DNA from: Promethearchaeota archaeon
Lineage (GTDB): Archaea > Asgardarchaeota > Lokiarchaeia > Sigyniarchaeales > SOKP01
DNA: 64,000 nucleotides
Assembly (NCBI GenBank): GCA_048941285.1
Contig: JBHLNS010000001.1
Span: 132,878-196,877, forward strand
Direction: 5' to 3'
Positions 1-64,000 of the stretch are shown here, piece by piece. The first letter of the stretch is position 1, and every line of letters begins with the position of its first letter. The notes under the pieces were generated by a model, which was not told the origin of the DNA, made no database searches, and was given only the letters and a program-made list of their open reading frames with translations. The position numbers and the translations under genes are program-made.

Positions 1-1059
1 CTTTCAATATTAAGTGAAGATCGAATTGCCTCTTCAGAAGAACTAGCAATTCTTAATTCAAATTATAGAAAACATATACCAATTGATTTTGATAAATCTT
101 TTGTATATACATATGATAATGGAAGTGTAATTTTCAATATATACATAAAAAATACTGGGGATGTCATATTTGGCTTAGATTCAATTTATCTAAAAGAGTC
201 TTTAATAGAAGTTGATAGTGATGATTACTATACAAAAAGTGGGTATCTTAATTTGAATAGCAATAAAGAAGACATAATTATTATAGAAATTGACACAAAT
301 GATCCAGCTGATAAAAAATATAAACTTAGTGGAGAAATTAATGAGGAAATTTTGATATGTATTACTGGAGGTTTTGGAGAGTTAGGAACAGTAGCTTCGG
401 ATATTGGATACATACATACTATTAAGGATGCAGCAAATATTAAAATAATAAAAGAAGTTCAGGGTATTAAGTCATCAATTATTTATGCAAATGAAACGGG
501 AAAAGTTTTAATTAAAAATACAGGAGATGAACCGATAACTCTCGATGAAATCTATGTGAATAATACTTTAGTAAGTAATATGGAATATACTTACGGTGAT
601 TCTTCATTAGCGATGCAAGAATGCGCAATTATAACATTTGACATTCCCGGGTTAACAATTAATAAGTCAGATGAATGTTTAGTAAGAGTAACTACAACCT
701 CTATGGTAGAAACAATCGAAACATTTAATGCATTTGTAGATTCAGCCTATTATGATATCAATATTAATGATGCTGGAACATCGGCATTTGATTCAGGAAG
801 TTTGACAATTTTAGTGAAAAATGATGGAGTGTTTAATGTTACACTTGATTCCGTTTATATTAATAATACATACTTTTCTATAAACGCGTTCTCCTCTGAC
901 AATGGTTATGAAATTACTGGTGGTGATTCCGTAGAATTAACAATCAGTATAGCCATAATCGAATCCAAATTTGGAAGTATTAATGTTGATGATATTTTGG
1001 AAATTTTGGTCCGCACTCTTGAGGGTGCTGAAGATATTCACGAAGAAACTGTGAAATAA
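1..1059 (+). CDS. 5'-truncated extracellular protein with repeated Ig-like (archaeal pilin/FlaF-FlaG-like) domains
   Basis: Frame 1 is open from base 1 to TAA at 1059. Three repeats: IYIKNTGD..LDSIY, VLIKNTGD..LDEIY and ILVKNDG..LDSVY. Acidic, beta-rich composition. Confidence 0.6.
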   Translation, partial: LSILSEDRIASSEELAILNSNYRKHIPIDFDKSFVYTYDNGSVIFNIYIKNTGDVIFGLDSIYLKESLIEVDSDDYYTKSGYLNLNSNKEDIIIIEIDTNDPADKKYKLSGEINEEILICITGGFGELGTVASDIGYIHTIKDAANIKIIKEVQGIKSSIIYANETGKVLIKNTGDEPITLDEIYVNNTLVSNMEYTYGDSSLAMQECAIITFDIPGLTINKSDECLVRVTTTSMVETIETFNAFVDSAYYDININDAGTSAFDSGSLTILVKNDGVFNVTLDSVYINNTYFSINAFSSDNGYEITGGDSVELTISIAIIESKFGSINVDDILEILVRTLEGAEDIHEETVK

Positions 1060-1205
1060 ACAATAATTAATACCATTATTTTTTTCTTATCTATTTTTCG
1101 TAAAAATCATAAGATAATGGTTCATTAGAATATCTATAGACTTATCTTATATATAATGATCTAATTTTATTTATAATTTATATAAAAATAACTTATTTAA
1201 GATAA

Positions 1206-3212
1206 ATGAGCGTCGGTTTTAAATTACAAACGAGTTTTAAACCTTCCGGGGATCAACCTTCAGCGATCTCCACACTTGCTAATAATATAAAAAATGAAAA
1301 ACGATTTCAAACTTTGTTAGGAGCAACTGGAACAGGTAAGACTTTTTCAATTGCAAATATTATTCAAGAAATTCAAAAACCGACTTTAATTATGGCTCCT
1401 AATAAAACATTAGCAGCTCAATTATATAATGAACTAAAAGAGTTATTTCCTGATAATGCCGTTCATTATTTTGTGTCATATTATGATTATTACCAACCAG
1501 AGGCATATATGCCAATTACTGGATTGTATATAGAAAAAGATTTTAGCGTTAATGAAGAAATTGAACGATTACGATTAGCAGCTGCTCATGCTGTGAGGAC
1601 TCGCAGAGATGTTATCGTTGTTGCAACTGTATCATGTATTTATGGCCTAGGTAATCCAGATCTCTGGGAAAAAATTGCCCTTTATTTAGAAGTGGGTATT
1701 AAAATTACAAGATCTGAAATTTTGAAAAAACTCGTTAAAATGAATTATGAACGCAATGAGTTTGAATTTAAACCTGGAAATGTACGAGTAAAAGGAGATA
1801 TTATCGATATTTACCCGGCTTATTTAAATAATGGTGTAAGAGTTTCCTTATTTGGAGATGAAGTCGAATCTATAACAGAAATTAACCCAATATCCAATAA
1901 TCCTATAAATAAAGTCCCAAATTATCGAATTTTCCCGGCTACACATTTTATTATACCGGATGAAAACAAAATTAGAGCTTTAGAGCTTATAGAGGAGGAA
2001 TTGGAAGAACGGATAAAATTTTTTAAAAATAAAAAAAGGTACGCTGAAGCAGAATGGATAGAGAGAAGAGTTAAATTTGATTTGGAAATGATGAAAGAGA
2101 TGGGGTGGTGTAAAGGTATAGAAAATTATTCTAGACCATTGGATGGTAGGCCACCAGGGACACCACCTATGACTTTAGTAGATTATTTTCCAGAGGATTA
2201 TTTAATAGTGGTTGATGAATCTCATATAACTATACCACAAATCCATGGGATGATAGGTGGCGATCGTTCTCGTAAGAAAAATCTTATAGATTATGGATGG
2301 CGTTTACCTAGTGCCTATGATAATAGGCCTCTTACATTTGAAGAATGGGAAAGTAAAATTAAATATATAATATTTATGAGTGCTACTCCGGGAGACTATG
2401 AAATAAAAAAAAGTGAGGGAATTTCAGCTGAACAAATAATTCGGCCAACAGGTTTAGTAGATCCTATGGTCGAAATCAGACCTGCTAAGAACCAAATTGA
2501 CGATTTGTTAGGTGAAATTAGAAAAGTTATTGAAAAAAATGGTAGAACGCTTATAACAACTCTAACTAAAAGAATGTCTGAAGATATTGCAGAGTATTAT
2601 AATGAATTAGGATTGAAAATAACATATTTACATTCGGAAGTTGATACCGTAGAGCGGTTTGAAATTTTACGTCAGCTAAGAGATGGAACATATGATGTTT
2701 TAGTGGGAATTAATCTCTTACGAGAAGGATTAGATCTGCCTGAAGTTCAACTAGTAGCAATTTTAGACGCAGATAAACTTGGATTTTTAAGAGATAATCG
2801 TTCACTAATTCAAACAATTGGTAGAGCATCTAGAAATGTAGATGGAAAAGCAATTTTGTATGCAGATAAGATTTCACCATCAATGAAAGCTGCAATAGAT
2901 GAAACAAATAGAAGAAGAGATAAGCAAATTAAATATAACGAAGAAAATGACATTACTCCTCAAACGATTAAAAAAAATATATTACAATCTCTTTCAGAGG
3001 AGCAAGAATTTAAAGATAAGGAAATTAAAAAATTAAAGCAAGTTGTTAAAGATAAGATAAAACAATTAGAAAGAGAGGGAGATTTTGATATAGTTATTCA
3101 ATTTTTAGAAAACAAAATGTTCATGGCAGCGAAAGAACTTAGATTTGAAGATGCTGCTTATTTAAGGGACAAAATAAAAGAAATAAAGGAAACTAACAAA
3201 ATAAAAGCGTGA
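1206..3212 (+). CDS. uvrB: Excinuclease ABC subunit B
   Basis: GATGTGKT Walker A, YYDYYQPEAY beta-hairpin, DESH, C-terminal UVR motif (LRFEDAAYLRD). Confidence 0.98.
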   Translation: MSVGFKLQTSFKPSGDQPSAISTLANNIKNEKRFQTLLGATGTGKTFSIANIIQEIQKPTLIMAPNKTLAAQLYNELKELFPDNAVHYFVSYYDYYQPEAYMPITGLYIEKDFSVNEEIERLRLAAAHAVRTRRDVIVVATVSCIYGLGNPDLWEKIALYLEVGIKITRSEILKKLVKMNYERNEFEFKPGNVRVKGDIIDIYPAYLNNGVRVSLFGDEVESITEINPISNNPINKVPNYRIFPATHFIIPDENKIRALELIEEELEERIKFFKNKKRYAEAEWIERRVKFDLEMMKEMGWCKGIENYSRPLDGRPPGTPPMTLVDYFPEDYLIVVDESHITIPQIHGMIGGDRSRKKNLIDYGWRLPSAYDNRPLTFEEWESKIKYIIFMSATPGDYEIKKSEGISAEQIIRPTGLVDPMVEIRPAKNQIDDLLGEIRKVIEKNGRTLITTLTKRMSEDIAEYYNELGLKITYLHSEVDTVERFEILRQLRDGTYDVLVGINLLREGLDLPEVQLVAILDADKLGFLRDNRSLIQTIGRASRNVDGKAILYADKISPSMKAAIDETNRRRDKQIKYNEENDITPQTIKKNILQSLSEEQEFKDKEIKKLKQVVKDKIKQLEREGDFDIVIQFLENKMFMAAKELRFEDAAYLRDKIKEIKETNKIKA

Positions 3213-3253
3213 AATTTTTCTGATATCTTTAATTTAAAAATGTAGAATATAGA

Positions 3254-6127
3254 ATGACGGAAAACTCAATAATAATAAAAGGAGCAAGGCAGAACAATTT
3301 AAAAAATATTGACGTTATAATCCCACGAAATAAATTAGTTGTTATCACAGGGATTAGTGGAAGCGGAAAAAGCAGTTTGGCAATGGATACTCTATATGCT
3401 GAAGGTCAACGAAGATTTCTTGAATCCCTCTCAAGTTATGCTAGACAATTTCTAGGTGAAATGGATAAACCTGATGTTGATTCAATAGAAGGATTATCCC
3501 CTGCGATTGCAATTGAGCAAAAGCCACTCTCAAAAAATCCAAGAAGTACAGTTGGTACTGTAACCGAAATATATGATTATTATCGACTACTATTTGCTAA
3601 TGTTGGTACCCCACATTGCCCAAATTGTGGAAAAGAGATAAAACCTCAAACACCTCAACAAATAATTCAACAAATATTAAATTCTGTAGATGATGACCAA
3701 AAATTTTTAATTAAAGCTCCAATCATAAGAGGGAGAAAGGGAGAATATAAAGAACTTTTACAGGATTTAAAGAAACAAGGATATCTAAGAGTAGAAGTTG
3801 ATGGAATTCAATATACACTAGATGAAGACATTTCAATGGAGAAAAACATCAAACATAATATAAACGTAATAATTGATAGGTTAGTTATGCGAAATGATAT
3901 TAAGACAAGACTCGCAGATTCAATTGAAACAGCATTAGAACTAACAGATGGTTTAGTCACTATTGAAATTGTTGACAAAGGGGAACAGATTTATTCTGAA
4001 CATCTCGCTTGTATTGATTGCGGGATATCATTTCCACCAATAGATCACAAAATGTTTTCATTTAACATTCCTCATGGAAGTTGTAAATATTGTAGTGGTT
4101 TAGGCAATGTCATGGAATTTGATTATGCTTTACTATTAGGAAATGATTTAGAGAATACTTTAGAAGAAACTCCCATTAGAGATATCCCAGGATTTGGATC
4201 TGAGAATGGTTATTCATGGCAAACAATAGTTCAGGTTGCTAAACATTATGGATTTGACACTAATATCACCCCAATTAAAGATATTGATCCTAAGAAGCTT
4301 CACAAAATACTATTTGGATCAGAAGATGAAGCAATAAATTTTCATTTTGAAAATGATAATAATGAATATAGAAATCATAACGGCGAATATAAATCTTCTT
4401 GGCAAGTTACACGACCTTTTGAGGGAATAATTTCAATTCTTCATAGGAGATATATGGAAACGCGTTCAGAATGGGCTCGGGATGTTTATGAGGGTTTTAT
4501 GAATAGAATAGATTGCCCACAGTGTAAAGGTCAAAGATTGAAACCAGAAAGTTTAGCAGTAACAGTTAATAGTCTTAATATTGCTGAATTATCTGCCTTA
4601 TCAGTAAAGGATTCCTTAAAATTCTTTAAAGATTTAAAATTAAGTGAAATTGAAAAGAAAATTGTTAAAGAAGTATTAAAAGAGATTTTTGATAGACTAT
4701 CTTTCCTCGAAAACGTAGGTTTAGATTATATTTCATTAAACCGAAGATCAGATACTTTATCTGTTGGAGAAGCTGAAAGAATTCGATTAGCGACTCAATT
4801 AGGTTCTAGCTTAGTAGGTGTTTTATACGTTTTAGATGAGCCTAGTATAGGACTTCATCAAAGAGATATTAATCGCCTTATCAATATGCTAAAAAAATTA
4901 AGAGACTTGGGAAATACTGTTATTGTGGTGGAACATGATGAGGCGATTATGCGGAATGCCGATCACATTATTGATTTAGGTCCTTTAGCGGGTGAAAAAG
5001 GAGGGGAAATAGTCGCTCAAGGGGCTATAGAAATTATAACCAATTCAAAAACTTTAACTGGAGAATACTTATCAGGAAAAAGAAAAATTCTAATCCCAAA
5101 AAAAAGACGAAGTTTGGGCAAGGAATATATTGAAATAACAGGAGCGAAAGAAAACAATTTAAAAGATATTGACGTTAAAATTCCCCTAGGTTTATTCACA
5201 TGTATAACAGGAGTTTCAGGGGCGGGAAAAACTAGTTTGATTATAGATTGTTTATATAATGGGCTTCATAACTTAATAAATACTCGTAGTTCAAAAGTCA
5301 GTGAGGGTAATTTTGATAAAATAATTGGATATGAAAATATTGATAAAATTATAAATATTGACCAATCCCCAATAGGAAGAACTCCAAGATCAGTCCCTGC
5401 TACTTATACAAAAGCATTAGATTATATTAGAGAAATATTTGCTGGATTACCAGAATCAAGGGAAAGGGGCTATCAGAAAGGTCGATTTAGTTTTAACACA
5501 AAATCTGGGCATTGCAAAAAATGTAAAGGTACAGGTTATATTCTAAAAGAAATGTATTTTTTACCAGATGTCTACATAAAGTGTGATTTATGTAAAGGAA
5601 AAAGATATAATGCTGAAACATTAGACATTAAGTATCATGAGAAATCGATATATGATGTATTGAAAATGACTTTCCATCAAGCATTAGAATTTTTTGAAAA
5701 TATTCCAAATTTAAAAAGAACAATTAAAACAGTAGTAGATGTTGGATTGGGTTATTTAGAATTGGGACAATCTTCTACTACTCTCAGTGGTGGAGAATCA
5801 CAACGTCTAAAAATTGCTAGAGAATTGAGAAAAACTAGCACAGGAAACACACTTTATATACTAGACGAGCCTACAACGGGTCTTAGCTCTTTTGATATTA
5901 ACTATCTCCTGAAAGTCCTTCAAAAATTAGTAGATAAAGGTAATACAGTAATTATAATTGAACATAATATGGATATTATAAAATCAGTAGATTACATTAT
6001 TGATCTTGGTCCTGAAGGGGGAGAAAAAGGAGGTGATATTGTGGCAATAGGAACTCCAGAAGAAATTATTAAAATTGATAGTTCTTTTACTGCTCAATAT
6101 TTAAAAACATATCTCAATAGCAATTGA
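3254..6127 (+). CDS. uvrA: Excinuclease ABC subunit A
   Basis: Two ABC ATPase modules (GISGSGKS, GVSGAGKT; LSGGE), CxxC zinc fingers, DQSPIGRTPRS. Confidence 0.98.
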   Translation: MTENSIIIKGARQNNLKNIDVIIPRNKLVVITGISGSGKSSLAMDTLYAEGQRRFLESLSSYARQFLGEMDKPDVDSIEGLSPAIAIEQKPLSKNPRSTVGTVTEIYDYYRLLFANVGTPHCPNCGKEIKPQTPQQIIQQILNSVDDDQKFLIKAPIIRGRKGEYKELLQDLKKQGYLRVEVDGIQYTLDEDISMEKNIKHNINVIIDRLVMRNDIKTRLADSIETALELTDGLVTIEIVDKGEQIYSEHLACIDCGISFPPIDHKMFSFNIPHGSCKYCSGLGNVMEFDYALLLGNDLENTLEETPIRDIPGFGSENGYSWQTIVQVAKHYGFDTNITPIKDIDPKKLHKILFGSEDEAINFHFENDNNEYRNHNGEYKSSWQVTRPFEGIISILHRRYMETRSEWARDVYEGFMNRIDCPQCKGQRLKPESLAVTVNSLNIAELSALSVKDSLKFFKDLKLSEIEKKIVKEVLKEIFDRLSFLENVGLDYISLNRRSDTLSVGEAERIRLATQLGSSLVGVLYVLDEPSIGLHQRDINRLINMLKKLRDLGNTVIVVEHDEAIMRNADHIIDLGPLAGEKGGEIVAQGAIEIITNSKTLTGEYLSGKRKILIPKKRRSLGKEYIEITGAKENNLKDIDVKIPLGLFTCITGVSGAGKTSLIIDCLYNGLHNLINTRSSKVSEGNFDKIIGYENIDKIINIDQSPIGRTPRSVPATYTKALDYIREIFAGLPESRERGYQKGRFSFNTKSGHCKKCKGTGYILKEMYFLPDVYIKCDLCKGKRYNAETLDIKYHEKSIYDVLKMTFHQALEFFENIPNLKRTIKTVVDVGLGYLELGQSSTTLSGGESQRLKIARELRKTSTGNTLYILDEPTTGLSSFDINYLLKVLQKLVDKGNTVIIIEHNMDIIKSVDYIIDLGPEGGEKGGDIVAIGTPEEIIKIDSSFTAQYLKTYLNSN

Positions 6128-6246
6128 TCGTATTTTTTTCCATTATAACTTCTCAGGTTTTAAAATAAAATTCTAAACTTATAGAATATATTAATATATT
6201 ATAATAAGATTTTTTTAAAAACATAAAATGAGATTCGTGCTACGAA

Positions 6247-8052
6247 ATGACCGAAGATGAGAATAAGATAATCAGAGCGCCAATTGTTTGTATACTTGGC
6301 CATATAGACCATGGAAAAACCACTATTCTAGATTATATTAGAGGTACAGTTGTCCAACAAAGAGAAGCTGCGGGAATTACCCAACATATTGGTGCTTCTT
6401 ATTTTCCAACCCAAGATATAAAAGAATTTTTAAGAAAATCTAAACAAGAATTTGCTGAAAAAGAAATAAAGCTTCCAGGAATATTAGTTGTTGACACACC
6501 TGGTCATGCTGCTTTTTTAAACTTAAGAAGAAGGGGAGGAGCAGTAGCAGATATTGCAATTTTAGTTATTGATGTCACCGCTGGAACAATGCCCATAACT
6601 TGGGAATCAGTTCGGATTTTACGAGAGAGAAAAACTCCGTTTGTCATTGCTGCTAATAAAATAGATAGAATATCTGGATGGAAATCAAAAAAAGATGCGG
6701 ATTTTCTTGATTCCTACAATTCTCAAAAACCACACGTTAAAGATTTTTTGGATGAAAAGATATTACAAATTATTGGAAATTTCTTAGAAGAAGGCTTTAA
6801 GGGAATTGATCGTTATGATAAAATAAAAGATTTCACTAAAAAAATTGCTATAGTACCTACAAGTGGAAAAACGGGAGAGGGAATCTCAACACTTTTAATG
6901 ATTTTAATGGGACTAGTTCAACAGTATTTAACTTCAAATCTTAGATTTTCTGAGGGCCCCGCGAAAGGAGTTGTTTTAGAGGTCAAAAAAGAAAAAGGTC
7001 AAGGAAAAACCATGGATGTTCTTATATATGATGGCTTAATTAATAAAGGTGATGAGTTTATCGTTGGTGGATTAGAAAAACCTATCAAATCTAAAGCAAG
7101 AGCCTTATTAATTCCTAAACCATTGGACGAGATTCGGGATCCAAGGCAAAAATTTGATTCTGTTGATGTTATAAATGCTGCAGCTGGCATTAAAATACTT
7201 GCACCTAATATTGATGATGTAGTGGCTGGATCTCCATTTAGAGGGATATCGGATCCTTCTGAAGAGAAATCTGTTTATGAAGAGATAGAAGCAGAAGTAG
7301 AAAGTATTAGGATAAAAACTGATAAAGCTGGGGTAGTTTTGAAAGCAGACACATTAGGTTCACTTGAAGCACTTGAAAATCACTTTACAAAAAATGGGGT
7401 TAAAATTAGTGTTGCTGATGTCGGTCCGATTAAAAAGGAAGATATAATTAATGCAAATATTGTTAAACAATTAGATCCCTATTCTGCTGCAGTTTTAGGA
7501 TTTAATGTTCAGCTTTTACCTGAAGCTAAAGAACAAGCAATTATTGATAATATAAGAATTTTCACGAATAATGTTATTTATCGATTATTGGAAGAATATA
7601 TTGAGTATGCAGAAACTAGAAGAGCCGAAGACACTGCTAAAGGGTTAAGTGAACTTATATTGCCTGCAAAAATCAAAATGCTTCCTGATTTCATATTTCG
7701 AAATTCTGATCCTGCAGTTTTTGGTGTACATGTTGAGGCAGGGACTTTATATCCAAAAGTCCAATTAATAACTGACAAAGGTAAAAGAGTTAGAAGAGTT
7801 CATCAAATTCAAGATAAAGGTCAAACTCTCGATAAAGCGCCTAAAGATTCAGAAGTTGCAATCTCAATTCGCGGAATTGAAATTGGGCGAGATATGGGGA
7901 AAGATGAAATCTTATTTGTAAATATTCCCGAATCTCATGTTAGACAGCTAATGGGTCGATTTATCAACGAATTAACTAGTGATCAAAAACAGGCATTAAG
8001 AGAATTTGTCACTTTGATGCGAAAAACAAATCATCCTTGGTGGGGATTTTAG
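6247..8052 (+). CDS. infB: Translation initiation factor aIF5B (IF-2)
   Basis: GHIDHGKT, GITQHIGAS, DTPGH, NKID, KADTLGSLEAL. Confidence 0.97.
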   Translation: MTEDENKIIRAPIVCILGHIDHGKTTILDYIRGTVVQQREAAGITQHIGASYFPTQDIKEFLRKSKQEFAEKEIKLPGILVVDTPGHAAFLNLRRRGGAVADIAILVIDVTAGTMPITWESVRILRERKTPFVIAANKIDRISGWKSKKDADFLDSYNSQKPHVKDFLDEKILQIIGNFLEEGFKGIDRYDKIKDFTKKIAIVPTSGKTGEGISTLLMILMGLVQQYLTSNLRFSEGPAKGVVLEVKKEKGQGKTMDVLIYDGLINKGDEFIVGGLEKPIKSKARALLIPKPLDEIRDPRQKFDSVDVINAAAGIKILAPNIDDVVAGSPFRGISDPSEEKSVYEEIEAEVESIRIKTDKAGVVLKADTLGSLEALENHFTKNGVKISVADVGPIKKEDIINANIVKQLDPYSAAVLGFNVQLLPEAKEQAIIDNIRIFTNNVIYRLLEEYIEYAETRRAEDTAKGLSELILPAKIKMLPDFIFRNSDPAVFGVHVEAGTLYPKVQLITDKGKRVRRVHQIQDKGQTLDKAPKDSEVAISIRGIEIGRDMGKDEILFVNIPESHVRQLMGRFINELTSDQKQALREFVTLMRKTNHPWWGF

Positions 8053-8122
8053 ACTCGATTTTAGTAGTTTAACCTATTATTAATACATATAAGATTGAAA
8101 AAAAATTATTTAAACCAACTTT

Positions 8123-9580
8123 ATGGCTACTATAAATGATATTTTAAGTGAAGTATTAAAAGAGATTACGCCAACAAGTCAAGAAATTGATCGAATCAAT
8201 CAGATTTCTAAAAATCTTGAACAATTACTAGATAAAAAAGCTAAAGAGTTGAAAATTAAATATAATAAAATTGAACCTCAAGGATCAACTGGAATTAAAC
8301 AAACACAGGTAAAAAATGATTTTGATATCGATCTCTTTATAGGATTAGACTATAATCAATATAAACCAAAATATAAGGGTTTGAGTAAAAGCAAATTAAA
8401 AAAAAAATCAAAAAAAGATTTTTTGGCGTTATGCAATAAATGGATTCTCCAAAGTCTTACACTAAATGAATTCCATAATCCTCGCCTCTTATATGCAGAG
8501 CATCCGTATGTAACAGTAGATTACATTTTAAAAAATATAAAAATTAAGGTCGATATTGTTTTATATTTTGATTTAGAGTTAGAATATATTAAGGAACATG
8601 GACCTATTACTGCAGTTGACAGATCCCCTTGGCATGGCTACTTTGTCAGAGATAAATTAGATCCTAAACAAAAGAATGATGTAAGGCTTTTAAAGCAATT
8701 CTTTAAAGCTTGTTATAGTTATGGTGATAAAAGCGCCGTAGGCAGAGTTGGTTTTATTGGATATAGTGCTGAATTATTAATTTATTATTTTAACGATTTT
8801 ATTACTTTATTTGAGAATTTTACTGAATTAGACAAGAAACCACTAGATTATTATCACAGAAATAAGGATGAATTAAATAAAATTGTTCACTTTCAAAATG
8901 ATTATCTTATTATTGTAGATCCAATAGATAAGAATCGAAATGTTGCGTCTGCAATATCCGATAGAGCATTTAAATATTGTAATCAGAAAATAAATGAATT
9001 CTTAGAACATCCAAGCATAGAATTTTTTGAACTTAAACCAATACCCGAAGTTGATTTATCTAATAAAGATGATCCTCTCCTTTCGAAAATTTATATTATT
9101 GAATTACAGAATATTGATTATGATCTCCATTATACTATTAATAGAGATAAATTATATTCTCTGGGAGAAGGCATTAAAGCTAATGGAGAAAAAGAATTTT
9201 CTCATGTAGATCGCTTTGGAACAATTATATTTGAAGTATACTTCGAAGATGATAAGAATCAGTATAATATAGCCATTTTTTGCGAAAAACCTCAAATAGA
9301 TGAATCTTATATTCGCAAAGGACCTCCCATGACAGAAGAAAGACACGTTGTTAATTTCCAAAAAAAAAATCCAAAATATTTTGAAAGGAACGGTCATTTA
9401 TGGGTAGAAACTGTCAGAGATTTTAATAATTTCTCTGATTTTTTAAAAGAATTTGTTAAAGATAAAATTCCTGATAATTTTAATATTAAAAATATCTCGA
9501 CTGCATTTCAAACCCGTAGTTCTTCGGGGAAAAAAACAATAAATATATTGAGAAATATTATTTTGCCTCTTTATATTTAA
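8123..9580 (+). CDS. cca: Archaeal (class I) CCA-adding enzyme
   Basis: QGS...DFDIDLF nucleotidyltransferase motif, YAEHPYV, TAVDRSPWH, GFIGYSAELLI, DPIDKNRNVASA. Confidence 0.93.
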   Translation: MATINDILSEVLKEITPTSQEIDRINQISKNLEQLLDKKAKELKIKYNKIEPQGSTGIKQTQVKNDFDIDLFIGLDYNQYKPKYKGLSKSKLKKKSKKDFLALCNKWILQSLTLNEFHNPRLLYAEHPYVTVDYILKNIKIKVDIVLYFDLELEYIKEHGPITAVDRSPWHGYFVRDKLDPKQKNDVRLLKQFFKACYSYGDKSAVGRVGFIGYSAELLIYYFNDFITLFENFTELDKKPLDYYHRNKDELNKIVHFQNDYLIIVDPIDKNRNVASAISDRAFKYCNQKINEFLEHPSIEFFELKPIPEVDLSNKDDPLLSKIYIIELQNIDYDLHYTINRDKLYSLGEGIKANGEKEFSHVDRFGTIIFEVYFEDDKNQYNIAIFCEKPQIDESYIRKGPPMTEERHVVNFQKKNPKYFERNGHLWVETVRDFNNFSDFLKEFVKDKIPDNFNIKNISTAFQTRSSSGKKTINILRNIILPLYI

Positions 9581-9666
9581 ATTCATAAAATTTTTATGAT
9601 TTCCCGAATTCTTTTCCATAATTATAACATGAGAATTTAATTTAATACATACGACGTGAACTAAAT

Positions 9667-11949
9667 ATGGTTAAAGTGAAAAACCCAGAAGAAATCGCTA
9701 AACTAGTAACTTCTGGTTCATATGAGAAGAAGAGAATATTTTCAATCACAGCTCATATAGATCATGGCAAAACAACTGCCACAGATTATCTTCTTCGAAG
9801 AGCAGGATTAATGAGACCTGAAGACGCTGGCCAGCTCCAAATGACAGATTCAGATTTAGATTAAGGCTTACTTGATCTACTGAAAGATGAGGAGCAGGAA
9901 CGAGGCATCACGATCTTCACAAGTGTAGTCTTACTTGCATTCAACGATCCAAGAAAACCAAAAGATGACGAACCTTATATTATACAACTGAATGACACTC
10001 CTGGTCACATAAGCTTTACCGGAGAGGTATCCCGAGCCCTTAGAGGTTCAGATGGTGCTATAGTATTAGTGGATGCTCTTGAGGGGGTCATGACTCAAAC
10101 AGAAACTAATATAAGGTTATCTGTTGGTGAAGAATACTGTAAACCTGTCCTTTTTATAAATAAGGTCGATAGATTGATTAGCGAATTAAAACTCAGTCCT
10201 CAAGATACTTTTGCAAAAATCGACAAAATTACTAGAGAAGTCAATGATTTGATAAAAAAAGTAAGACCAGAAGGGTCGGATTGGAGTATAGATTTTGCGA
10301 AAAATTCCGTTGCAGTTGGTTCAGCTAAACATGGGTGGGGTTTCACTTATGAAATTTTACTTGAAAAGGGTTTGAAACCTCAAGATGTTTTTGCTAAATA
10401 CAATGAAGGGGATATTCAATGGTTAAGAGATAATTTACCCCTAGATGAACCAATGTTAAGAATGATCGTAGATCATCTCCCAGATCCTATTACCGCTGCG
10501 AAGTATAGAATACCACATATATGGGGTGGTGATTTAAACTCAGAGCTAGGGCAATCTCTTATAAGGAGTGACCCAAAAGGAAAATTGTATGGGATGATTA
10601 CAAAAATTTTCCTAGATCCAAAAAGAAATTATCAAGCTACACTTATAGGCCGCGTTTTTTCGGGTACTTTTGATCAAAGCGATACACTGTATCTTATTAA
10701 CAGTGATTCTCAAAGTCGAGTGAAGAGACTTGGAGTCATGGAAATTACAGATATTTTAGATATTCCAAAGATTCCCGCGGGTAATCTATTTGCATTATAT
10801 GGATTCATTTCTCCATCTGGAGAAACTTTCATTAACGCAAATGATGTACCTAAAGATAAAGAGGAAAAGAAGAGAATTCCTTCTTTTGAAAAAATACATT
10901 ACGCTTGTGAAGCTGTTGTTTCCAGAAGTATCAAACCAAAAGATCCACATGATATTGATAAATTAGATGAAGTTGTATCCAAATGGTTAAAAGCAGATCC
11001 GACAGCAGAATACAGAAGAGATGAAGAATCAGGAGAATTTATTTTATCGGGAATTGATCCATTACAAATAGAGATTTTAGTTAAGAGGATAAACAATCAA
11101 GTCCAAATTAATATTGGAGAACCAATTATCGTTTATAGAGAAAAAATTACTCAAAAAAGTCCTGATTTTTATACAAAATCTGCGAATACACATAATCGTA
11201 TCTTATTATATATTGAACCCCTGGATGAAACTACTGAGCGGTTAATCGAAACTGGTAAAGTAAATGATTTACAAAATGAGAAAGAAAGAGCTCAAATTCT
11301 TAGAGAAGAAGCTGGATGGGATGCTAAAGAAGCAAGAAGAATTGTTGATTTATATCATGGAAGCGTTCTTGTAAATGGTACCTCTGGATTACAGAGATTC
11401 GATCGTGTTAAATCTTATTTAAGTGCTGCTTTTAGGGATTGGCTTGGTGATTGTATACTTGCAAAAGAGCCTGCTGCTGGAATTAAAGTCGTATTCACAG
11501 ATATGACAATACATGAGGATACCAGACATACGTCTTATGGTCAGATTGCAGGAATGTTCTTCTCAGCCGTTTCTTTAGCTATGTTAGATGCAAAACCACA
11601 TCTATTTGAGCCAATCCAGAGAATAGATATAAAATCACCACAAGGAACAGAAGGAAGTGTAAGTACTATTATTACAAAACGCCGAGGTCGGATTACTAAC
11701 GTTATTCCCGAAGGAGAATATGTGAGGATTCAAGGTCAGATTCCAGCAGCAGAGACAATAGGACTTGCTGACGATATTAGAGGCTCAACAGCCGGAAGGG
11801 CATTTTTTGGTTATGAATTCTTAGGATTTGAAAAAGTTCCTCCCAATCTTGAAGAAGATATCATTATGGAAATTCGCAGAAGGAAAGGTATGCCATTAGA
11901 ATTACCTAATAGAAAGAGTTGGGAGAGATTTATTTACAAAAGAACCTAA
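9667..11949 (+). CDS. EF-2-family translational GTPase (probably the divergent aEF-2p paralog); two exons, 9667-9855 and 9886-11949, 750 aa after splicing
   Basis: AHIDHGKTT, EQERGITI, DTPGH and NKVD all lie in one reading frame across ORFs 9667-9864 and 10069-11949. The only break is a TAA inside a 30-nt BHB-forming insert. C-terminal IRGSTAGRA...IRRRKG is typical of archaeal EF-2. Confidence 0.92.
9856..9885 (+). other. Putative archaeal bulge-helix-bulge (BHB) mRNA intron, 30 nt
   Basis: Central helix TCAG(9850-53)/CTGA(9880-83). 3-nt bulges ATT(9854-56) and AAG(9884-86). Inner stem TAGATTAAG/CTTGATCTA with loop GCTTA. Outer pair AT/AT. Excision restores the reading and the conserved spacing. 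Confidence 0.88.
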
Positions 11950-11981
11950 AATGTTTTTTTATTATTAACTTTTAATTAAAA

Positions 11982-12015
11982 TATCTGAATTATATTAATT
12001 AGTTGTATTCAGATA
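11982..12015. terminator. Inverted repeat downstream of the EF-2 gene (possible terminator or 3' UTR hairpin)
   Basis: TATCTGAAT(11982-90)...ATTCAGATA(12007-15) is a 9-bp perfect inverted repeat between convergent genes. A T-tract follows the stop codon. Confidence 0.3.
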
Positions 12016-12227
12016 CACCTTTCATTCTTAATCCTCTAGGATAACAGCCGTTCCACTGTAAAATTGAAATGTCTTGATAATCCTTTTTCTTGGAAGATCA
12101 TTAGGGTAGATTCTGTATTCAATAGTAATTTTGGAACTTAGAATTTTTGAATATTATTGTCAATAAAATTGGTATAAATAAAATATATGACAAAATTTCA
12201 TATTCAAAACAAGTAATTCGATCAAAT

Positions 12228-12791
12228 CTAAGAGAAACTAGAGATTTTAGCAATCATATATAGTTTTTTAACAAGAGCTTTAAACGCATCAGAAACTCCT
12301 TGCCCTGTTAAAGCACTCGTTTTATAATATCCAATAAATCTATTATCTTTAGCTAATTGTTCAACATTTGCATCAGAAGTAGTTTTATTTGGATCTGATG
12401 CTAATTGTCCATCATCAACTAAATCTACTTTATTTCCAAAAAGTATTATTGGAATATTTCCACAATATATTTTAAGATCATTAAACCATCTATTAACATG
12501 AGTATAACTCTCAGTTTGATCTGGAGCGTGAGAAAAAACTATTATTGCACCACTACTTCCAATATAGAATCTTTGACGTAGTGCTTGAAATGAATCCTGC
12601 CCAGCAATATCCCAAAGAAACAAACTAATCTTCTCTCCATCAATTTCCTCTTCGTATTTAGAGAATTGTGTTCCTAAGGTTGATATATATTCTTTTTGAA
12701 AGGATCCTTGAGTATATTTTTTAATCAATGATGTTTTACCAACAGCTCCATCACCAATGACGCAAATTTTAAATCCGTATCCGTCGCTCAT
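12228..12791 (-). CDS. Rab/Ras-like small GTPase
   Basis: GDGAVGKT, WDIAGQ, NKVD, TSAL; no C-terminal cysteine motif. Confidence 0.93.
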   Translation of the reverse strand: MSDGYGFKICVIGDGAVGKTSLIKKYTQGSFQKEYISTLGTQFSKYEEEIDGEKISLFLWDIAGQDSFQALRQRFYIGSSGAIIVFSHAPDQTESYTHVNRWFNDLKIYCGNIPIILFGNKVDLVDDGQLASDPNKTTSDANVEQLAKDNRFIGYYKTSALTGQGVSDAFKALVKKLYMIAKISSFS

Positions 12792-13002
12792 TTTGCCTAT
12801 GCAACTTTCTAAGTCTAATTTCCTTTCTTAAATAATAAAAATCAATTATTTTAAATTTTTAGAATCCATTAATTAAAACTAATCTAAAGAATCATACTGA
12901 TATCTATATTTAAAACGAATGTATTATCTCAATATTTAAACTAAATTGCTATTAATATTCATCGATAACGAGATAAAAAGATAATATAAAATGTATTTAT
13001 AT

Positions 13003-13560
13003 CTATCTTGTAGCTCTATGGTATAATTTTCTTACTAATGTTTGAAAACCTTCTTGAACTCCTTGACCTGTTAAAGCACTCGTCCTGAGATATTCATTAA
13101 TATTATGATCTTGAGCAAATTTCTGAACATGAACATCTGAAGTTTCGTAATCTGGACTTGAAGCTATTGCATTTTGATCAACTAAATCAGCTTTATTACC
13201 AAATAAAATTATTGGTATCCTCCCACAAGCTTCTTTAATATGTGATAACCATTTATCAATATTACGATAAGTTTCAATTTCTTCAGGAGCAAGAGAAAAG
13301 ACGATAATAGCACCACTACTTCCTTTGTAAAATCTCTCACGTAGCGTAGCAAATGACTCTTGACCTGCTAAATCCCATAAGAATAGCTCAACCATTATTC
13401 CACTTATTTTTTCCTCGTACCTGGAGAATTGCATTCCTAATGTAGAAATATAATCTTTTTGAAATGTGTTTGTTGTATATCTTTTAATTAATGATGTTTT
13501 GCCAACGGCAGCATCCCCTACTACAACAATTTTAAACCCAAAGGCTTTGTTGCTCATCAT
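13003..13560 (-). CDS. Rab/Ras-like small GTPase (tandem paralog of 12228-12791)
   Basis: GDAAVGKT, WDLAGQ, NKAD, TSALTGQGV. Confidence 0.93.
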   Translation of the reverse strand: MMSNKAFGFKIVVVGDAAVGKTSLIKRYTTNTFQKDYISTLGMQFSRYEEKISGIMVELFLWDLAGQESFATLRERFYKGSSGAIIVFSLAPEEIETYRNIDKWLSHIKEACGRIPIILFGNKADLVDQNAIASSPDYETSDVHVQKFAQDHNINEYLRTSALTGQGVQEGFQTLVRKLYHRATR

Positions 13561-13692
13561 ATTTCAATGAAATTTTTTAATATTTCTTTTCTTTATAGTA
13601 AAAATAAGATCTTTTAAGCGTTGCTAAAAAATTATTCTTCAATACCTCTAAAATGGATTAAAAAGTGTCATTCAAAAATATAAGATTATAAT

Positions 13693-14406
13693 TTAGAGAT
13701 TGAAAAGTTCAATTAAATTTTCAGTGTTATCTACCAATATATCAGGTTTATGTTCTATTAGTGTTTGCTTTTGAGCTAATCCACTGGCAACACAAATCAT
13801 CTTAACCTTTGCAGCTTTACCTGCATCCACATCTGTAGTCATATCCCCTATAAAGATAGCATCTGAAGGTTTTAGATTCCATTTATCAAGAATTTTTAAA
13901 ATCCCTTCAGGATTAGGTTTAACTTCTGTCACATCATTAAATCCTATAACTAAATCGAAAAATTTTGAAAGATTAAATTTTTCTAGCACTTCTTCAGCAT
14001 ATTGGCTTTTATTGTTTGTTAAAATAGCTAATTTTACATTTTTTGCTAATTTTGATATCAAATCCTCAACTCCTTTAAAAATTGTTGATTCTTCTTCCTT
14101 ATATTTATTGAATTGGTTGAATAGGAATATTGCAATTCGTAATTTCTTGAAAAAACTTAAGCCTTCAAGAAATTTTACTTTTAATAACTCAAAGGAATTT
14201 AGAAGGATTTTAGGTACAGGATAATTTTGAATTTCTTCAATTAGGTGAGCAATTTCCTCCATTACATCATCACGTTTTACATTTTCCAATTGATATTTCT
14301 CAATACCGTCATCTACCGATTTCCTAATTGCCTCAGTGATATCATATATAACACCGTCTAAATCAAAAATTATCCCTTTATATTTTTCCAAGTTAATTTT
14401 TTCCAT
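13693..14406 (-). CDS. HAD-superfamily hydrolase (phosphoglycolate phosphatase-like)
   Basis: FDLDG, LTN, KPNP, IGDMTTD motifs. Confidence 0.9.
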   Translation of the reverse strand: MEKINLEKYKGIIFDLDGVIYDITEAIRKSVDDGIEKYQLENVKRDDVMEEIAHLIEEIQNYPVPKILLNSFELLKVKFLEGLSFFKKLRIAIFLFNQFNKYKEEESTIFKGVEDLISKLAKNVKLAILTNNKSQYAEEVLEKFNLSKFFDLVIGFNDVTEVKPNPEGILKILDKWNLKPSDAIFIGDMTTDVDAGKAAKVKMICVASGLAQKQTLIEHKPDILVDNTENLIELFNL

Positions 14407-14507
14407 ACTAAAGTCTATTAATATTTAGGACAATTTTAATTATACGGATGTCAATAATTTAATTATAGAATTATTAAGATTTTTTTTCAAATCTTTTTTA
14501 AATCACA

Positions 14508-15398
14508 ATGAACGAACGCCAAGAAGAAGAAGACGAAGAACAATCTATTGAAGACAATAAATTGGAAGAAGATGATTTGGAAACATATTTAAGAGACATG
14601 AAAGCACTTGAGTCAGATTTTTCAGATATGGAGGATCTAGACTTAGATGAACTTCAAGAAATACAAAATGCGATTGAGAAAGTTAAGGAAGGTGAATTAA
14701 CATATGAAGATCGCTTAGTACGTGAGCCACTCCCTTCTGAAGAACCATTTGTCGGTGAAATTAAAAATCAAGAAGAAGTTAAGGAAACGATGATCTCTGA
14801 TTTTTCCGATATAGACGAAATCGATTTTGATGAATTAAGAGAGATGCAGGAAGCTATAGAATCCGTTAAGAAAGAAGAAATAGAGGATTTAGCTGAACCA
14901 GATGGTGTATCTCTCTATACTCAAGAAGTTTCTAAGGAATTAGAAGAAAGAATTAAACAAGAGCTTCTAAAAAGAAAACAATTAGAAGTAAGAGAAACTA
15001 TAACCCCTGAGAAACTTTTAGATTACGTTAGAAGTCGACGTGATAAGATATGGTACCATGCACTTTATTATTTAGTATTTAACGTTGAGGATTATATTGC
15101 TTCAAAAACCCTACTATATGATGTTTTAAAAGAAGTTACGAGTAAATCCGCTATAGATCCAATTCCGGAACACCAATTTTATTTTGGATTGGGGTATCTT
15201 TTAAGGCTAAACTTAAATGATAAACAAGTAGTAAGATTTCTTAGAGATGGAAAGTTTAAAATTAATGTTAATATTGATATTTTAAAAGAAATTTTAGAAA
15301 AAGCAGGAGAACCAATAAGTACTCGGCCTATCATAAAAGAAGAAGAAAAGAAGAAAATGTTTAAAGATTTTTTAAGGGATGATTTCCTTGATATCTAA
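14508..15398 (+). CDS. Hypothetical protein with acidic duplicated N-terminal motif and possible winged-helix C-terminus
   Basis: Repeat SDFSDMEDLDLDELQEIQNAIEKVK / SDFSDIDEIDFDELREMQEAIESVK. Confidence 0.6.
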   Translation: MNERQEEEDEEQSIEDNKLEEDDLETYLRDMKALESDFSDMEDLDLDELQEIQNAIEKVKEGELTYEDRLVREPLPSEEPFVGEIKNQEEVKETMISDFSDIDEIDFDELREMQEAIESVKKEEIEDLAEPDGVSLYTQEVSKELEERIKQELLKRKQLEVRETITPEKLLDYVRSRRDKIWYHALYYLVFNVEDYIASKTLLYDVLKEVTSKSAIDPIPEHQFYFGLGYLLRLNLNDKQVVRFLRDGKFKINVNIDILKEILEKAGEPISTRPIIKEEEKKKMFKDFLRDDFLDI

Positions 15399-15423
15399 AG
15401 TTTGAAATTTATTAAATAATGCT

Positions 15424-16062
15424 ATGACTCAAAAGCCTTCATTATTAATTATAGGAAATTCAAATGTAGGTAAAAGTTCAATAACTAGATTAATAATTCC
15501 AAATCCTAGAAAATTCAAAGGTAAAATTGGTAAAACTCCAGGAAGTACATTATTGATAAAAACTATTAATCAGGAGAATTTATCCTATAAAATAGTTGAT
15601 CTTCCAGGGTTTGGGTATATTACTCAATCAAGTCGTAGACGAACAGAGCATATAAAAAAACAAATAGTAATTCACATTGAAAAACACTATAAAGATTATT
15701 TTCTAGGTTTAATTGTTATTAATATTTTAAGGATTGAAGATGAACTAGAGAAATATTTCATTCAGAATAAAAAAACTATTCCTCTAAGTTTTGAATTAGT
15801 TAACTTTCTTAGAGAATTTCAGATTCCTCTCTTATTAATAATAAATAAAATCGATAAGACTTCAAGGATAGATAAAAGAAGAATTATCTCCTTTTTCATT
15901 AATTCTGCGAAAAATTTTGGATTGCATGTTGTTCAATTAAATGAATTTAATCCAAATAATAAAAGCTATATCCCGTTATTAGAACTTTCAGCATTAAAAA
16001 AGATTAATATTAGTAAATTAAAAGAAATTATTCAAATGTTTTTAAATAGATATGTTTTGTGA
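15424..16062 (+). CDS. engB: EngB/YihA-family GTPase
   Basis: GNSNVGKSS, GKTPGST, DLPGFGY, NKID, LSALK. Confidence 0.85.
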   Translation: MTQKPSLLIIGNSNVGKSSITRLIIPNPRKFKGKIGKTPGSTLLIKTINQENLSYKIVDLPGFGYITQSSRRRTEHIKKQIVIHIEKHYKDYFLGLIVINILRIEDELEKYFIQNKKTIPLSFELVNFLREFQIPLLLIINKIDKTSRIDKRRIISFFINSAKNFGLHVVQLNEFNPNNKSYIPLLELSALKKINISKLKEIIQMFLNRYVL

Positions 16063-16102
16063 TATCTGTTGATTCTTCTTATTTCTATATAATTTTTTTT
16101 TA

Positions 16103-17395
16103 TTAAGGTTTAGTTATTTTAGGATCTTTATCTTTGTCCCAATCTATGGCAAATAGGAAATCTCTACTTGCTTTATTTTTATAAATTAGGGGAAATCCAC
16201 TCACTTTCTCAAATTTTAAAGCTAAATCTTCTAAATAATCATATTCAGGAAAAAATTCTTGAACTTCCTTTTCTGCTTTTAACCTATCTTTAATTAATAA
16301 GGCTTTAGCCTGTAAAGTAAAGCCTTTAATTTCAAAAAAATTAGGACTTGTTTTCTCAATTATTTTAGCATATTCATTAATAAAGTTTTCACTAAGATTA
16401 AGGTCTTTTATTGCTGTTAATCTTACAACTGTTCTACTGGATAATGATTTAGTTAAATCTAAACTATCCATTATATTACTCCAGCCATTTCTGATCATTG
16501 GACGGCACAATTTTTTATAGACTTTTTCGTTAGGCGCTGGTAAAGTAACATATAGTTGAGTAGGTAAGGGATCTAATTTTTCAATTCTTTCTGGCAATGT
16601 TCCATTAGTAACTATGAAAGTCGTCATATTACGATTCTTAAATTCTTGAACGAACTCAGAGATTCTTGGATATAAAAGAGGTTCTCCATCTAAAGAAATA
16701 GCAGCATGATTTGGCATCATCGCCTCAGTATGAGCTTGCATAATATCATCTGGAGATGTTAATTCTCTATTAATTAATATTTCTAATTCATCTCTCGAAC
16801 TAATACAGCAATTTACATCATCATCTAATCTAAAGTTATTTGACGAAGAATTAATGGGTCTAATGAATTCTTGATTCTTCAGAAGGGTAACTGCTCGTTC
16901 AACTTTATTTTTTGAAACGTGAATATTATTACTGAGGGAATTAATACTATGGGTTTGCTCATTATTTAAAAGAATATAATAGAGAATATCAATCATTATT
17001 TCATAATTCTCAAGGTATCGTCTTAATGGTAAGTGATTTTCAATGATATCTTTATGATGTCGCAGCATCTCGTCAATAAGAATTTTAGGGTCATCGGCTT
17101 CAACAATAAATTCACTTCCTAGTGATCCAGATTCGATATCTCTCCAACAAAAGACACATTGATGATTACAAAAAGGTAATGATGGCGTATTTTGCAAGCA
17201 TCGATGACTTTGTACTCCAAACACGCCTTTATAACAATTACGATTATCTCTACCAGTTGCTAACCTCTGCTCAAGCCAATGACAAGGTTTTATAGATGAA
17301 TGCCTGTTATCTCCAATTATTCTGTAAGTTGTTTTAGTATAAGATTCAACAAATTCATTTGTAATTTTATTGTCAACTATGAATCTATCATTCAT
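16103..17395 (-). CDS. taw1: 4-demethylwyosine synthase TYW1/Taw1 (radical SAM) with internal insertion
   Basis: KPCHW, CYK, SHRCLQ, CNHQCVFCWR, HAAISLDGEPLLYP, PTQLYV. Confidence 0.92.
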   Translation of the reverse strand: MNDRFIVDNKITNEFVESYTKTTYRIIGDNRHSSIKPCHWLEQRLATGRDNRNCYKGVFGVQSHRCLQNTPSLPFCNHQCVFCWRDIESGSLGSEFIVEADDPKILIDEMLRHHKDIIENHLPLRRYLENYEIMIDILYYILLNNEQTHSINSLSNNIHVSKNKVERAVTLLKNQEFIRPINSSSNNFRLDDDVNCCISSRDELEILINRELTSPDDIMQAHTEAMMPNHAAISLDGEPLLYPRISEFVQEFKNRNMTTFIVTNGTLPERIEKLDPLPTQLYVTLPAPNEKVYKKLCRPMIRNGWSNIMDSLDLTKSLSSRTVVRLTAIKDLNLSENFINEYAKIIEKTSPNFFEIKGFTLQAKALLIKDRLKAEKEVQEFFPEYDYLEDLALKFEKVSGFPLIYKNKASRDFLFAIDWDKDKDPKITKP

Positions 17396-17566
17396 TAAGG
17401 AACCACGTTAAATCCAAAATTCTCACTAATTTATATAAATAAATTTATTTTATTAAGATATTAAATTATATTCTTTAAAATTATAAGTACGTAAATAATT
17501 AGTATAATACTTATAGATTATAATCAAAATTTCATAATTGGTTTACTAAGATAAATAAAATGCTGA

Positions 17567-18451
17567 TTGAAAATGTTAAATAGAATTAAAAGCGAACTGT
17601 TAAATGTAGGTTTAAAATTTATAAGTGTAGATGAAAAAATTGTCCGCATGATTCTTGAAACAAGTCCTTCAAACGTAAATGAAATTGTTATCCTTCCAGC
17701 AATTAAAATATTGATGAAGAAATTAACACAAAAATTACAAAACAAGCGTAATTATGGAAGAGTCTATAGTGGAGAGTTGAATAATGTTAAAGTTAGCATT
17801 ATCAGTTCATTAATAGGAGCCCCAAATTGTGCAATGGTCGTAGAGGCTTTAAAACGTTGTAAAACGAAAATTATTATTAGAATTGATGTTTGTGGTGGTA
17901 TAGAGAATGAAATTAAACCAATTAATATTGGAGATATATTAGTACCTAAGTTAGCTTTTTGCGATGATGGGACCTGCCCTCAATATTTTAGAGAGAATCC
18001 AGCCTTAATAAATGAATTAGAGTCAATTCCCAATCCAATTGGAAAATTTCAAAATATTTTCACAGGAAATCAAACTGTTTATATATCTAAACCAAATGAA
18101 ACATTAAATCAAATATTGTTTAATAATGGTTCAGCATTTTTAGGCAATAAAGTAAAATTAGTTGATTTATGGACAACAGATGCTCTATTCTGCGAAAGCT
18201 TAGATTTCGTAAAAGCTCTGAGTTCAATAAATATACAATGCATTGATATGGAGTCTTCCATATTATTCTTATTAGGAAAAATTTATAATTTAAAAACAAG
18301 TTCCATTCTTTCAGTTTCAGATCTCCCAGGGCATCCAAAATATGATTTACTTAATTCCAATGAAATACATCCCGAAATGGAGAATGGAATTGATAATACA
18401 ATAAAAATTCTTATCAAATCATTACCCCAAATAAAGAATCAATTGCTATAA
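17567..18451 (+). CDS. Nucleoside phosphorylase (PNP/UDP family)
   Basis: IGAPN, IIRIDVCGG, WTTDALF, IDMESS, SVSD. Confidence 0.8.
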   Translation: MKMLNRIKSELLNVGLKFISVDEKIVRMILETSPSNVNEIVILPAIKILMKKLTQKLQNKRNYGRVYSGELNNVKVSIISSLIGAPNCAMVVEALKRCKTKIIIRIDVCGGIENEIKPINIGDILVPKLAFCDDGTCPQYFRENPALINELESIPNPIGKFQNIFTGNQTVYISKPNETLNQILFNNGSAFLGNKVKLVDLWTTDALFCESLDFVKALSSINIQCIDMESSILFLLGKIYNLKTSSILSVSDLPGHPKYDLLNSNEIHPEMENGIDNTIKILIKSLPQIKNQLL

Positions 18452-18472
18452 TAAATCAATCTTCATTTTAGA

Positions 18473-19369
18473 TTAAAGTCCTTGAAGCAATTGACTAAAA
18501 TCAGGTTCGTCAAAAAATGTGTTGTATTTTTTGAGAAGTTCAAAATTTACAAGGAAAATTTTTTTCTCCGCTTTGTTTTTTGTCGTCCTTACAAGATTAA
18601 ACTGTTTTAATTTTTTAATATGATAGAGAATAGTACCACTATAAGTATCAAGATTTTCTCCAATCTGAGAAACGGTTATCTCCTGATCCTTGAAAATTTC
18701 TTCTAATATTTTAGGGATTAGTGGATTTAAAAAAATTACTTTAAATTCTTCATAATCTTCAGGGACATCACTTAAAAAGTAATGAAGAGTTTTACCAATT
18801 TTAGTGGATCTTATTAATTCAAATCTCTCAAGGGTCATTACATGTTTTAAAAAAGGGGTTCTGGTTATACCTAATTCTTCCTCAACTTTCTCATCCCGCG
18901 CATGAATTCCCGGGTAATTTTTAATAAAATCTAATACTTTTACAAGTTTATCGTTGCTAAGTATTTCTAATTTAGTCCGTCTTTCATTTGTTACAATCCA
19001 ATTCTTCTCTTCTAAACTTCGAATCGCTAGGAAAATTTCTTCTTTACTATATCCTTTTTTATAAGAATACTTCGCAATACATTTAGCATATAATTTTTCG
19101 ATTATTGGATATTTTTGGATTTGAGCTTCTGAAACAATTTCAAATTCAGTATCGTATCGTTTTAATTTTAATATATCTTCAGCAATTTCTAAAACATCTT
19201 TTTCTATTTCACTTAGCTCTTCAACAATTTCTTCTTTGATTTCTGCTGTGTCTAATTTAATTTCTCTCTTCTCTCCTAAAGGGCTAAAATCAAGACGCCT
19301 AAATGAACTATCCTGTAACTTTTCCTTTTCTTTATTTCCTCTGGGCTCTCTTCTTTTTTCAAGGGACAT
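18473..19369 (-). CDS. Multi winged-helix DNA-binding protein
   Basis: Several wHTH-like segments, e.g. DFIKNYPGIH...HVMTLERFELI and ITVSQIGENL...YHIKKLKQFNLV. Confidence 0.7.
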   Translation of the reverse strand: MSLEKRREPRGNKEKEKLQDSSFRRLDFSPLGEKREIKLDTAEIKEEIVEELSEIEKDVLEIAEDILKLKRYDTEFEIVSEAQIQKYPIIEKLYAKCIAKYSYKKGYSKEEIFLAIRSLEEKNWIVTNERRTKLEILSNDKLVKVLDFIKNYPGIHARDEKVEEELGITRTPFLKHVMTLERFELIRSTKIGKTLHYFLSDVPEDYEEFKVIFLNPLIPKILEEIFKDQEITVSQIGENLDTYSGTILYHIKKLKQFNLVRTTKNKAEKKIFLVNFELLKKYNTFFDEPDFSQLLQGL

Positions 19370-19371
19370 CT

Positions 19372-20991
19372 TTAGGCGTTTTCCTCTAAGAATTGAACAA
19401 ATTTAATTTGTTCATCATAATCCATATATTTTAATTCCTCAACAATTTTATCATAATGTTTAGGTTTAACATTTGGAAGTTTACGAATTCGATTAATTAG
19501 CTTTTTTGGTATTTCTTTATATAAGTTAACTATGGCTTCGATATACTTTACTTGTTCCTCGTATGTTAAAAATGCAAGCTCTTCCAATAATTCTTTCCTT
19601 TCCTTTTTAGGAATTTTTAGATCTAATATTTGCTTTCTTAAATCTTTCGATAAAACAGCAAATATCTTTGAGAAATATTCTTTAACTAACTTCTTATCTT
19701 TTTCGTCTTTTACAGGTAGAAGAGAATCATGCAATCTTAATCTAAATTCTTCTTCTCTTCTCTCTTTTTCTTCTTCATCTATTTTGACGACTAGTTCTTC
19801 AGTTTCTTTTATTGGCACTACTTCAATTTCTTCTTTTTCAATTTTAACTTCTTCCTTCTCTGGAGTCTCACTTACTTGGGTTTCAAAAGTTTTTTCTGTA
19901 AATTTTGATTCCGTTTCTTTTTCCTCCAGAGTTACATCTAAGGGACGCTCCAATTTTCTATATGGCATAGGGGGTATTGGGGGGCTTGGTGGGAGTGGTG
20001 GTGATGGAGCATATATTACTGGTTTTTCAATTTTGGATATCTCTTGAATTTTTTTAGAGGGTTTACCATAACATAAGATAATTATTAATATACCTTTTAG
20101 CAGGATAAAAATGCCTGCCGCAAAAAACATCGTTCCGAAAATCCCCAGAATGATAAACTTAATGCCATCTTTTGAAACAAATTTTTGTTTTTCTTTGATT
20201 CTTTTTTTCATTCCACCGTCTATAAGTAAAACCACTATTGCAATTAATAGAAAAATAAAATAGATTAGTATTCCTAAGGGGATTTTGATACCAAAGGGTA
20301 AACTTATTAGGGTACTGCCACCATTTGGGAGATATATCCCTTCTGAAAATGCTCTATAAATGCCGTATAGTATGATTATAAATCCTGCTTTATTAGAAAA
20401 GTAATTCAATGAATTTTTTGCTAGTAAACCATAGTCGTAGATTTTAAACTCTTTATTTTGGGAGTTTGTTAACACAAATATTATGATAAAAATACCTTTG
20501 ATTAGAATAATCACACCTAAACCATACATAATACAGCCTAATATTCCCCAAGAGAATGAATCTAGAAATATTTCATTGTATCTTTTATCCTTTACTTTTT
20601 GACTAATATGAATCCTATCATAGGTTATCAGAAATAAGCAAATTAGGATTTTTAAAATATTGTCTATAAGGCTTCCAAGGATACAATACGGAAATAAATT
20701 AAAAAATATTGATACTACTAAATAAAAGAAAAAAATGAATAAAGGTATAGCAGATATTTTATTTAAAATTTGAATAAACTTATCTAAACTAGATGACTTT
20801 TTTTCAGGTAAGGTATGATACTGTTTTTTCTCCCTTCTATAAGGAGTTGGAGCAGGCTTGAACTCCACTCCTTCCAAAATAAACGGAGAACCACATCTTT
20901 CACAATAAACTTGAATATTACTTTCGATTAAATGAGAAAGATCTTGAGGGAATACATATCCGCATTCTCTACAGACAAAAATTTTACTCAT
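19372..20991 (-). CDS. Membrane protein with N-terminal zinc ribbon, polyproline linker and duplicated helical C-terminal domain
   Basis: CRECG..CERCG, multiple TM helices, PSPPLPPSPPIPP, EELAFLTYEEQVKY / EELKYMDYDEQIKF. Confidence 0.65.
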   Translation of the reverse strand: MSKIFVCRECGYVFPQDLSHLIESNIQVYCERCGSPFILEGVEFKPAPTPYRREKKQYHTLPEKKSSSLDKFIQILNKISAIPLFIFFFYLVVSIFFNLFPYCILGSLIDNILKILICLFLITYDRIHISQKVKDKRYNEIFLDSFSWGILGCIMYGLGVIILIKGIFIIIFVLTNSQNKEFKIYDYGLLAKNSLNYFSNKAGFIIILYGIYRAFSEGIYLPNGGSTLISLPFGIKIPLGILIYFIFLLIAIVVLLIDGGMKKRIKEKQKFVSKDGIKFIILGIFGTMFFAAGIFILLKGILIIILCYGKPSKKIQEISKIEKPVIYAPSPPLPPSPPIPPMPYRKLERPLDVTLEEKETESKFTEKTFETQVSETPEKEEVKIEKEEIEVVPIKETEELVVKIDEEEKERREEEFRLRLHDSLLPVKDEKDKKLVKEYFSKIFAVLSKDLRKQILDLKIPKKERKELLEELAFLTYEEQVKYIEAIVNLYKEIPKKLINRIRKLPNVKPKHYDKIVEELKYMDYDEQIKFVQFLEENA

Positions 20992-21066
20992 CCTTTACAA
21001 TCACACCTTTGTTATAATCATTTATATTTACTTTAATTATTTTCGAATAATATGGATAAAATGAGA

Positions 21067-21552
21067 TTAATGAGAGACAGTGACTGGTTGAATTGCTTGC
21101 TGTCTTCTTAATTTTGTACCACAATTGACACAAAATACAATTTGACTTGCTTCTAAGTGATATTTCATTTTTTTAGTAATTTTCCTTCCACATTCACTGC
21201 AATATTCTAATAAAACCTGAGATCCCTTAGTATAATTATTCTGATCATTAACTTTATGATTACTAATTGACTTAGATTTTGATTTACCTGAAATTAAAAG
21301 ATAAAAACCTTCAAATAATCTAAAAATTCCATAACCAATATATTTAAGAAGGTAATAAATGCCTTTTATGGTATAGTAAATTAAATATGCGATTCCTTTA
21401 ATGATGAAATACAGTAAAGTTACCGCTAAAGCCAATAGCGCTATAATACCAATAATTGCTAACACTTGCCCATAAAGAGGTTGTTCTAAATACCATTCTA
21501 TAAAAACTTTATACCAAATTCCAATGTTTTCAAGAAAAGTTTCCCAATCCAT
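21067..21552 (-). CDS. Small membrane protein with C-terminal zinc ribbon
   Basis: Hydrophobic helix, YxxIKGI repeats, CSECG..CVNCG. Confidence 0.65.
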   Translation of the reverse strand: MDWETFLENIGIWYKVFIEWYLEQPLYGQVLAIIGIIALLALAVTLLYFIIKGIAYLIYYTIKGIYYLLKYIGYGIFRLFEGFYLLISGKSKSKSISNHKVNDQNNYTKGSQVLLEYCSECGRKITKKMKYHLEASQIVFCVNCGTKLRRQQAIQPVTVSH

Positions 21553-21658
21553 AATTATTTTTCTTATTTTTATTTACTTTTTCTTAATGAAGAAGTATTA
21601 AGAATTGATTTTAAAATTCTTGGAGTCCAATTTTTGAAATGTCAAAGGATGAATTTAA

Positions 21659-22162
21659 TTATATTTTTATTAGATTATTCCAATCTAGAGTTAAAACTGT
21701 ATTATGAAGGGAATGATCGTCATCAACTATGTTATATTTTAGATTAGTAAAAATGCTTTCAGCATAGATTCGAGAGTAGTTTAATGGAACTATTTTATCA
21801 CGTTTACCATGATATATTATAACAGGAATATCAACTTTAGAATAAACCTTAGGATTTAAATTATGATTAGATAAATATGGAGCAAGTAAAACCAATTTTG
21901 ATATCTTTTCACGGTTTTGGTATGTATAAATAGTCGCCATAAGGCCTCCAAAACTAGACCCTATAATAATCCAGGGCGTTTTTTTATTTAATATTGAATA
22001 TAACTTTTCCATTCGGATTTCTAGTAATTTTTTAAGTGAAATTTTTGAATTAAATTTTTCAAAATCGGGAGTTAGACATGATGGCAACCATTTTTGAAGG
22101 AGTCGCCCTTTAAAACCATTTCCTGAACTTTCAAGCCCATGAATAAAAATAATATTTTGCAT
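21659..22162 (-). CDS. Alpha/beta hydrolase (YqiA-like esterase)
   Basis: FIHGLES, GSSFGG nucleophile elbow, HG.RD, DDHSL. Confidence 0.88.
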   Translation of the reverse strand: MQNIIFIHGLESSGNGFKGRLLQKWLPSCLTPDFEKFNSKISLKKLLEIRMEKLYSILNKKTPWIIIGSSFGGLMATIYTYQNREKISKLVLLAPYLSNHNLNPKVYSKVDIPVIIYHGKRDKIVPLNYSRIYAESIFTNLKYNIVDDDHSLHNTVLTLDWNNLIKI

Positions 22163-22176
22163 TATTATAATAAGTT

Positions 22177-23235
22177 TTAAGATTCTCTCTCAATAGAAAG
22201 ATTCTCCATTTCTTCTTTCAATAGTTTCATTTCTTTTTTATGACCAAAATAAACTAACAAACCAAATATCGAAAAATAAACCGTAAGAATAGTCAATGTA
22301 TAAAAATAATATATGTAGGTATAACTCATAAAATGTAAAGCTAAACCTATAATAAATCCGGTTAATAATCTAGATTCAGTAGAGCTTTTTCTTAATAGAA
22401 GTCTTTGAGTTCCCCAATCAATTAACCCTGGTATAGGAAGAATAATACATAGAATTAAAGCAATTTCAGCACTAAACTCAATTTGGTAAATTTTAAATAC
22501 TAAATATGTAGTAAAAAGAGCTATCAACCCGCCAAGTATTACACCTGAGCATCTTGAACAAAAATAAATTTTAGTCCTACCAAACTTAAGATAAAATGTA
22601 TGATCACTTGCTGAGATAGGATGATGAGTTAAAAACATATAATACAATTGTTTTTCTTCATTAGCAAGCGCTTTATCATAAAGAAATAATAAAACTGGAA
22701 CTATAAGTAAAACTGATACAAGCATCGTGAATAGGAACTTGACGCCAAAATTAACAAAAATTATATCAAGCGTAAATTGACCAGGATAAAAGATAATTTG
22801 AAAAACGATTATGAGAGAGGAAACTATAAAAGATGTGATAATTAATGCTAAGAGTGTATAAAAAACATTTATATTTTTGTAATATTTTGAAGGCTGGTAT
22901 TTATAAATTCCTACCAGAAAACCATAAATTGCGATAATAACACACCATTCAAGGTAAATACTGTCATAAAATGCTAATTGAAAAATAAATTCTCCTAAAA
23001 AACCAGAAATTAAACCATTAATAGGACCTGCTAAAACAGTTAGAAATGTAAAAAGTAAGAGTGTTATTCCAAAATGAATAGAAAACTCTTGATTATTTAT
23101 AAATACAGTGGAAATTGAGCCAAAAGGTTCAGAAATATATACATATGAGATTGTAATAAAAGCAATAATTAATAAATTTAAAAAAATACGTCTTAAAATA
23201 CCATATTGCCCTTCATTATGAGCAGAGTCAGTCAA
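22177..23235 (-). CDS. ECF S-component-like domain fused to DUF2085-like membrane domain
   Basis: N-terminal AGPINGLISGFLGEFI (S-component-like); C-terminal FCSRCSG..IDWGTQ..SRLLTGF (DUF2085-like). Confidence 0.65.
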   Translation of the reverse strand: MTDSAHNEGQYGILRRIFLNLLIIAFITISYVYISEPFGSISTVFINNQEFSIHFGITLLLFTFLTVLAGPINGLISGFLGEFIFQLAFYDSIYLEWCVIIAIYGFLVGIYKYQPSKYYKNINVFYTLLALIITSFIVSSLIIVFQIIFYPGQFTLDIIFVNFGVKFLFTMLVSVLLIVPVLLFLYDKALANEEKQLYYMFLTHHPISASDHTFYLKFGRTKIYFCSRCSGVILGGLIALFTTYLVFKIYQIEFSAEIALILCIILPIPGLIDWGTQRLLLRKSSTESRLLTGFIIGLALHFMSYTYIYYFYTLTILTVYFSIFGLLVYFGHKKEMKLLKEEMENLSIERES

Positions 23236-23283
23236 GATATCTTCTTAATTATTTTTATTTATTATAATTTGTTAGATTTAGTT

Positions 23284-23943
23284 TTAGTTAAAAATTGTAT
23301 CCAGTTCTTCAATTAATTTCTCTTTCGTCATTTCAAAACCCATGCGTAATACTTTTAGAATTATGTTTCTTCCGAGAGGAACTTTTAAAATTGAATCATC
23401 TTGTTCTACAATAGAGATTCCTTCATCATTATAATCTAACTGACGCTTTAATGCTTGATATGCTTTTTCTTTTGATTTAAATGCTACCCTTGATAGTTCA
23501 TTATAATCCTTAACATCATCTTTTACGTTAAAAATAATGATAGTTTCTTCTACTTGGGTGATAAAACATTTCTTAGTAACTTCTTCCAACTTTTTATAAT
23601 TGCGATGCGTGTCTTTACACTGGATATATGTCTGGTCATTTTTTAGGTAGATAGGAAAGTTTTTATTAATAATTCTATTCAACTGTTCTTTAGAGCCATT
23701 TCCATTTTGGATAAATTCCTTCGCAGAATCAAGAGTAACTTTTATTTGTTCTAATGTTCCCACTTTTGCATCTTTATCAGACCAATATTTATAAAAAGAT
23801 TTAACAATTGGTTTAACAACCCAATTGAGAGAACCCACATCTAATTCAGAGTCTAGAATATCTCGGCCGTAATTAAGGCTGGTTTCCATTTGTTCAATCA
23901 TTCTTTTTTCTAAGATCTTGTAATTTCTGTCTAAGTATTCCAT
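23284..23943 (-). CDS. Hypothetical protein (tandem paralog A)
   Basis: 219-aa ORF, GGAG Shine-Dalgarno, similar along its length to 24054-24716. Confidence 0.75.
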   Translation of the reverse strand: MEYLDRNYKILEKRMIEQMETSLNYGRDILDSELDVGSLNWVVKPIVKSFYKYWSDKDAKVGTLEQIKVTLDSAKEFIQNGNGSKEQLNRIINKNFPIYLKNDQTYIQCKDTHRNYKKLEEVTKKCFITQVEETIIIFNVKDDVKDYNELSRVAFKSKEKAYQALKRQLDYNDEGISIVEQDDSILKVPLGRNIILKVLRMGFEMTKEKLIEELDTIFN

Positions 23944-24053
23944 TATTAATCTCCAATCTCTTTAATACTAGTAATTCTTGTTAGTTTAATCATTTGTTTA
24001 TTGTTATTATTTGAACTTATTTGTTAAAATCTATTATGAAATTAATACTTTGG

Positions 24054-24716
24054 CTAAATAGAATCATATGTATCGTTGAGTGATGTAATAAAATCTTTTT
24101 TAGTTAAATTAAAGCCTTGTCTAAGAGCCTTAATTATTATTTTTCTACCTATCGGGATTTTCAAAATTGATAAATCTTCTTCTACTATTTTAATCCCTCT
24201 ATCTGTAAAATTTAATTGATTCATTAAATTTTGTTCGGCTACCTCTTTTGAAGGAAAAGCAACGCGACATAAATCACCATAATTGTCAATTTCCTCTTTT
24301 ATTTCTAATAGTAAAACAACTTCTTTTAAATAATTTATAAACGTTTCTTTTGCTACTTGTTTTAATCTTTCATAATTCTTATGTGAATGCGAACATTGGC
24401 CATGTGTTTGATCTGCTTCAAGATACTTTGGGAAATTTTCTTCTAAAACTTTGTTAAAATTCTCTTCAGTTTTGCCATTGAGTAATATTTGCTTACCAGC
24501 CTCTAATGTAATTTTTATTTGTCTTAATGTTCCGGACCTAGCTTCATTTTTTGCCCAATAATCATAGAAAGTTTTCACTAATGGTTTAACAATGAAGTTT
24601 AAGATACCTGTGTCCAATTCTGTGTCTATAAGTTTTCTTCCTAAGGCAATACTACTTTCCATTTGCTCAATCATTCGTTCTTTTATAATAAGGTAATTTC
24701 TCTCTAGGTAATCCAA
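24054..24716 (-). CDS. Hypothetical protein (tandem paralog B)
   Basis: 220-aa ORF, TTG start, GGAG Shine-Dalgarno; shares YL.RNY...RMIEQME, VKP.VK.FY.YW and SILK.P.GR with paralog A. Confidence 0.75.
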   Translation of the reverse strand: MDYLERNYLIIKERMIEQMESSIALGRKLIDTELDTGILNFIVKPLVKTFYDYWAKNEARSGTLRQIKITLEAGKQILLNGKTEENFNKVLEENFPKYLEADQTHGQCSHSHKNYERLKQVAKETFINYLKEVVLLLEIKEEIDNYGDLCRVAFPSKEVAEQNLMNQLNFTDRGIKIVEEDLSILKIPIGRKIIIKALRQGFNLTKKDFITSLNDTYDSI

Positions 24717-24901
24717 CGTTTAATCTCCATATATTATACAAAACAAAAAATTAATTTCTCAAACTGAATTAATTATTAATAAAAGAATTCGGTTCTTTTA
24801 AAATGATTTCATAATCATTATAATATTAATTTTATGTGTTGAAAAATCTTTATAATCGAGATAAAATTAAACAATCAAGAGAAATTTAAAAATACTTTAA
24901 T

Positions 24902-27900
24902 ATGTCAATATATTACTTTCGCACTTTATTACTTGGTTCAGACCCAGATGCGATTCACTTTTACATATCAAGAGCTTTTGGTGAACCTGGTGAAGATAAG
25001 GAGTTTTACCTTTCATGGTATAAAGAATTAAATGTTCTAGATAATAAGTGTGATTTAGAAATTGATGCTCTTACAAATATTTCAGCGAATTTAGATGAAA
25101 TAATTCCAACGGTTGATGGAATTATATATTTTTTAAATCCTACAGTTCAGGAAGAATCCGAACTTTTTGAAATGATACTTCCGGATATTTTTTCTGTAAA
25201 GAGAGACATCCCAACGATTATAATGTTTTATGATCAAGGTGGAATACTGCCTATCTCTGTTAATGACTTATTAACACATGTATGGGTTAATTTTCCTAGC
25301 CTTGAAGCGTTTGTGAATCTCCCTCCCAATGATTTTCATCAACCACTCCAATCTTTATGTTTAGCTATGATTAATGGAGATACTCCATTAAATATTGAAA
25401 ATGCATGGATGAGATTTCCAATATTTATTCAAATGGCAAATATCTATTTTAATAATAAAAATTATTTTTATGCCGCTCAAGCGATTAGAAAGGCAGCTCA
25501 AATTGCAGATATCTATAATAAAGAAGAATTTTTTATCATTAGTGAACAAGCAGCATACATATATTCTAAAATGAATTTATTTTTAGAAGCCAGTAGAATT
25601 TTAGAGAAAGTAGATAAACGGAAATCAATAAATTTTAAACAATTGTATGCTGAAGAAATAATAAGAGAAGGTACTGTATCTTTTAAGGGAAACGAATATG
25701 AAAAGGCAGCTAAACTCTATGAAAGAGCAGCTCAATGGGCAAGTATAGAATTTTTAGATAAAGAATTTATTAATGAGGCATTTCGATTAGCAATAAATTC
25801 ATGGATTTCTGCTTGTAGTGTTGGCGATGCTTTTAGAATTTTATATAGTCTGCCTCATGAGGGAATAATTATCATTTTAAAAGAAATTTCTGATAAAATT
25901 TGCGCTGGTGCTGATTATTTAGTAAGTATTAAAAATTTTGAATTAGCAAAAGACCAACTATATAGAGCAGTTAATAGATACCAATTGGAAGATCTTTTTG
26001 ATGAATTAAAAGACTTGACAAACAAACTTAGTGAAGTTTTAATTACGCTTTTTAAATACCAAGTAAATCAACGAAAAAAACATGCTGCTAGAAACACATA
26101 TGAAGAGATCGAAAATATGTGGAGTTCCTATAAGGTAAAAAGAATAGATTTAGATTCAATATTAGAAGATTTAATTCTTCAATTTTTTGAAGTTAATAAT
26201 TTTGAAATAGCCACCATTTTAATAGATAAATTAAGTTCAAGAAAATCCAAACAACATTTAGCAAAAGTAAGAGATGAACTTGAAGATAAATATAGAGCTT
26301 TGAAAAAGAAAGAAGTGGAAGATTATATTAATAAGGGGGTTCAAGAGATAAGAAATTTTGCCGAAAGAGAAAATGAAATACTTATCGAAATGAACTCCAA
26401 AAAAATGGCTGGAGCAAATAAATTAATTAATCAAAATAATTATATAGCGGCATCAAATCTATTGGAAAAGCAAGCGGATTATCTTAAAAGTATTGGAAAA
26501 GATGAAGTAAGGGATCAAATTTTAACAAAATCTTTGGATATTTTATTAGATGGTTTAGAATTTGAAAATTTCTTCATAATTTATAATAAACTGTCAGTTG
26601 AAGTTAAAACACAATACTTAACAAGGATTTTTCCAAAATACCTTCAAAAATTAAAAGAACTTAGAGATACTTTGGATTATCATAAAATTGAGAAGATTTT
26701 TGAAAGCTCAATCAGAAAGTACCGAGATCAAGATCTTTATGATCAATCCAAGGAAATAAGCTTACTATTTAAAAAATTTATCAAAGCTGAAGCTCTAAGA
26801 ATTTTGGAAACTGAGGATAGTTTAATCACAATTAATAAAGCTGAAGTATTAATCAAAAAAGTTTTAAACATAGCTTCGGCGTATCTAGACAAAGAGGAAA
26901 ATATACAAATTACTTTTAATAAAATCTATAAGAAAATTACTGAAATTTATATTGAATTAGACAATTTGCATTTAGCCCATGTTTATAATGATAAAATTGA
27001 AAAACAAGATTATAAAACAGAACTTCATAAGAAAATAGAGAAGCTTGAAGCTAAAAAAAGTGAAATTAGAACTGAAAAAGCTAAGGAAATACGTAAAGGA
27101 GAAGAATTAAAGGAGAAAGATTCAATTATTGAAAAAAGATCGCAAGAAGCGAGATTAGACAAAGAAAATGATATGAAAGAAAGAAAAGGATTAAAAAGGG
27201 GATATTTTAAAGAAGCTTTGAATTATTTGAAAAACCAAGAGTATGATCCAGCGCTTGAAGTCTATAAAAATTCAATGAATCGATTAAATTTAACTAATAA
27301 ATATAAATTGGGAGGAGTTTCTTTAGCTATAGCGAGTTTAATACTTATGAAACAAAATAGATTTAATGAGGCGAAAAATTTACTAACTGAAACGCAAAAG
27401 AAATTAACTGGCTTAGGTAAGTTATTTTCTGAAACATTTGCGGTAACATTAATAGAATATGTTATAGATTTGAAAATATTTGAAGATGAGGAAAAATTCA
27501 AAAAATCTCTGACATATTTTGAAAATCTACCTTTATTTGAAGAAGAATTGGCTTTAGTAAACGACTTATTTGGAAAAGAACATGAAAAAGACCACATGGA
27601 GATTAAACTAAGTGAAGAATTAATTTTAGAAGACCTTGAAAATAAAGAATTGCTTTCACGAGAAGAGTTTGGAGAACAATCTAAATTACAAGTAGATTTG
27701 AGTCAAAGATATGATAAACTTCAGATGAAAGCAGCAGATTTTAAAAGAGATCAGGAACACATGTTGAAAAAGAGAAGCGCAATGATAAAAAGGTATTATT
27801 CGCCTGTATTAGAACAGCTAAAATCACAAAATTATGATGAAATAGCAAAAGAATATTTAAAATTAGCAAATAAATTTTTCACTAAGATAAAAGATTTTGA

Positions 27901-28159
27901 AACTAGTTCGTTAATGATGATTTTACATGGATTAGCTCTATTAAAAGCGGGAGAACCTTTAAAATTAATTAAAAACAATATAAATGCCTATTTAAATAGT
28001 CTAGGCGTAAATAAAAAATTAGTGGAAGAAACTTTTTATATAATGCTCATTTTCTTACTGATTGATGTAAGATTATATAATTTTGGAAAATATATGACTA
28101 AAATAAAAGAAATGTTGAAAATTTTGCCTCTTTTTGAAGAAGAGAAAACTCTAATCTAA
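24902..28159 (+). CDS. Large helical-repeat (TPR/SNAP-like) protein with degenerate N-terminal small-GTPase-like domain
   Basis: N-terminal FRTLLLG...DGIIYFLN...IPTIIM pattern; TPR-like YEKAAKLYERAA; duplicated C-terminal module ending LPLFEEE. Confidence 0.6.
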   Translation: MSIYYFRTLLLGSDPDAIHFYISRAFGEPGEDKEFYLSWYKELNVLDNKCDLEIDALTNISANLDEIIPTVDGIIYFLNPTVQEESELFEMILPDIFSVKRDIPTIIMFYDQGGILPISVNDLLTHVWVNFPSLEAFVNLPPNDFHQPLQSLCLAMINGDTPLNIENAWMRFPIFIQMANIYFNNKNYFYAAQAIRKAAQIADIYNKEEFFIISEQAAYIYSKMNLFLEASRILEKVDKRKSINFKQLYAEEIIREGTVSFKGNEYEKAAKLYERAAQWASIEFLDKEFINEAFRLAINSWISACSVGDAFRILYSLPHEGIIIILKEISDKICAGADYLVSIKNFELAKDQLYRAVNRYQLEDLFDELKDLTNKLSEVLITLFKYQVNQRKKHAARNTYEEIENMWSSYKVKRIDLDSILEDLILQFFEVNNFEIATILIDKLSSRKSKQHLAKVRDELEDKYRALKKKEVEDYINKGVQEIRNFAERENEILIEMNSKKMAGANKLINQNNYIAASNLLEKQADYLKSIGKDEVRDQILTKSLDILLDGLEFENFFIIYNKLSVEVKTQYLTRIFPKYLQKLKELRDTLDYHKIEKIFESSIRKYRDQDLYDQSKEISLLFKKFIKAEALRILETEDSLITINKAEVLIKKVLNIASAYLDKEENIQITFNKIYKKITEIYIELDNLHLAHVYNDKIEKQDYKTELHKKIEKLEAKKSEIRTEKAKEIRKGEELKEKDSIIEKRSQEARLDKENDMKERKGLKRGYFKEALNYLKNQEYDPALEVYKNSMNRLNLTNKYKLGGVSLAIASLILMKQNRFNEAKNLLTETQKKLTGLGKLFSETFAVTLIEYVIDLKIFEDEEKFKKSLTYFENLPLFEEELALVNDLFGKEHEKDHMEIKLSEELILEDLENKELLSREEFGEQSKLQVDLSQRYDKLQMKAADFKRDQEHMLKKRSAMIKRYYSPVLEQLKSQNYDEIAKEYLKLANKFFTKIKDFETSSLMMILHGLALLKAGEPLKLIKNNINAYLNSLGVNKKLVEETFYIMLIFLLIDVRLYNFGKYMTKIKEMLKILPLFEEEKTLI

Positions 28160-28181
28160 AATTAATTTTCAAAAAGACTTT

Positions 28182-29105
28182 TTAATCCACCATATTCGCA
28201 TAATTTTGTAAATCTTTAACTCTCATTCTGAGGGTTACTTCAGTAACGCGCGCTAATTTACTAATCTCCTTCTGTGTTCGATTTTCATTACAAATTTTAG
28301 ACCCTATATAAATTGCTGCTGCCGCAATCCCTTTTGGATCTTTTCCAGCTGAATTAAATCCACTTTCCCTAGCTTTTTCAATAATTTTAACGGCTATGTT
28401 TCGACACTTCATGGATAATTTTAATTCTTCATTAAATTTATCTACATATCGCTCACTAGAAAAGTGAGTTACTTTCAACCCTAATTTAGGTAGTACTTCC
28501 ATTAAAATTAAACGATAACTTTTAATCACTTTCTTTTTAGGGATTTGTGCAACTTTGGTAATTTCTTCAGCTGTTCTGGGTATTCCATGAACTCTTAATG
28601 CAGCAAATATCGAAGCAGATAGTAAGGTATCAATACTACGCCCCATTGTTAACTTTTTCTTTACTGTTTGGGTATAAATCCGAAGTGCGTCTTCTGCTAC
28701 AGCGTCAGGAATACCAAGTCGTTTTTGTAAACGTTGAAGATTTGGTAAAGCAATCCATAAGTTCCTTTCGTAACTAGTTGTTAGTGATCTATGAATTTTC
28801 GCTAGCCGATTGAATTTTGATTTATATTTAGGACTTAATAAAGTACCTCTTGCATCTCTTGAACCTCTAATAATTGTTCTGGGGCCAATAGGACTATACA
28901 CTCTTTCATTACTCTTTCTTTTTTGAATCTCTTCTTGGGTAAAAGCCCTCCGAGGGCTATCATCAAGAATACGAGAATATACAAATCCACAATTTAAACA
29001 AACATAGAATCCATCCTCTTCACTAATTTTTGGTGAATCACAGCAAGGGGGACCCGCCTCTGCTCCATCTTCGAAAAAATCATCATCTTCAAAATGTGCT
29101 GGCAT
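28182..29105 (-). CDS. tfb: Transcription initiation factor IIB
   Basis: Zinc ribbon CC..VCLNCG, two cyclin repeats (GRS, GKDPKGIAAAAIY, TQKEI, VTEVTLR). Confidence 0.95.
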   Translation of the reverse strand: MPAHFEDDDFFEDGAEAGPPCCDSPKISEEDGFYVCLNCGFVYSRILDDSPRRAFTQEEIQKRKSNERVYSPIGPRTIIRGSRDARGTLLSPKYKSKFNRLAKIHRSLTTSYERNLWIALPNLQRLQKRLGIPDAVAEDALRIYTQTVKKKLTMGRSIDTLLSASIFAALRVHGIPRTAEEITKVAQIPKKKVIKSYRLILMEVLPKLGLKVTHFSSERYVDKFNEELKLSMKCRNIAVKIIEKARESGFNSAGKDPKGIAAAAIYIGSKICNENRTQKEISKLARVTEVTLRMRVKDLQNYANMVD

Positions 29106-29307
29106 AGTTTATGGGATGCTAAAGGATGGTAATTGAATTTTTAATTTTCAATTTCTTAGAAATACATAAATTCTAAAATATATAAGTGTGATCTATTTCA
29201 AATTAACTTGTGAAAATTTAAATCTTTATGTTTTTAACTAGTATAGTAATAATTAAGAATAAAAATTAAATCAGACTATTAATAATAAAGAAAAATCGTT
29301 AATTGTA

Positions 29308-30546
29308 ATGTCTACCGAAGTCTCTAGATTAATAAACGTCATCTCGAAGTTTTTAGACCCTAAATCTGTCAAAATTGATAAATTAAATGAAATTAATGAC
29401 ATTTTAAAGTTACAACTTGACTCTTATAAGTTTATTGATAAAGAATATTCAGAAATCTTTAAACAATTATTTGACATTAAAACTATTGGAGATGCCTCAA
29501 AGTTAGATAAAGACAACCCATTCAGTAGTCTTATTGAACTTGAAGAAACGGATGATTCTATAGAACTAGCGATAGATTTGCATAAAAAAATTGAAGAATT
29601 AAAAGACAAATATCCCTCTCTTGAAACCAAATTAAAGAAAACAGGTACAATTAGTTCACTTATTGCGAGCATTAAAGAAGAAACAGAAGGGATAGATCTT
29701 AAAGGTCAAAAGGTTCTTGTTTGCGGTTTAGATGCAGCTGGTAAAACTTCATTATTATCTAAATTTGGAGGGCGTTTAGGAATTAGTGATATGATTGCAA
29801 CACACCCAACAAAAGGAGTGGTGCGAATGAAGTTTGGTACTAGCAATTTAAATCTATTTATATGGGATTTAGGTGGTCAAGAAGAATATAGAGAAAGGTA
29901 TTTAAGTAATCCAGAGCAATATTTTGTTGAATTGGATTTATTAATGTTTGTAATTGATATACAAGATCCGGATAGATTTGAAGAATCCCTTCAATATTTT
30001 GATAGAATATTAGATTCGATAATTTTATTAGAGGAAACACCATATATATTGGTATTCCTTCATAAGTATGATCCTGATCTAAAAAACGATCCAAAAATAC
30101 TCTTAAATATTGAACTTCTAAAGCATAACTTAAATGATCTTCTAAAAAGCAAAAAGGTAGAATTTGATCTTGAAATTTATTTAACATCAATCTATTCATT
30201 AATTTCCCGTGAGCCTCAATTTGCAAAATATGTTAAGAATTTGATGAGTGCAGGTCATTCTCTCACTGATCCAACAGTAAGAAAAGTTGAGGGCCTTGGA
30301 AAGACTTTAGAAGAAACTTTAAATGCAGTAATACGTTTATCAGAAAGTATTTCTATGCAACTTAATGATATTGATAATCGACTTCGTGCTATAGAGTCAG
30401 GTGCGTTTCAAGTTGCTCAAAGTGGCATTCCAATTGAAATTGCTAATCCAAGTCAACAATCTGCTAGACGCCAAGAAAACACACGTTTAAATGTACTTAA
30501 TGAGTTAAAGGATCTATTTAGCAAGAGAAAAAGTTTGGATCTTTAA
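29308..30546 (+). CDS. Arf/Rag-like GTPase with N-terminal extension and C-terminal coiled coil
   Basis: GLDAAGKT, PTKG, WDLGGQ, HKYD, TSI. Confidence 0.85.
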   Translation: MSTEVSRLINVISKFLDPKSVKIDKLNEINDILKLQLDSYKFIDKEYSEIFKQLFDIKTIGDASKLDKDNPFSSLIELEETDDSIELAIDLHKKIEELKDKYPSLETKLKKTGTISSLIASIKEETEGIDLKGQKVLVCGLDAAGKTSLLSKFGGRLGISDMIATHPTKGVVRMKFGTSNLNLFIWDLGGQEEYRERYLSNPEQYFVELDLLMFVIDIQDPDRFEESLQYFDRILDSIILLEETPYILVFLHKYDPDLKNDPKILLNIELLKHNLNDLLKSKKVEFDLEIYLTSIYSLISREPQFAKYVKNLMSAGHSLTDPTVRKVEGLGKTLEETLNAVIRLSESISMQLNDIDNRLRAIESGAFQVAQSGIPIEIANPSQQSARRQENTRLNVLNELKDLFSKRKSLDL

Positions 30547-30558
30547 ATTATTAGACGA

Positions 30559-31278
30559 CTAATCTTTTTTAATAAACGCTCTTATTTTTTTATAGATTGC
30601 TAACAAGAAGATGGCAAAAAATATACTAATCGAGAGTAATAAATACCCGATATTATTAATAAACATGGTATTTATTGCTCGATATTGAATTTCATATGGT
30701 ATAAAGTGTTCTAAGTAGGTTATTATTTTAAATATTAGAGGACCCGTAAAATAGATTGAAATTAAAAACCCTATCACTCCGAAAATACAGCCAAATATGA
30801 CATCTATTGGATAATGTACTCCAAGTTGAATTCTTGAAAATGAAACTAGAATAACTAAGGAAAATAGTAAAAAACAAATGATTGGTGATTTCATAAAAAA
30901 TAAACCTAGTAATAAAGCTTGCGACATAACGTTATATGAATGCCATGAAGGAAAACTTCTCGAACTTGGTTTTCTCTCCAGAACTTTTATCTTTCCTTCT
31001 TCAAATCTTTCAAATGGTCTTTCTCTTTGTACTACTTGCTTTATTAGTAGTATTAGAATCAATCCAGTAAGAAATGTAGCAGATATATAAGATAATAAAA
31101 ATGGATCATACCAAACCAATAAATAAAAAGTAATCAAAAAAAGCCATAATGTTTCTCTTCCGAAAAAAGAAATAATTTTTAATATGATTGTTAATGGTTT
31201 ACCACCTAAACCATTATACTTTAAAATTATCTTCTGGTCCCATTGTTTAACCCTATTTGAGAGAACTTTTAACTCCAT
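30559..31278 (-). CDS. PAP2-family membrane phosphatase
   Basis: K..VQRERP, SFPSWH, SRIQLGVHYPID. Confidence 0.92.
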   Translation of the reverse strand: MELKVLSNRVKQWDQKIILKYNGLGGKPLTIILKIISFFGRETLWLFLITFYLLVWYDPFLLSYISATFLTGLILILLIKQVVQRERPFERFEEGKIKVLERKPSSRSFPSWHSYNVMSQALLLGLFFMKSPIICFLLFSLVILVSFSRIQLGVHYPIDVIFGCIFGVIGFLISIYFTGPLIFKIITYLEHFIPYEIQYRAINTMFINNIGYLLLSISIFFAIFLLAIYKKIRAFIKKD

Positions 31279-31301
31279 AACAGTTTGAACATTTTGGTCT
31301 T

Positions 31302-32096
31302 TTAATGTAGATTTAATATCTTATAAGTTTCTATTACTTTAGGGATTTGCTCTTCAAAATACTCTAAAGAATGCGAATCAGATCCAACGAAATAATCAAC
31401 TCCTTCTTCCTTTAACTGCTTCATAATATTCATCGATGGAAACGATCTTTTTACAGGAAATCGCAATCCAGATAAATTTAATTCTACTTTTATCTTGTTT
31501 TTTATACATAATCGACCTAATTCTAATATTCGTCTATCAGATACATTGCAATCATCTTTAGGTGTGAAATCATTACTATTTATATAACGATAGATAGTAT
31601 CAATATGACAGATATTTTTGAAAATATATGAATTAATCATTTTTGCACTTACTTCAAAATAGTCATCTATAACTTTTTTCATTGGAATTTTTTCTAACAA
31701 TTTTATTAATCCATTTCTTGTAGTAATAGGATATCCAATTATCCATTCATGAATAGATCCTCCAATAAAGTCAAATTCTTGATTGTAATCATCCATAAAT
31801 TCAATCAATTCAATCTCTTTATTCTCATAATATTCAATTTCTAAGCCACTAAGTATGAAATCATATGTTTCTTTATATTCATCAATCTCTTCAAGGTAAT
31901 CATTAATTCTTCCATTATAAAATGGATTAGTCCTATCATTTTCAACATAAAAGAGTTCATAATGATCAAGAAAACATATGTTAATTTGATGTTTTTCTGC
32001 AACTTTTATATAATCTTCAAATGTAGGGCCGTCTTGTGCTACATCTACGCTCCAAGGTCTAGTATGAACATGAAAATCTGTAAACTGAAACCTCAT
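31302..32096 (-). CDS. PHP-family phosphatase (histidinol phosphatase-like)
   Basis: DFHVHT, LDH, GLE, GSIH, GSDSH. Confidence 0.88.
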   Translation of the reverse strand: MRFQFTDFHVHTRPWSVDVAQDGPTFEDYIKVAEKHQINICFLDHYELFYVENDRTNPFYNGRINDYLEEIDEYKETYDFILSGLEIEYYENKEIELIEFMDDYNQEFDFIGGSIHEWIIGYPITTRNGLIKLLEKIPMKKVIDDYFEVSAKMINSYIFKNICHIDTIYRYINSNDFTPKDDCNVSDRRILELGRLCIKNKIKVELNLSGLRFPVKRSFPSMNIMKQLKEEGVDYFVGSDSHSLEYFEEQIPKVIETYKILNLH

Positions 32097-32145
32097 AAAT
32101 CAACAAATTTGATAATTAAAGAAGAAAGATAAAAATTTGGTTTAA

Positions 32146-34035
32146 TCATCTAAATGAGTCTTCTTTATCAAAATAAACTCTATAAAATAGTTCTTTTTCG
32201 CCTACCTCAGGAGGAGTTATTTTAGTATAACCCCCTTTATGGATCACACGAATTGTTTCTTTATTTTGAATATGTATATTACCATAGAATCCCTTTATCC
32301 CTTTCTCCTTAGCGATAATGATTATATGCTGGTAAAGAAAAGTCCCAACTCCTTTTCCTCTATAATCTTCTCTAACCAAAAAACTGTATTCTGCCATATT
32401 CATTTGAGGATTGAAATAATAAGTTGCACTCCCAATCATTTCTTCTTTTCCAATTTCTCCAATAAATGCTCCTAGTGAAAAAACGTTATGGTAATCAATA
32501 TTCACCTCACTCTGGGTTTTTGAATGTGTGAATTCTTTTCTTAATTCAAAAAATCGTAAATATCTGTCTCTTTCATTTAATGAGTAATATAATTCTTTAA
32601 GTGCTTGTTCATCTGTAGTTTTAACAGGTCGAATTTTAATTTTTTCTTTGTCTCTTGTTGTATAAACTGTTTCATATTCTGAAGGATATAAACAAATACG
32701 ACCATCTTCATCGCAAGGAAGCATTTGGTCAGAAAAAACATAATTCAATCTTTTAGCTTCGTCTAATAATGATTGACGGAATTTTGGATGAGCTATGCAG
32801 ATTAATTCAAGTACTCTTTCACGAATAGTTTTCCCATGAAGATATGCTACACCCCATTCAGTCACAACATAATGAACGTCTCCACGAGATAATAGGATTC
32901 CTGCTCCTTCATCTAAATGAGGAACAATCCGAGATTTTTGACCATCCCTTGACGTTGAAGGTATTATTATTATAGGTTTTCCTCCCTTAGAAAAAGCGGC
33001 ACCTCTCATAAAATCAATAGTTTCTCCTAATCCTGAATAAAAGCTATAACCTTCTGTTGCTGCATTAACTTGTCCTGTTAAATCAATTTGTCTAGCGGAA
33101 TTGATGGAAACCATCTTTTTATTCCTTCCAATATATACGGGATTACATATATAATCAGAGGGATAAAATTCTATATAGGGATTGTTGTCAACAAAATCAT
33201 ATAATTTTTTAGTTCCTAAAGCAAAACTAGTAAGAATTTTTTCAGGATGAAAATTCTTTTTTCTACAAGTTAGAACTCCTCCTTCAATAAGTTGTATTAT
33301 GTTATCTGTAATATAATGAGAGTGCATACCTAAATCTTTTTTCTCTTCCAAATATTTTAAAACTGCATTTGGTAAATCCCCAAAACCTACATGAATCGTA
33401 GATTTATTTTCAATTAAGTTCGCTAAATTTTGTCCAATTCTTTCTGCGATTTCATCAGGTTTATCAAAATTGAATTCCAATAAGGGAGTGTCATTATATA
33501 CGAAATGATTAATTTCTTTCATGTGTATAAAAGAGTTCCCTAAAGTCCTTGGCATTCTTGGATTAATTTCAACAATTGTCAAATAAGCGGATTGAGCTAT
33601 TGGCTTTGCTATATCAACATTAATTCCTAAGGAGCAAAAACCGTAAGAATCAGGAGGAGTAACTTGAATAAGAGCAACATCGATGTGTTTCCTACCTGTT
33701 AAAAATAAAGAGGGGATTTCACTAGTGAAAATAGGAGTATAATCTGCTTGACCCTTGTTAATTTCCTCCCTTAGAGTTTTACCAATGAATAAAGCATTAT
33801 GTCTAAAGAGGTCTTCTGCTTTATCTTTAAAATATTTTTCTGGTCCTATAGTCAAAAAATGGAGAATTTCAGTATCAATTAAATTTTCTGAGTTCTTTAT
33901 CAATTCTGATGTAAGTAATTGTGGCTCTGAGCATCCAGAATCAATGAAAACTCTATTCCCGGGAATTATTTTTTTAATTGCTTCCTCGCTAGTTATTTCT
34001 TTATCTTTCCATTTTTCTCTCCAGTCTTCTATCAT
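32146..34035 (-). CDS. Acetyl-CoA hydrolase/CoA-transferase fused to C-terminal GNAT acetyltransferase
   Basis: DVALIQVTPPD..G.CSLG, IDLTGQV, DVHYVVTEWG; GNAT motif A YRGKGVG after IRPVK..D. Confidence 0.9.
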   Translation of the reverse strand: MIEDWREKWKDKEITSEEAIKKIIPGNRVFIDSGCSEPQLLTSELIKNSENLIDTEILHFLTIGPEKYFKDKAEDLFRHNALFIGKTLREEINKGQADYTPIFTSEIPSLFLTGRKHIDVALIQVTPPDSYGFCSLGINVDIAKPIAQSAYLTIVEINPRMPRTLGNSFIHMKEINHFVYNDTPLLEFNFDKPDEIAERIGQNLANLIENKSTIHVGFGDLPNAVLKYLEEKKDLGMHSHYITDNIIQLIEGGVLTCRKKNFHPEKILTSFALGTKKLYDFVDNNPYIEFYPSDYICNPVYIGRNKKMVSINSARQIDLTGQVNAATEGYSFYSGLGETIDFMRGAAFSKGGKPIIIIPSTSRDGQKSRIVPHLDEGAGILLSRGDVHYVVTEWGVAYLHGKTIRERVLELICIAHPKFRQSLLDEAKRLNYVFSDQMLPCDEDGRICLYPSEYETVYTTRDKEKIKIRPVKTTDEQALKELYYSLNERDRYLRFFELRKEFTHSKTQSEVNIDYHNVFSLGAFIGEIGKEEMIGSATYYFNPQMNMAEYSFLVREDYRGKGVGTFLYQHIIIIAKEKGIKGFYGNIHIQNKETIRVIHKGGYTKITPPEVGEKELFYRVYFDKEDSFR

Positions 34036-34294
34036 AATATTAAACTTTTCCTTTTTGCTGATTTAATTTTATTCTTTCAAATATAAATATAATTTCCAAT
34101 GTCTTTTTTAATTGTCTTAACATCAATATAATGTTTTTGGAATTATAAATAAAATGTTTAAATTTCATATATCTCTTATTTGAATTAATATTATTCACTA
34201 TATACTAATAATTTTTAATGTTAATAATTAAAAAAACTCAAAAACATAGATTTGTGAAATTAGAAATTTAAGCAATTCAAAAATGTGAAGAAAA

Positions 34295-36274
34295 ATGTCA
34301 AAAGAAGAAAGAATGGAAAGTATTCTCACTGAAACCCGTAAATTTAATCCTGTTGATCTTAATCGTGAATATTCGAAAACTGGAATGTCGATGGAAGAAT
34401 ATCAAAAACTCTATAAACAGTCTATTGAAAATATGGAAGGTTTTTGGGATGAGCAAGCTAAATCACTTGATTGGATCAAACCATATGATAAGGTTTGGGA
34501 AAAAACTGACTTATTTCCTGGTAAATGGTTTGTTAGTGGAAAACTTAATGTAAGCTATAATGCAATAGATAGACATGTCAACGCAGGAAAGGGAGATAAA
34601 ATAGCTTTGATCTGGGAAGCAGACGAACCAGGGCATGTACGAACATTTACTTACAATGAACTATTGAGGGAAGTGAGCAAAGTTGCTAATGGAATGAAAA
34701 ATTTAGGATTAAAGAAAGGAGATAGGGTCACAATATGGTTACCTATGATTCCTGAACTTGCGATCATTATGCTGGCCTGTGCTCGGATAGGTGTAATTCA
34801 TTCAATTGTTTTCGGTGGATTTTCAAAAGAAGCTGTTAAAGATAGAATTGAAGATTCTGATTCAAGACTTCTATTCACAAGTGATGAAACCCTGAGAGCC
34901 GGTAAATATTACCCGAAAATGGCTGACGTTGTTCAAATTATTGATGATGTCCCCACGATAGAACATGTTATTGTTGTAAAACGTTCTGGAAGAGATGTAC
35001 CTCATACTAATAAAGACATTTGGTATAATGACTTCATTGACGGTATAAGTGAAGAATGTGAACCGGAAGTAATGGATTCTGAAGATACATTATTTATTTT
35101 ATACACAAGTGGAACAACTGGAAAACCAAAAGGAGTGAAACATACTACAGCAGGATATATTCTTTATACTGCATTTACTCATAAAATAGTATTCAACTAT
35201 CATGAAGGAGATATATGGTATTGCACTGCTGATATTGGTTGGATAACAGGACATTCATACATTGTATATGGACCTTTAGCAAATGGCGCTACTTCATTAA
35301 TGTTTGAAGGAGTTCCAACCTATCCTGATGTTGATCGTTTTTGGGATATTGTTGAACGCCATAAAGTGACTCATTTTTATACAGCTCCTACTGCAATACG
35401 AGCTTTAATGAGATATGGCGACGATCCAGTTAAAAAACATGATTTAAGTTCATTAAGAGTTCTTGGAACTGTTGGTGAACCAATAAATCCAGAAGCTTGG
35501 ACTTGGTATCATCGTGTAATAGGTAAAGAACGATGCCCCATTGTTGACACATATTGGCAAACAGAAACCGGAGGTTTTATTATGACTCCAATTGCTACCG
35601 CGACTCCTACGAAACCAGGTTCATGTTGTATGCCATTTTTAGGTATAAAACCCACCATTTTTGATTTAGAGGGGGAAGAAATAACAGAACCTAATGAAGG
35701 TGGATATTTTGCTATGGCTCAACCTTGGCCAGGTATGTTAAGAGATGTTTGGGGTGATACTGAGAGATTCAAATCAACTTATCTTGAGAGATATCCCGGA
35801 TATTATTATACCGGAGATGGGGCAAGACGTGATGAAGATGGCTATTATTGGATTCTTGGGCGATTAGATGACGTTATTAAAGTGTCTGGGCATAGAATAG
35901 GAACAATGGAAGTAGAATCTGCTCTTGTAAGTCATCCAAGTGTTGCAGAAGCAGCCGTTGCTCCCTTTCCTCATAAAATTAAAGGTCAAGCAATATGGGC
36001 TTTTGTTACATTAATTCAAGGTGTTGAAAAATCAGCTAAATTATCTAAGGAGATACGAAATCATGTGAGAGAAGAAATTGGTCCAGTCTTCCAACCAGAT
36101 GTGATTCAGTTTGCTGACGATTTACCTAAGACGCGAAGTGGTAAAATAATGCGAAGGATTTTAAAAGCAATTGCTGCAGGAACTGATATTGGAAATGTAA
36201 CCACACTAGCAGATCCTTCTGTCGTAGATGCCCTCTTAGAAGAACGTAAGAAAATGGATATTGAAATAGGTTAA
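34295..36274 (+). CDS. acs: AMP-forming acetyl-CoA synthetase
   Basis: YTSGTTGKPKG, DIGWITGHSY, DTYWQTETG, PKTRSGKIMRR. Confidence 0.96.
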   Translation: MSKEERMESILTETRKFNPVDLNREYSKTGMSMEEYQKLYKQSIENMEGFWDEQAKSLDWIKPYDKVWEKTDLFPGKWFVSGKLNVSYNAIDRHVNAGKGDKIALIWEADEPGHVRTFTYNELLREVSKVANGMKNLGLKKGDRVTIWLPMIPELAIIMLACARIGVIHSIVFGGFSKEAVKDRIEDSDSRLLFTSDETLRAGKYYPKMADVVQIIDDVPTIEHVIVVKRSGRDVPHTNKDIWYNDFIDGISEECEPEVMDSEDTLFILYTSGTTGKPKGVKHTTAGYILYTAFTHKIVFNYHEGDIWYCTADIGWITGHSYIVYGPLANGATSLMFEGVPTYPDVDRFWDIVERHKVTHFYTAPTAIRALMRYGDDPVKKHDLSSLRVLGTVGEPINPEAWTWYHRVIGKERCPIVDTYWQTETGGFIMTPIATATPTKPGSCCMPFLGIKPTIFDLEGEEITEPNEGGYFAMAQPWPGMLRDVWGDTERFKSTYLERYPGYYYTGDGARRDEDGYYWILGRLDDVIKVSGHRIGTMEVESALVSHPSVAEAAVAPFPHKIKGQAIWAFVTLIQGVEKSAKLSKEIRNHVREEIGPVFQPDVIQFADDLPKTRSGKIMRRILKAIAAGTDIGNVTTLADPSVVDALLEERKKMDIEIG

Positions 36275-36287
36275 ATTCCTTTTTATT

Positions 36288-37370
36288 TTATATTTTTTTT
36301 ATTTTTGAAAGAATATTATTGATTTCAATTTTCCATGTTTTAGTTTCCTTATTATAAAGTCCATAAGACTCAGGATTTCTAGCAGTTGGACTCTCAAATA
36401 TATACTGTATAAAATATGATTCGATATATTTTTTTAATATTTCAAAGCAATACATAAACGTTATCATATCTTTTCTTGAAATATTTAATCTTATACAATA
36501 TCTATCATTTGTTTCGAAAATAAACATGAATGAAAAGGGAATTTGACATATGTTTTCAATGAATTCTTTTTTTAGGTTTCCTACTTCAATAAAACAATAG
36601 ATATATAGCATTTCGTCTTTTGGGATTGGAGAGAAGATTGGTTTAAAGACTTTTATTATATTTTTTCTTTTAAGATCAACAATTCTTTTTCTTACTTGGG
36701 TTTTGGATAAGTTTAAAATGTTTCCTAATTGTTGGAGTGAAATAGATCCATCAATAGAAAGCTGTTGTAATATTAAAATATCCTTATGATCAAAATCCAC
36801 TAAATTAGAACTATCATTTAGGTTTATACTTAAAATGTCAGAAATTGCATCTAGATTACTAATACGTTTAAACCACTCTTCCCAATTCATAGTCCACCCT
36901 GATCTAGGCAAATATTCAGTATAATTCATGCTTTTGTGATAATAATCAATCATTTGGAAAATCTGATAATCCTTTATCCAATTCTTTTTTATCATTTCAG
37001 AGATAATTTTAGAGTTGGTTTCAGGTTTTAATAAATCAAATATGGAATGTACAATAAATCCATTAAACTTTCCATATGTATGTGCATACCAATAAAAAGT
37101 TGGAAATGAGTTCAATATTTCTAAAATCTTTGATTTAAACTTTTGATTTTCTTCCAGAATTAATATTTCCTCGCCCAATCCTAATTTGCGCTCATGCATG
37201 AAAACAAATGATGGAATCAACAACTTATTTTCCTTTAATTTAGTTATTCTATAACGAATTGTTCTAGCAGGAATGTTTAGATTACGACTAATTTCTGTAG
37301 CTGATATTTGAGGACCATTTTTATCTAATTCATTAATAATATCAAGATCTTTTAATTTAAAATCTAGCAT
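36288..37370 (-). CDS. Tandem (double) Lrp/AsnC-type transcriptional regulator
   Basis: Two D.KD..IL..L...G..S...I/L...LN....T/V..RI..L HTH modules. Confidence 0.85.
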   Translation of the reverse strand: MLDFKLKDLDIINELDKNGPQISATEISRNLNIPARTIRYRITKLKENKLLIPSFVFMHERKLGLGEEILILEENQKFKSKILEILNSFPTFYWYAHTYGKFNGFIVHSIFDLLKPETNSKIISEMIKKNWIKDYQIFQMIDYYHKSMNYTEYLPRSGWTMNWEEWFKRISNLDAISDILSINLNDSSNLVDFDHKDILILQQLSIDGSISLQQLGNILNLSKTQVRKRIVDLKRKNIIKVFKPIFSPIPKDEMLYIYCFIEVGNLKKEFIENICQIPFSFMFIFETNDRYCIRLNISRKDMITFMYCFEILKKYIESYFIQYIFESPTARNPESYGLYNKETKTWKIEINNILSKIKKI

Positions 37371-37519
37371 ATTTCGAATATATTAGTTTTTTATATATAA
37401 TATGGTAAAATTTATAAATAATTCTTGCCATTTGTTAACTGTACAAACGGTAATAATTATCAGAGAATCTTGCCGTTTATAAAGTTATTTTAAAATCTAA
37501 AATAATAAAATGAAGAAAT

Positions 37520-38185
37520 ATGTCAAAACAAATGAATGATAAATTAAGGGTATTAATTGTGAGTGGTGGTGCTTCCTTTGAGAACACGATATTTAGAGTT
37601 TTTAGTGTTATAAAGGAGATAGAATGGACTCATATTGATTCAGATAGAGAAGCATTTAAAGAGGATTTATCAGAAAAGTATGATGTTCTCATAATGTATA
37701 ATTTAAATCAAAATCCAGATGATATTATAAAAAGAAATTTAAAACAATTTACTGAAGCGAGAAAAGGAATAATAGTATTACATCATGCAATAGCAACTTA
37801 TAATTCATGGAAATGGTGGTATGAAGATGTAGTAGGAGGAAGGTATTTAATGCAACCTGAAGGTGATCTCCCCTCTTCAAATTACATGAGTCATCAAGAA
37901 ATCATAGGAATCCCTTTAGGAGAACATCCTATTATATCAAGTTTAAATGGATTGCCTGTCCATATTTATGATGAAACTTATAAAAATATGTGGTTATCGC
38001 CCAAAATAGAAGTTATCTTACAAACGAATCTCTATTCAAGCGATAAACCATTAATCTGGATTAGTCCATATGAAAAATCAAGAATTGTAGTTATAATCCC
38101 TGGACATGGATGGGGTGCTCACTATAATTTAGGTTTTAGAAATCTACTTAAAGATGCCATATTATGGGCAGGTTATAAAACCTAG
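37520..38185 (+). CDS. ThuA-like (class I glutamine amidotransferase fold) protein
   Basis: YDVLIMY, GIIVLHHA, DETY, PL.W, PGH, F..LL.DAILWA. Confidence 0.8.
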   Translation: MSKQMNDKLRVLIVSGGASFENTIFRVFSVIKEIEWTHIDSDREAFKEDLSEKYDVLIMYNLNQNPDDIIKRNLKQFTEARKGIIVLHHAIATYNSWKWWYEDVVGGRYLMQPEGDLPSSNYMSHQEIIGIPLGEHPIISSLNGLPVHIYDETYKNMWLSPKIEVILQTNLYSSDKPLIWISPYEKSRIVVIIPGHGWGAHYNLGFRNLLKDAILWAGYKT

Positions 38186-38273
38186 ATTTATTGAAAGTAT
38201 GTTATATTAGTTTATATAAGGTTTAAACTTCATTTTTTTTAATATTAAAAAAGTAATTATTGAGAAGATTTCA

Positions 38274-38359
38274 ATGAAATTTGGATTTGTTTTTCACGTG
38301 CCGATATATTTAAAGCTATCGAATTTGCTAAAGCAGCTGAAAAGGACCACCATCTCTAA
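38274..38359 (+). pseudogene. Frameshifted N-terminal remnant resembling an LLM-class (luciferase-like) oxidoreductase
   Basis: ATG AAA TTT GGA TTT GTT TTT reads MKFGFVF. After a 1-nt shift it reads RADIFKAIEFAKAAEKDHHL*, resembling the MKFG...ELA..AE..G.D N-terminus. Confidence 0.4.
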
Positions 38360-38386
38360 ATTTATAAGATTAGAAATTAAAAAAAA

Positions 38387-39400
38387 TTATTTTTTCAAAA
38401 TTTTAAGAGACTCATCAACAATCTTTTTAGTATTCGGTAATACTTGATCTTCTAATTCTCTTGAATAAGGTATAGTGGTTTCTGTACAAACTCGACCGAA
38501 TTTAAATTTTATTTCATTTTCTAAGAGAACAGCACATAATTCACCAGAAAGCCCATAATTCTTATAATCTTCATCAATGACTAAGAGGGCTCCTGTTTTC
38601 CCAACAGAACTTTTTAATCCTTCAATATCTAAGGGAGCGAGACACCTCAGATCCAACACTTCAGCAGAAATTCCTTTTCCTTCTAAAATGTTAGCAGCTT
38701 CAATACAACGATGAACGCCGACGCCAACACTCACTAATGTAATATCATTTCCTTCTCTCATTTGATTTAGTTTACCTAATGGAATAGGTTCCCATTTATC
38801 TGGTACTTCTCCTTCTAATCCTTGTTCTGGAACATTAAAAGAAAGAGATGATCGCCCTCCACTCCCCATAAAATCTAACCAGTAATCTGACAGTAATTTA
38901 TGTTCAAAATATATTATTGGATTATTTTCATATATAGATGAGAGCATCAACCCTCCAGCATCAGCAGGATTGGAAGGAACGACAATACTTAGTCCAGGTA
39001 TATGAGCCAACCATCCCCATAAACTTTGCTCATGTTGCCCAGCATCCCCATAACCTCCACCACATGCAGTTCTTATAACAAGAGGAACGTTCCATTTATT
39101 TCCAGAAAAATAATGGATTTTCGCTGCATGATTCAAGATGGCATCCATTGTGACACCAATAAAATCCACAATCATAATTTCTACAATAGGACGTAGTCCT
39201 GCCATTGCTGCTGTGACTGCAGCACCGACAAACGCGCCTTCACTTATAGGTGTTGGCATTATTCTCTTTTTACCAAAACGAGCGAAAAGATTTGGTCGCA
39301 ATCCATGTACATCTTCTCCTAAAATAATAATATTTTCATCTTCTTCCATTACTTTAGCAATAGCACTTTCAATTGCTTGGGCAAATCCTAATTTAGGCAT
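38387..39400 (-). CDS. 2-oxoacid/acetoin dehydrogenase E1 beta subunit
   Basis: ILGEDV, TPISE, AGLRPIVE, PGLSIVVPS.PADA, DLR.LAPLD. Start placed at MPKL (39400). Confidence 0.92.
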   Translation of the reverse strand: MPKLGFAQAIESAIAKVMEEDENIIILGEDVHGLRPNLFARFGKKRIMPTPISEGAFVGAAVTAAMAGLRPIVEIMIVDFIGVTMDAILNHAAKIHYFSGNKWNVPLVIRTACGGGYGDAGQHEQSLWGWLAHIPGLSIVVPSNPADAGGLMLSSIYENNPIIYFEHKLLSDYWLDFMGSGGRSSLSFNVPEQGLEGEVPDKWEPIPLGKLNQMREGNDITLVSVGVGVHRCIEAANILEGKGISAEVLDLRCLAPLDIEGLKSSVGKTGALLVIDEDYKNYGLSGELCAVLLENEIKFKFGRVCTETTIPYSRELEDQVLPNTKKIVDESLKILKK

Positions 39401-40406
39401 TTTTACTCCCTCCCTCAAAAATTTCTAATGATTTTTTAATAATTTCCTCTATTTCCCTTGAAACCTCTTCTTCTATCTTTTTAAGACGATCTGGGTCATT
39501 TTTTAATCTTTTTTGAATAATAACTAGTGGATCTACTTTTTTCTTTGTCTGACCACCAATTTTCCGAAAAAGCAGAAGAATCTCATCTAAACTTTCGCCT
39601 GGGTATTCTTTGAGAGATTCGGCAACTTCAGCTAATAGGGTTGGATTTCGCTGATATCTAAGTAGTGGATCTCCAAGAAAATGTCCTTCTGTGTGCACAC
39701 AATGAGCATGAATAAATTGAGGTTTATTATCACTACGGATTTTTGAGATAGCTTCATTTGCTGCTTTCCAAACAGCTTCTACATCCTTTCCATCAACTTC
39801 ATATCCTTCAATACCAAAACCCTTTGCTCTATCTATCAAACTCCCTCCTATAGTGTCATTTGTATCTGTACTAATAGCCCAATCATTATCTTTACACACA
39901 AAAAGGACAGGTAAATTCCAAACAGACGCTAAATTCATTGATTCAAGCATCATGCCTTGATTTATAGCTCCCTCTCCAAAGAATGCAACCGCAATATTTC
40001 TTGTCTTTTTATAATTTAAAGCTAGAGCAAATCCAGTAGCTGCTGGTCCTGATGACCCTACAATACCTGATGAGGCAATTAAATGTTCTTTCGAAAAAAG
40101 ATGCATATGACCTCCCTGTCCTGCACAGAGACCTTTAGAATGCCCTAGAAATTCTAATAATAATAAAATTGGATCTATTCCCCTCATTATAAATGGGGGT
40201 GTTCCACGATGATCAACTGCTATAGCGTCCCCCTTCTCTAATTGTGAAACCACACCTGCTATAATTGCTTCTTCTCCAGTCCCAAGGTGCATTTCACCCG
40301 AAATCAAACCTTTTTCCCATAAATCCTTTACGGCATTTTCAAAAAGGCGGCTATGCAACATAACCTTATAAAGTTGCCATATATTGACTTCAGTCATAAT
40401 TTTCAT
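39393..40406 (-). CDS. 2-oxoacid/acetoin dehydrogenase E1 alpha subunit (TPP-dependent)
   Basis: MHLGTGEEA, GQGGHMH, FFGEGA..QG..ESMN, VDGKDV. Confidence 0.92.
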   Translation of the reverse strand: MKIMTEVNIWQLYKVMLHSRLFENAVKDLWEKGLISGEMHLGTGEEAIIAGVVSQLEKGDAIAVDHRGTPPFIMRGIDPILLLLEFLGHSKGLCAGQGGHMHLFSKEHLIASSGIVGSSGPAATGFALALNYKKTRNIAVAFFGEGAINQGMMLESMNLASVWNLPVLFVCKDNDWAISTDTNDTIGGSLIDRAKGFGIEGYEVDGKDVEAVWKAANEAISKIRSDNKPQFIHAHCVHTEGHFLGDPLLRYQRNPTLLAEVAESLKEYPGESLDEILLLFRKIGGQTKKKVDPLVIIQKRLKNDPDRLKKIEEEVSREIEEIIKKSLEIFEGGSKNA

Positions 40407-40636
40407 ATTATTTATTTCCTTTCAATTTTTCAAATTGCTATTTTTAAATTTCAACTTTTCTAACTTTTTTATTTTATGCTTTATATTAATAAGATTCTAC
40501 GCTTAAATCGCTATTGAAACTGTTGTTACATTAGCTTATCCATTCATCTTAGATACTTTATTAAAAGAAAAATAAAATAAAGTAGAAATAGGTTAAAATA
40601 TAAATTTGTATGTATTTCTGATTTTTGAAAAAGAAT

Positions 40637-41479
40637 TTATCCTTTAGCATAAGTACCAATCGCGTATATTAAGCTCAAATTTTCAGAGAGTTCTTTTCCA
40701 CGAACCATCTTTATACTGGCGTTATTTTCCTCTTCTACTAAATTCATTGATTTAATTATTGTTTTAGGTAAATAGGTATGGTTTGCGATGATTACATGAT
40801 TGGACCCTATCATCACACTTTTCTTAATTATCTGTTGAGCGACAACCTGATTTGTTGCTATCAATGGTCCTAATCGATTTTTTGCTAATAAGCCATAGCC
40901 TTCATTCTCTACAGCCAGAATTTTAGCACCAAATTCAATTCTTAATTCTAAGTACCTTTTACGATCATAACCTATTGCTTTCTTATCAAGAGCCAATAAC
41001 CATTTCGGAAGATATTCCAAAACCTTAACCGAATTGCTATCAACTTGTAATTCACGTAATTGATTTGTTAATTGGTACATTATTCCATAAAATCTTTCTT
41101 GAAAATCAAATTTCTTATAAACTGGTCTTCCTAATTTGGAAGCATAAAGAAACATTGATTCACAATTCTTTTTATTAGCAATCTCCAATAAGTTTTTAAA
41201 AATAGCAGTTCCTATTCCCTTTCCTCTGTATTCTGGTAGTACAGCCATATAGCCAAAGCTTCCGACTTTCCCAAAAATAAAAACTCCACCAATACCAAAA
41301 ATCTTCTCATTTACTACACTTATAAGGAATTTTCCAATATTATGTTTTATTAAAGCTTTCCATATTCGGGCATGCTCATTAACATCATTTGGAACTACTC
41401 TCCCAAATGCAGAATAAAGAACATTTATACATCTAGAAATTTCATTATCATTGGGTTCTCTAATATTATATTTTAACAT
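40637..41479 (-). CDS. GNAT acetyltransferase
   Basis: MAVLPEYRGKGIG, YASKLGRPVYKK, LGPLIA. Confidence 0.88.
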   Translation of the reverse strand: MLKYNIREPNDNEISRCINVLYSAFGRVVPNDVNEHARIWKALIKHNIGKFLISVVNEKIFGIGGVFIFGKVGSFGYMAVLPEYRGKGIGTAIFKNLLEIANKKNCESMFLYASKLGRPVYKKFDFQERFYGIMYQLTNQLRELQVDSNSVKVLEYLPKWLLALDKKAIGYDRKRYLELRIEFGAKILAVENEGYGLLAKNRLGPLIATNQVVAQQIIKKSVMIGSNHVIIANHTYLPKTIIKSMNLVEEENNASIKMVRGKELSENLSLIYAIGTYAKG

Positions 41480-41604
41480 ATTTCTTTATTAAAACCATTT
41501 TCTTAAAAGAATAAAAATAAATAATTCGAGCTTTTATTAATATTTCAAAGATTTATTTATTTTCTATATTTCGCATTTTCTTTTATTCTTTTGAGGTTTT
41601 TAAA

Positions 41605-43275
41605 TTGAGTTTTGGCACTGATAAACTCGCGGAAAAGATAAAGACATTGGAGGAAGATGAAGCTGTTGAAATCCTTCTTTCAATATTAACATCTTCTAAC
41701 AACATAGAAGCTAAACTTAAAGCGATAGAATTATTAGATTTTTATAGGGATGATAAGAAAAAACGTTTTCAAGATATAAAAAATATTTTTTTAGACGATC
41801 AACATCCTCAACTAAGGCTTAAATTAATAGATGTGATAACAAGTTGGTATAATGTAGATGGAATTGACTTTTTAAAAGAACAATATAAAAATTGTAAAGA
41901 TGGATCGGTGAGAACAAAACTTATTGAGATTGTTGGCGAGTTAAAACTAAATAAATCAATCCCTTTTCTAATTGATGCATTAAATGATTCGAATATTGAA
42001 ACAAAAAAAAAGGCAATAGTCTTATTGGGAAAAACTGAATCTAATGAAGCCCTAAGGCCATTACTTAATATTTTTCATTTTAGAAATGCTGAAATTTATA
42101 ATTCTTTAATAGATACCATAGTAAAAATTGGTAACAAAGGAAATCTTCAAATTATTAATGATTTTATTAACACTGAAGATCTTTATATCAAAAGAGAAAT
42201 TCCAATAATCCTTGGGAAAATAAAAAAGAAAGAGAGTGAAAATGTTTTACTCAATTTGTTAAAAGATAAAGATTCAATAATAAGAAAAAATTCAGTGAAA
42301 GCACTTGATGGAATAATTGAATTAAGGAATGTTAAGTATATAATAGATCTACTATATGATCCAGATATAGAGGTAAGAAGAGAAGTTATTCGAGTATTGG
42401 GTAATGTTGGAAGTAAGAAAGCAATCAAACCATTAATAGAATTACTAAAAGAAAATGATGGTAAAATTAGAAATCTTGCTAAAAACGCTCTTTATAAAAT
42501 TCTTGAACCAACTAAATCATACGAGCTTATTTATGAGGTTGTAAAAGGGAGAAATGTTAATGCTAGAAGAGAAGCAATAAAGCTACTAGGATTATTAAAA
42601 GATGCTAATTCTATAAATTTATTAATATCCAATTTTAATAGCAAAATAGCAAGTTTACGAGGTTCAGCTTATCGTTCTCTATTAAAAATTTTAGATGACA
42701 AAATTGATAGTAGAATTATCAACGCTTTATCTGATAAGTCTTGGCAAATTAGAATGTTTTGTGCAAAAATTGTAGGTGAAATTACTGACCCGAATACTCT
42801 CAATAATTTATTTGCTTTAATCGAAGATGAAAATGGAAGCGTAAGGAATGCGACTGTAGACGCCCTAATTAAATTTGATAATAAAGAAGTAATTGATTTT
42901 GCGAATGGTTTGCTAAACAGTTCAAATTGGAAGATCCGTAGAGCTGCAGTAAACTTATTATTAAGAACTGAGAGTAAAGAATCATATAATTCTCTAATTT
43001 CTTGTTTAAATGATGAAGATGTGTATGTAAAAAGTTGGGCTGCTATGGCATTAGGTAAGCTTAAAGACGTTGATTCTATTGAACCATTTATTCAATTATT
43101 AAAAGAAAAAGATGACAAAATACGAATTTCTGCAATTAAAGCACTGGGGGAAATTGGAAATAAAGATGCAATTGAACCTTTAATTGAAATATTAGGAGAT
43201 GATAATTGGGATATACGGAAAGAAATAGAGAACTCTCTTAATCAGATTGATCCAAATTGGATGAGTTATTTATAA
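41605..43275 (+). CDS. HEAT-repeat protein
   Basis: Many L.D....VR..A..ALG.IG...A..PLI repeats. Confidence 0.9.
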   Translation: MSFGTDKLAEKIKTLEEDEAVEILLSILTSSNNIEAKLKAIELLDFYRDDKKKRFQDIKNIFLDDQHPQLRLKLIDVITSWYNVDGIDFLKEQYKNCKDGSVRTKLIEIVGELKLNKSIPFLIDALNDSNIETKKKAIVLLGKTESNEALRPLLNIFHFRNAEIYNSLIDTIVKIGNKGNLQIINDFINTEDLYIKREIPIILGKIKKKESENVLLNLLKDKDSIIRKNSVKALDGIIELRNVKYIIDLLYDPDIEVRREVIRVLGNVGSKKAIKPLIELLKENDGKIRNLAKNALYKILEPTKSYELIYEVVKGRNVNARREAIKLLGLLKDANSINLLISNFNSKIASLRGSAYRSLLKILDDKIDSRIINALSDKSWQIRMFCAKIVGEITDPNTLNNLFALIEDENGSVRNATVDALIKFDNKEVIDFANGLLNSSNWKIRRAAVNLLLRTESKESYNSLISCLNDEDVYVKSWAAMALGKLKDVDSIEPFIQLLKEKDDKIRISAIKALGEIGNKDAIEPLIEILGDDNWDIRKEIENSLNQIDPNWMSYL

Positions 43276-43325
43276 AAAGAGAAAATTATAATCACATTAA
43301 AAGTTCAAAATAAACTATACGTAAA

Positions 43326-43712
43326 TTAATACATTTTAATAATTTTTTGAATTACTCCGTCTAATTTGCTTAAAATGTAAGAGATATCGGAATCTCTATT
43401 AATTATTAATGTTAAAAATGTATTTTTATCACATTCAAAGATTATTATGGTTTTTTCTTCCAATTCCCCAATAATTTTATTAATTTCTTGATTACCTATA
43501 GCTTCTCCGATCCCTACTGCGCTTTCCAAAACAGAAGCACACATCGAAACAAAATTTGTAGTATCTAGATCATTTGCTAAATTATCTATTATATGATTTC
43601 CATCTCTATATGCAAAAATCACTCCTTCTAGATTTCCCTTATTTCTTAGTTCGCTAATAATTTGAGATAATTCACCAAGATCATGCATAGTAAAATGATT
43701 TTTATAATTCAT
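43326..43712 (-). CDS. Roadblock/LC7 domain protein
   Basis: GVIFAYRDG, SMCASVLESA; fold pattern and 128-aa size. Confidence 0.78.
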   Translation of the reverse strand: MNYKNHFTMHDLGELSQIISELRNKGNLEGVIFAYRDGNHIIDNLANDLDTTNFVSMCASVLESAVGIGEAIGNQEINKIIGELEEKTIIIFECDKNTFLTLIINRDSDISYILSKLDGVIQKIIKMY

Positions 43713-43772
43713 TAAATAATATATAATTCAGTTTCTAAAACTATATATAATCCATATATAATAAAATTATAT

Positions 43773-45191
43773 ATGGAAATCGCAAAATCCAAAACTAATA
43801 TAATAGAATTAATTCAAAATTCAAATAGCCAATTTATAGAGAATGAACTTCGTCCATTTTTAAAAATTCCAAGTAATACCCTAAATCTTGAAGGAATAGA
43901 AAAAGCAAAAAAATTTATAATCTCTTATATCTCTGAAATTTCTGAAGAAATAAAAGAATATAGGGGAATAATAAATCCATTGATCATTGCCAAAATAGAC
44001 GGAGAAATAAAGCAATCGCTCCTGATATATATGATGTATGACACTCAACCAGTTAATAAAGAAAACGAATGGATAAGTGACCCATATGGAGCAGAAATTG
44101 AGAAATTACCTCCACCTCTTAATAAACTAGGTAATTGCATTATAGCAAGAGGCGCCTATAATTCAAAAACACCCCTACTATGCTTTTTAAATCTTGTAAA
44201 AATCTTGAAAAGGAATAATAGCCTCCCTATTTCCCTAATACTTCTATTTGATGGTGAGGAGGAAAAAGGTTCACCTTCTCTTCTAAAATTTATTGAAGAA
44301 AGCACCCATAAAAATATGTTTCAGAATTGTACAGATGCTTATTATCCATCTACAAAACAAGATCTTAACGGAAAATTAGTTTTAAAATTAGGTTATAAAG
44401 GTATTTTATCATTGACAATTAGAATTTCATCAAAAAATAAAGAACCACATTCAGCTTTTAGTGGTATGATACCTAATCCCGCAACTGACCTAGTTTTTTT
44501 ACTTAATACAATTTATTCCAATAACCAATTTCAAATAGAGAGCTTGAAAAATCCATATGAACTGACTGATGATGAGATGTCTCTTAAAGATAACCTTATA
44601 ATAAAACTTGATGTTGAAAAATTTAAGAGTAAAGCAGGAATAAAACAAACTACCCAAGATGATCCCCAAAAAGCATTCTTTAATTATCTATTTAATCCTA
44701 CTTTCAATATTTCGACATTAAAGTCAGGATTTTTGGGAGAAGGAACAAAAAATTATGTAGCTAATGAAGCTGTGTGCAATTTAGATATTAGATTCGCTCA
44801 TAATGTAACAGCTAACAAGATTTTTAATGAAATTAAAGAAAAAGTAGATGCATTTTCCAAGACCACAAAATCTCAAATTAAAATAACTAAAAATATAGGA
44901 TATGAATCTTCTCGTGTGCGAAAAGATACTTTTTTAGTTAATAGTCTAAGAGAAAGTGCTAATGTTTTAGGAGTTTCAACAGAATTATGGCCATTAAGTG
45001 CTGCTGCTGCTCCTTTAAGTAAAATTCAGAAAGAATTAGGGCTAAATTTCATTACTGGAGGCTTAGGTATTGGAGGATTCGCACATTCTGCCAATGAATT
45101 TATTCAATATGATTCAATAATAAATGCAAGATTAGCTAATTATCATTTCCTAAAATTTTATTCAGAAAGGATAAAAAACATTATAAATTAA
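43773..45191 (+). CDS. M20/M25/M40-family metallopeptidase
   Basis: YDTQP, W.SDPY, ARGA, GEEEKGS, LGYKG, AHSANE. Confidence 0.88.
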   Translation: MEIAKSKTNIIELIQNSNSQFIENELRPFLKIPSNTLNLEGIEKAKKFIISYISEISEEIKEYRGIINPLIIAKIDGEIKQSLLIYMMYDTQPVNKENEWISDPYGAEIEKLPPPLNKLGNCIIARGAYNSKTPLLCFLNLVKILKRNNSLPISLILLFDGEEEKGSPSLLKFIEESTHKNMFQNCTDAYYPSTKQDLNGKLVLKLGYKGILSLTIRISSKNKEPHSAFSGMIPNPATDLVFLLNTIYSNNQFQIESLKNPYELTDDEMSLKDNLIIKLDVEKFKSKAGIKQTTQDDPQKAFFNYLFNPTFNISTLKSGFLGEGTKNYVANEAVCNLDIRFAHNVTANKIFNEIKEKVDAFSKTTKSQIKITKNIGYESSRVRKDTFLVNSLRESANVLGVSTELWPLSAAAAPLSKIQKELGLNFITGGLGIGGFAHSANEFIQYDSIINARLANYHFLKFYSERIKNIIN

Positions 45192-46342
45192 TCAAAAAGC
45201 CCTCCTAAACCCCTACTTTTTGCTTTAATAGCACTTTCGGGACATAATTCAGAACAACATAAGCATGAAATGCACTTTTTCCTTAAGAATATTGGATAAT
45301 TGCCTTCTATAAATTTAATAGCTTTTGCAGGACAAATTTGAGCACATTGTCCACACTGAACACATTTTTCTTTAACTAGATTAGGAATCTTTTTAATTAT
45401 TTTGTAAGCAAGATGTCCAGACATATAACTGATGAAACTCGTCATAGTGCTTCCTGGAACATTGAATTTAGGAGTTTGCTTTTTCGCTTCGTCAAGTGGC
45501 ATTCCTATAATCTCGATATTTTCTAGATTTCCTACCCCCAAGTTTCGCTCTATTGCATTTTTAACATGCGGTACATTTTTTGTCTTAACCTTTCCTATTT
45601 CAAGTGCTACAACATCTAAAGCTATTTCATCGGTTCCAACAAGAATTAAATCCCATTTATTCATTGATCCTCCTCCGGGACCAGCCATTCCTTCCATTAT
45701 CTCCTGTAAATCATATACAATTAGCCTATTTGGTTTATTATTTACAATCCATGAAAGATTATCGGCAAGTACTTCTCCAAATTGCTCAGCAGTTTTTCCT
45801 AGTAAATGATATTTTGCTTTTAGACCTCCCTGTATGATTCCCCAGTAGTTTTTGCATGCACCTGTCATTGTCGCCTCTATATGAGATTTTAAGCGAGGTA
45901 AATTGATCAATATATCACACTCTTTAACTGCTTTAGCAACACGAATTTCTTTTAACCGTAAAGCACCTTCGATCTTTTCAATTATTGGAACATCGCTTTC
46001 AAAATCAATAATTCTTATTCCATTTTTCTCACAAATTTCAAGTAATCCAATTTTTTCAGCCACATCAGTCGCAGTTTTTCCTTGCTGTCCAGGAGAATCT
46101 CCAATAAATACATTTTGCATAGTAACTCCCTTTTCTCTTAGATAAGATAGTACACCTTCTATAAAGCTAGGTTGAGTACATGCTTCTCTTTTAGAAGTAA
46201 GTAGATTTGGTTTCAAAAGAATGTTTTTAGCATTAGAAAACTCAAATGACAAATCATCTTCAATTAATTTAATCGCCTCTACTACAGCTTTTGGGATGGA
46301 TTCATAATCCTTTACATTTACAATACCGACTTTTGTAGACAT
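45188..46342 (-). CDS. DUF362 protein with C-terminal 2x[4Fe-4S] ferredoxin domain
   Basis: LLKPNL, INLPRLKSH, TGACKN, C..C..C...CP twice. Confidence 0.9.
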   Translation of the reverse strand: MSTKVGIVNVKDYESIPKAVVEAIKLIEDDLSFEFSNAKNILLKPNLLTSKREACTQPSFIEGVLSYLREKGVTMQNVFIGDSPGQQGKTATDVAEKIGLLEICEKNGIRIIDFESDVPIIEKIEGALRLKEIRVAKAVKECDILINLPRLKSHIEATMTGACKNYWGIIQGGLKAKYHLLGKTAEQFGEVLADNLSWIVNNKPNRLIVYDLQEIMEGMAGPGGGSMNKWDLILVGTDEIALDVVALEIGKVKTKNVPHVKNAIERNLGVGNLENIEIIGMPLDEAKKQTPKFNVPGSTMTSFISYMSGHLAYKIIKKIPNLVKEKCVQCGQCAQICPAKAIKFIEGNYPIFLRKKCISCLCCSELCPESAIKAKSRGLGGLFD

Positions 46343-46574
46343 ATTTTTGACGAATGAATTTTGTGTTGAATAAAATATTGCTTTTAATAAATAGTAATAA
46401 ATATTTTAAATTTGAGATTCTTAGGTATCTAAAAACATTTAATTTTAAAAATCTAATTTATTATATTTATTAAAAAAATTATATCAAATATTTTATATAA
46501 AAAATAATCTATTTAGTACTTGGATAACTTTTTTATGTATTTAAAAAGCTTAAACCAAAAATTATAAAGACGGA

Positions 46575-47117
46575 TTGGGGAAAATGTCTGACGCAATGTA
46601 TAAGATCGTATTTTTCGGAGACGGAGGAGTTGGAAAAACAACTCTAATTAACCGGTATTTAACGGGTGTTTTTAAAAGTGATTCGCTAATTACGATAGGA
46701 GTCGATTTCCACGTAAAGAAGGTTGATATTGATGGAAAACGAGTGAGTTTACAAATATGGGATTTCGCAGGTGAAGATAGGTTTAGATTCCTTATGCCTA
46801 GTTACGTTGTTGGTGCGTCGGGAGGAATCTTCATGTTTGATATAACGAGATATACCAGCCTAAAAAATTTTAATGATTGGATTGAGATTTTTAAACGGGG
46901 TTATAAGGGGGATATTCATCAAATACCTGTTTTAATGGTGGGTAGCAAACTTGATCTTGACTATAAAAGAGCAGTTTCTAGAGAAGAAGCATTAGAAATG
47001 GCTAAAAAAAATAATCTTTATGGATACCTTGAGTGCTCTGCAAAGAGTGGTGAAAATGTGGCAGATATATTCGAAGAAATAAGTCGATTGATGATGCTTA
47101 AATCGGGGCTCTTATAA
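46575..47117 (+). CDS. Rab-like small GTPase
   Basis: GDGGVGKT, TIGVDF, WDFAGE, SKLD, CSAKSGENV. The real start may be the ATG at 46584. Confidence 0.93.
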   Translation: MGKMSDAMYKIVFFGDGGVGKTTLINRYLTGVFKSDSLITIGVDFHVKKVDIDGKRVSLQIWDFAGEDRFRFLMPSYVVGASGGIFMFDITRYTSLKNFNDWIEIFKRGYKGDIHQIPVLMVGSKLDLDYKRAVSREEALEMAKKNNLYGYLECSAKSGENVADIFEEISRLMMLKSGLL

Positions 47118-47123
47118 TATTTT

Positions 47124-47987
47124 TTAAAAAGTCTTCTTAATAAAAATCTCATTTAAGCTCTTAATTATTATATCTGGAATTAAATTCTTATCAGATTTTA
47201 TTTGTCTTGTATTTAAATCTTCAATCATATCAAAAGTAGTAACTCCAGTTAAAACAGCAATTGTTTTTATTCCTGCTCTATTACCCGCTAAAATATCAGT
47301 ATTTAACCGATCTCCGAAAATACATGCATTTTTAGCTGAGATTTTTGTATCATTCAATATCAAATGAATACCAAATGATTCAGGTTTTCCAAAAATTCTT
47401 ACAGGCTCTGTATTTGTGCATATTTTTAAAGCATTTACCATTACACCTGCTCCAGGTTTAAGACCGTTAGCAACTGGTAGAGTTGAATCCGAATTTGTTG
47501 CATAAAATTGAGCCCCACCTTCTAATATACATTTTTGGGCCATCGCTAATTTTTGATAATTAAAATCTCTATCAAGTCCTACAATTACAAAATCGATTTC
47601 ACTATAGTTAGAAACTTCTTCTATTACAATATGCCCTTGAGCTCTTAGTTCTGATTTTAATCCAATTTCCCCAATCACAAATATCTTAGCAATTTTCTTT
47701 ATTTTTGATATTTCTGCAGAAGTAATTGAAGCACTTGTATAAAAATCAGATATTTCACACTCTATTTTAAATTTCTTTAATTTATCAACATATGCCTGTC
47801 GAGTTGCTGTGGAATTATTAGAATTATATATGATTTTGATCGAATGTTTCTTAAGCTCTTCAATTATATTATCAACATCTGGGATTAGTTCTTCACCACG
47901 ATATATTACTCCATCTAAATCAAAAATGGCCAACTTTAAGTCTTTCAGTTCATCAATTAGTGCTCGCATTTTTAAAATTAAAACCAT
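47124..47987 (-). CDS. HAD-IIA (NagD-like) phosphatase
   Basis: FDLDGVIYRG, SNNS, ATNSD, GKP, GDRLNTDI. Confidence 0.92.
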   Translation of the reverse strand: MVLILKMRALIDELKDLKLAIFDLDGVIYRGEELIPDVDNIIEELKKHSIKIIYNSNNSTATRQAYVDKLKKFKIECEISDFYTSASITSAEISKIKKIAKIFVIGEIGLKSELRAQGHIVIEEVSNYSEIDFVIVGLDRDFNYQKLAMAQKCILEGGAQFYATNSDSTLPVANGLKPGAGVMVNALKICTNTEPVRIFGKPESFGIHLILNDTKISAKNACIFGDRLNTDILAGNRAGIKTIAVLTGVTTFDMIEDLNTRQIKSDKNLIPDIIIKSLNEIFIKKTF

Positions 47988-49132
47988 CCTACTGGTAATC
48001 CTAATAAAAATATAAAAAGCTGTATGCCTATAGGAATGAAAATTGGATTTAAAATGTTGTCAGCCGTATATATTGGTAAATAATCAGTTAAAAAGAAAAT
48101 TATTGCTCCAATAATCGCATAAATTGGTCCTACAATTATTAATCCTACAAGATATGCAACAGTTGTTCCTGCAAGAAAGCCTTCTAATGACTTATATTCC
48201 CTACTTCTAACTCTAATCTTATGTTTTCCAAATCTTCGTCCAATAAGTGCCGCTGCAGCATCCGCTAGGCATGCTATAAGTACTCCTGAAAAAAAAGATA
48301 AAATATAGATTATTCCTGCCATATACAGCATATAAGAAAACACAAAACCAGTAATGATATAAATCTGTGGGCCTGTAGCATTTATTTCTTTATTTCTTAA
48401 CATTGATCTCGTCAAAAAATTAAAAATGGAATATTGTGGACCCCAAATAATTCTAATTAAATCTGAAATTATAGCAAACATTAAAGCCCCAATTAAAGCC
48501 ATCATTGTAAGATAAATTACAGCTTGAAAATCACCAATAACGAAGGGAAATAATTCGATTGGTCCCCAGATTAGTTCATACGCTGGTTGAATATTATGAA
48601 TTAACTCTATAACACCATCACTAATTATAAGGGTAACTGGATAAAGAAGAGAAAAAAACCCAAAATATGCTAAAACAAGAAGTAAACCCATTAAATGAAA
48701 ACTTTTTCTTATTACTTCCATTTTAAAAGTAATATTATCACTATATGGGTTTTCCTGAGTCATTCGCTCAACATATCTTCTCAAAACTGGTTTTTTTCCA
48801 CTCTCCAATTTTGGATCTGCACTTTCTAAAGCAATTTTATTAGTAACTCTCTTTATCATTTTGGAAAAAATTAGTGCAATAAGTAAATTCATTCCGATCC
48901 ACCATACCATAAACCCATTATATGGATAAACAAAAAATCTGAAGAATAAATTATACACTCCAAATATCAAGAAACAAAAGCCACATAAAATTGTTGAAAT
49001 TCCTCCATACTTATTATCTGCTTTAATTCCCTTTCTACCAATGCGGATCATAAAAACCATAAGAATAAAAAAGGAAATTGATAAAGTTATATTGTAAGCA
49101 ATATCAACAACTGTCCAATAGAACATGGTCAA
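47978..49132 (-). CDS. CTP-dependent polyprenol/diacylglycerol kinase (dolichol/phytol kinase family)
   Basis: RKSFH, DAAAALIGRRFG, KSLEG, DNI; many TM helices. Confidence 0.85.
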   Translation of the reverse strand: MTMFYWTVVDIAYNITLSISFFILMVFMIRIGRKGIKADNKYGGISTILCGFCFLIFGVYNLFFRFFVYPYNGFMVWWIGMNLLIALIFSKMIKRVTNKIALESADPKLESGKKPVLRRYVERMTQENPYSDNITFKMEVIRKSFHLMGLLLVLAYFGFFSLLYPVTLIISDGVIELIHNIQPAYELIWGPIELFPFVIGDFQAVIYLTMMALIGALMFAIISDLIRIIWGPQYSIFNFLTRSMLRNKEINATGPQIYIITGFVFSYMLYMAGIIYILSFFSGVLIACLADAAAALIGRRFGKHKIRVRSREYKSLEGFLAGTTVAYLVGLIIVGPIYAIIGAIIFFLTDYLPIYTADNILNPIFIPIGIQLFIFLLGLPVGWF

Positions 49133-49197
49133 TCTTGTAAAGAATTCTATTAATTATTGAAATAATTTATAATTAAATAATTAGTTTAGCTTTAATT

Positions 49198-50250
49198 ATG
49201 GATAATCCTAAAAGTATCTTTCTTAAAGCATTAAATAAAGAAAATATAGCTCAAATTCCATTATATTGCACAGGATACCCCGAATTAGAGTTTCTTGATA
49301 AATATATTGATCAATACGATATTAAAACTAATAATACAAACTTAATGTTAAAGAATAAGAATTTTGAGATAATTCAGTTAATGGGATTTGATGCTATCTC
49401 TTTATGGGATTTCCGACGGGGAGAGGGAGGTTATTTATTAGATGATAAGAGAACCGTGGATGGGTGGGGACGCATTTATCAAGGAGAATGGTATATGTGG
49501 GATGGTGTTTTTAAAAGTGAGAAAACTGTTCAGAATTGGGAGCATTTAAATCTTCCTTCGAAAAAAAACTTAAAATTGTTAAAAGATTTTTTACTTAAAT
49601 CAAAGAAAAATTTAGATTATGTAATTTCTTTACCTGGTTTATTCGAAAAAACTTGGCAATCAATGGGGCTTCAATATTTTGCTAAATGCTTGAAAAAAAA
49701 AAATTTTAGTCTGATTGAAAGAGTAATATCATTTTTCTCAAATTATGTAAAATCACTAATTAAAGTACTCCAAACTACAGGATCAGAAATATATCTAATA
49801 GCAGATGATTTAGGGTATAAGAATAGAACATTTATACCAAGAGAAATGTGGCGAAAACTATACTACAGCAAATATGAGGAAGTAATTGATCTAATTCATC
49901 AAAGAAAGCAACAAGTTATAGTCCATTCTGATGGATATATTTCTGAAATGATTGGAACTTTCATCGATTTAGGATTTGATGCGGTTCAAAGTTTGGAACC
50001 TAGTGCTGGAGTGGATATCTTTAGTCTTTTCAAGAAATATAAAAATCAGATCTGTTTCATTGGAAATCTAGATATGAGTCTCCTATCTTTTGGTACTCCA
50101 CAAGAAATTAGAGAATATACAACAAAATTAATTATAAAAGCTAAAGAGCATAACTGCTCATTAGTAGTATCACCCTCACAACAAATCAATATAAAATGCA
50201 AACCCATAAATATTAATGTAATGATAGAAACGACTAAAATATTTAAATAA
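49198..50250 (+). CDS. Uroporphyrinogen decarboxylase-like / cobamide methyltransferase family protein
   Basis: DGWG, ADDLG, HSDG, GNLD, GTPQEI. Confidence 0.82.
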   Translation: MDNPKSIFLKALNKENIAQIPLYCTGYPELEFLDKYIDQYDIKTNNTNLMLKNKNFEIIQLMGFDAISLWDFRRGEGGYLLDDKRTVDGWGRIYQGEWYMWDGVFKSEKTVQNWEHLNLPSKKNLKLLKDFLLKSKKNLDYVISLPGLFEKTWQSMGLQYFAKCLKKKNFSLIERVISFFSNYVKSLIKVLQTTGSEIYLIADDLGYKNRTFIPREMWRKLYYSKYEEVIDLIHQRKQQVIVHSDGYISEMIGTFIDLGFDAVQSLEPSAGVDIFSLFKKYKNQICFIGNLDMSLLSFGTPQEIREYTTKLIIKAKEHNCSLVVSPSQQINIKCKPININVMIETTKIFK

Positions 50251-50485
50251 TAATTTTGATAATTAGTACAAATATAAGTAAAATAAAAAAAATAACAGAG
50301 TTAAAGGCAAGTCTCTACAAAAATTTCCAAATTTAATTAATAAAGAAATAATAATATAATTTATTAGAGAATAAGAAATAAAAAAAAATAAATAAAATTA
50401 AAATAAGTAAATTATATCTAATATAATAAGGTTATAAATGAAATTATATTCTCAAAATAAATCCTAATTTAAAATTAAAAAAAAA

Positions 50486-50863
50486 ATGATTCCTTTGGAA
50501 CCAACTACAGAGAATCTTGATGATATCTTGAAGAAATTGCTTGCAGCAATTCCAGAAGTAAAAGCTGCCGCAATAGTATCTGCTGAAGGTCTACCAATTG
50601 CTTCTGCTCTTCCTCAAGGAGTAGATGAGACACGGATTGCTGCAATGACTGCGGCGCTGCTTTCCTTAGCTGAACGCTCAGTTATCGAGATGGAAAAGGG
50701 GGAGTTTGACCAACTATATGTCAAAGGGAGCGATGGTTACTTATTAGTCTTACAAGCTGGCCCCAATGCCGTATTAACAGTTTCCACAACGAAGGATGTA
50801 AGATTAGGGTTAATATTTTTAGACTGTAAGCGAACCTGCGAAAAAATCGCGAAATTAATCTAA
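50486..50863 (+). CDS. Roadblock/LC7 (MglB-like) protein
   Basis: AAAIVSAEGLPIAS, RIAAMTAALLSL, LGLIF. Confidence 0.92.
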   Translation: MIPLEPTTENLDDILKKLLAAIPEVKAAAIVSAEGLPIASALPQGVDETRIAAMTAALLSLAERSVIEMEKGEFDQLYVKGSDGYLLVLQAGPNAVLTVSTTKDVRLGLIFLDCKRTCEKIAKLI

Positions 50864-51579
50864 ACTTCTTCTATTATTGTATCATTTATCACATCATAAT
50901 AAAGATATATATATGAATGTTTTAAGACTTCACATTTCTTAAGAGTTAAAGCTTTTATGTTAAACAAATCATCCTCAACTCGAGGACCTGTTCCATCTAT
51001 TAAAGTGGGAGTAGATTTTCCACCAATTAGACAGGGAGCTATTATAAGTGAGATATGATCTATAAGTTTAAGTGTAAGAAATAAAGAGTTCAAAGTCCCT
51101 CCTGATTGAATTGAAATTTCATGAATTTGATAATCTTGTTTTAGTTTGATGAATAAATCCTCAATATTAATCTCATTTGGATAAAAGATAACATTCAATT
51201 CTTTTTCTTTTGTAAATTTAAACGCTGGATGGTTTTTGTTGTTTGTTACTATATAAATAGATTTAAATGATTTTAATAGATAATCAATCCCCTTATTTAT
51301 AAGGTGTGGTTCGCGATCAATAATAATTAAATTGACGTCCTTATGATCATCAATTTTTTCCCTTGAGTTTACACCAATTTTAGCTAATACCTTTCCACTG
51401 ATTAAGGCATACCTTTCGGTTTTAAATAAATGATTATAATATTGATAATTTCCTTCTTTAATTCCTTTAATTTTAGGAAAATCAATTTCCTGATCTCGAT
51501 CATCAATATCCCCTGTAGAAATTTTTCCATCCACAGATTGCATTAGAAAAAGAGTTGTTTCAGGTCGATTCTTTTCCAT
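50860..51579 (-). CDS. RibD C-terminal-like (DHFR-fold) reductase
   Basis: SVDGKIS, QSGGTLN, LID.ISLIIAP.LIGG..TPTL.DG. Confidence 0.85.
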   Translation of the reverse strand: MEKNRPETTLFLMQSVDGKISTGDIDDRDQEIDFPKIKGIKEGNYQYYNHLFKTERYALISGKVLAKIGVNSREKIDDHKDVNLIIIDREPHLINKGIDYLLKSFKSIYIVTNNKNHPAFKFTKEKELNVIFYPNEINIEDLFIKLKQDYQIHEISIQSGGTLNSLFLTLKLIDHISLIIAPCLIGGKSTPTLIDGTGPRVEDDLFNIKALTLKKCEVLKHSYIYLYYDVINDTIIEEV

Positions 51580-51697
51580 TTTTGGCTCACTTTTTGTATA
51601 TCTTTAATAAAATAAACAATTAATTAAAGTAATATTAAAATTAATAAAACCATAGGCAATTGATTTATTAATAGGATATAATTAAATTAATTTCGAG

Positions 51698-52093
51698 TTG
51701 GTTAAAATCCAAGATAAAAGAATTCCATTTTTTATTAATATTGAAGAAGCTCCTAAATTTATACAAATGAAGGGATTAGAGACAACAATTCTTTCTGGAT
51801 TACATGGTGAAAAAATGATGATGGCGCTAAACGCAACCTTGCCGGGTCATTCAGTACCAATACATTCCCATAAGCATGAACAAATTGGCATGGTTTATTG
51901 TGGGTCGGCAAAACTTCGAATTGGAGATGAAGAACGAATTGTTAGTAAAGGAGATTTTTTTTGTATTCCCTCCAATACACCGCATTCGGATACTTGTTTA
52001 AGCAAAGAACCATTTATTATGTTAGATATTTTTTATCCTATTAGAGAAGATTTCCTGGAAAAGCTAAAGAGCGATGAGACGAAGCTAGAATGA
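51698..52093 (+). CDS. Cupin-domain protein
   Basis: HSHKHEQ, G.....IP....H, DIF.P.RED. Confidence 0.9.
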   Translation: MVKIQDKRIPFFINIEEAPKFIQMKGLETTILSGLHGEKMMMALNATLPGHSVPIHSHKHEQIGMVYCGSAKLRIGDEERIVSKGDFFCIPSNTPHSDTCLSKEPFIMLDIFYPIREDFLEKLKSDETKLE

Positions 52094-52118
52094 ATTCTTA
52101 TTTTATTTTATTAAGAAT

Positions 52119-52904
52119 TTAATTCTGATTATTTAATGCTGCTTCAATAACTTCTCTAAGTTTACTTTTTTCTACTTCTGGGCCTACTTCAATAATTTCA
52201 CCATTAATATAGATTCTTCGCTCAATGCCATATTGTTGTAAGATAATTTGATCAACTGACGAAAATTCATTGAGAATAACGTCATCTCCATATTCAGAGA
52301 CCACTTCTTGAACTCTTTCTGCTTCAACATCACTAGTCAAACAAAATCTGTTCCAAAATAAATCTATTACAATTTTTCCTTTTACAGGTTTAAAATTATA
52401 ATTTTCTTTTCGAAAATAAGGCGCTTCAGCATCTTTTTCAAATTTCTTCCAAAGAATTGCTTCTTTATCTCGTTTTTCTGCTACTTTATAACCTAATTTT
52501 ACAAAATATTTTGCTGGCATAAACCAAAAGTCCCAAAAAAAACCCAAGGTTGCAATTCCTTTACGTTTTTGAAGTTTAGTTTCTTCTTCTGCGGCCTTAA
52601 TTAACTCAGTTCCTATACCCTTTTTAGAGAATTTAGAGTGCGAAACTAAGCATGGAAACACCATCAAATCTTTTCCTTGTATTGGCCAAGGATTTATTTC
52701 AATTGGTATTAAATATAAAAATCCAGCATGAATACCATCTAAAAGAGCAACCTTGACTCTCAATCCATCTTTTTCCATACTTTTAAGCCAAAAAATACGG
52801 CGGGGATAGGACAATTCATACTCATTGTTATTCTCATTTACATGAGTGCAGGTACCAACATAATATTCATCATCTTTGGTCATATCTCTGATTATAATTG
52901 TCAT
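52119..52904 (-). CDS. GNAT acetyltransferase (YoaP-like) with thioredoxin-like C-terminus
   Basis: GF.YLIP.E, CL.....KKGIG..LI.AAE, F...GY, IYING. Confidence 0.75.
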   Translation of the reverse strand: MTIIIRDMTKDDEYYVGTCTHVNENNNEYELSYPRRIFWLKSMEKDGLRVKVALLDGIHAGFLYLIPIEINPWPIQGKDLMVFPCLVSHSKFSKKGIGTELIKAAEEETKLQKRKGIATLGFFWDFWFMPAKYFVKLGYKVAEKRDKEAILWKKFEKDAEAPYFRKENYNFKPVKGKIVIDLFWNRFCLTSDVEAERVQEVVSEYGDDVILNEFSSVDQIILQQYGIERRIYINGEIIEVGPEVEKSKLREVIEAALNNQN

Positions 52905-53074
52905 TTTTACACATCTAATTAATTTTCAAACAATGGCTAACAAACAATAATTATATTGCTTGAAAAAGGAAAATTCCAAATTTTTTTTTATGTTATATAC
53001 AGTTATCTATCTAACTTCAGAAAATTTAAATAAAATCAATTTAAAAGGTATAAAAATTAGAATTATTAATAATC

Positions 53075-53383
53075 ATGACAAAAAAACAGCATTTTTATGC
53101 AATCATTAAACCTTATCGCCAAGATTTCATAACTAATCCAAAAGAGGAGGAAGATATAATTATGTCTGAACATTTTCTCTATTTACAGTCATTATTAAAA
53201 CAAAAAAAATTATTTCTCGCAGGACCGACATTGATTCCAGATGATCCCTTTGGGTTAATAATCTTGGAAGCTAATACAGAGGGAGAAGCTAAAATCTTGC
53301 TTGAGAATGATCCTTCAGTAAAAGCTAAAATTCAAGAAATTATTGATTTTAGACCCATTAGGTTATCTCTCACCAAAAAATAA
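53075..53383 (+). CDS. YciI-family protein
   Basis: H..YL, LAGP, G.IILEA, DP.V. Confidence 0.85.
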   Translation: MTKKQHFYAIIKPYRQDFITNPKEEEDIIMSEHFLYLQSLLKQKKLFLAGPTLIPDDPFGLIILEANTEGEAKILLENDPSVKAKIQEIIDFRPIRLSLTKK

Positions 53384-53613
53384 GTAGACTACGTACTAAC
53401 TCTAAAGCCTCCTATTGAAGAGGATGTCACAGAACTGTTAATCCTCCTATTTTAGGAGGATTAATTAGGACAGGTTCAATTACTCTGCCCGTTTATGGTA
53501 TTGATCCTGTCTATATAAAATTTGTTGTCATAATCTGGTACTTTAACCTATTTTTCAACAGCACATGTGGCTTTGAGTGGATACCCGCTGACATATTTTA
53601 TCACTTTTTTAAT

Positions 53614-53889
53614 ATGATTGCTCTAACTTTTATAGTAATAGGAACTTCTCTTTTACTAATCACAGGTATTATTGATAGATTAAAGGATAAAAAGATATAT
53701 CTCTTAAATCTATTAGGAGGTGTATTGCTAATTATTGGGTCTATTATTCTGTTAGCAGGTTTTGAGATTGCTCTTCCAGGCTTTTGGTCTTTATGCGAAG
53801 CAAAACCGGGATTATATTTACATTTCATAGGCGGCGGATTAGGAATCTTAACTAGAGTAATGGGTATTATGGAAAAGCGATCTATGTAA
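53614..53889 (+). CDS. Small membrane protein (frame open back to 53419 with no standard start; possibly 5'-damaged)
   Basis: Hydrophobic helices, PGLYL..IGG.LG motif; upstream in-frame codons read as hydrophobic protein (PILGGLI..GSITLP). Confidence 0.5.
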   Translation: MIALTFIVIGTSLLLITGIIDRLKDKKIYLLNLLGGVLLIIGSIILLAGFEIALPGFWSLCEAKPGLYLHFIGGGLGILTRVMGIMEKRSM

Positions 53890-54018
53890 ATATTAACTGC
53901 TTCGAATTTCTTTTTTTTTAATTTCTAAGAGTACAAAACCACAAACTATTAATTTTTTTGTGCATATTATCAATTACTTAGCTTCACTAAATTTCATAAT
54001 TCTTACGTGTAAGTTCTC

Positions 54019-54621
54019 ATGTTCAAATTATACACTATTGAAGGAAAAATTGAGATACCTCCATTTCTTTTTGGACAAGAAAAAGATGTGAGTGCGAGAA
54101 TAATCCTTTCAGAAGATTATGAAGGAATCATAACTCGGGATTATGGCTTTATAATTGCAGTTGTTGACGTTCTTAATGTCGGAAAAGGAATAATCATACC
54201 AGGTAATGCAAATACTTTTCATGAAGTGGAGTTCACTATTTTAACATTTAAGCCAACGGTTTCAGAAGTGGTTGAAGGTACTGTGGTAGAAATCGTTGAC
54301 TTTGGCTCATTTGTCCGTTTAGGTCCATTAGATGGATTAGTTCATGTGTCTCAAATTTGTGATGATTATATATCTTATGAACAAGTTGGCAACCGATTTA
54401 TTGGGAAGGAAACTGGAAAAATCTTAGAAGTAAATGATCAAGTAAGAGCTAAAATTATAGCTGTTTCGTTAGGTACTGGAAGAAGTGGAAAACTTGGTTT
54501 AACAATGAGACAAAAATTTTTAGGGAAAGAAGATTGGATTGAAGAAGATGTTACAGAAGTATTCGCCGAAAAGGAAGGTAAGAAGACCTCAGTAAGTGAA
54601 GGACAAGAAAATAAAGAATAA
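54019..54621 (+). CDS. rpoE1: RNA polymerase subunit Rpo7 (E')
   Basis: IPP..FG, EVVEG.V.EIVDFG.FVRLGPLDGLVHVSQI S1 domain. Confidence 0.96.
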   Translation: MFKLYTIEGKIEIPPFLFGQEKDVSARIILSEDYEGIITRDYGFIIAVVDVLNVGKGIIIPGNANTFHEVEFTILTFKPTVSEVVEGTVVEIVDFGSFVRLGPLDGLVHVSQICDDYISYEQVGNRFIGKETGKILEVNDQVRAKIIAVSLGTGRSGKLGLTMRQKFLGKEDWIEEDVTEVFAEKEGKKTSVSEGQENKE

Positions 54622-54643
54622 GAAATAAAAAAAGGGAATAAAG

Positions 54644-54832
54644 TTGAAAGAGAAAGCTTGTAAAAATTGCCATTTAATAACTAAAAATGAAACTATTTGT
54701 CCAAAATGTAAAACACATACTCTAAGCGAAGATTTTACAGGAGAGGTTATTATTATTAATCCTCAAGAGTCCAAGTTCGCTGAATACCTTAAAATTCATT
54801 TCCCAGGAAAGTATGCATTAAGAGTTCGCTGA
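54644..54832 (+). CDS. spt4: Transcription elongation factor Spt4 (RpoE'')
   Basis: AC..C...CP.C, G.VIII.P..S..A, PGKYALRVR; follows rpoE1. Confidence 0.95.
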   Translation: MKEKACKNCHLITKNETICPKCKTHTLSEDFTGEVIIINPQESKFAEYLKIHFPGKYALRVR

Positions 54833-54881
54833 AAACATATTCAATTAGACAGTACTTTTAAAGTTTATTTGATTTTATATC

Positions 54882-55478
54882 TTGATTTTAATGGATTTTA
54901 ATTTAAGAATTCCTAAAGATAAAAGACATTTATTTACAGAACCTCTTGATATATTAATAGCAGGATCCAGAGAAGAAACAATCATCCAAGTAGAAAACAT
55001 TTTTAAAGATTATTTAAAATCTAAGAAGTCCTTAAACTTTTACATAGTTGGTGATATTGTCGCCCATGACTTTTTATCTAACCAATTTCTAAAAAAGTTT
55101 ATTAAAATTTGCATAGTAGACGAAAAAACCCAAAGAAGTCATACTAATTTAGATTTTGAGGAATTTTTTGAACAAATTATTGAATTTCAAAATCCTGAAG
55201 GAACAATTAATAAGGAATGCTGGAAATTGTTTAGGGAGGTTATTAATTCAGAAAAAAGAACCTTAATTAAAATAACAGAAGGGGAGGAGGATCTATTAAT
55301 ACTTCCACTCGTACTTGAAATTCATCCTGCAAATGGAGTAAAAAATTTCTGTTTTTATGGCCAACCCCCTATTACAGATTCAAATTTCATTATTCCCGAA
55401 GGAATTATCATTGTCAATGTTGATAGAAACATTCAAGAAAAAGTCAAAACAGTTATATCCATAATGGAAAGATTCTAA
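54882..55478 (+). CDS. GTP-dependent dephospho-CoA kinase (DUF359)
   Basis: VGDIV, VDEKTQR, NPEGTI, GEEDLL.LP, YGQP; usual gene order. Confidence 0.88.
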   Translation: MILMDFNLRIPKDKRHLFTEPLDILIAGSREETIIQVENIFKDYLKSKKSLNFYIVGDIVAHDFLSNQFLKKFIKICIVDEKTQRSHTNLDFEEFFEQIIEFQNPEGTINKECWKLFREVINSEKRTLIKITEGEEDLLILPLVLEIHPANGVKNFCFYGQPPITDSNFIIPEGIIIVNVDRNIQEKVKTVISIMERF

Positions 55479-55615
55479 ACAATATTATCTAATTACTCAA
55501 GAATAATTTAACTTCTCCTTATAGTAAAAAGCAAAATTTTATTTTTTATCTATTCTTTTGAATCTCATAAAATAGTAAAAATCATTAATTAATAGATGTT
55601 ATACAAAATTTTTGG

Positions 55616-55975
55616 TTGAAAATGTCGTTAAATATAGAAATATTGGAAGATAAGAGAAACCCATTAATTGAAAGAACCGAAATAAAATTTAGAATTGACA
55701 ATTTCGGAGTAGGTACTCCAAATAGATTAGAAGTTAAGAAAAAAATTGCTGCTATGCAAGGAAGTGATGAAAAATTGACTATCATTAAAAATTTAAGTAC
55801 TCATTTTGGTGCATCTTACACTAACGGAATAGCCTATATTTATGACAAATCAAAAGAACTACAGTTTTATGAGCCCTTTCATATACAAATACGAAATCTT
55901 GAAAAAGATAAAAGAACGGAAATTATTCAATTAAAAAAAAGAAAAGAACACTATAAACATCTATTTGATTATTAA
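55616..55975 (+). CDS. rps24e: 30S ribosomal protein S24e
   Basis: NPLIERTEI, TPNR.EV, T.FG....G.A.IY. The real start may be the ATG at 55622. Confidence 0.93.
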   Translation: MKMSLNIEILEDKRNPLIERTEIKFRIDNFGVGTPNRLEVKKKIAAMQGSDEKLTIIKNLSTHFGASYTNGIAYIYDKSKELQFYEPFHIQIRNLEKDKRTEIIQLKKRKEHYKHLFDY

Positions 55976-56002
55976 TAAAAATATTGGAATTTTAAGATTA
56001 AA

Positions 56003-56209
56003 ATGACTTCCTCGGATTATTATAAAATTGAAGGAAATAAGCTAGTAAGAACTCATCGATCGTGCCCTAAATGTGGTCCAAGTTTCTTCCTAGCTAACCA
56101 TTACGACAGATGGTCATGTGGTAATTGTGGTTATACTGTATTTAAAAGGAAAGGTGCTCCAAAAGCTAAAACTACTAGACGAACTCCACGAAAACGGCAA
56201 AAAGCATAG
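56003..56209 (+). CDS. rps27ae: 30S ribosomal protein S27ae (eS31)
   Basis: YYKIEG.KL.R....CPKCG...FLA.H.DR..CG.CGYT. Confidence 0.95.
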   Translation: MTSSDYYKIEGNKLVRTHRSCPKCGPSFFLANHYDRWSCGNCGYTVFKRKGAPKAKTTRRTPRKRQKA

Positions 56210-56330
56210 CTTCCTTCATCTTTAGACACTGTATTTGATTGAAAGAATAGATTTTAACCAATTAATTACAAATAATTCATTTGTTATTTCTAAAAAATTA
56301 ATAATTTAAATTTAAAAACTGGCGAAATCA

Positions 56331-57338
56331 ATGAAAAAGTTATGTTTAGGTATTGAATCTACAGCACACACGTTTTCAGTAGGGATTGTTGATTTTAATG
56401 GAGAAATATATAGTTTAATAAACGATATTTTTATACCTGATAAAGGAGGGCTCCACCCTGCATTAGTTAGAGAACAACACTTAAACAACTTTATGAATAT
56501 TATAGATAAAGCTTTATTAGAAGCAAATGTCTCAATAAAAAATATTAATTTAATAGCTTTTAGTCAAAGTCCTGGTTTAGGGCCAGTTTTGAAAATAGGC
56601 GCATTAGTAGCCCGGATGCTAAGCCAACTATTAAACATCCCAATTGTAGGAGTTAATCACTGTATCGCACACATAGAAATTGGTAGATTAATGTGTAAAA
56701 TAAAAGATCCATTGGCTTTATATGTTTCAGGAGGGAACACTATCGTAAGTGCTTATGAATCTGGCAGATACCAGATATTTGGAGAAACACTAGATTTACC
56801 AATTGGCAATATGATAGACTCATTTGCAAGAGATGCTGGTTTAAAACATCCGGGTGGTCCAAAAATAGAAAATTTAGCTTTAAAATCTAATAGAGAATAT
56901 CTTCCATTGCCTTATGTGGTAAAAGGTATGGATTTATCATTTTCTGGACTTTACACAGCCGCAAAGTATTTGCTTCAATCTGAAGATTATGACAAAAAAT
57001 ACAATTTAGGTGATATTGCTTATTCTTTACAGGAAACAGCTTTTGGGATGTTAACGGAAGTTACTGAAAGAGCATTAGCTCATACTGAAAAGAAAGAGGT
57101 TTTACTTACTGGTGGTGTAGCCGCAAATAAAAGACTACAGTCAATGATAAAATATATTAGCCTGGAGCATGATGCAAGATTTGAAGTTGTACCGTTAAGA
57201 TATGCGGGTGACAATGGAGCAATGATAGCTTGGGCAGGAATTCTAAGATATCAAACAGAAGGAGGGCATGAGATTTCTAAAACAATGATTAAACCCAAAG
57301 AAAGAATGGATCAAATATCTATACCTTGGAGGTCATAA
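56331..57338 (+). CDS. kae1: t6A synthase Kae1 (KEOPS)
   Basis: LGIESTAHT, VNHCIAHIE, YVSGGNT, GGVAAN, DNGAMIA. Confidence 0.96.
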   Translation: MKKLCLGIESTAHTFSVGIVDFNGEIYSLINDIFIPDKGGLHPALVREQHLNNFMNIIDKALLEANVSIKNINLIAFSQSPGLGPVLKIGALVARMLSQLLNIPIVGVNHCIAHIEIGRLMCKIKDPLALYVSGGNTIVSAYESGRYQIFGETLDLPIGNMIDSFARDAGLKHPGGPKIENLALKSNREYLPLPYVVKGMDLSFSGLYTAAKYLLQSEDYDKKYNLGDIAYSLQETAFGMLTEVTERALAHTEKKEVLLTGGVAANKRLQSMIKYISLEHDARFEVVPLRYAGDNGAMIAWAGILRYQTEGGHEISKTMIKPKERMDQISIPWRS

Positions 57339-57344
57339 AATAAA

Positions 57345-58019
57345 TTGAGTTCGAATGTGCAGAAGGAAAAAATCATACGAAAAGGTGCAGAAGCAAATCT
57401 ATATCATGGGCACTGGTTCGGAAAAGAGGTAATATTTAAATATAGAATTCCAAAGAAATATCGAATAGAAGAATTGGATAAACGAATAAGAACAGAAAGA
57501 ACATTAAACGAAGCTCGAGCTTTAATAAAAGTAAAAAATTATGGAATAAATGTACCACAAGTATTTGAAATTGACACGTATAATTCCACAATAGTTATGA
57601 AATATATAAAAGGTGCTAAATTAAAAGATATTTTACCTAATTTAGATGACAATAAAAAAAAACGTTATTTCAATGAAATAGGAAAAATTATAGCAATTTT
57701 ACATAAGCATGGACATATCCATGGTGATATTACAACAAGTAATATCATAATAACTCCAGAAGAAAATATATTTCTCATAGATTTTGGATTGCATGCATAT
57801 TCTGATACGATTGAAGATAAGAGCGTTGATCTTCATCTATTTAAGAGAGTTTTAATCTCATCTCATGGAAAAGATTTCAAATATAGTTTTAATGCATTTC
57901 TCGAAGGATATATATCAGAATATAAAGAAATGGATTCAGATGAGTTTAACCAAATCATTAAAAACATAGATGTTGTTGAGAGCCGTGGAAGGTATATAAA
58001 ATCTAATGAAAGATTGTAA
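57345..58019 (+). CDS. bud32: KEOPS kinase Bud32
   Basis: GAEA, K.R..K.YR, HGDITTSN, IDFGL, RGRY. Confidence 0.95.
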   Translation: MSSNVQKEKIIRKGAEANLYHGHWFGKEVIFKYRIPKKYRIEELDKRIRTERTLNEARALIKVKNYGINVPQVFEIDTYNSTIVMKYIKGAKLKDILPNLDDNKKKRYFNEIGKIIAILHKHGHIHGDITTSNIIITPEENIFLIDFGLHAYSDTIEDKSVDLHLFKRVLISSHGKDFKYSFNAFLEGYISEYKEMDSDEFNQIIKNIDVVESRGRYIKSNERL

Positions 58020-58332
58020 ATTTTCCTTATTTGCTAGTGCGATTTGTTTATTAAAGAATTTAAATAAACAATAAAATATTTTCAACTAGACTATAAATCT
58101 ATAATACAAAATGTTCATCAAAATAATTAAACAATCAAAATAATTTATATCTATAGCAGACCGCTTTAAATAGCTTTAAATACTCCAGCAATCTTTATAT
58201 AGATACTTAACTTATAATATTATATCGGAAAAGAGTGAATAATTACGGGCAAAGAATATATCTTCTTTCTAATTCACTTTTATCATGAGAAATAAGAGAA
58301 TTTTAGAATTAGAAATTCTTGGAGGTAGGTAA

Positions 58333-58542
58333 ATGGCAGATAACGAGAAAAAGAAAAAGAAGAAGAAAATGGTGAATATAACCATAAATTTGCCCGATAT
58401 TTATGATGAAAATATTAAAAAACTTATTGGCATGAAGGTTGTTGCCTCAAGGTCAGAGGCAATTCGCACTGCATTGCGTGACTTTCTCCATAATGAGTAT
58501 AATAATCTTAAATTACTCGGTTATTTTGAGGAAAATCCCTAA
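58333..58542 (+). CDS. Ribbon-helix-helix (CopG/Arc/MetJ) regulator
   Basis: NITINLP...SRSEAIR.ALR; strong GGAGGT Shine-Dalgarno upstream. Confidence 0.88.
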   Translation: MADNEKKKKKKKMVNITINLPDIYDENIKKLIGMKVVASRSEAIRTALRDFLHNEYNNLKLLGYFEENP

Positions 58543-58636
58543 GAAATCTTTTTTTATCTAATTACACCCAATAAAAATTTATATCATTATTTTACTTCTT
58601 TTTACTATATTATACATAATCACATAGAGAATTATA

Positions 58637-59224
58637 ATGCTCTTATATAGTATTACTGAGAATGGTTCTTTAAGAAAGGTTACTAAAGTGGATTTTAATG
58701 AAAATAAAGTGTTTCTAATTGATGATTTTAAGATATTATATTTATGGATAGGTTCAAAAACCTCTAAGAAAAAGAGAGATTTAAGTATAACTCGAATTGA
58801 AAAACTTAAAGCACAGAAAGAAAATCCCGTAAAGATTCAAATTATTAAGCAAAACCAAGAATTTGGGTCATTTTTAGCAATTAAGGATTTGTTACAGAAA
58901 GGCCTGGAATTTGGTTCTGTATTTGAAAAAAGACCAGAATTAAAAATTCGATTTAATCAAACTCAAGAGCTTATTGAAGCAGGTATAGATCCGGATTTTG
59001 AAGGAGAAATTACTCTCGCAGCACATAACCTTGCTCAAGAGAACCACCCTTATGAGGATTTGTGTAGAAAGCTTGCAGAAATACAAATGAAATTCATTAA
59101 AGGAAATGCTTCCGAAAAAGAATTAAAGAAAAAGACCGAGGAAATATTCAAATCTTCATCAACATACGAAGAAATTTGCTGGTTGATAGCTGAATTGAGT
59201 GCATTGTTGGAAAAAAAACTATAA
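58637..59224 (+). CDS. Gelsolin-domain protein with C-terminal helical domain (Asgard 1DGelX-like architecture)
   Basis: VFLIDD...LYLWIGSK.S..K, I..Q.QE...F gelsolin pattern; C-terminal repeat YEDLCRKLAE / YEEICWLIAE. Confidence 0.78.
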   Translation: MLLYSITENGSLRKVTKVDFNENKVFLIDDFKILYLWIGSKTSKKKRDLSITRIEKLKAQKENPVKIQIIKQNQEFGSFLAIKDLLQKGLEFGSVFEKRPELKIRFNQTQELIEAGIDPDFEGEITLAAHNLAQENHPYEDLCRKLAEIQMKFIKGNASEKELKKKTEEIFKSSSTYEEICWLIAELSALLEKKL

Positions 59225-59226
59225 AA

Positions 59227-59748
59227 TCAATCAGTAACTCGGCATTTAATTGTTAGGGGAATATAACAATTGTTAAAACTGACATATTTTTCCATTAACT
59301 CGTTTACAGCCTTAATATAGCAACCATGGTCTCCCACTGCAATATGATAAATGTTTAATTCCCTCAAAAAGCTAATGTTTATTTCATATTTTCCTTTTAC
59401 TTTATTGATTTCAATTTCAATATCCTCTATACACAAATCCGGAAATAGATTAAAAATTAAATTTATTAAGATGTTATCAAATCTGATGACCATAACTTTT
59501 TTATTAGGGATGTTATTTCTTATTGAGTTTAAAAAAGTTTTCGCTTGAAAATATTTGTTTTGCCTTACAAAAAAGAATATAAAATCAATTTGGTCAATAT
59601 TGATGAGAATTATGTATGAAGGATTAATTTGTGTCTTCTTATAGAAATAATTATGGAGAATAAGCTCATAATTTGTGTATTTTAAGGGCTTAATACTTAA
59701 CTGCTGATAAAGTATCAAATCTTCCGCGATTGTGTAAAACATATACAA
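59227..59748 (-). CDS. Divergent archaeal NusA-like KH-domain protein
   Basis: KKVMVI..D....LI.NLFP...I.DIEI and IAVG..G.YIKAVNEL, resembling the archaeal NusA KH2 domain. Confidence 0.6.
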   Translation of the reverse strand: MYMFYTIAEDLILYQQLSIKPLKYTNYELILHNYFYKKTQINPSYIILINIDQIDFIFFFVRQNKYFQAKTFLNSIRNNIPNKKVMVIRFDNILINLIFNLFPDLCIEDIEIEINKVKGKYEINISFLRELNIYHIAVGDHGCYIKAVNELMEKYVSFNNCYIPLTIKCRVTD

Positions 59749-59792
59749 ATTATCTCAGAACAGATTTATAAAGTCCTATGAAAATGATTTTA

Positions 59793-61541
59793 TTATATAA
59801 CCATACTCACACCAATTGCATTTGAAAGTACGGAAGCAAAGAATATCTGAATTATACTAAATGAAATTAATACGATTGGATAGAATGATTTTACATTTTC
59901 AAAGATTTTTGTATTTAAAAGAATAACTAAAAAGAATATTAGAAACATAAATAAGACCGAAGGAAACAAGGAGAGCTTTTGGGTCATAAGCATCAAGCTG
60001 ATCATTATCATAACTGCTATAATTAATAAAACACTATTTTTATGCTTAATATAACTTAACTTTGGATAAATAATTTTTCTGAGTAGAATTTCAATTGCAA
60101 AGAATACAGGAAATACAAGATAACCTAAAACAAAATGGAAAACAAAATCAGAGGGCCAAATAAAACCAAATGGATAATAAAACGAAAACATCATATAATT
60201 AGCTATGAAATAAAAGACAGAACTTATTGTAAATATTAAATATTTCGAATTGAATTGTATTCTTATAAGACTCTTTAAATTATATTTATCTCTCATTAAT
60301 TTTGATTTTTTAAAGTATTTATGAAATCCCTTAAAAATAAAAATAACAATCATACTTATTGAACTATAAATAATTCCAATTATGCCAAAAATCTTTTCAA
60401 ATATTAGCCAATTTAATAGAAAACCTGTTGTATAGAGAATAACTTTAACAGATTCTTTTCTTTTATTTGATGTATTATTTAATAAATTATCCTGGAATAT
60501 ATCAAAATTCTCAGGTTCTTTTCTCTTTCTAAAAAAAATTCTACTTGAAACAGAAATCAATGAGATAAGCAGAGTAAATATTAATATAATATTCATAAAA
60601 ATTAATATATAATTAAGATAAAATGTGATAATTATTGGTCCATTCCTCATTGTAGATCCAAAAAAATGAAGCTCAAGCCAGTTAATTGATTTAATAAGAA
60701 CTTCATTAGTGAATAATTGGTGTGCTCCCCCAAGTAAGAATCCATAAACTGTAATTACGCTACAATTCGTTAAATCTTTTGCTTTCAAAGCGTTTTCAGA
60801 GTAGTCTAATATCTCATCATTGATATGGTGAATAATTAATAGATTTTGAGTATTTTCATTATTCAATAAATTGACGGGAATATAATTGGTGTTAAAATCT
60901 TCGTTAAAACCGAATTTAGGAGGAATAAAATTAACTAATGGAGCTAAGGCAACACTAACCTTAAAACGAGGATCTAAAGCCTGATTCATAAGAACAACCA
61001 TACCTCCAAGAGAATGCCCTATCAACCCAACTTGAGAAATATTTACATTTGAATAAAACGGTAAAGTTTCTAATTTATCCAATAATTTAGAACAGTCTTG
61101 AGCTAAAGCAGGAATACCTGTGTAAGGATTTATATTGTTTATATTGCCTCCGCTCTCACCATGACCTTGATAATCAAGTGCAGCGACATAATATCCTCTC
61201 TTAGTTACTTCAATCGGGATTCTAAGGTCGAAATCTCGTTTTGAGCCAATACCATGGCAATAAATTACTAATGGCCTTTTTTCTTGAAAATCTAACGTTT
61301 TAGAAGGATAATATAAATTTGCATAAAGCATTGCTCCTGATGACTCAAATTGAATTCGGTCATATTTCTCATAACTCATGATTTTATTAAAATGTAAAAA
61401 GGAGAGACTAAAAACTAAAACCAGTATGAAGATTAAAATTTTTTTAAGATCAGAATGATCTTTATTAGTCATCTCATCAACAATAATAAACTCAGTTTCT
61501 TCCAAAACTGTTGATTGTTTTTTGGAAATAATTACGATCAC
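59793..61541 (-). CDS. Membrane-anchored alpha/beta hydrolase with multi-TM C-terminus
   Basis: HGIGS, DYQGHGES, GHSLGG, catalytic D/H, several C-terminal TM helices. Start uncertain. Confidence 0.85.
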   Translation of the reverse strand: MIVIISKKQSTVLEETEFIIVDEMTNKDHSDLKKILIFILVLVFSLSFLHFNKIMSYEKYDRIQFESSGAMLYANLYYPSKTLDFQEKRPLVIYCHGIGSKRDFDLRIPIEVTKRGYYVAALDYQGHGESGGNINNINPYTGIPALAQDCSKLLDKLETLPFYSNVNISQVGLIGHSLGGMVVLMNQALDPRFKVSVALAPLVNFIPPKFGFNEDFNTNYIPVNLLNNENTQNLLIIHHINDEILDYSENALKAKDLTNCSVITVYGFLLGGAHQLFTNEVLIKSINWLELHFFGSTMRNGPIIITFYLNYILIFMNIILIFTLLISLISVSSRIFFRKRKEPENFDIFQDNLLNNTSNKRKESVKVILYTTGFLLNWLIFEKIFGIIGIIYSSISMIVIFIFKGFHKYFKKSKLMRDKYNLKSLIRIQFNSKYLIFTISSVFYFIANYMMFSFYYPFGFIWPSDFVFHFVLGYLVFPVFFAIEILLRKIIYPKLSYIKHKNSVLLIIAVMIMISLMLMTQKLSLFPSVLFMFLIFFLVILLNTKIFENVKSFYPIVLISFSIIQIFFASVLSNAIGVSMVI

Positions 61542-61692
61542 CTTTCACAAGAATTGAAATTTGCGAATCACAAGTGAAATGTGATCATCATCCTATTTAA
61601 ATGTTTTCATACTTTTTGAAATTTAGGAAAATATTAAAACATTTTTAAAAAAATAGAAATTTTGATTACTAATGGATAATGGATGAGAATAT

Positions 61693-61938
61693 TTAACGAC
61701 GGCCTCGAATTTTACGCGCTTCTCGTTCTACTTCTCTTAGTATTACAATATCATCCATTTTAATAGGTCCTTTTACATTTCGGGTTAGAATTCGATTTTT
61801 ATCTGGCCCTTCAAGAATTCGTACTTTGATCTGAGTAATTTCTCCAGTAAGCCCTGTACGTCCAATAACTTGAATAACTTGTGCTGGGATGGATGAATCA
61901 TCAACTGAAACTCCTTTTGACTTATCTAATTTAACCAC
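61693..61938 (-). CDS. rps28e: 30S ribosomal protein S28e
   Basis: [23 protein letters not shown]...DI..L.E.EREAR; GTG start after GGTGA. Confidence 0.96.
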
Positions 61939-61956
61939 ACTTAATCACCGATTATT

Positions 61957-62328
61957 TTACTTTTTAATTTCTTCTAATTTCTTAATCAGGTCATTTAAAA
62001 CACTATCATTTCCGGTTCCAGCATTTTCGATGGCAATAACACTAGAAGAGACATTAATTCTAACTGTGTTTCCAAGTTCTTTTTTAGTGGATAGATATCC
62101 ATAAGGGATTCCTTTTTCTTCACACAGTAGTGGGATATGAAAAAGGATTTCCGGAGGATTTACATCTTCAGCCATTACCACCAATTTTGCCTGAACTCGT
62201 TCAATTGATTTTGTAACTTCATTCATCCCTTTTCTTATCTTTGAATCTCTTGTTTCTGCTATTTGACCTAAAGCATTCTTAATTTGAGTTTTTAATTTAT
62301 CAGGAATCTTAATTTTAACGTAAGAAAT
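61957..62328 (-). CDS. rpl7ae: Ribosomal/RNP protein L7Ae (123 aa if initiated at ATT 62328)
   Basis: KG.NEVTK.IER..AKLVVMAEDV.P.EI..H.P.LC.EK.IPY. The frame extends upstream of the called ATG to (I)SYVKIKIPDKL. Confidence 0.9.
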   Translation of the reverse strand: MSYVKIKIPDKLKTQIKNALGQIAETRDSKIRKGMNEVTKSIERVQAKLVVMAEDVNPPEILFHIPLLCEEKGIPYGYLSTKKELGNTVRINVSSSVIAIENAGTGNDSVLNDLIKKLEEIKK

Positions 62329-62719
62329 TTTTAATCATCTCCTTCAAATATATTTAATTTTAGATATATTTTCATAAATCATCGATATGGTATGAAGACA
62401 GTAATAAAGGATATTAAATAAAATTTTTGATTTAATTTTGTTTTCATACATGAAAATCTGAAGGAAAATGCTATATTTGTCAATAAATAATTTAGCAAAT
62501 TACTAAGGATTTCAAATACGAAGTCAGTAGTATATCTTTTTTCAAATCTAAAAATAAACATTGCCTTAATAGTTCATTGAAATTCTAAAAAGATTAAAAT
62601 TGAACAATAAAATTTATATTACTAGTTTGCAAATCTTCCAATAAAAATAAAGATCCGAAATTCAATTATCGTTAAGAAAATAGCTTTTCAAAAAGAGGAT
62701 TATTAGTAGGGATAAAAAC

Positions 62720-64000
62720 ATGAGTAGAAAAACTAAATATTTTTTACCGATTTTAATTTTTTCATATCTTTCAGTAAGCATAATACATCGTTTTGATTTG
62801 TATTTCGTATGGATCTTTGGATGGCCATTAGTATATACGGCTTCTGCAGTTTATTTTAATGTTTTACATTCGTATTTTATTGGATGTTTTGCTTGGTCAA
62901 TTATAGCATATTATTTGGGTACGATTAATATAAAAAGATACAGAAAGGGAGTTAAGTCAATAATATTGTTTTATCCATTTTGGTTAGGTGTAAGTATTTT
63001 TTTGAGCTCTACAGGATTATCTTCATATTCTAATGCTTGGATAGTAATTCATGTTCTATTGCGTTTTTGGGTTGGTATAGGGCTTTTCATAGCCACTATT
63101 ATGGTAGTAAACTTCCTAGCATCTCGAATCTATAAACCTATTATTAAGAATAGATTATATAGAGCACCAATGGAATTAGATAAAATACCCTCAGAACCTA
63201 AATCATATTGGATAAGATTTGTTAATTTATCAGAAAAATATCAACTTAAGCTTTTTATATTCATCATATTAGTGATGGGAATATTTTTTATAGCATCCTC
63301 TATAATAGGTTCTGAAGGAATTACGTACCTCAGTTCTATATTTTTATTTTTTACACTTATAATTATCAATACTCTTTACGATATTAATTACTTATTTTCA
63401 AAAAGGGAAGATTCCATAGGTCACATTAAAATTAGGAAATCATGGCCTCCCTCAAATGAATTTGATAATCTTTTAAACAAATTTAGAGAATTAATCGATG
63501 AAGGAAATGATTCATATTCAAAAGAATCATATGAAGCAGCAATACAAAACTGGAGTAAAGCAGTTGAAATTTATTTACGTCTCTCCAATTTTGTGATACA
63601 ACAGAAAATGTTAGAAGTAAATCTCAATACTTTGAAAGAAAATTTAAATGATGCTTATAATGGGGCTGTTATAGTCCATCTTAAAAATGCTCAAGAGGCA
63701 TACAAAAATTTTGAATTAGAAACAGCTAGAAAAGAATGGAAATCTGCTATTAAAGATCTTTATTCTATACTTAGATTAAGAAAATTTGGAAAATCTAATA
63801 TAACTCGTAAAGAAATTATATCAAAAATAAAAGATATAAGCCCAAACCTTAAACGTTTGGAAATTGAAGTTATAATTGCAAAAGCAGATGAGGATCTAAA
63901 ATCTGCTCACGTATTACAAGACAAAGAATTAGCTAAAACAATTAATTTAACTGATAATATCATTCAAATTTATTCAAATGCTAAAAAAAAAGCCCAGAAT
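62720..64000 (+). CDS. Membrane protein with cytoplasmic TPR-like repeats, runs off the window end
   Basis: ATG at 62720, about 6 hydrophobic helices, then EGN..Y....YEAAIQNWSKA and A..AY....LETARKEWKSA. Confidence 0.7.
   Translation, partial: MSRKTKYFLPILIFSYLSVSIIHRFDLYFVWIFGWPLVYTASAVYFNVLHSYFIGCFAWSIIAYYLGTINIKRYRKGVKSIILFYPFWLGVSIFLSSTGLSSYSNAWIVIHVLLRFWVGIGLFIATIMVVNFLASRIYKPIIKNRLYRAPMELDKIPSEPKSYWIRFVNLSEKYQLKLFIFIILVMGIFFIASSIIGSEGITYLSSIFLFFTLIIINTLYDINYLFSKREDSIGHIKIRKSWPPSNEFDNLLNKFRELIDEGNDSYSKESYEAAIQNWSKAVEIYLRLSNFVIQQKMLEVNLNTLKENLNDAYNGAVIVHLKNAQEAYKNFELETARKEWKSAIKDLYSILRLRKFGKSNITRKEIISKIKDISPNLKRLEIEVIIAKADEDLKSAHVLQDKELAKTINLTDNIIQIYSNAKKKAQN

What the first reader, a model, noticed from the sequence alone, without database searches (positions are those of the whole stretch)
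9834..9895. Candidate bulge-helix-bulge mRNA intron in an Asgard EF-2-family gene
Seen: the frame reads ...MTDSD-LD*GLLDLLK-DEEQERGITI, i.e. 10 extra codons including a TAA, inserted just before the switch-I motif. The insert and flanks fold into a BHB. The central 4-bp helix is UCAG(9850-53)/CUGA(9880-83), with 3-nt bulges AUU(9854-56) and AAG(9884-86) on opposite strands. The inner stem is 9 bp, UAGAUUAAG/CUUGAUCUA (one G-U pair), with a GCUUA loop. The outer helix is only 2 bp (AU/AU), with possible further exon-exon pairing GCUCC(9834-38)/GGAGC(9891-95). Established: the archaeal splicing endonuclease EndA cuts after the second nucleotide of each bulge. That rule removes exactly 9856-9885 (30 nt) and gives TDSDDEEQERGITI, the same TD-x4-EQERGITI spacing as other EF-2 proteins. 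Archaeal protein-gene introns are rare and best known from crenarchaeal cbf5. Inference: this Asgard archaeon splices an mRNA with the tRNA-splicing machinery. I know of no report for this gene but cannot check that.
Basis: partly seen in the sequence, partly recalled or inferred. Interest (0 to 1): 0.95.

Follow-up and report, generated by a model that had tools for sequence, protein, structure and literature searches.

The report
Endonuclease-type mini-intron in archaeal aEF-2 gene
A 30-base insert with a stop codon that interrupts the essential translation factor aEF-2 of an Asgard archaeon has the fold and the exact boundaries of a tRNA-type (bulge-helix-bulge) intron; matching inserts sit in related genomes and in the RNA polymerase gene, so these archaea very probably splice some messenger RNAs.

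Summary
Window 9856-9885 is a 30-nt insert with an in-frame TAA inside an otherwise intact EF-2 gene. By its domain IV loop this gene is the canonical aEF-2, not the paralog.

Removing exactly these 30 nt restores profile contiguity. It also gives the junction found in all 37 intronless genus orthologs.

The same insert sits at this site in 20 of 161 class genomes, in three genera. A second site, in the P-loop, occurs in 4 genomes. A third site lies in the single-copy RNA polymerase A' gene of this genome and nine others.

Over 32 copies, 95.9% of 364 pair cells are paired, and all 13 pairs show compensatory changes. The 4-bp central helix between exon and intron is paired in every copy. Host genes are under strong purifying selection (dN/dS 0.05). 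Two EndA subunits and RtcB are encoded.

The motif is relaxed: the 3' bulge lacks a conserved closing helix. No spliced RNA was tied to an intron-bearing genome.

Verdict: a real intron, very probably spliced by EndA. It is a new variant of the crenarchaeal cbf5 case.

The parts
9667..9855 (+). aEF-2 exon 1 (63 codons, ends ...QMTDSD; holds the P-loop AHIDHGKT)
   Evidence: Residues 18-63 match aEF-2 profile TIGR00490 positions 15-60.
9856..9885 (+). 30-nt intron (reads LD*GLLDLLK in frame; TAA at 9862-9864)
   Evidence: Absent at exactly these borders in 37 genus orthologs and 6 other-genus orthologs. Present in 20 of 161 class genomes.
9886..11949 (+). aEF-2 exon 2 (687 codons plus stop)
   Evidence: Residue 2 matches profile position 62 and the match runs to 720. 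The loop HEDTRHTSYGQ fits the Lokiarchaeota aEF-2 signature (PMC6143161 section 21).
9850..9853 (+). Central helix H, exon strand (UCAG)
   Evidence: Pairs with 9880-9883. H is paired in 100% of cells in 28 distinct copies, and all 4 pairs change on both sides.
9880..9883 (+). Central helix H, intron strand (CUGA)
9854..9856 (+). 5' bulge AU|U; cut inferred after 9855
   Evidence: The border is fixed by intronless alleles. A is invariant and U is at least 90% conserved over 32 copies.
9857..9879 (+). Inner hairpin h': 9-bp stem 9857-65/9871-79, loop 9866-70
   Evidence: 94% of cells are paired and 9 of 9 pairs change on both sides.
9884..9886 (+). 3' 'bulge' AA|G; cut inferred after 9885; not closed by a conserved helix
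   Evidence: The first A is invariant and the second is at least 90% conserved. The closing pair A9848-U9888 is kept in 3 of 8 rows.
9834..9838 (+). Distal exon-exon helix, 5' strand GCUCC
   Evidence: Pairs with 9891-95 in the MFE. 5 of 5 pairs form in 12 of 13 site-A alleles and in 0 of 33 intronless genus alleles.
9891..9895 (+). Distal exon-exon helix, 3' strand GGAGC

Best explanation
Window 9856-9885 is a genuine intron of the archaeal endonuclease type in the mRNA of the canonical translocase aEF-2.

In the transcript, the last six exon bases (UCAG + AU) and the intron fold so that four intron bases (CUGA) pair with the four exon bases. A 3-nt bulge and a 9-bp intron hairpin lie on the inner side. 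A distal exon-exon helix (GCUCC/GGAGC) holds the two exons together.

The heteromeric (alpha-beta)2 splicing endonuclease cuts 2 nt 3' of each strand of the 4-bp helix, that is, after 9855 and after 9885. RtcB then joins the exons to give ...TDSD|DEEQERGITI and probably circularises the 30-mer.

Shown: the sequence, the exact borders, conservation and covariation of the fold at three sites, purifying selection on the hosts, and the presence of the enzymes.

Inferred: the cleavage and the ligation themselves.
For: (1) Borders. The N piece ends at profile position 60 and the C piece resumes at 61/62. All intronless orthologs join exactly there.

(2) Recurrence. Site A occurs in 15 of 54 genus genomes and in 5 genomes of two other genera. 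Site B, AH|IDHGK, occurs in 4 genomes. Site C lies in the single-copy rpoA1, where profile positions 4-77 and 78-877 are contiguous across the insert. Site C is found in 10 genomes of 5 genera.

(3) Structure. Over 32 copies (28 distinct), 95.9% of 364 cells are paired. Shuffles average 63.5% (0 of 500 reach the observed value) and slid registers give 35-42%. All 13 pairs show changes on both sides, and H is 100% paired. At site C the exon Gly codon GGG/GGA/GGU covaries with intron GCCU/GCCC, GUCU and GGCU.

(4) Flanking synonymous sites. The distal helix is 5 of 5 in 12 of 13 site-A alleles and in 0 of 33 intronless alleles. It goes with the intron in 7-8 of 8 independent contrasts and never the other way, p about 0.008. 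Loop-position synonymous sites (9846, 9888, 9897) still vary.

(5) Not a pseudogene. Median dN/dS is 0.049 with dS 1.7 over 105 pairs of 15 intron-bearing genes. There is no second aEF-2 in the genome.

(6) Machinery. Two EndA-domain ORFs are present, one like the catalytic half and one like the structural half. RtcB is present. 18 of 30 tRNA genes are predicted to hold introns. Asgard EndA is reported as (alpha-beta)2 with the L1 loop that gives broad specificity (PMC5829648, passages).

(7) RNA contigs of a relative join exon 1 to exon 2 exactly at 9855|9886.
Against: No RNA junction was tied to a genome known to carry the intron. The joined contigs in run X4 come from a relative whose upstream 30 nt match none of the genomes held, so they may come from an intronless gene. 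The one contig identical to the window stops at 9846.

The 3' cut site is not in a canonical closed 3-nt bulge. The AU/AU closure is not conserved. The MFE prefers a fifth pair, U9849-A9884. Sites B and C show no evident outer helix.

Some copies have 1-2 mismatches in the hairpin, for example G022, G017, G153 and G142. G103 carries site A without the distal helix.

In archaea translation can start on nascent RNA, so ribosomes could meet the TAA before splicing. How this is avoided is unknown.
Confidence: 0.87

Rival explanations
1. Translational bypassing (ribosome hopping). The peptidyl-tRNA leaves the GAU take-off codon before the stop, skips the hairpin and lands downstream, as in phage T4 gene 60 or the mitochondrial byp elements (both recalled, not read here).
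For: The insert has a stop codon just after the take-off region and a stable hairpin. At site A in the window the codon before the insert (GAU) and the codon after it (GAU) are the same.
Against: Landing on the matching codon would give TDSD-EEQ, one Asp shorter than every intronless ortholog. In G117 and G149 the codon after the insert is GAA, not GAY. Sites B and C have no codon matching CAU/CAC at the 3' end. Hopping does not explain the exon-intron 4-bp helix that covaries at all sites, nor the constant cut distance of 2 nt from it.
Confidence: 0.04
2. The insert is removed from the RNA, but not by EndA/RtcB. Another nuclease and ligase do it, or an as yet unknown factor guides the cut.
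For: The motif is not a strict BHB. Cleavage was not tested. The invariant A and U in the bulges are not a known EndA requirement and could mark another recognition system.
Against: The cut sites lie symmetrically 2 nt 3' of each strand of a 4-bp helix, which is the EndA geometry (rule recalled). tRNA genes of the same genome appear to hold inserts of 28-32 nt with the same design. No other archaeal system is known to excise such elements (recalled). Both EndA subunits and RtcB are present.
Confidence: 0.06
3. The gene is dead or the assembly is wrong: a pseudogene, a sequencing or assembly artefact, or a gene split into two polypeptides.
For: There is an in-frame TAA. Gene callers would report a 65-aa ORF and a 626-aa ORF.
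Against: The same insert is in 20 separate assemblies. dN/dS is 0.05. There is no other aEF-2 in the genome. The sole rpoA1 carries a like insert. The first in-frame start after the stop is GTG 10069, which would lose switch I and the DTPGH motif. Site B would cut the P-loop in two.
Confidence: 0.01
4. Stop-codon readthrough keeps the 10 extra residues in the protein.
For: The insert length is a multiple of three at most sites.
Against: Site B has three stops inside the P-loop and site C has one to three. Two copies are 31 nt long and shift the frame. The inserted 'peptides' are not conserved, while the RNA pairs are.
Confidence: 0.01

Closest known systems
cbf5 pre-mRNA intron of Crenarchaeota. 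Yokobori et al. 2009, PMC2738675: abstract read. Watanabe 2002 and Yoshinari 2006: seen only as reference-list entries.
   Same: A short non-spliceosomal intron in an archaeal protein-coding gene. It is thought to be cut by a hetero-oligomeric splicing endonuclease at a BHB-like motif. Its distribution is patchy, with lineage-specific loss.
   Different: The hosts differ (aEF-2 and rpoA1, not cbf5), and so does the phylum (Asgard, not Crenarchaeota). There are several insertion sites rather than one. The length is a uniform 30 nt. There are signs of lateral spread between species. No RNA proof exists yet, whereas cbf5 splicing was shown experimentally according to that abstract.
Non-canonical tRNA introns with relaxed BHB (HBh'/hBH/BHL) of TACK and Asgard archaea. 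PMC5829648: passages. bioRxiv 10.64898/2026.10.13.758758: passages. PMC11291895: passages.
   Same: A 4-bp helix built half from exon and half from intron, a 3-nt bulge and an intron hairpin. One bulge is relaxed. It needs the broad-specificity (alpha-beta)2 EndA. The own genome has many tRNA introns, some of 28-32 nt with the same H4-AU| design.
   Different: The host RNA is an mRNA, so the exon half of the motif must be written in codons. It is kept by synonymous-site choice. There is no tRNA body to help recognition.
HAC1/XBP1 unconventional mRNA splicing by IRE1 and RtcB. Named as spliceosome-independent splicing in PMC13149111: passages. Details recalled.
   Same: A very short intron in a coding region. 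It is cut by a protein endonuclease at stem-loops and sealed by an RtcB-type ligase. Removal is needed for the full-length protein.
   Different: The nuclease is unrelated (IRE1). That system is a regulated stress switch. Here there is no evidence of regulation, and the nuclease is the tRNA-splicing enzyme.
Translational bypass elements: T4 gene 60 and mitochondrial byps (recalled, not read).
   Same: A short insert with a stop codon and a hairpin inside an essential ORF, with patchy distribution.
   Different: Matching take-off and landing codons are missing at sites B and C and in some site A copies. An exon-intron helix with fixed cut geometry is present.

Membership tests
Archaeal BHB (EndA-type) intron | Central 4-bp helix H between the two cut sites | tested here: met
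   UCAG/CUGA in the window. 100% of H cells are paired in 28 distinct copies at 3 sites, and all 4 pairs change on both sides.
Archaeal BHB (EndA-type) intron | 3-nt bulge on one strand next to H, holding the 5' splice site | tested here: met
   AUU 9854-56 lies between H and the hairpin in the MFE. The border after the second bulge base equals the border in intronless alleles. The 'cut after base 2' rule is recalled.
Archaeal BHB (EndA-type) intron | Second 3-nt bulge on the opposite strand, closed by an outer helix h (strict hBHBh') | tested here: not met
   The closing pair A9848-U9888 is kept in 3 of 8 rows, and U9849-A9887 in 7 of 8. No outer helix is evident at sites B and C. A distal 5-bp exon helix replaces it at site A. 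It therefore belongs to the relaxed HBh'-like class, not the strict motif.
Archaeal BHB (EndA-type) intron | Inner helix h' made of intron sequence | tested here: met
   9-bp stem. 94% of cells are paired and 9 of 9 pairs are compensated.
Archaeal BHB (EndA-type) intron | Both cuts at the same distance (2 nt) 3' of each H strand | tested here: met
   The DNA borders at sites A, B and C all obey H4+2|...H4'+2|. For site A the border cannot slide, because the flanking bases differ.
Archaeal BHB (EndA-type) intron | Cleavage by EndA and ligation by RtcB; spliced RNA and circular intron exist | tested here: inconclusive
   The enzymes are encoded. Joined RNA contigs were seen only from a relative of unknown DNA state.
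cbf5-type pre-mRNA intron (homologous member) | Sits in the cbf5 gene of Crenarchaeota | tested here: not met
   The hosts are aEF-2 and rpoA1.
Translational bypass element | Matching take-off and landing codons flanking the skipped stretch | tested here: not met
   Missing at sites B and C and in G117 and G149 at site A. Where the codons match, the product would be one residue short.
Canonical aEF-2 (host gene), as against the paralog aEF-2p | Diphthamide loop HxDxxH kept, with R702T and G703S/Q as in Lokiarchaeota aEF-2 | tested here: met
   HEDTRH-T-S in the window gene. The other copy (L002) has no such loop. The criterion comes from PMC6143161 section 21. Both copies score under the NCBIfam aEF-2 cut-off: 578 bits (exon 2 alone) and 645, against 738.

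The most novel reading that the evidence does not exclude
One family of Lokiarchaeial Asgard archaea harbours a mobile family of uniform ~30-nt endonuclease-spliced mini-introns. They are kin to its abundant tRNA introns. They have entered at least four positions in the 5' parts of essential protein genes (aEF-2 and RNA polymerase A'). They carry their own 4-nt 'guide' to the exon. They are still being gained, lost and passed between species. This would be ongoing intron gain in messenger RNAs of the closest prokaryotic relatives of eukaryotes, by a spliceosome-independent route.
Probability: 0.5. Interest if true: 0.92.

Novelty: new variant of a known kind. Interest (0 to 1): 0.86.

Why it matters
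Protein-gene introns of the tRNA-splicing type have so far rested on a single case, crenarchaeal cbf5. In seven full-text searches I found no report of one in Asgard archaea, in EF-2 or in RNA polymerase.

If confirmed, four things follow.
1. Asgard archaea process some mRNAs by splicing, in genes that the cell cannot do without.
2. The exon half of the splice motif is maintained through synonymous codon choice. This gives a clean natural test of RNA-structure selection in coding sequence.
3. The patchy distribution and the likely lateral gain give a living system in which to study how such introns arrive. A recent census of Asgard tRNA introns left that question open.
4. Gene callers will split or truncate these essential marker genes in Asgard genomes. 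That affects completeness scores and phylogenomic data sets that use EF-2 and RpoA.

Tried and rejected
RNA evidence. Laying them (contigs only, likeness 85) listed no joint in table 5. A contig identical to the window covers 9696-9846 and stops before the splice site. Two X4 contigs carry the exon 1-exon 2 junction, but they belong to a relative. Its 19+11 junction letters equal the exon flanks of the intron-bearing G001, G043, G050, G051 and G120, and of no intronless genome held. This was compared by eye. Its upstream 30 letters match no genome held, so it cannot be counted as proof. Parts of the gene without cover say nothing.

Sequence-family scans. Model R1 found only site A strongly in the own genome, plus six weak hits (E 0.3-6) that lie in no gene. 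Model R2 over the genus found only its training members and one non-coding hit. These scans score only about 121-150 first-look candidates per genome, so they are not exhaustive.

Structural scan of the own genome. The first scan gave 462 candidates that fuse two ORFs. I looked by eye at the 91 with length up to 66 nt. With the extra AU/A rule there were 74 hits. Only two of these, both 30 nt long, lie inside conserved domains: aEF-2 and rpoA1. The others look like gene boundaries or chance, but they were not tested by homology. The number of hits at 30 nt (2) is no higher than the average per length, so the scan alone proves nothing; the profile contiguity does. BHBs in the mirror arrangement (5' bulge outermost) were not scanned.

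False leads.
- The '1 TAA' inside the G024 aEF-2p match is just the terminal stop.
- The G019:C182 rpoA-pattern hit is not rpoA.
- The G108, G155 and G031 hits and thirteen 42-58-nt site-B pattern hits are ordinary coding sequence.
- The 18 non-intron rows of the site-A pattern were judged by eye only.
- The weak Rfam hit RAGATH-25 at 9507-9541 (20.7 bits against a gathering score of 49) is taken as chance.

Not finished or not seen. The supplements of PMC6143161 (EF-2 alignments), of the Asgard tRNA-intron preprint and of PMC11291895 might mention interrupted EF-2 or rpoA genes, and I could not see them.
Full report
**1. What is in the window**

From ATG 9667 the + strand reads an EF-2 protein that is open to 11949 except for one TAA at 9862-9864. 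The local reading is ...QMTDSD LD*GLLDLLK DEEQERGITI....

Against the NCBIfam aEF-2 profile, the piece before the insert (residues 18-63) covers profile positions 15-60. The piece that starts at 9886 resumes with its second residue at position 62 and runs to the end. So exactly ten codons, 9856-9885, are extra.

- UCAG 9850-53 pairs with CUGA 9880-83.
- AUU 9854-56 bulges.
- A 9-bp stem, 9857-65/9871-79, closes a 5-nt loop.
- GCUCC 9834-38 pairs with GGAGC 9891-95.

With the exon fixed, only 4 of 2,000,000 shuffles of the 30 nt give the 4-bp helix plus a stem of at least 9 bp in this register.

**2. Which gene it is**

The genome (94% complete) has two EF-2-family genes. The window gene keeps the diphthamide-loop histidines and reads HEDTRH-T-S. 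This is the pattern that Narrowe et al. describe for the canonical aEF-2 of Lokiarchaeota: R702T and G703S/Q (PMC6143161, section 21 read). The other copy (35% identical, L002) lacks the loop and is therefore the paralog aEF-2p.

So the interrupted gene is the only bona fide translocase. Its neighbours are a CCA-adding enzyme gene and two Ras-family GTPase genes. This fits an Asgard genome; I did not try to name it.

**3. The insert in relatives**

All 40 relatives searched have the ortholog. Of the 29 loci in which the junction could be read, 8 carry a 30-nt insert at the same place and 21 do not. The latter read ...GAYTCAGAT|GAYGARGAR, which is the junction the BHB rule predicts.

A covariance model of the insert run over all 54 species genomes of the genus found it in 15. 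After fetching every ortholog, 52 genomes show the junction: 15 with the insert and 37 without.

A pattern scan of the 161 genomes of the class added five more, in two other genera of the same family. The total is 20.

**4. More sites**

- Site B: G017 has a second 30-nt insert, between AH and IDHGK in the P-loop. G041, G042 and G069 have this one alone.
- Site C: a structural scan of the own genome for inserts that fuse two open frames recovered the aEF-2 site and one more. This is a 30-nt insert with two stops at G000:C1:98368-98397, 34 kb upstream of the window. It lies between ...CMGHFGH and IELARPV... of RNA polymerase subunit A'. The two pieces cover profile positions 4-77 and 78-877 without a gap, and the gene is single-copy. 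This site is occupied in 3 of the 47 genus genomes that match the pattern. Across the class it is occupied in 10 genomes of five genera, all in one family: 10 of 135 genomes there, against 0 of 26 in six other families. Eight copies are 30 nt, one is 31 nt and one is 40 nt.
- A possible fourth site: G149 has a 31-nt insert between AHID and HGKT, with a weaker helix.

All four sites lie within the first ~80 codons.

**5. One architecture**

Every copy obeys the same plan:
- four exon bases (H);
- two more exon bases (A, then U or C), followed by the cut;
- one base;
- a hairpin;
- four intron bases complementary to H;
- two bases (A, then A or U), followed by the cut.

Over 32 copies of 30 nt (28 distinct rows; alignment A3):
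- 95.9% of 364 pair cells form standard pairs.
- Shuffled partners give 63.5% (0 of 500 reach the observed value), and slid registers give 35-42%.
- All 13 pairs have changes on both sides.
- H is paired in every copy. Smaller sets gave the same picture.

At site C the third base of the exon's Gly codon changes together with the intron strand: GGGC with GCCU, GCCC or GUCU; GGAC with GUCU; GGUC with GGCU. The hairpins of different genera share almost no sequence, yet they pair.

**6. The exon side is under structural selection**

Among site-A alleles on the gene tree, the distal helix GCUCC/GGAGC forms all five pairs in 12 of 13 and four pairs in the other one. Among 33 intronless alleles of the genus it never forms five pairs (17 have two, 12 three, 4 four). 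The last nine exon bases, GATTCAGAT, are invariant in 13 of 13 intron-bearing alleles, against 15 of 33 intronless ones. Synonymous sites that fall in predicted loops (9846, 9888, 9897) still vary among intron-bearing alleles.

On a tree built without the junction columns there are 8 independent contrasts. The full helix goes with the intron in 7-8 of them and never against it (median p 0.008). Kin are not independent, and short co-transferred flanks could add to this signal.

Exceptions:
- G103 carries site A without the helix.
- G024 and G061 have four pairs.

**7. Not a dead gene**

Fifteen full-length intron-bearing genes give a median dN/dS of 0.049 at a median dS of 1.7 (105 pairs, maximum 0.088).

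Rows left out of the tree and of these counts:
- G007 and G020 (exon 1 incomplete);
- G018, G042, G048 and G064 (gene cut by a contig end);
- G061 (run of N with a duplicated segment);
- G019 (gene not found with this query).

**8. Distribution and movement**

On the gene tree (52 rows, quick IQ-TREE), site A needs 8-9 changes and site B needs 3. G043 sits in a basal clade whose four other members lack the intron, yet its intron is letter-for-letter that of G001 and G050. Against its close sister G012 (212 differences in 2250 nt) it has four differences in the first 12 nt of exon 2 and none in the next 90.

I read this as a recent lateral gain with a short converted flank, or as rapid adaptation of the flank. 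Several independent losses are the alternative. A gene tree cannot settle this.

**9. Machinery**

The genome encodes two EndA-domain proteins of about 200 aa. One aligns to the catalytic half of the two-domain enzymes. The other aligns to the structural half, with a weak beta-subunit hit. It also encodes RtcB.

Aragorn predicts introns in 18 of 30 tRNA genes. Some tRNA inserts of 28-32 nt show the same H4-AU| design; this rests on a rough register search read by eye.

Published work reports that Asgard archaea have the (alpha-beta)2 EndA with the L1 loop, which allows relaxed motifs such as HBh' (PMC5829648, passages). It also reports that Asgard tRNA genes are heavily interrupted (bioRxiv 10.64898/2026.10.13.758758 and PMC11291895, passages).

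**10. How strict is the motif**

The 5' bulge is canonical. The 3' cut site is not in a closed 3-nt bulge:
- The MFE prefers U9849-A9884.
- Sites B and C have no clear outer helix.

This is the relaxed class, so I do not file it as a strict hBHBh'. The rule that EndA cuts after the second bulge base is recalled, not read here. The borders seen in DNA fit it at all three sites.

**11. RNA**

One study's four sediment metatranscriptomes hold parts of the gene. As contigs, they show the following:
- One piece identical to the window ends at 9846.
- Two pieces from a relative run from exon 1 straight into exon 2 at 9855|9886.

The junction flanks of those two pieces equal those of intron-bearing species and of no intronless species held. 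Their upstream part matches none of them. This is suggestive only.

**12. Rivals**

- Hopping would lose one Asp at site A. It lacks matching codons at sites B and C and in G117 and G149. It also leaves the covarying exon-intron helix unexplained.
- Readthrough is excluded by up to three stops per insert and by the 31-nt copies.
- A split protein is excluded by the lack of a start before GTG 10069, and by site B cutting the P-loop.
- An artefact is excluded by 20 separate assemblies.
- Removal by some nuclease other than EndA cannot be excluded without an assay.

**13. Known or new**

Seven full-text searches turned up only the cbf5 papers for archaeal protein-gene introns. The papers I opened were these:
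- PMC2738675: abstract.
- PMC5829648, PMC12397907 and PMC13149111: passages.
- PMC6143161: one section and passages.

None mention introns in EF-2 or rpoA, or any mRNA intron in Asgard archaea. Subscription journals and supplements were not searchable.

I rate it a new variant of a known kind. The chemistry and logic are as in cbf5 and the relaxed tRNA introns. What is new is the lineage, the essential host genes, the multiple sites, the uniform 30-nt size and the signs of mobility.

Noticed in passing
G000:C1:98368-98397 (+), outside the window (locus L091 569-598): A 30-nt insert with two stop codons in the single-copy RNA polymerase A' gene, between ...GHFGH and IELARPV.... It has the same H4-AU|...H4'-AA| design. 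The same site is occupied in 10 genomes of five genera of one family.
   Followed up: yes
L022 3688-3728 (-) (G017); L059 197-237 (G041); L060 933-973 (-) (G042); L087 201-241 (G069): A second aEF-2 intron site in the P-loop (AH|IDHGK): 30 nt with 2-3 stops. G017 carries both sites.
   Followed up: yes
L145 135-165 (-) (G149:C76): A 31-nt insert between AHID and HGKT of aEF-2, in a genome that also has site A. The hairpin is present, but the central helix has only 3 of 4 pairs. It is a possible fourth site, or a decaying copy.
   Followed up: partly
Own genome, aragorn records (for example the record at [5855,5958]; contig not recorded): 18 of 30 predicted tRNA genes have introns. One D-arm insert of 28 nt has H UAUG/CAUG, bulges AU|A and AU|U, and an 8-bp hairpin. 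This is the same design as the mRNA introns and hints at a shared origin.
   Followed up: partly
G043 against G012, aEF-2 exon positions 190-309 (locus L061): There are four substitutions in the first 12 nt after the intron and none in the next 90. The intron is identical to that of the distant G001 and G050. It looks like a lateral gain with a short converted flank.
   Followed up: partly
aEF-2 codons 30, 32 and 63; rpoA1 about codon 75: All intron sites found lie in the first ~80 codons of their genes. The cause is unknown. Possible causes are splicing before the first ribosome arrives, or loss through reverse-transcribed mRNA that spares 5' ends.
   Followed up: no
window 8123-9580 (+); 12228-12791 (-); 13003-13560 (-): The gene upstream of aEF-2 is a CCA-adding tRNA nucleotidyltransferase (PF09249). 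Downstream lie two Ras-family small GTPase genes.
   Followed up: partly
G000:C70:1939-2535 (-) and G000:C68:23978-24583 (+): Two separate EndA-domain ORFs of 198 and 201 aa. One is like the catalytic half and one like the structural half, which fits a heterotetrameric (alpha-beta)2 endonuclease.
   Followed up: partly
L079 (G061:C111), aEF-2 after residue 176 of exon 2: A run of N flanked by a duplicated 28-residue segment: a scaffolding artefact in that assembly, not an insert.
   Followed up: yes
window 9667-11949 and L002 1318-3507: Both EF-2-family genes score below NCBIfam's aEF-2 cut-off: 578 bits (exon 2 alone) and 645, against 738. Automatic naming of either gene would be unsure.
   Followed up: no
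window 9507-9541 (+): A weak Rfam match to RAGATH-25 (20.7 bits against a gathering score of 49, E 0.016) in the spacer before aEF-2. Taken as chance.
   Followed up: no
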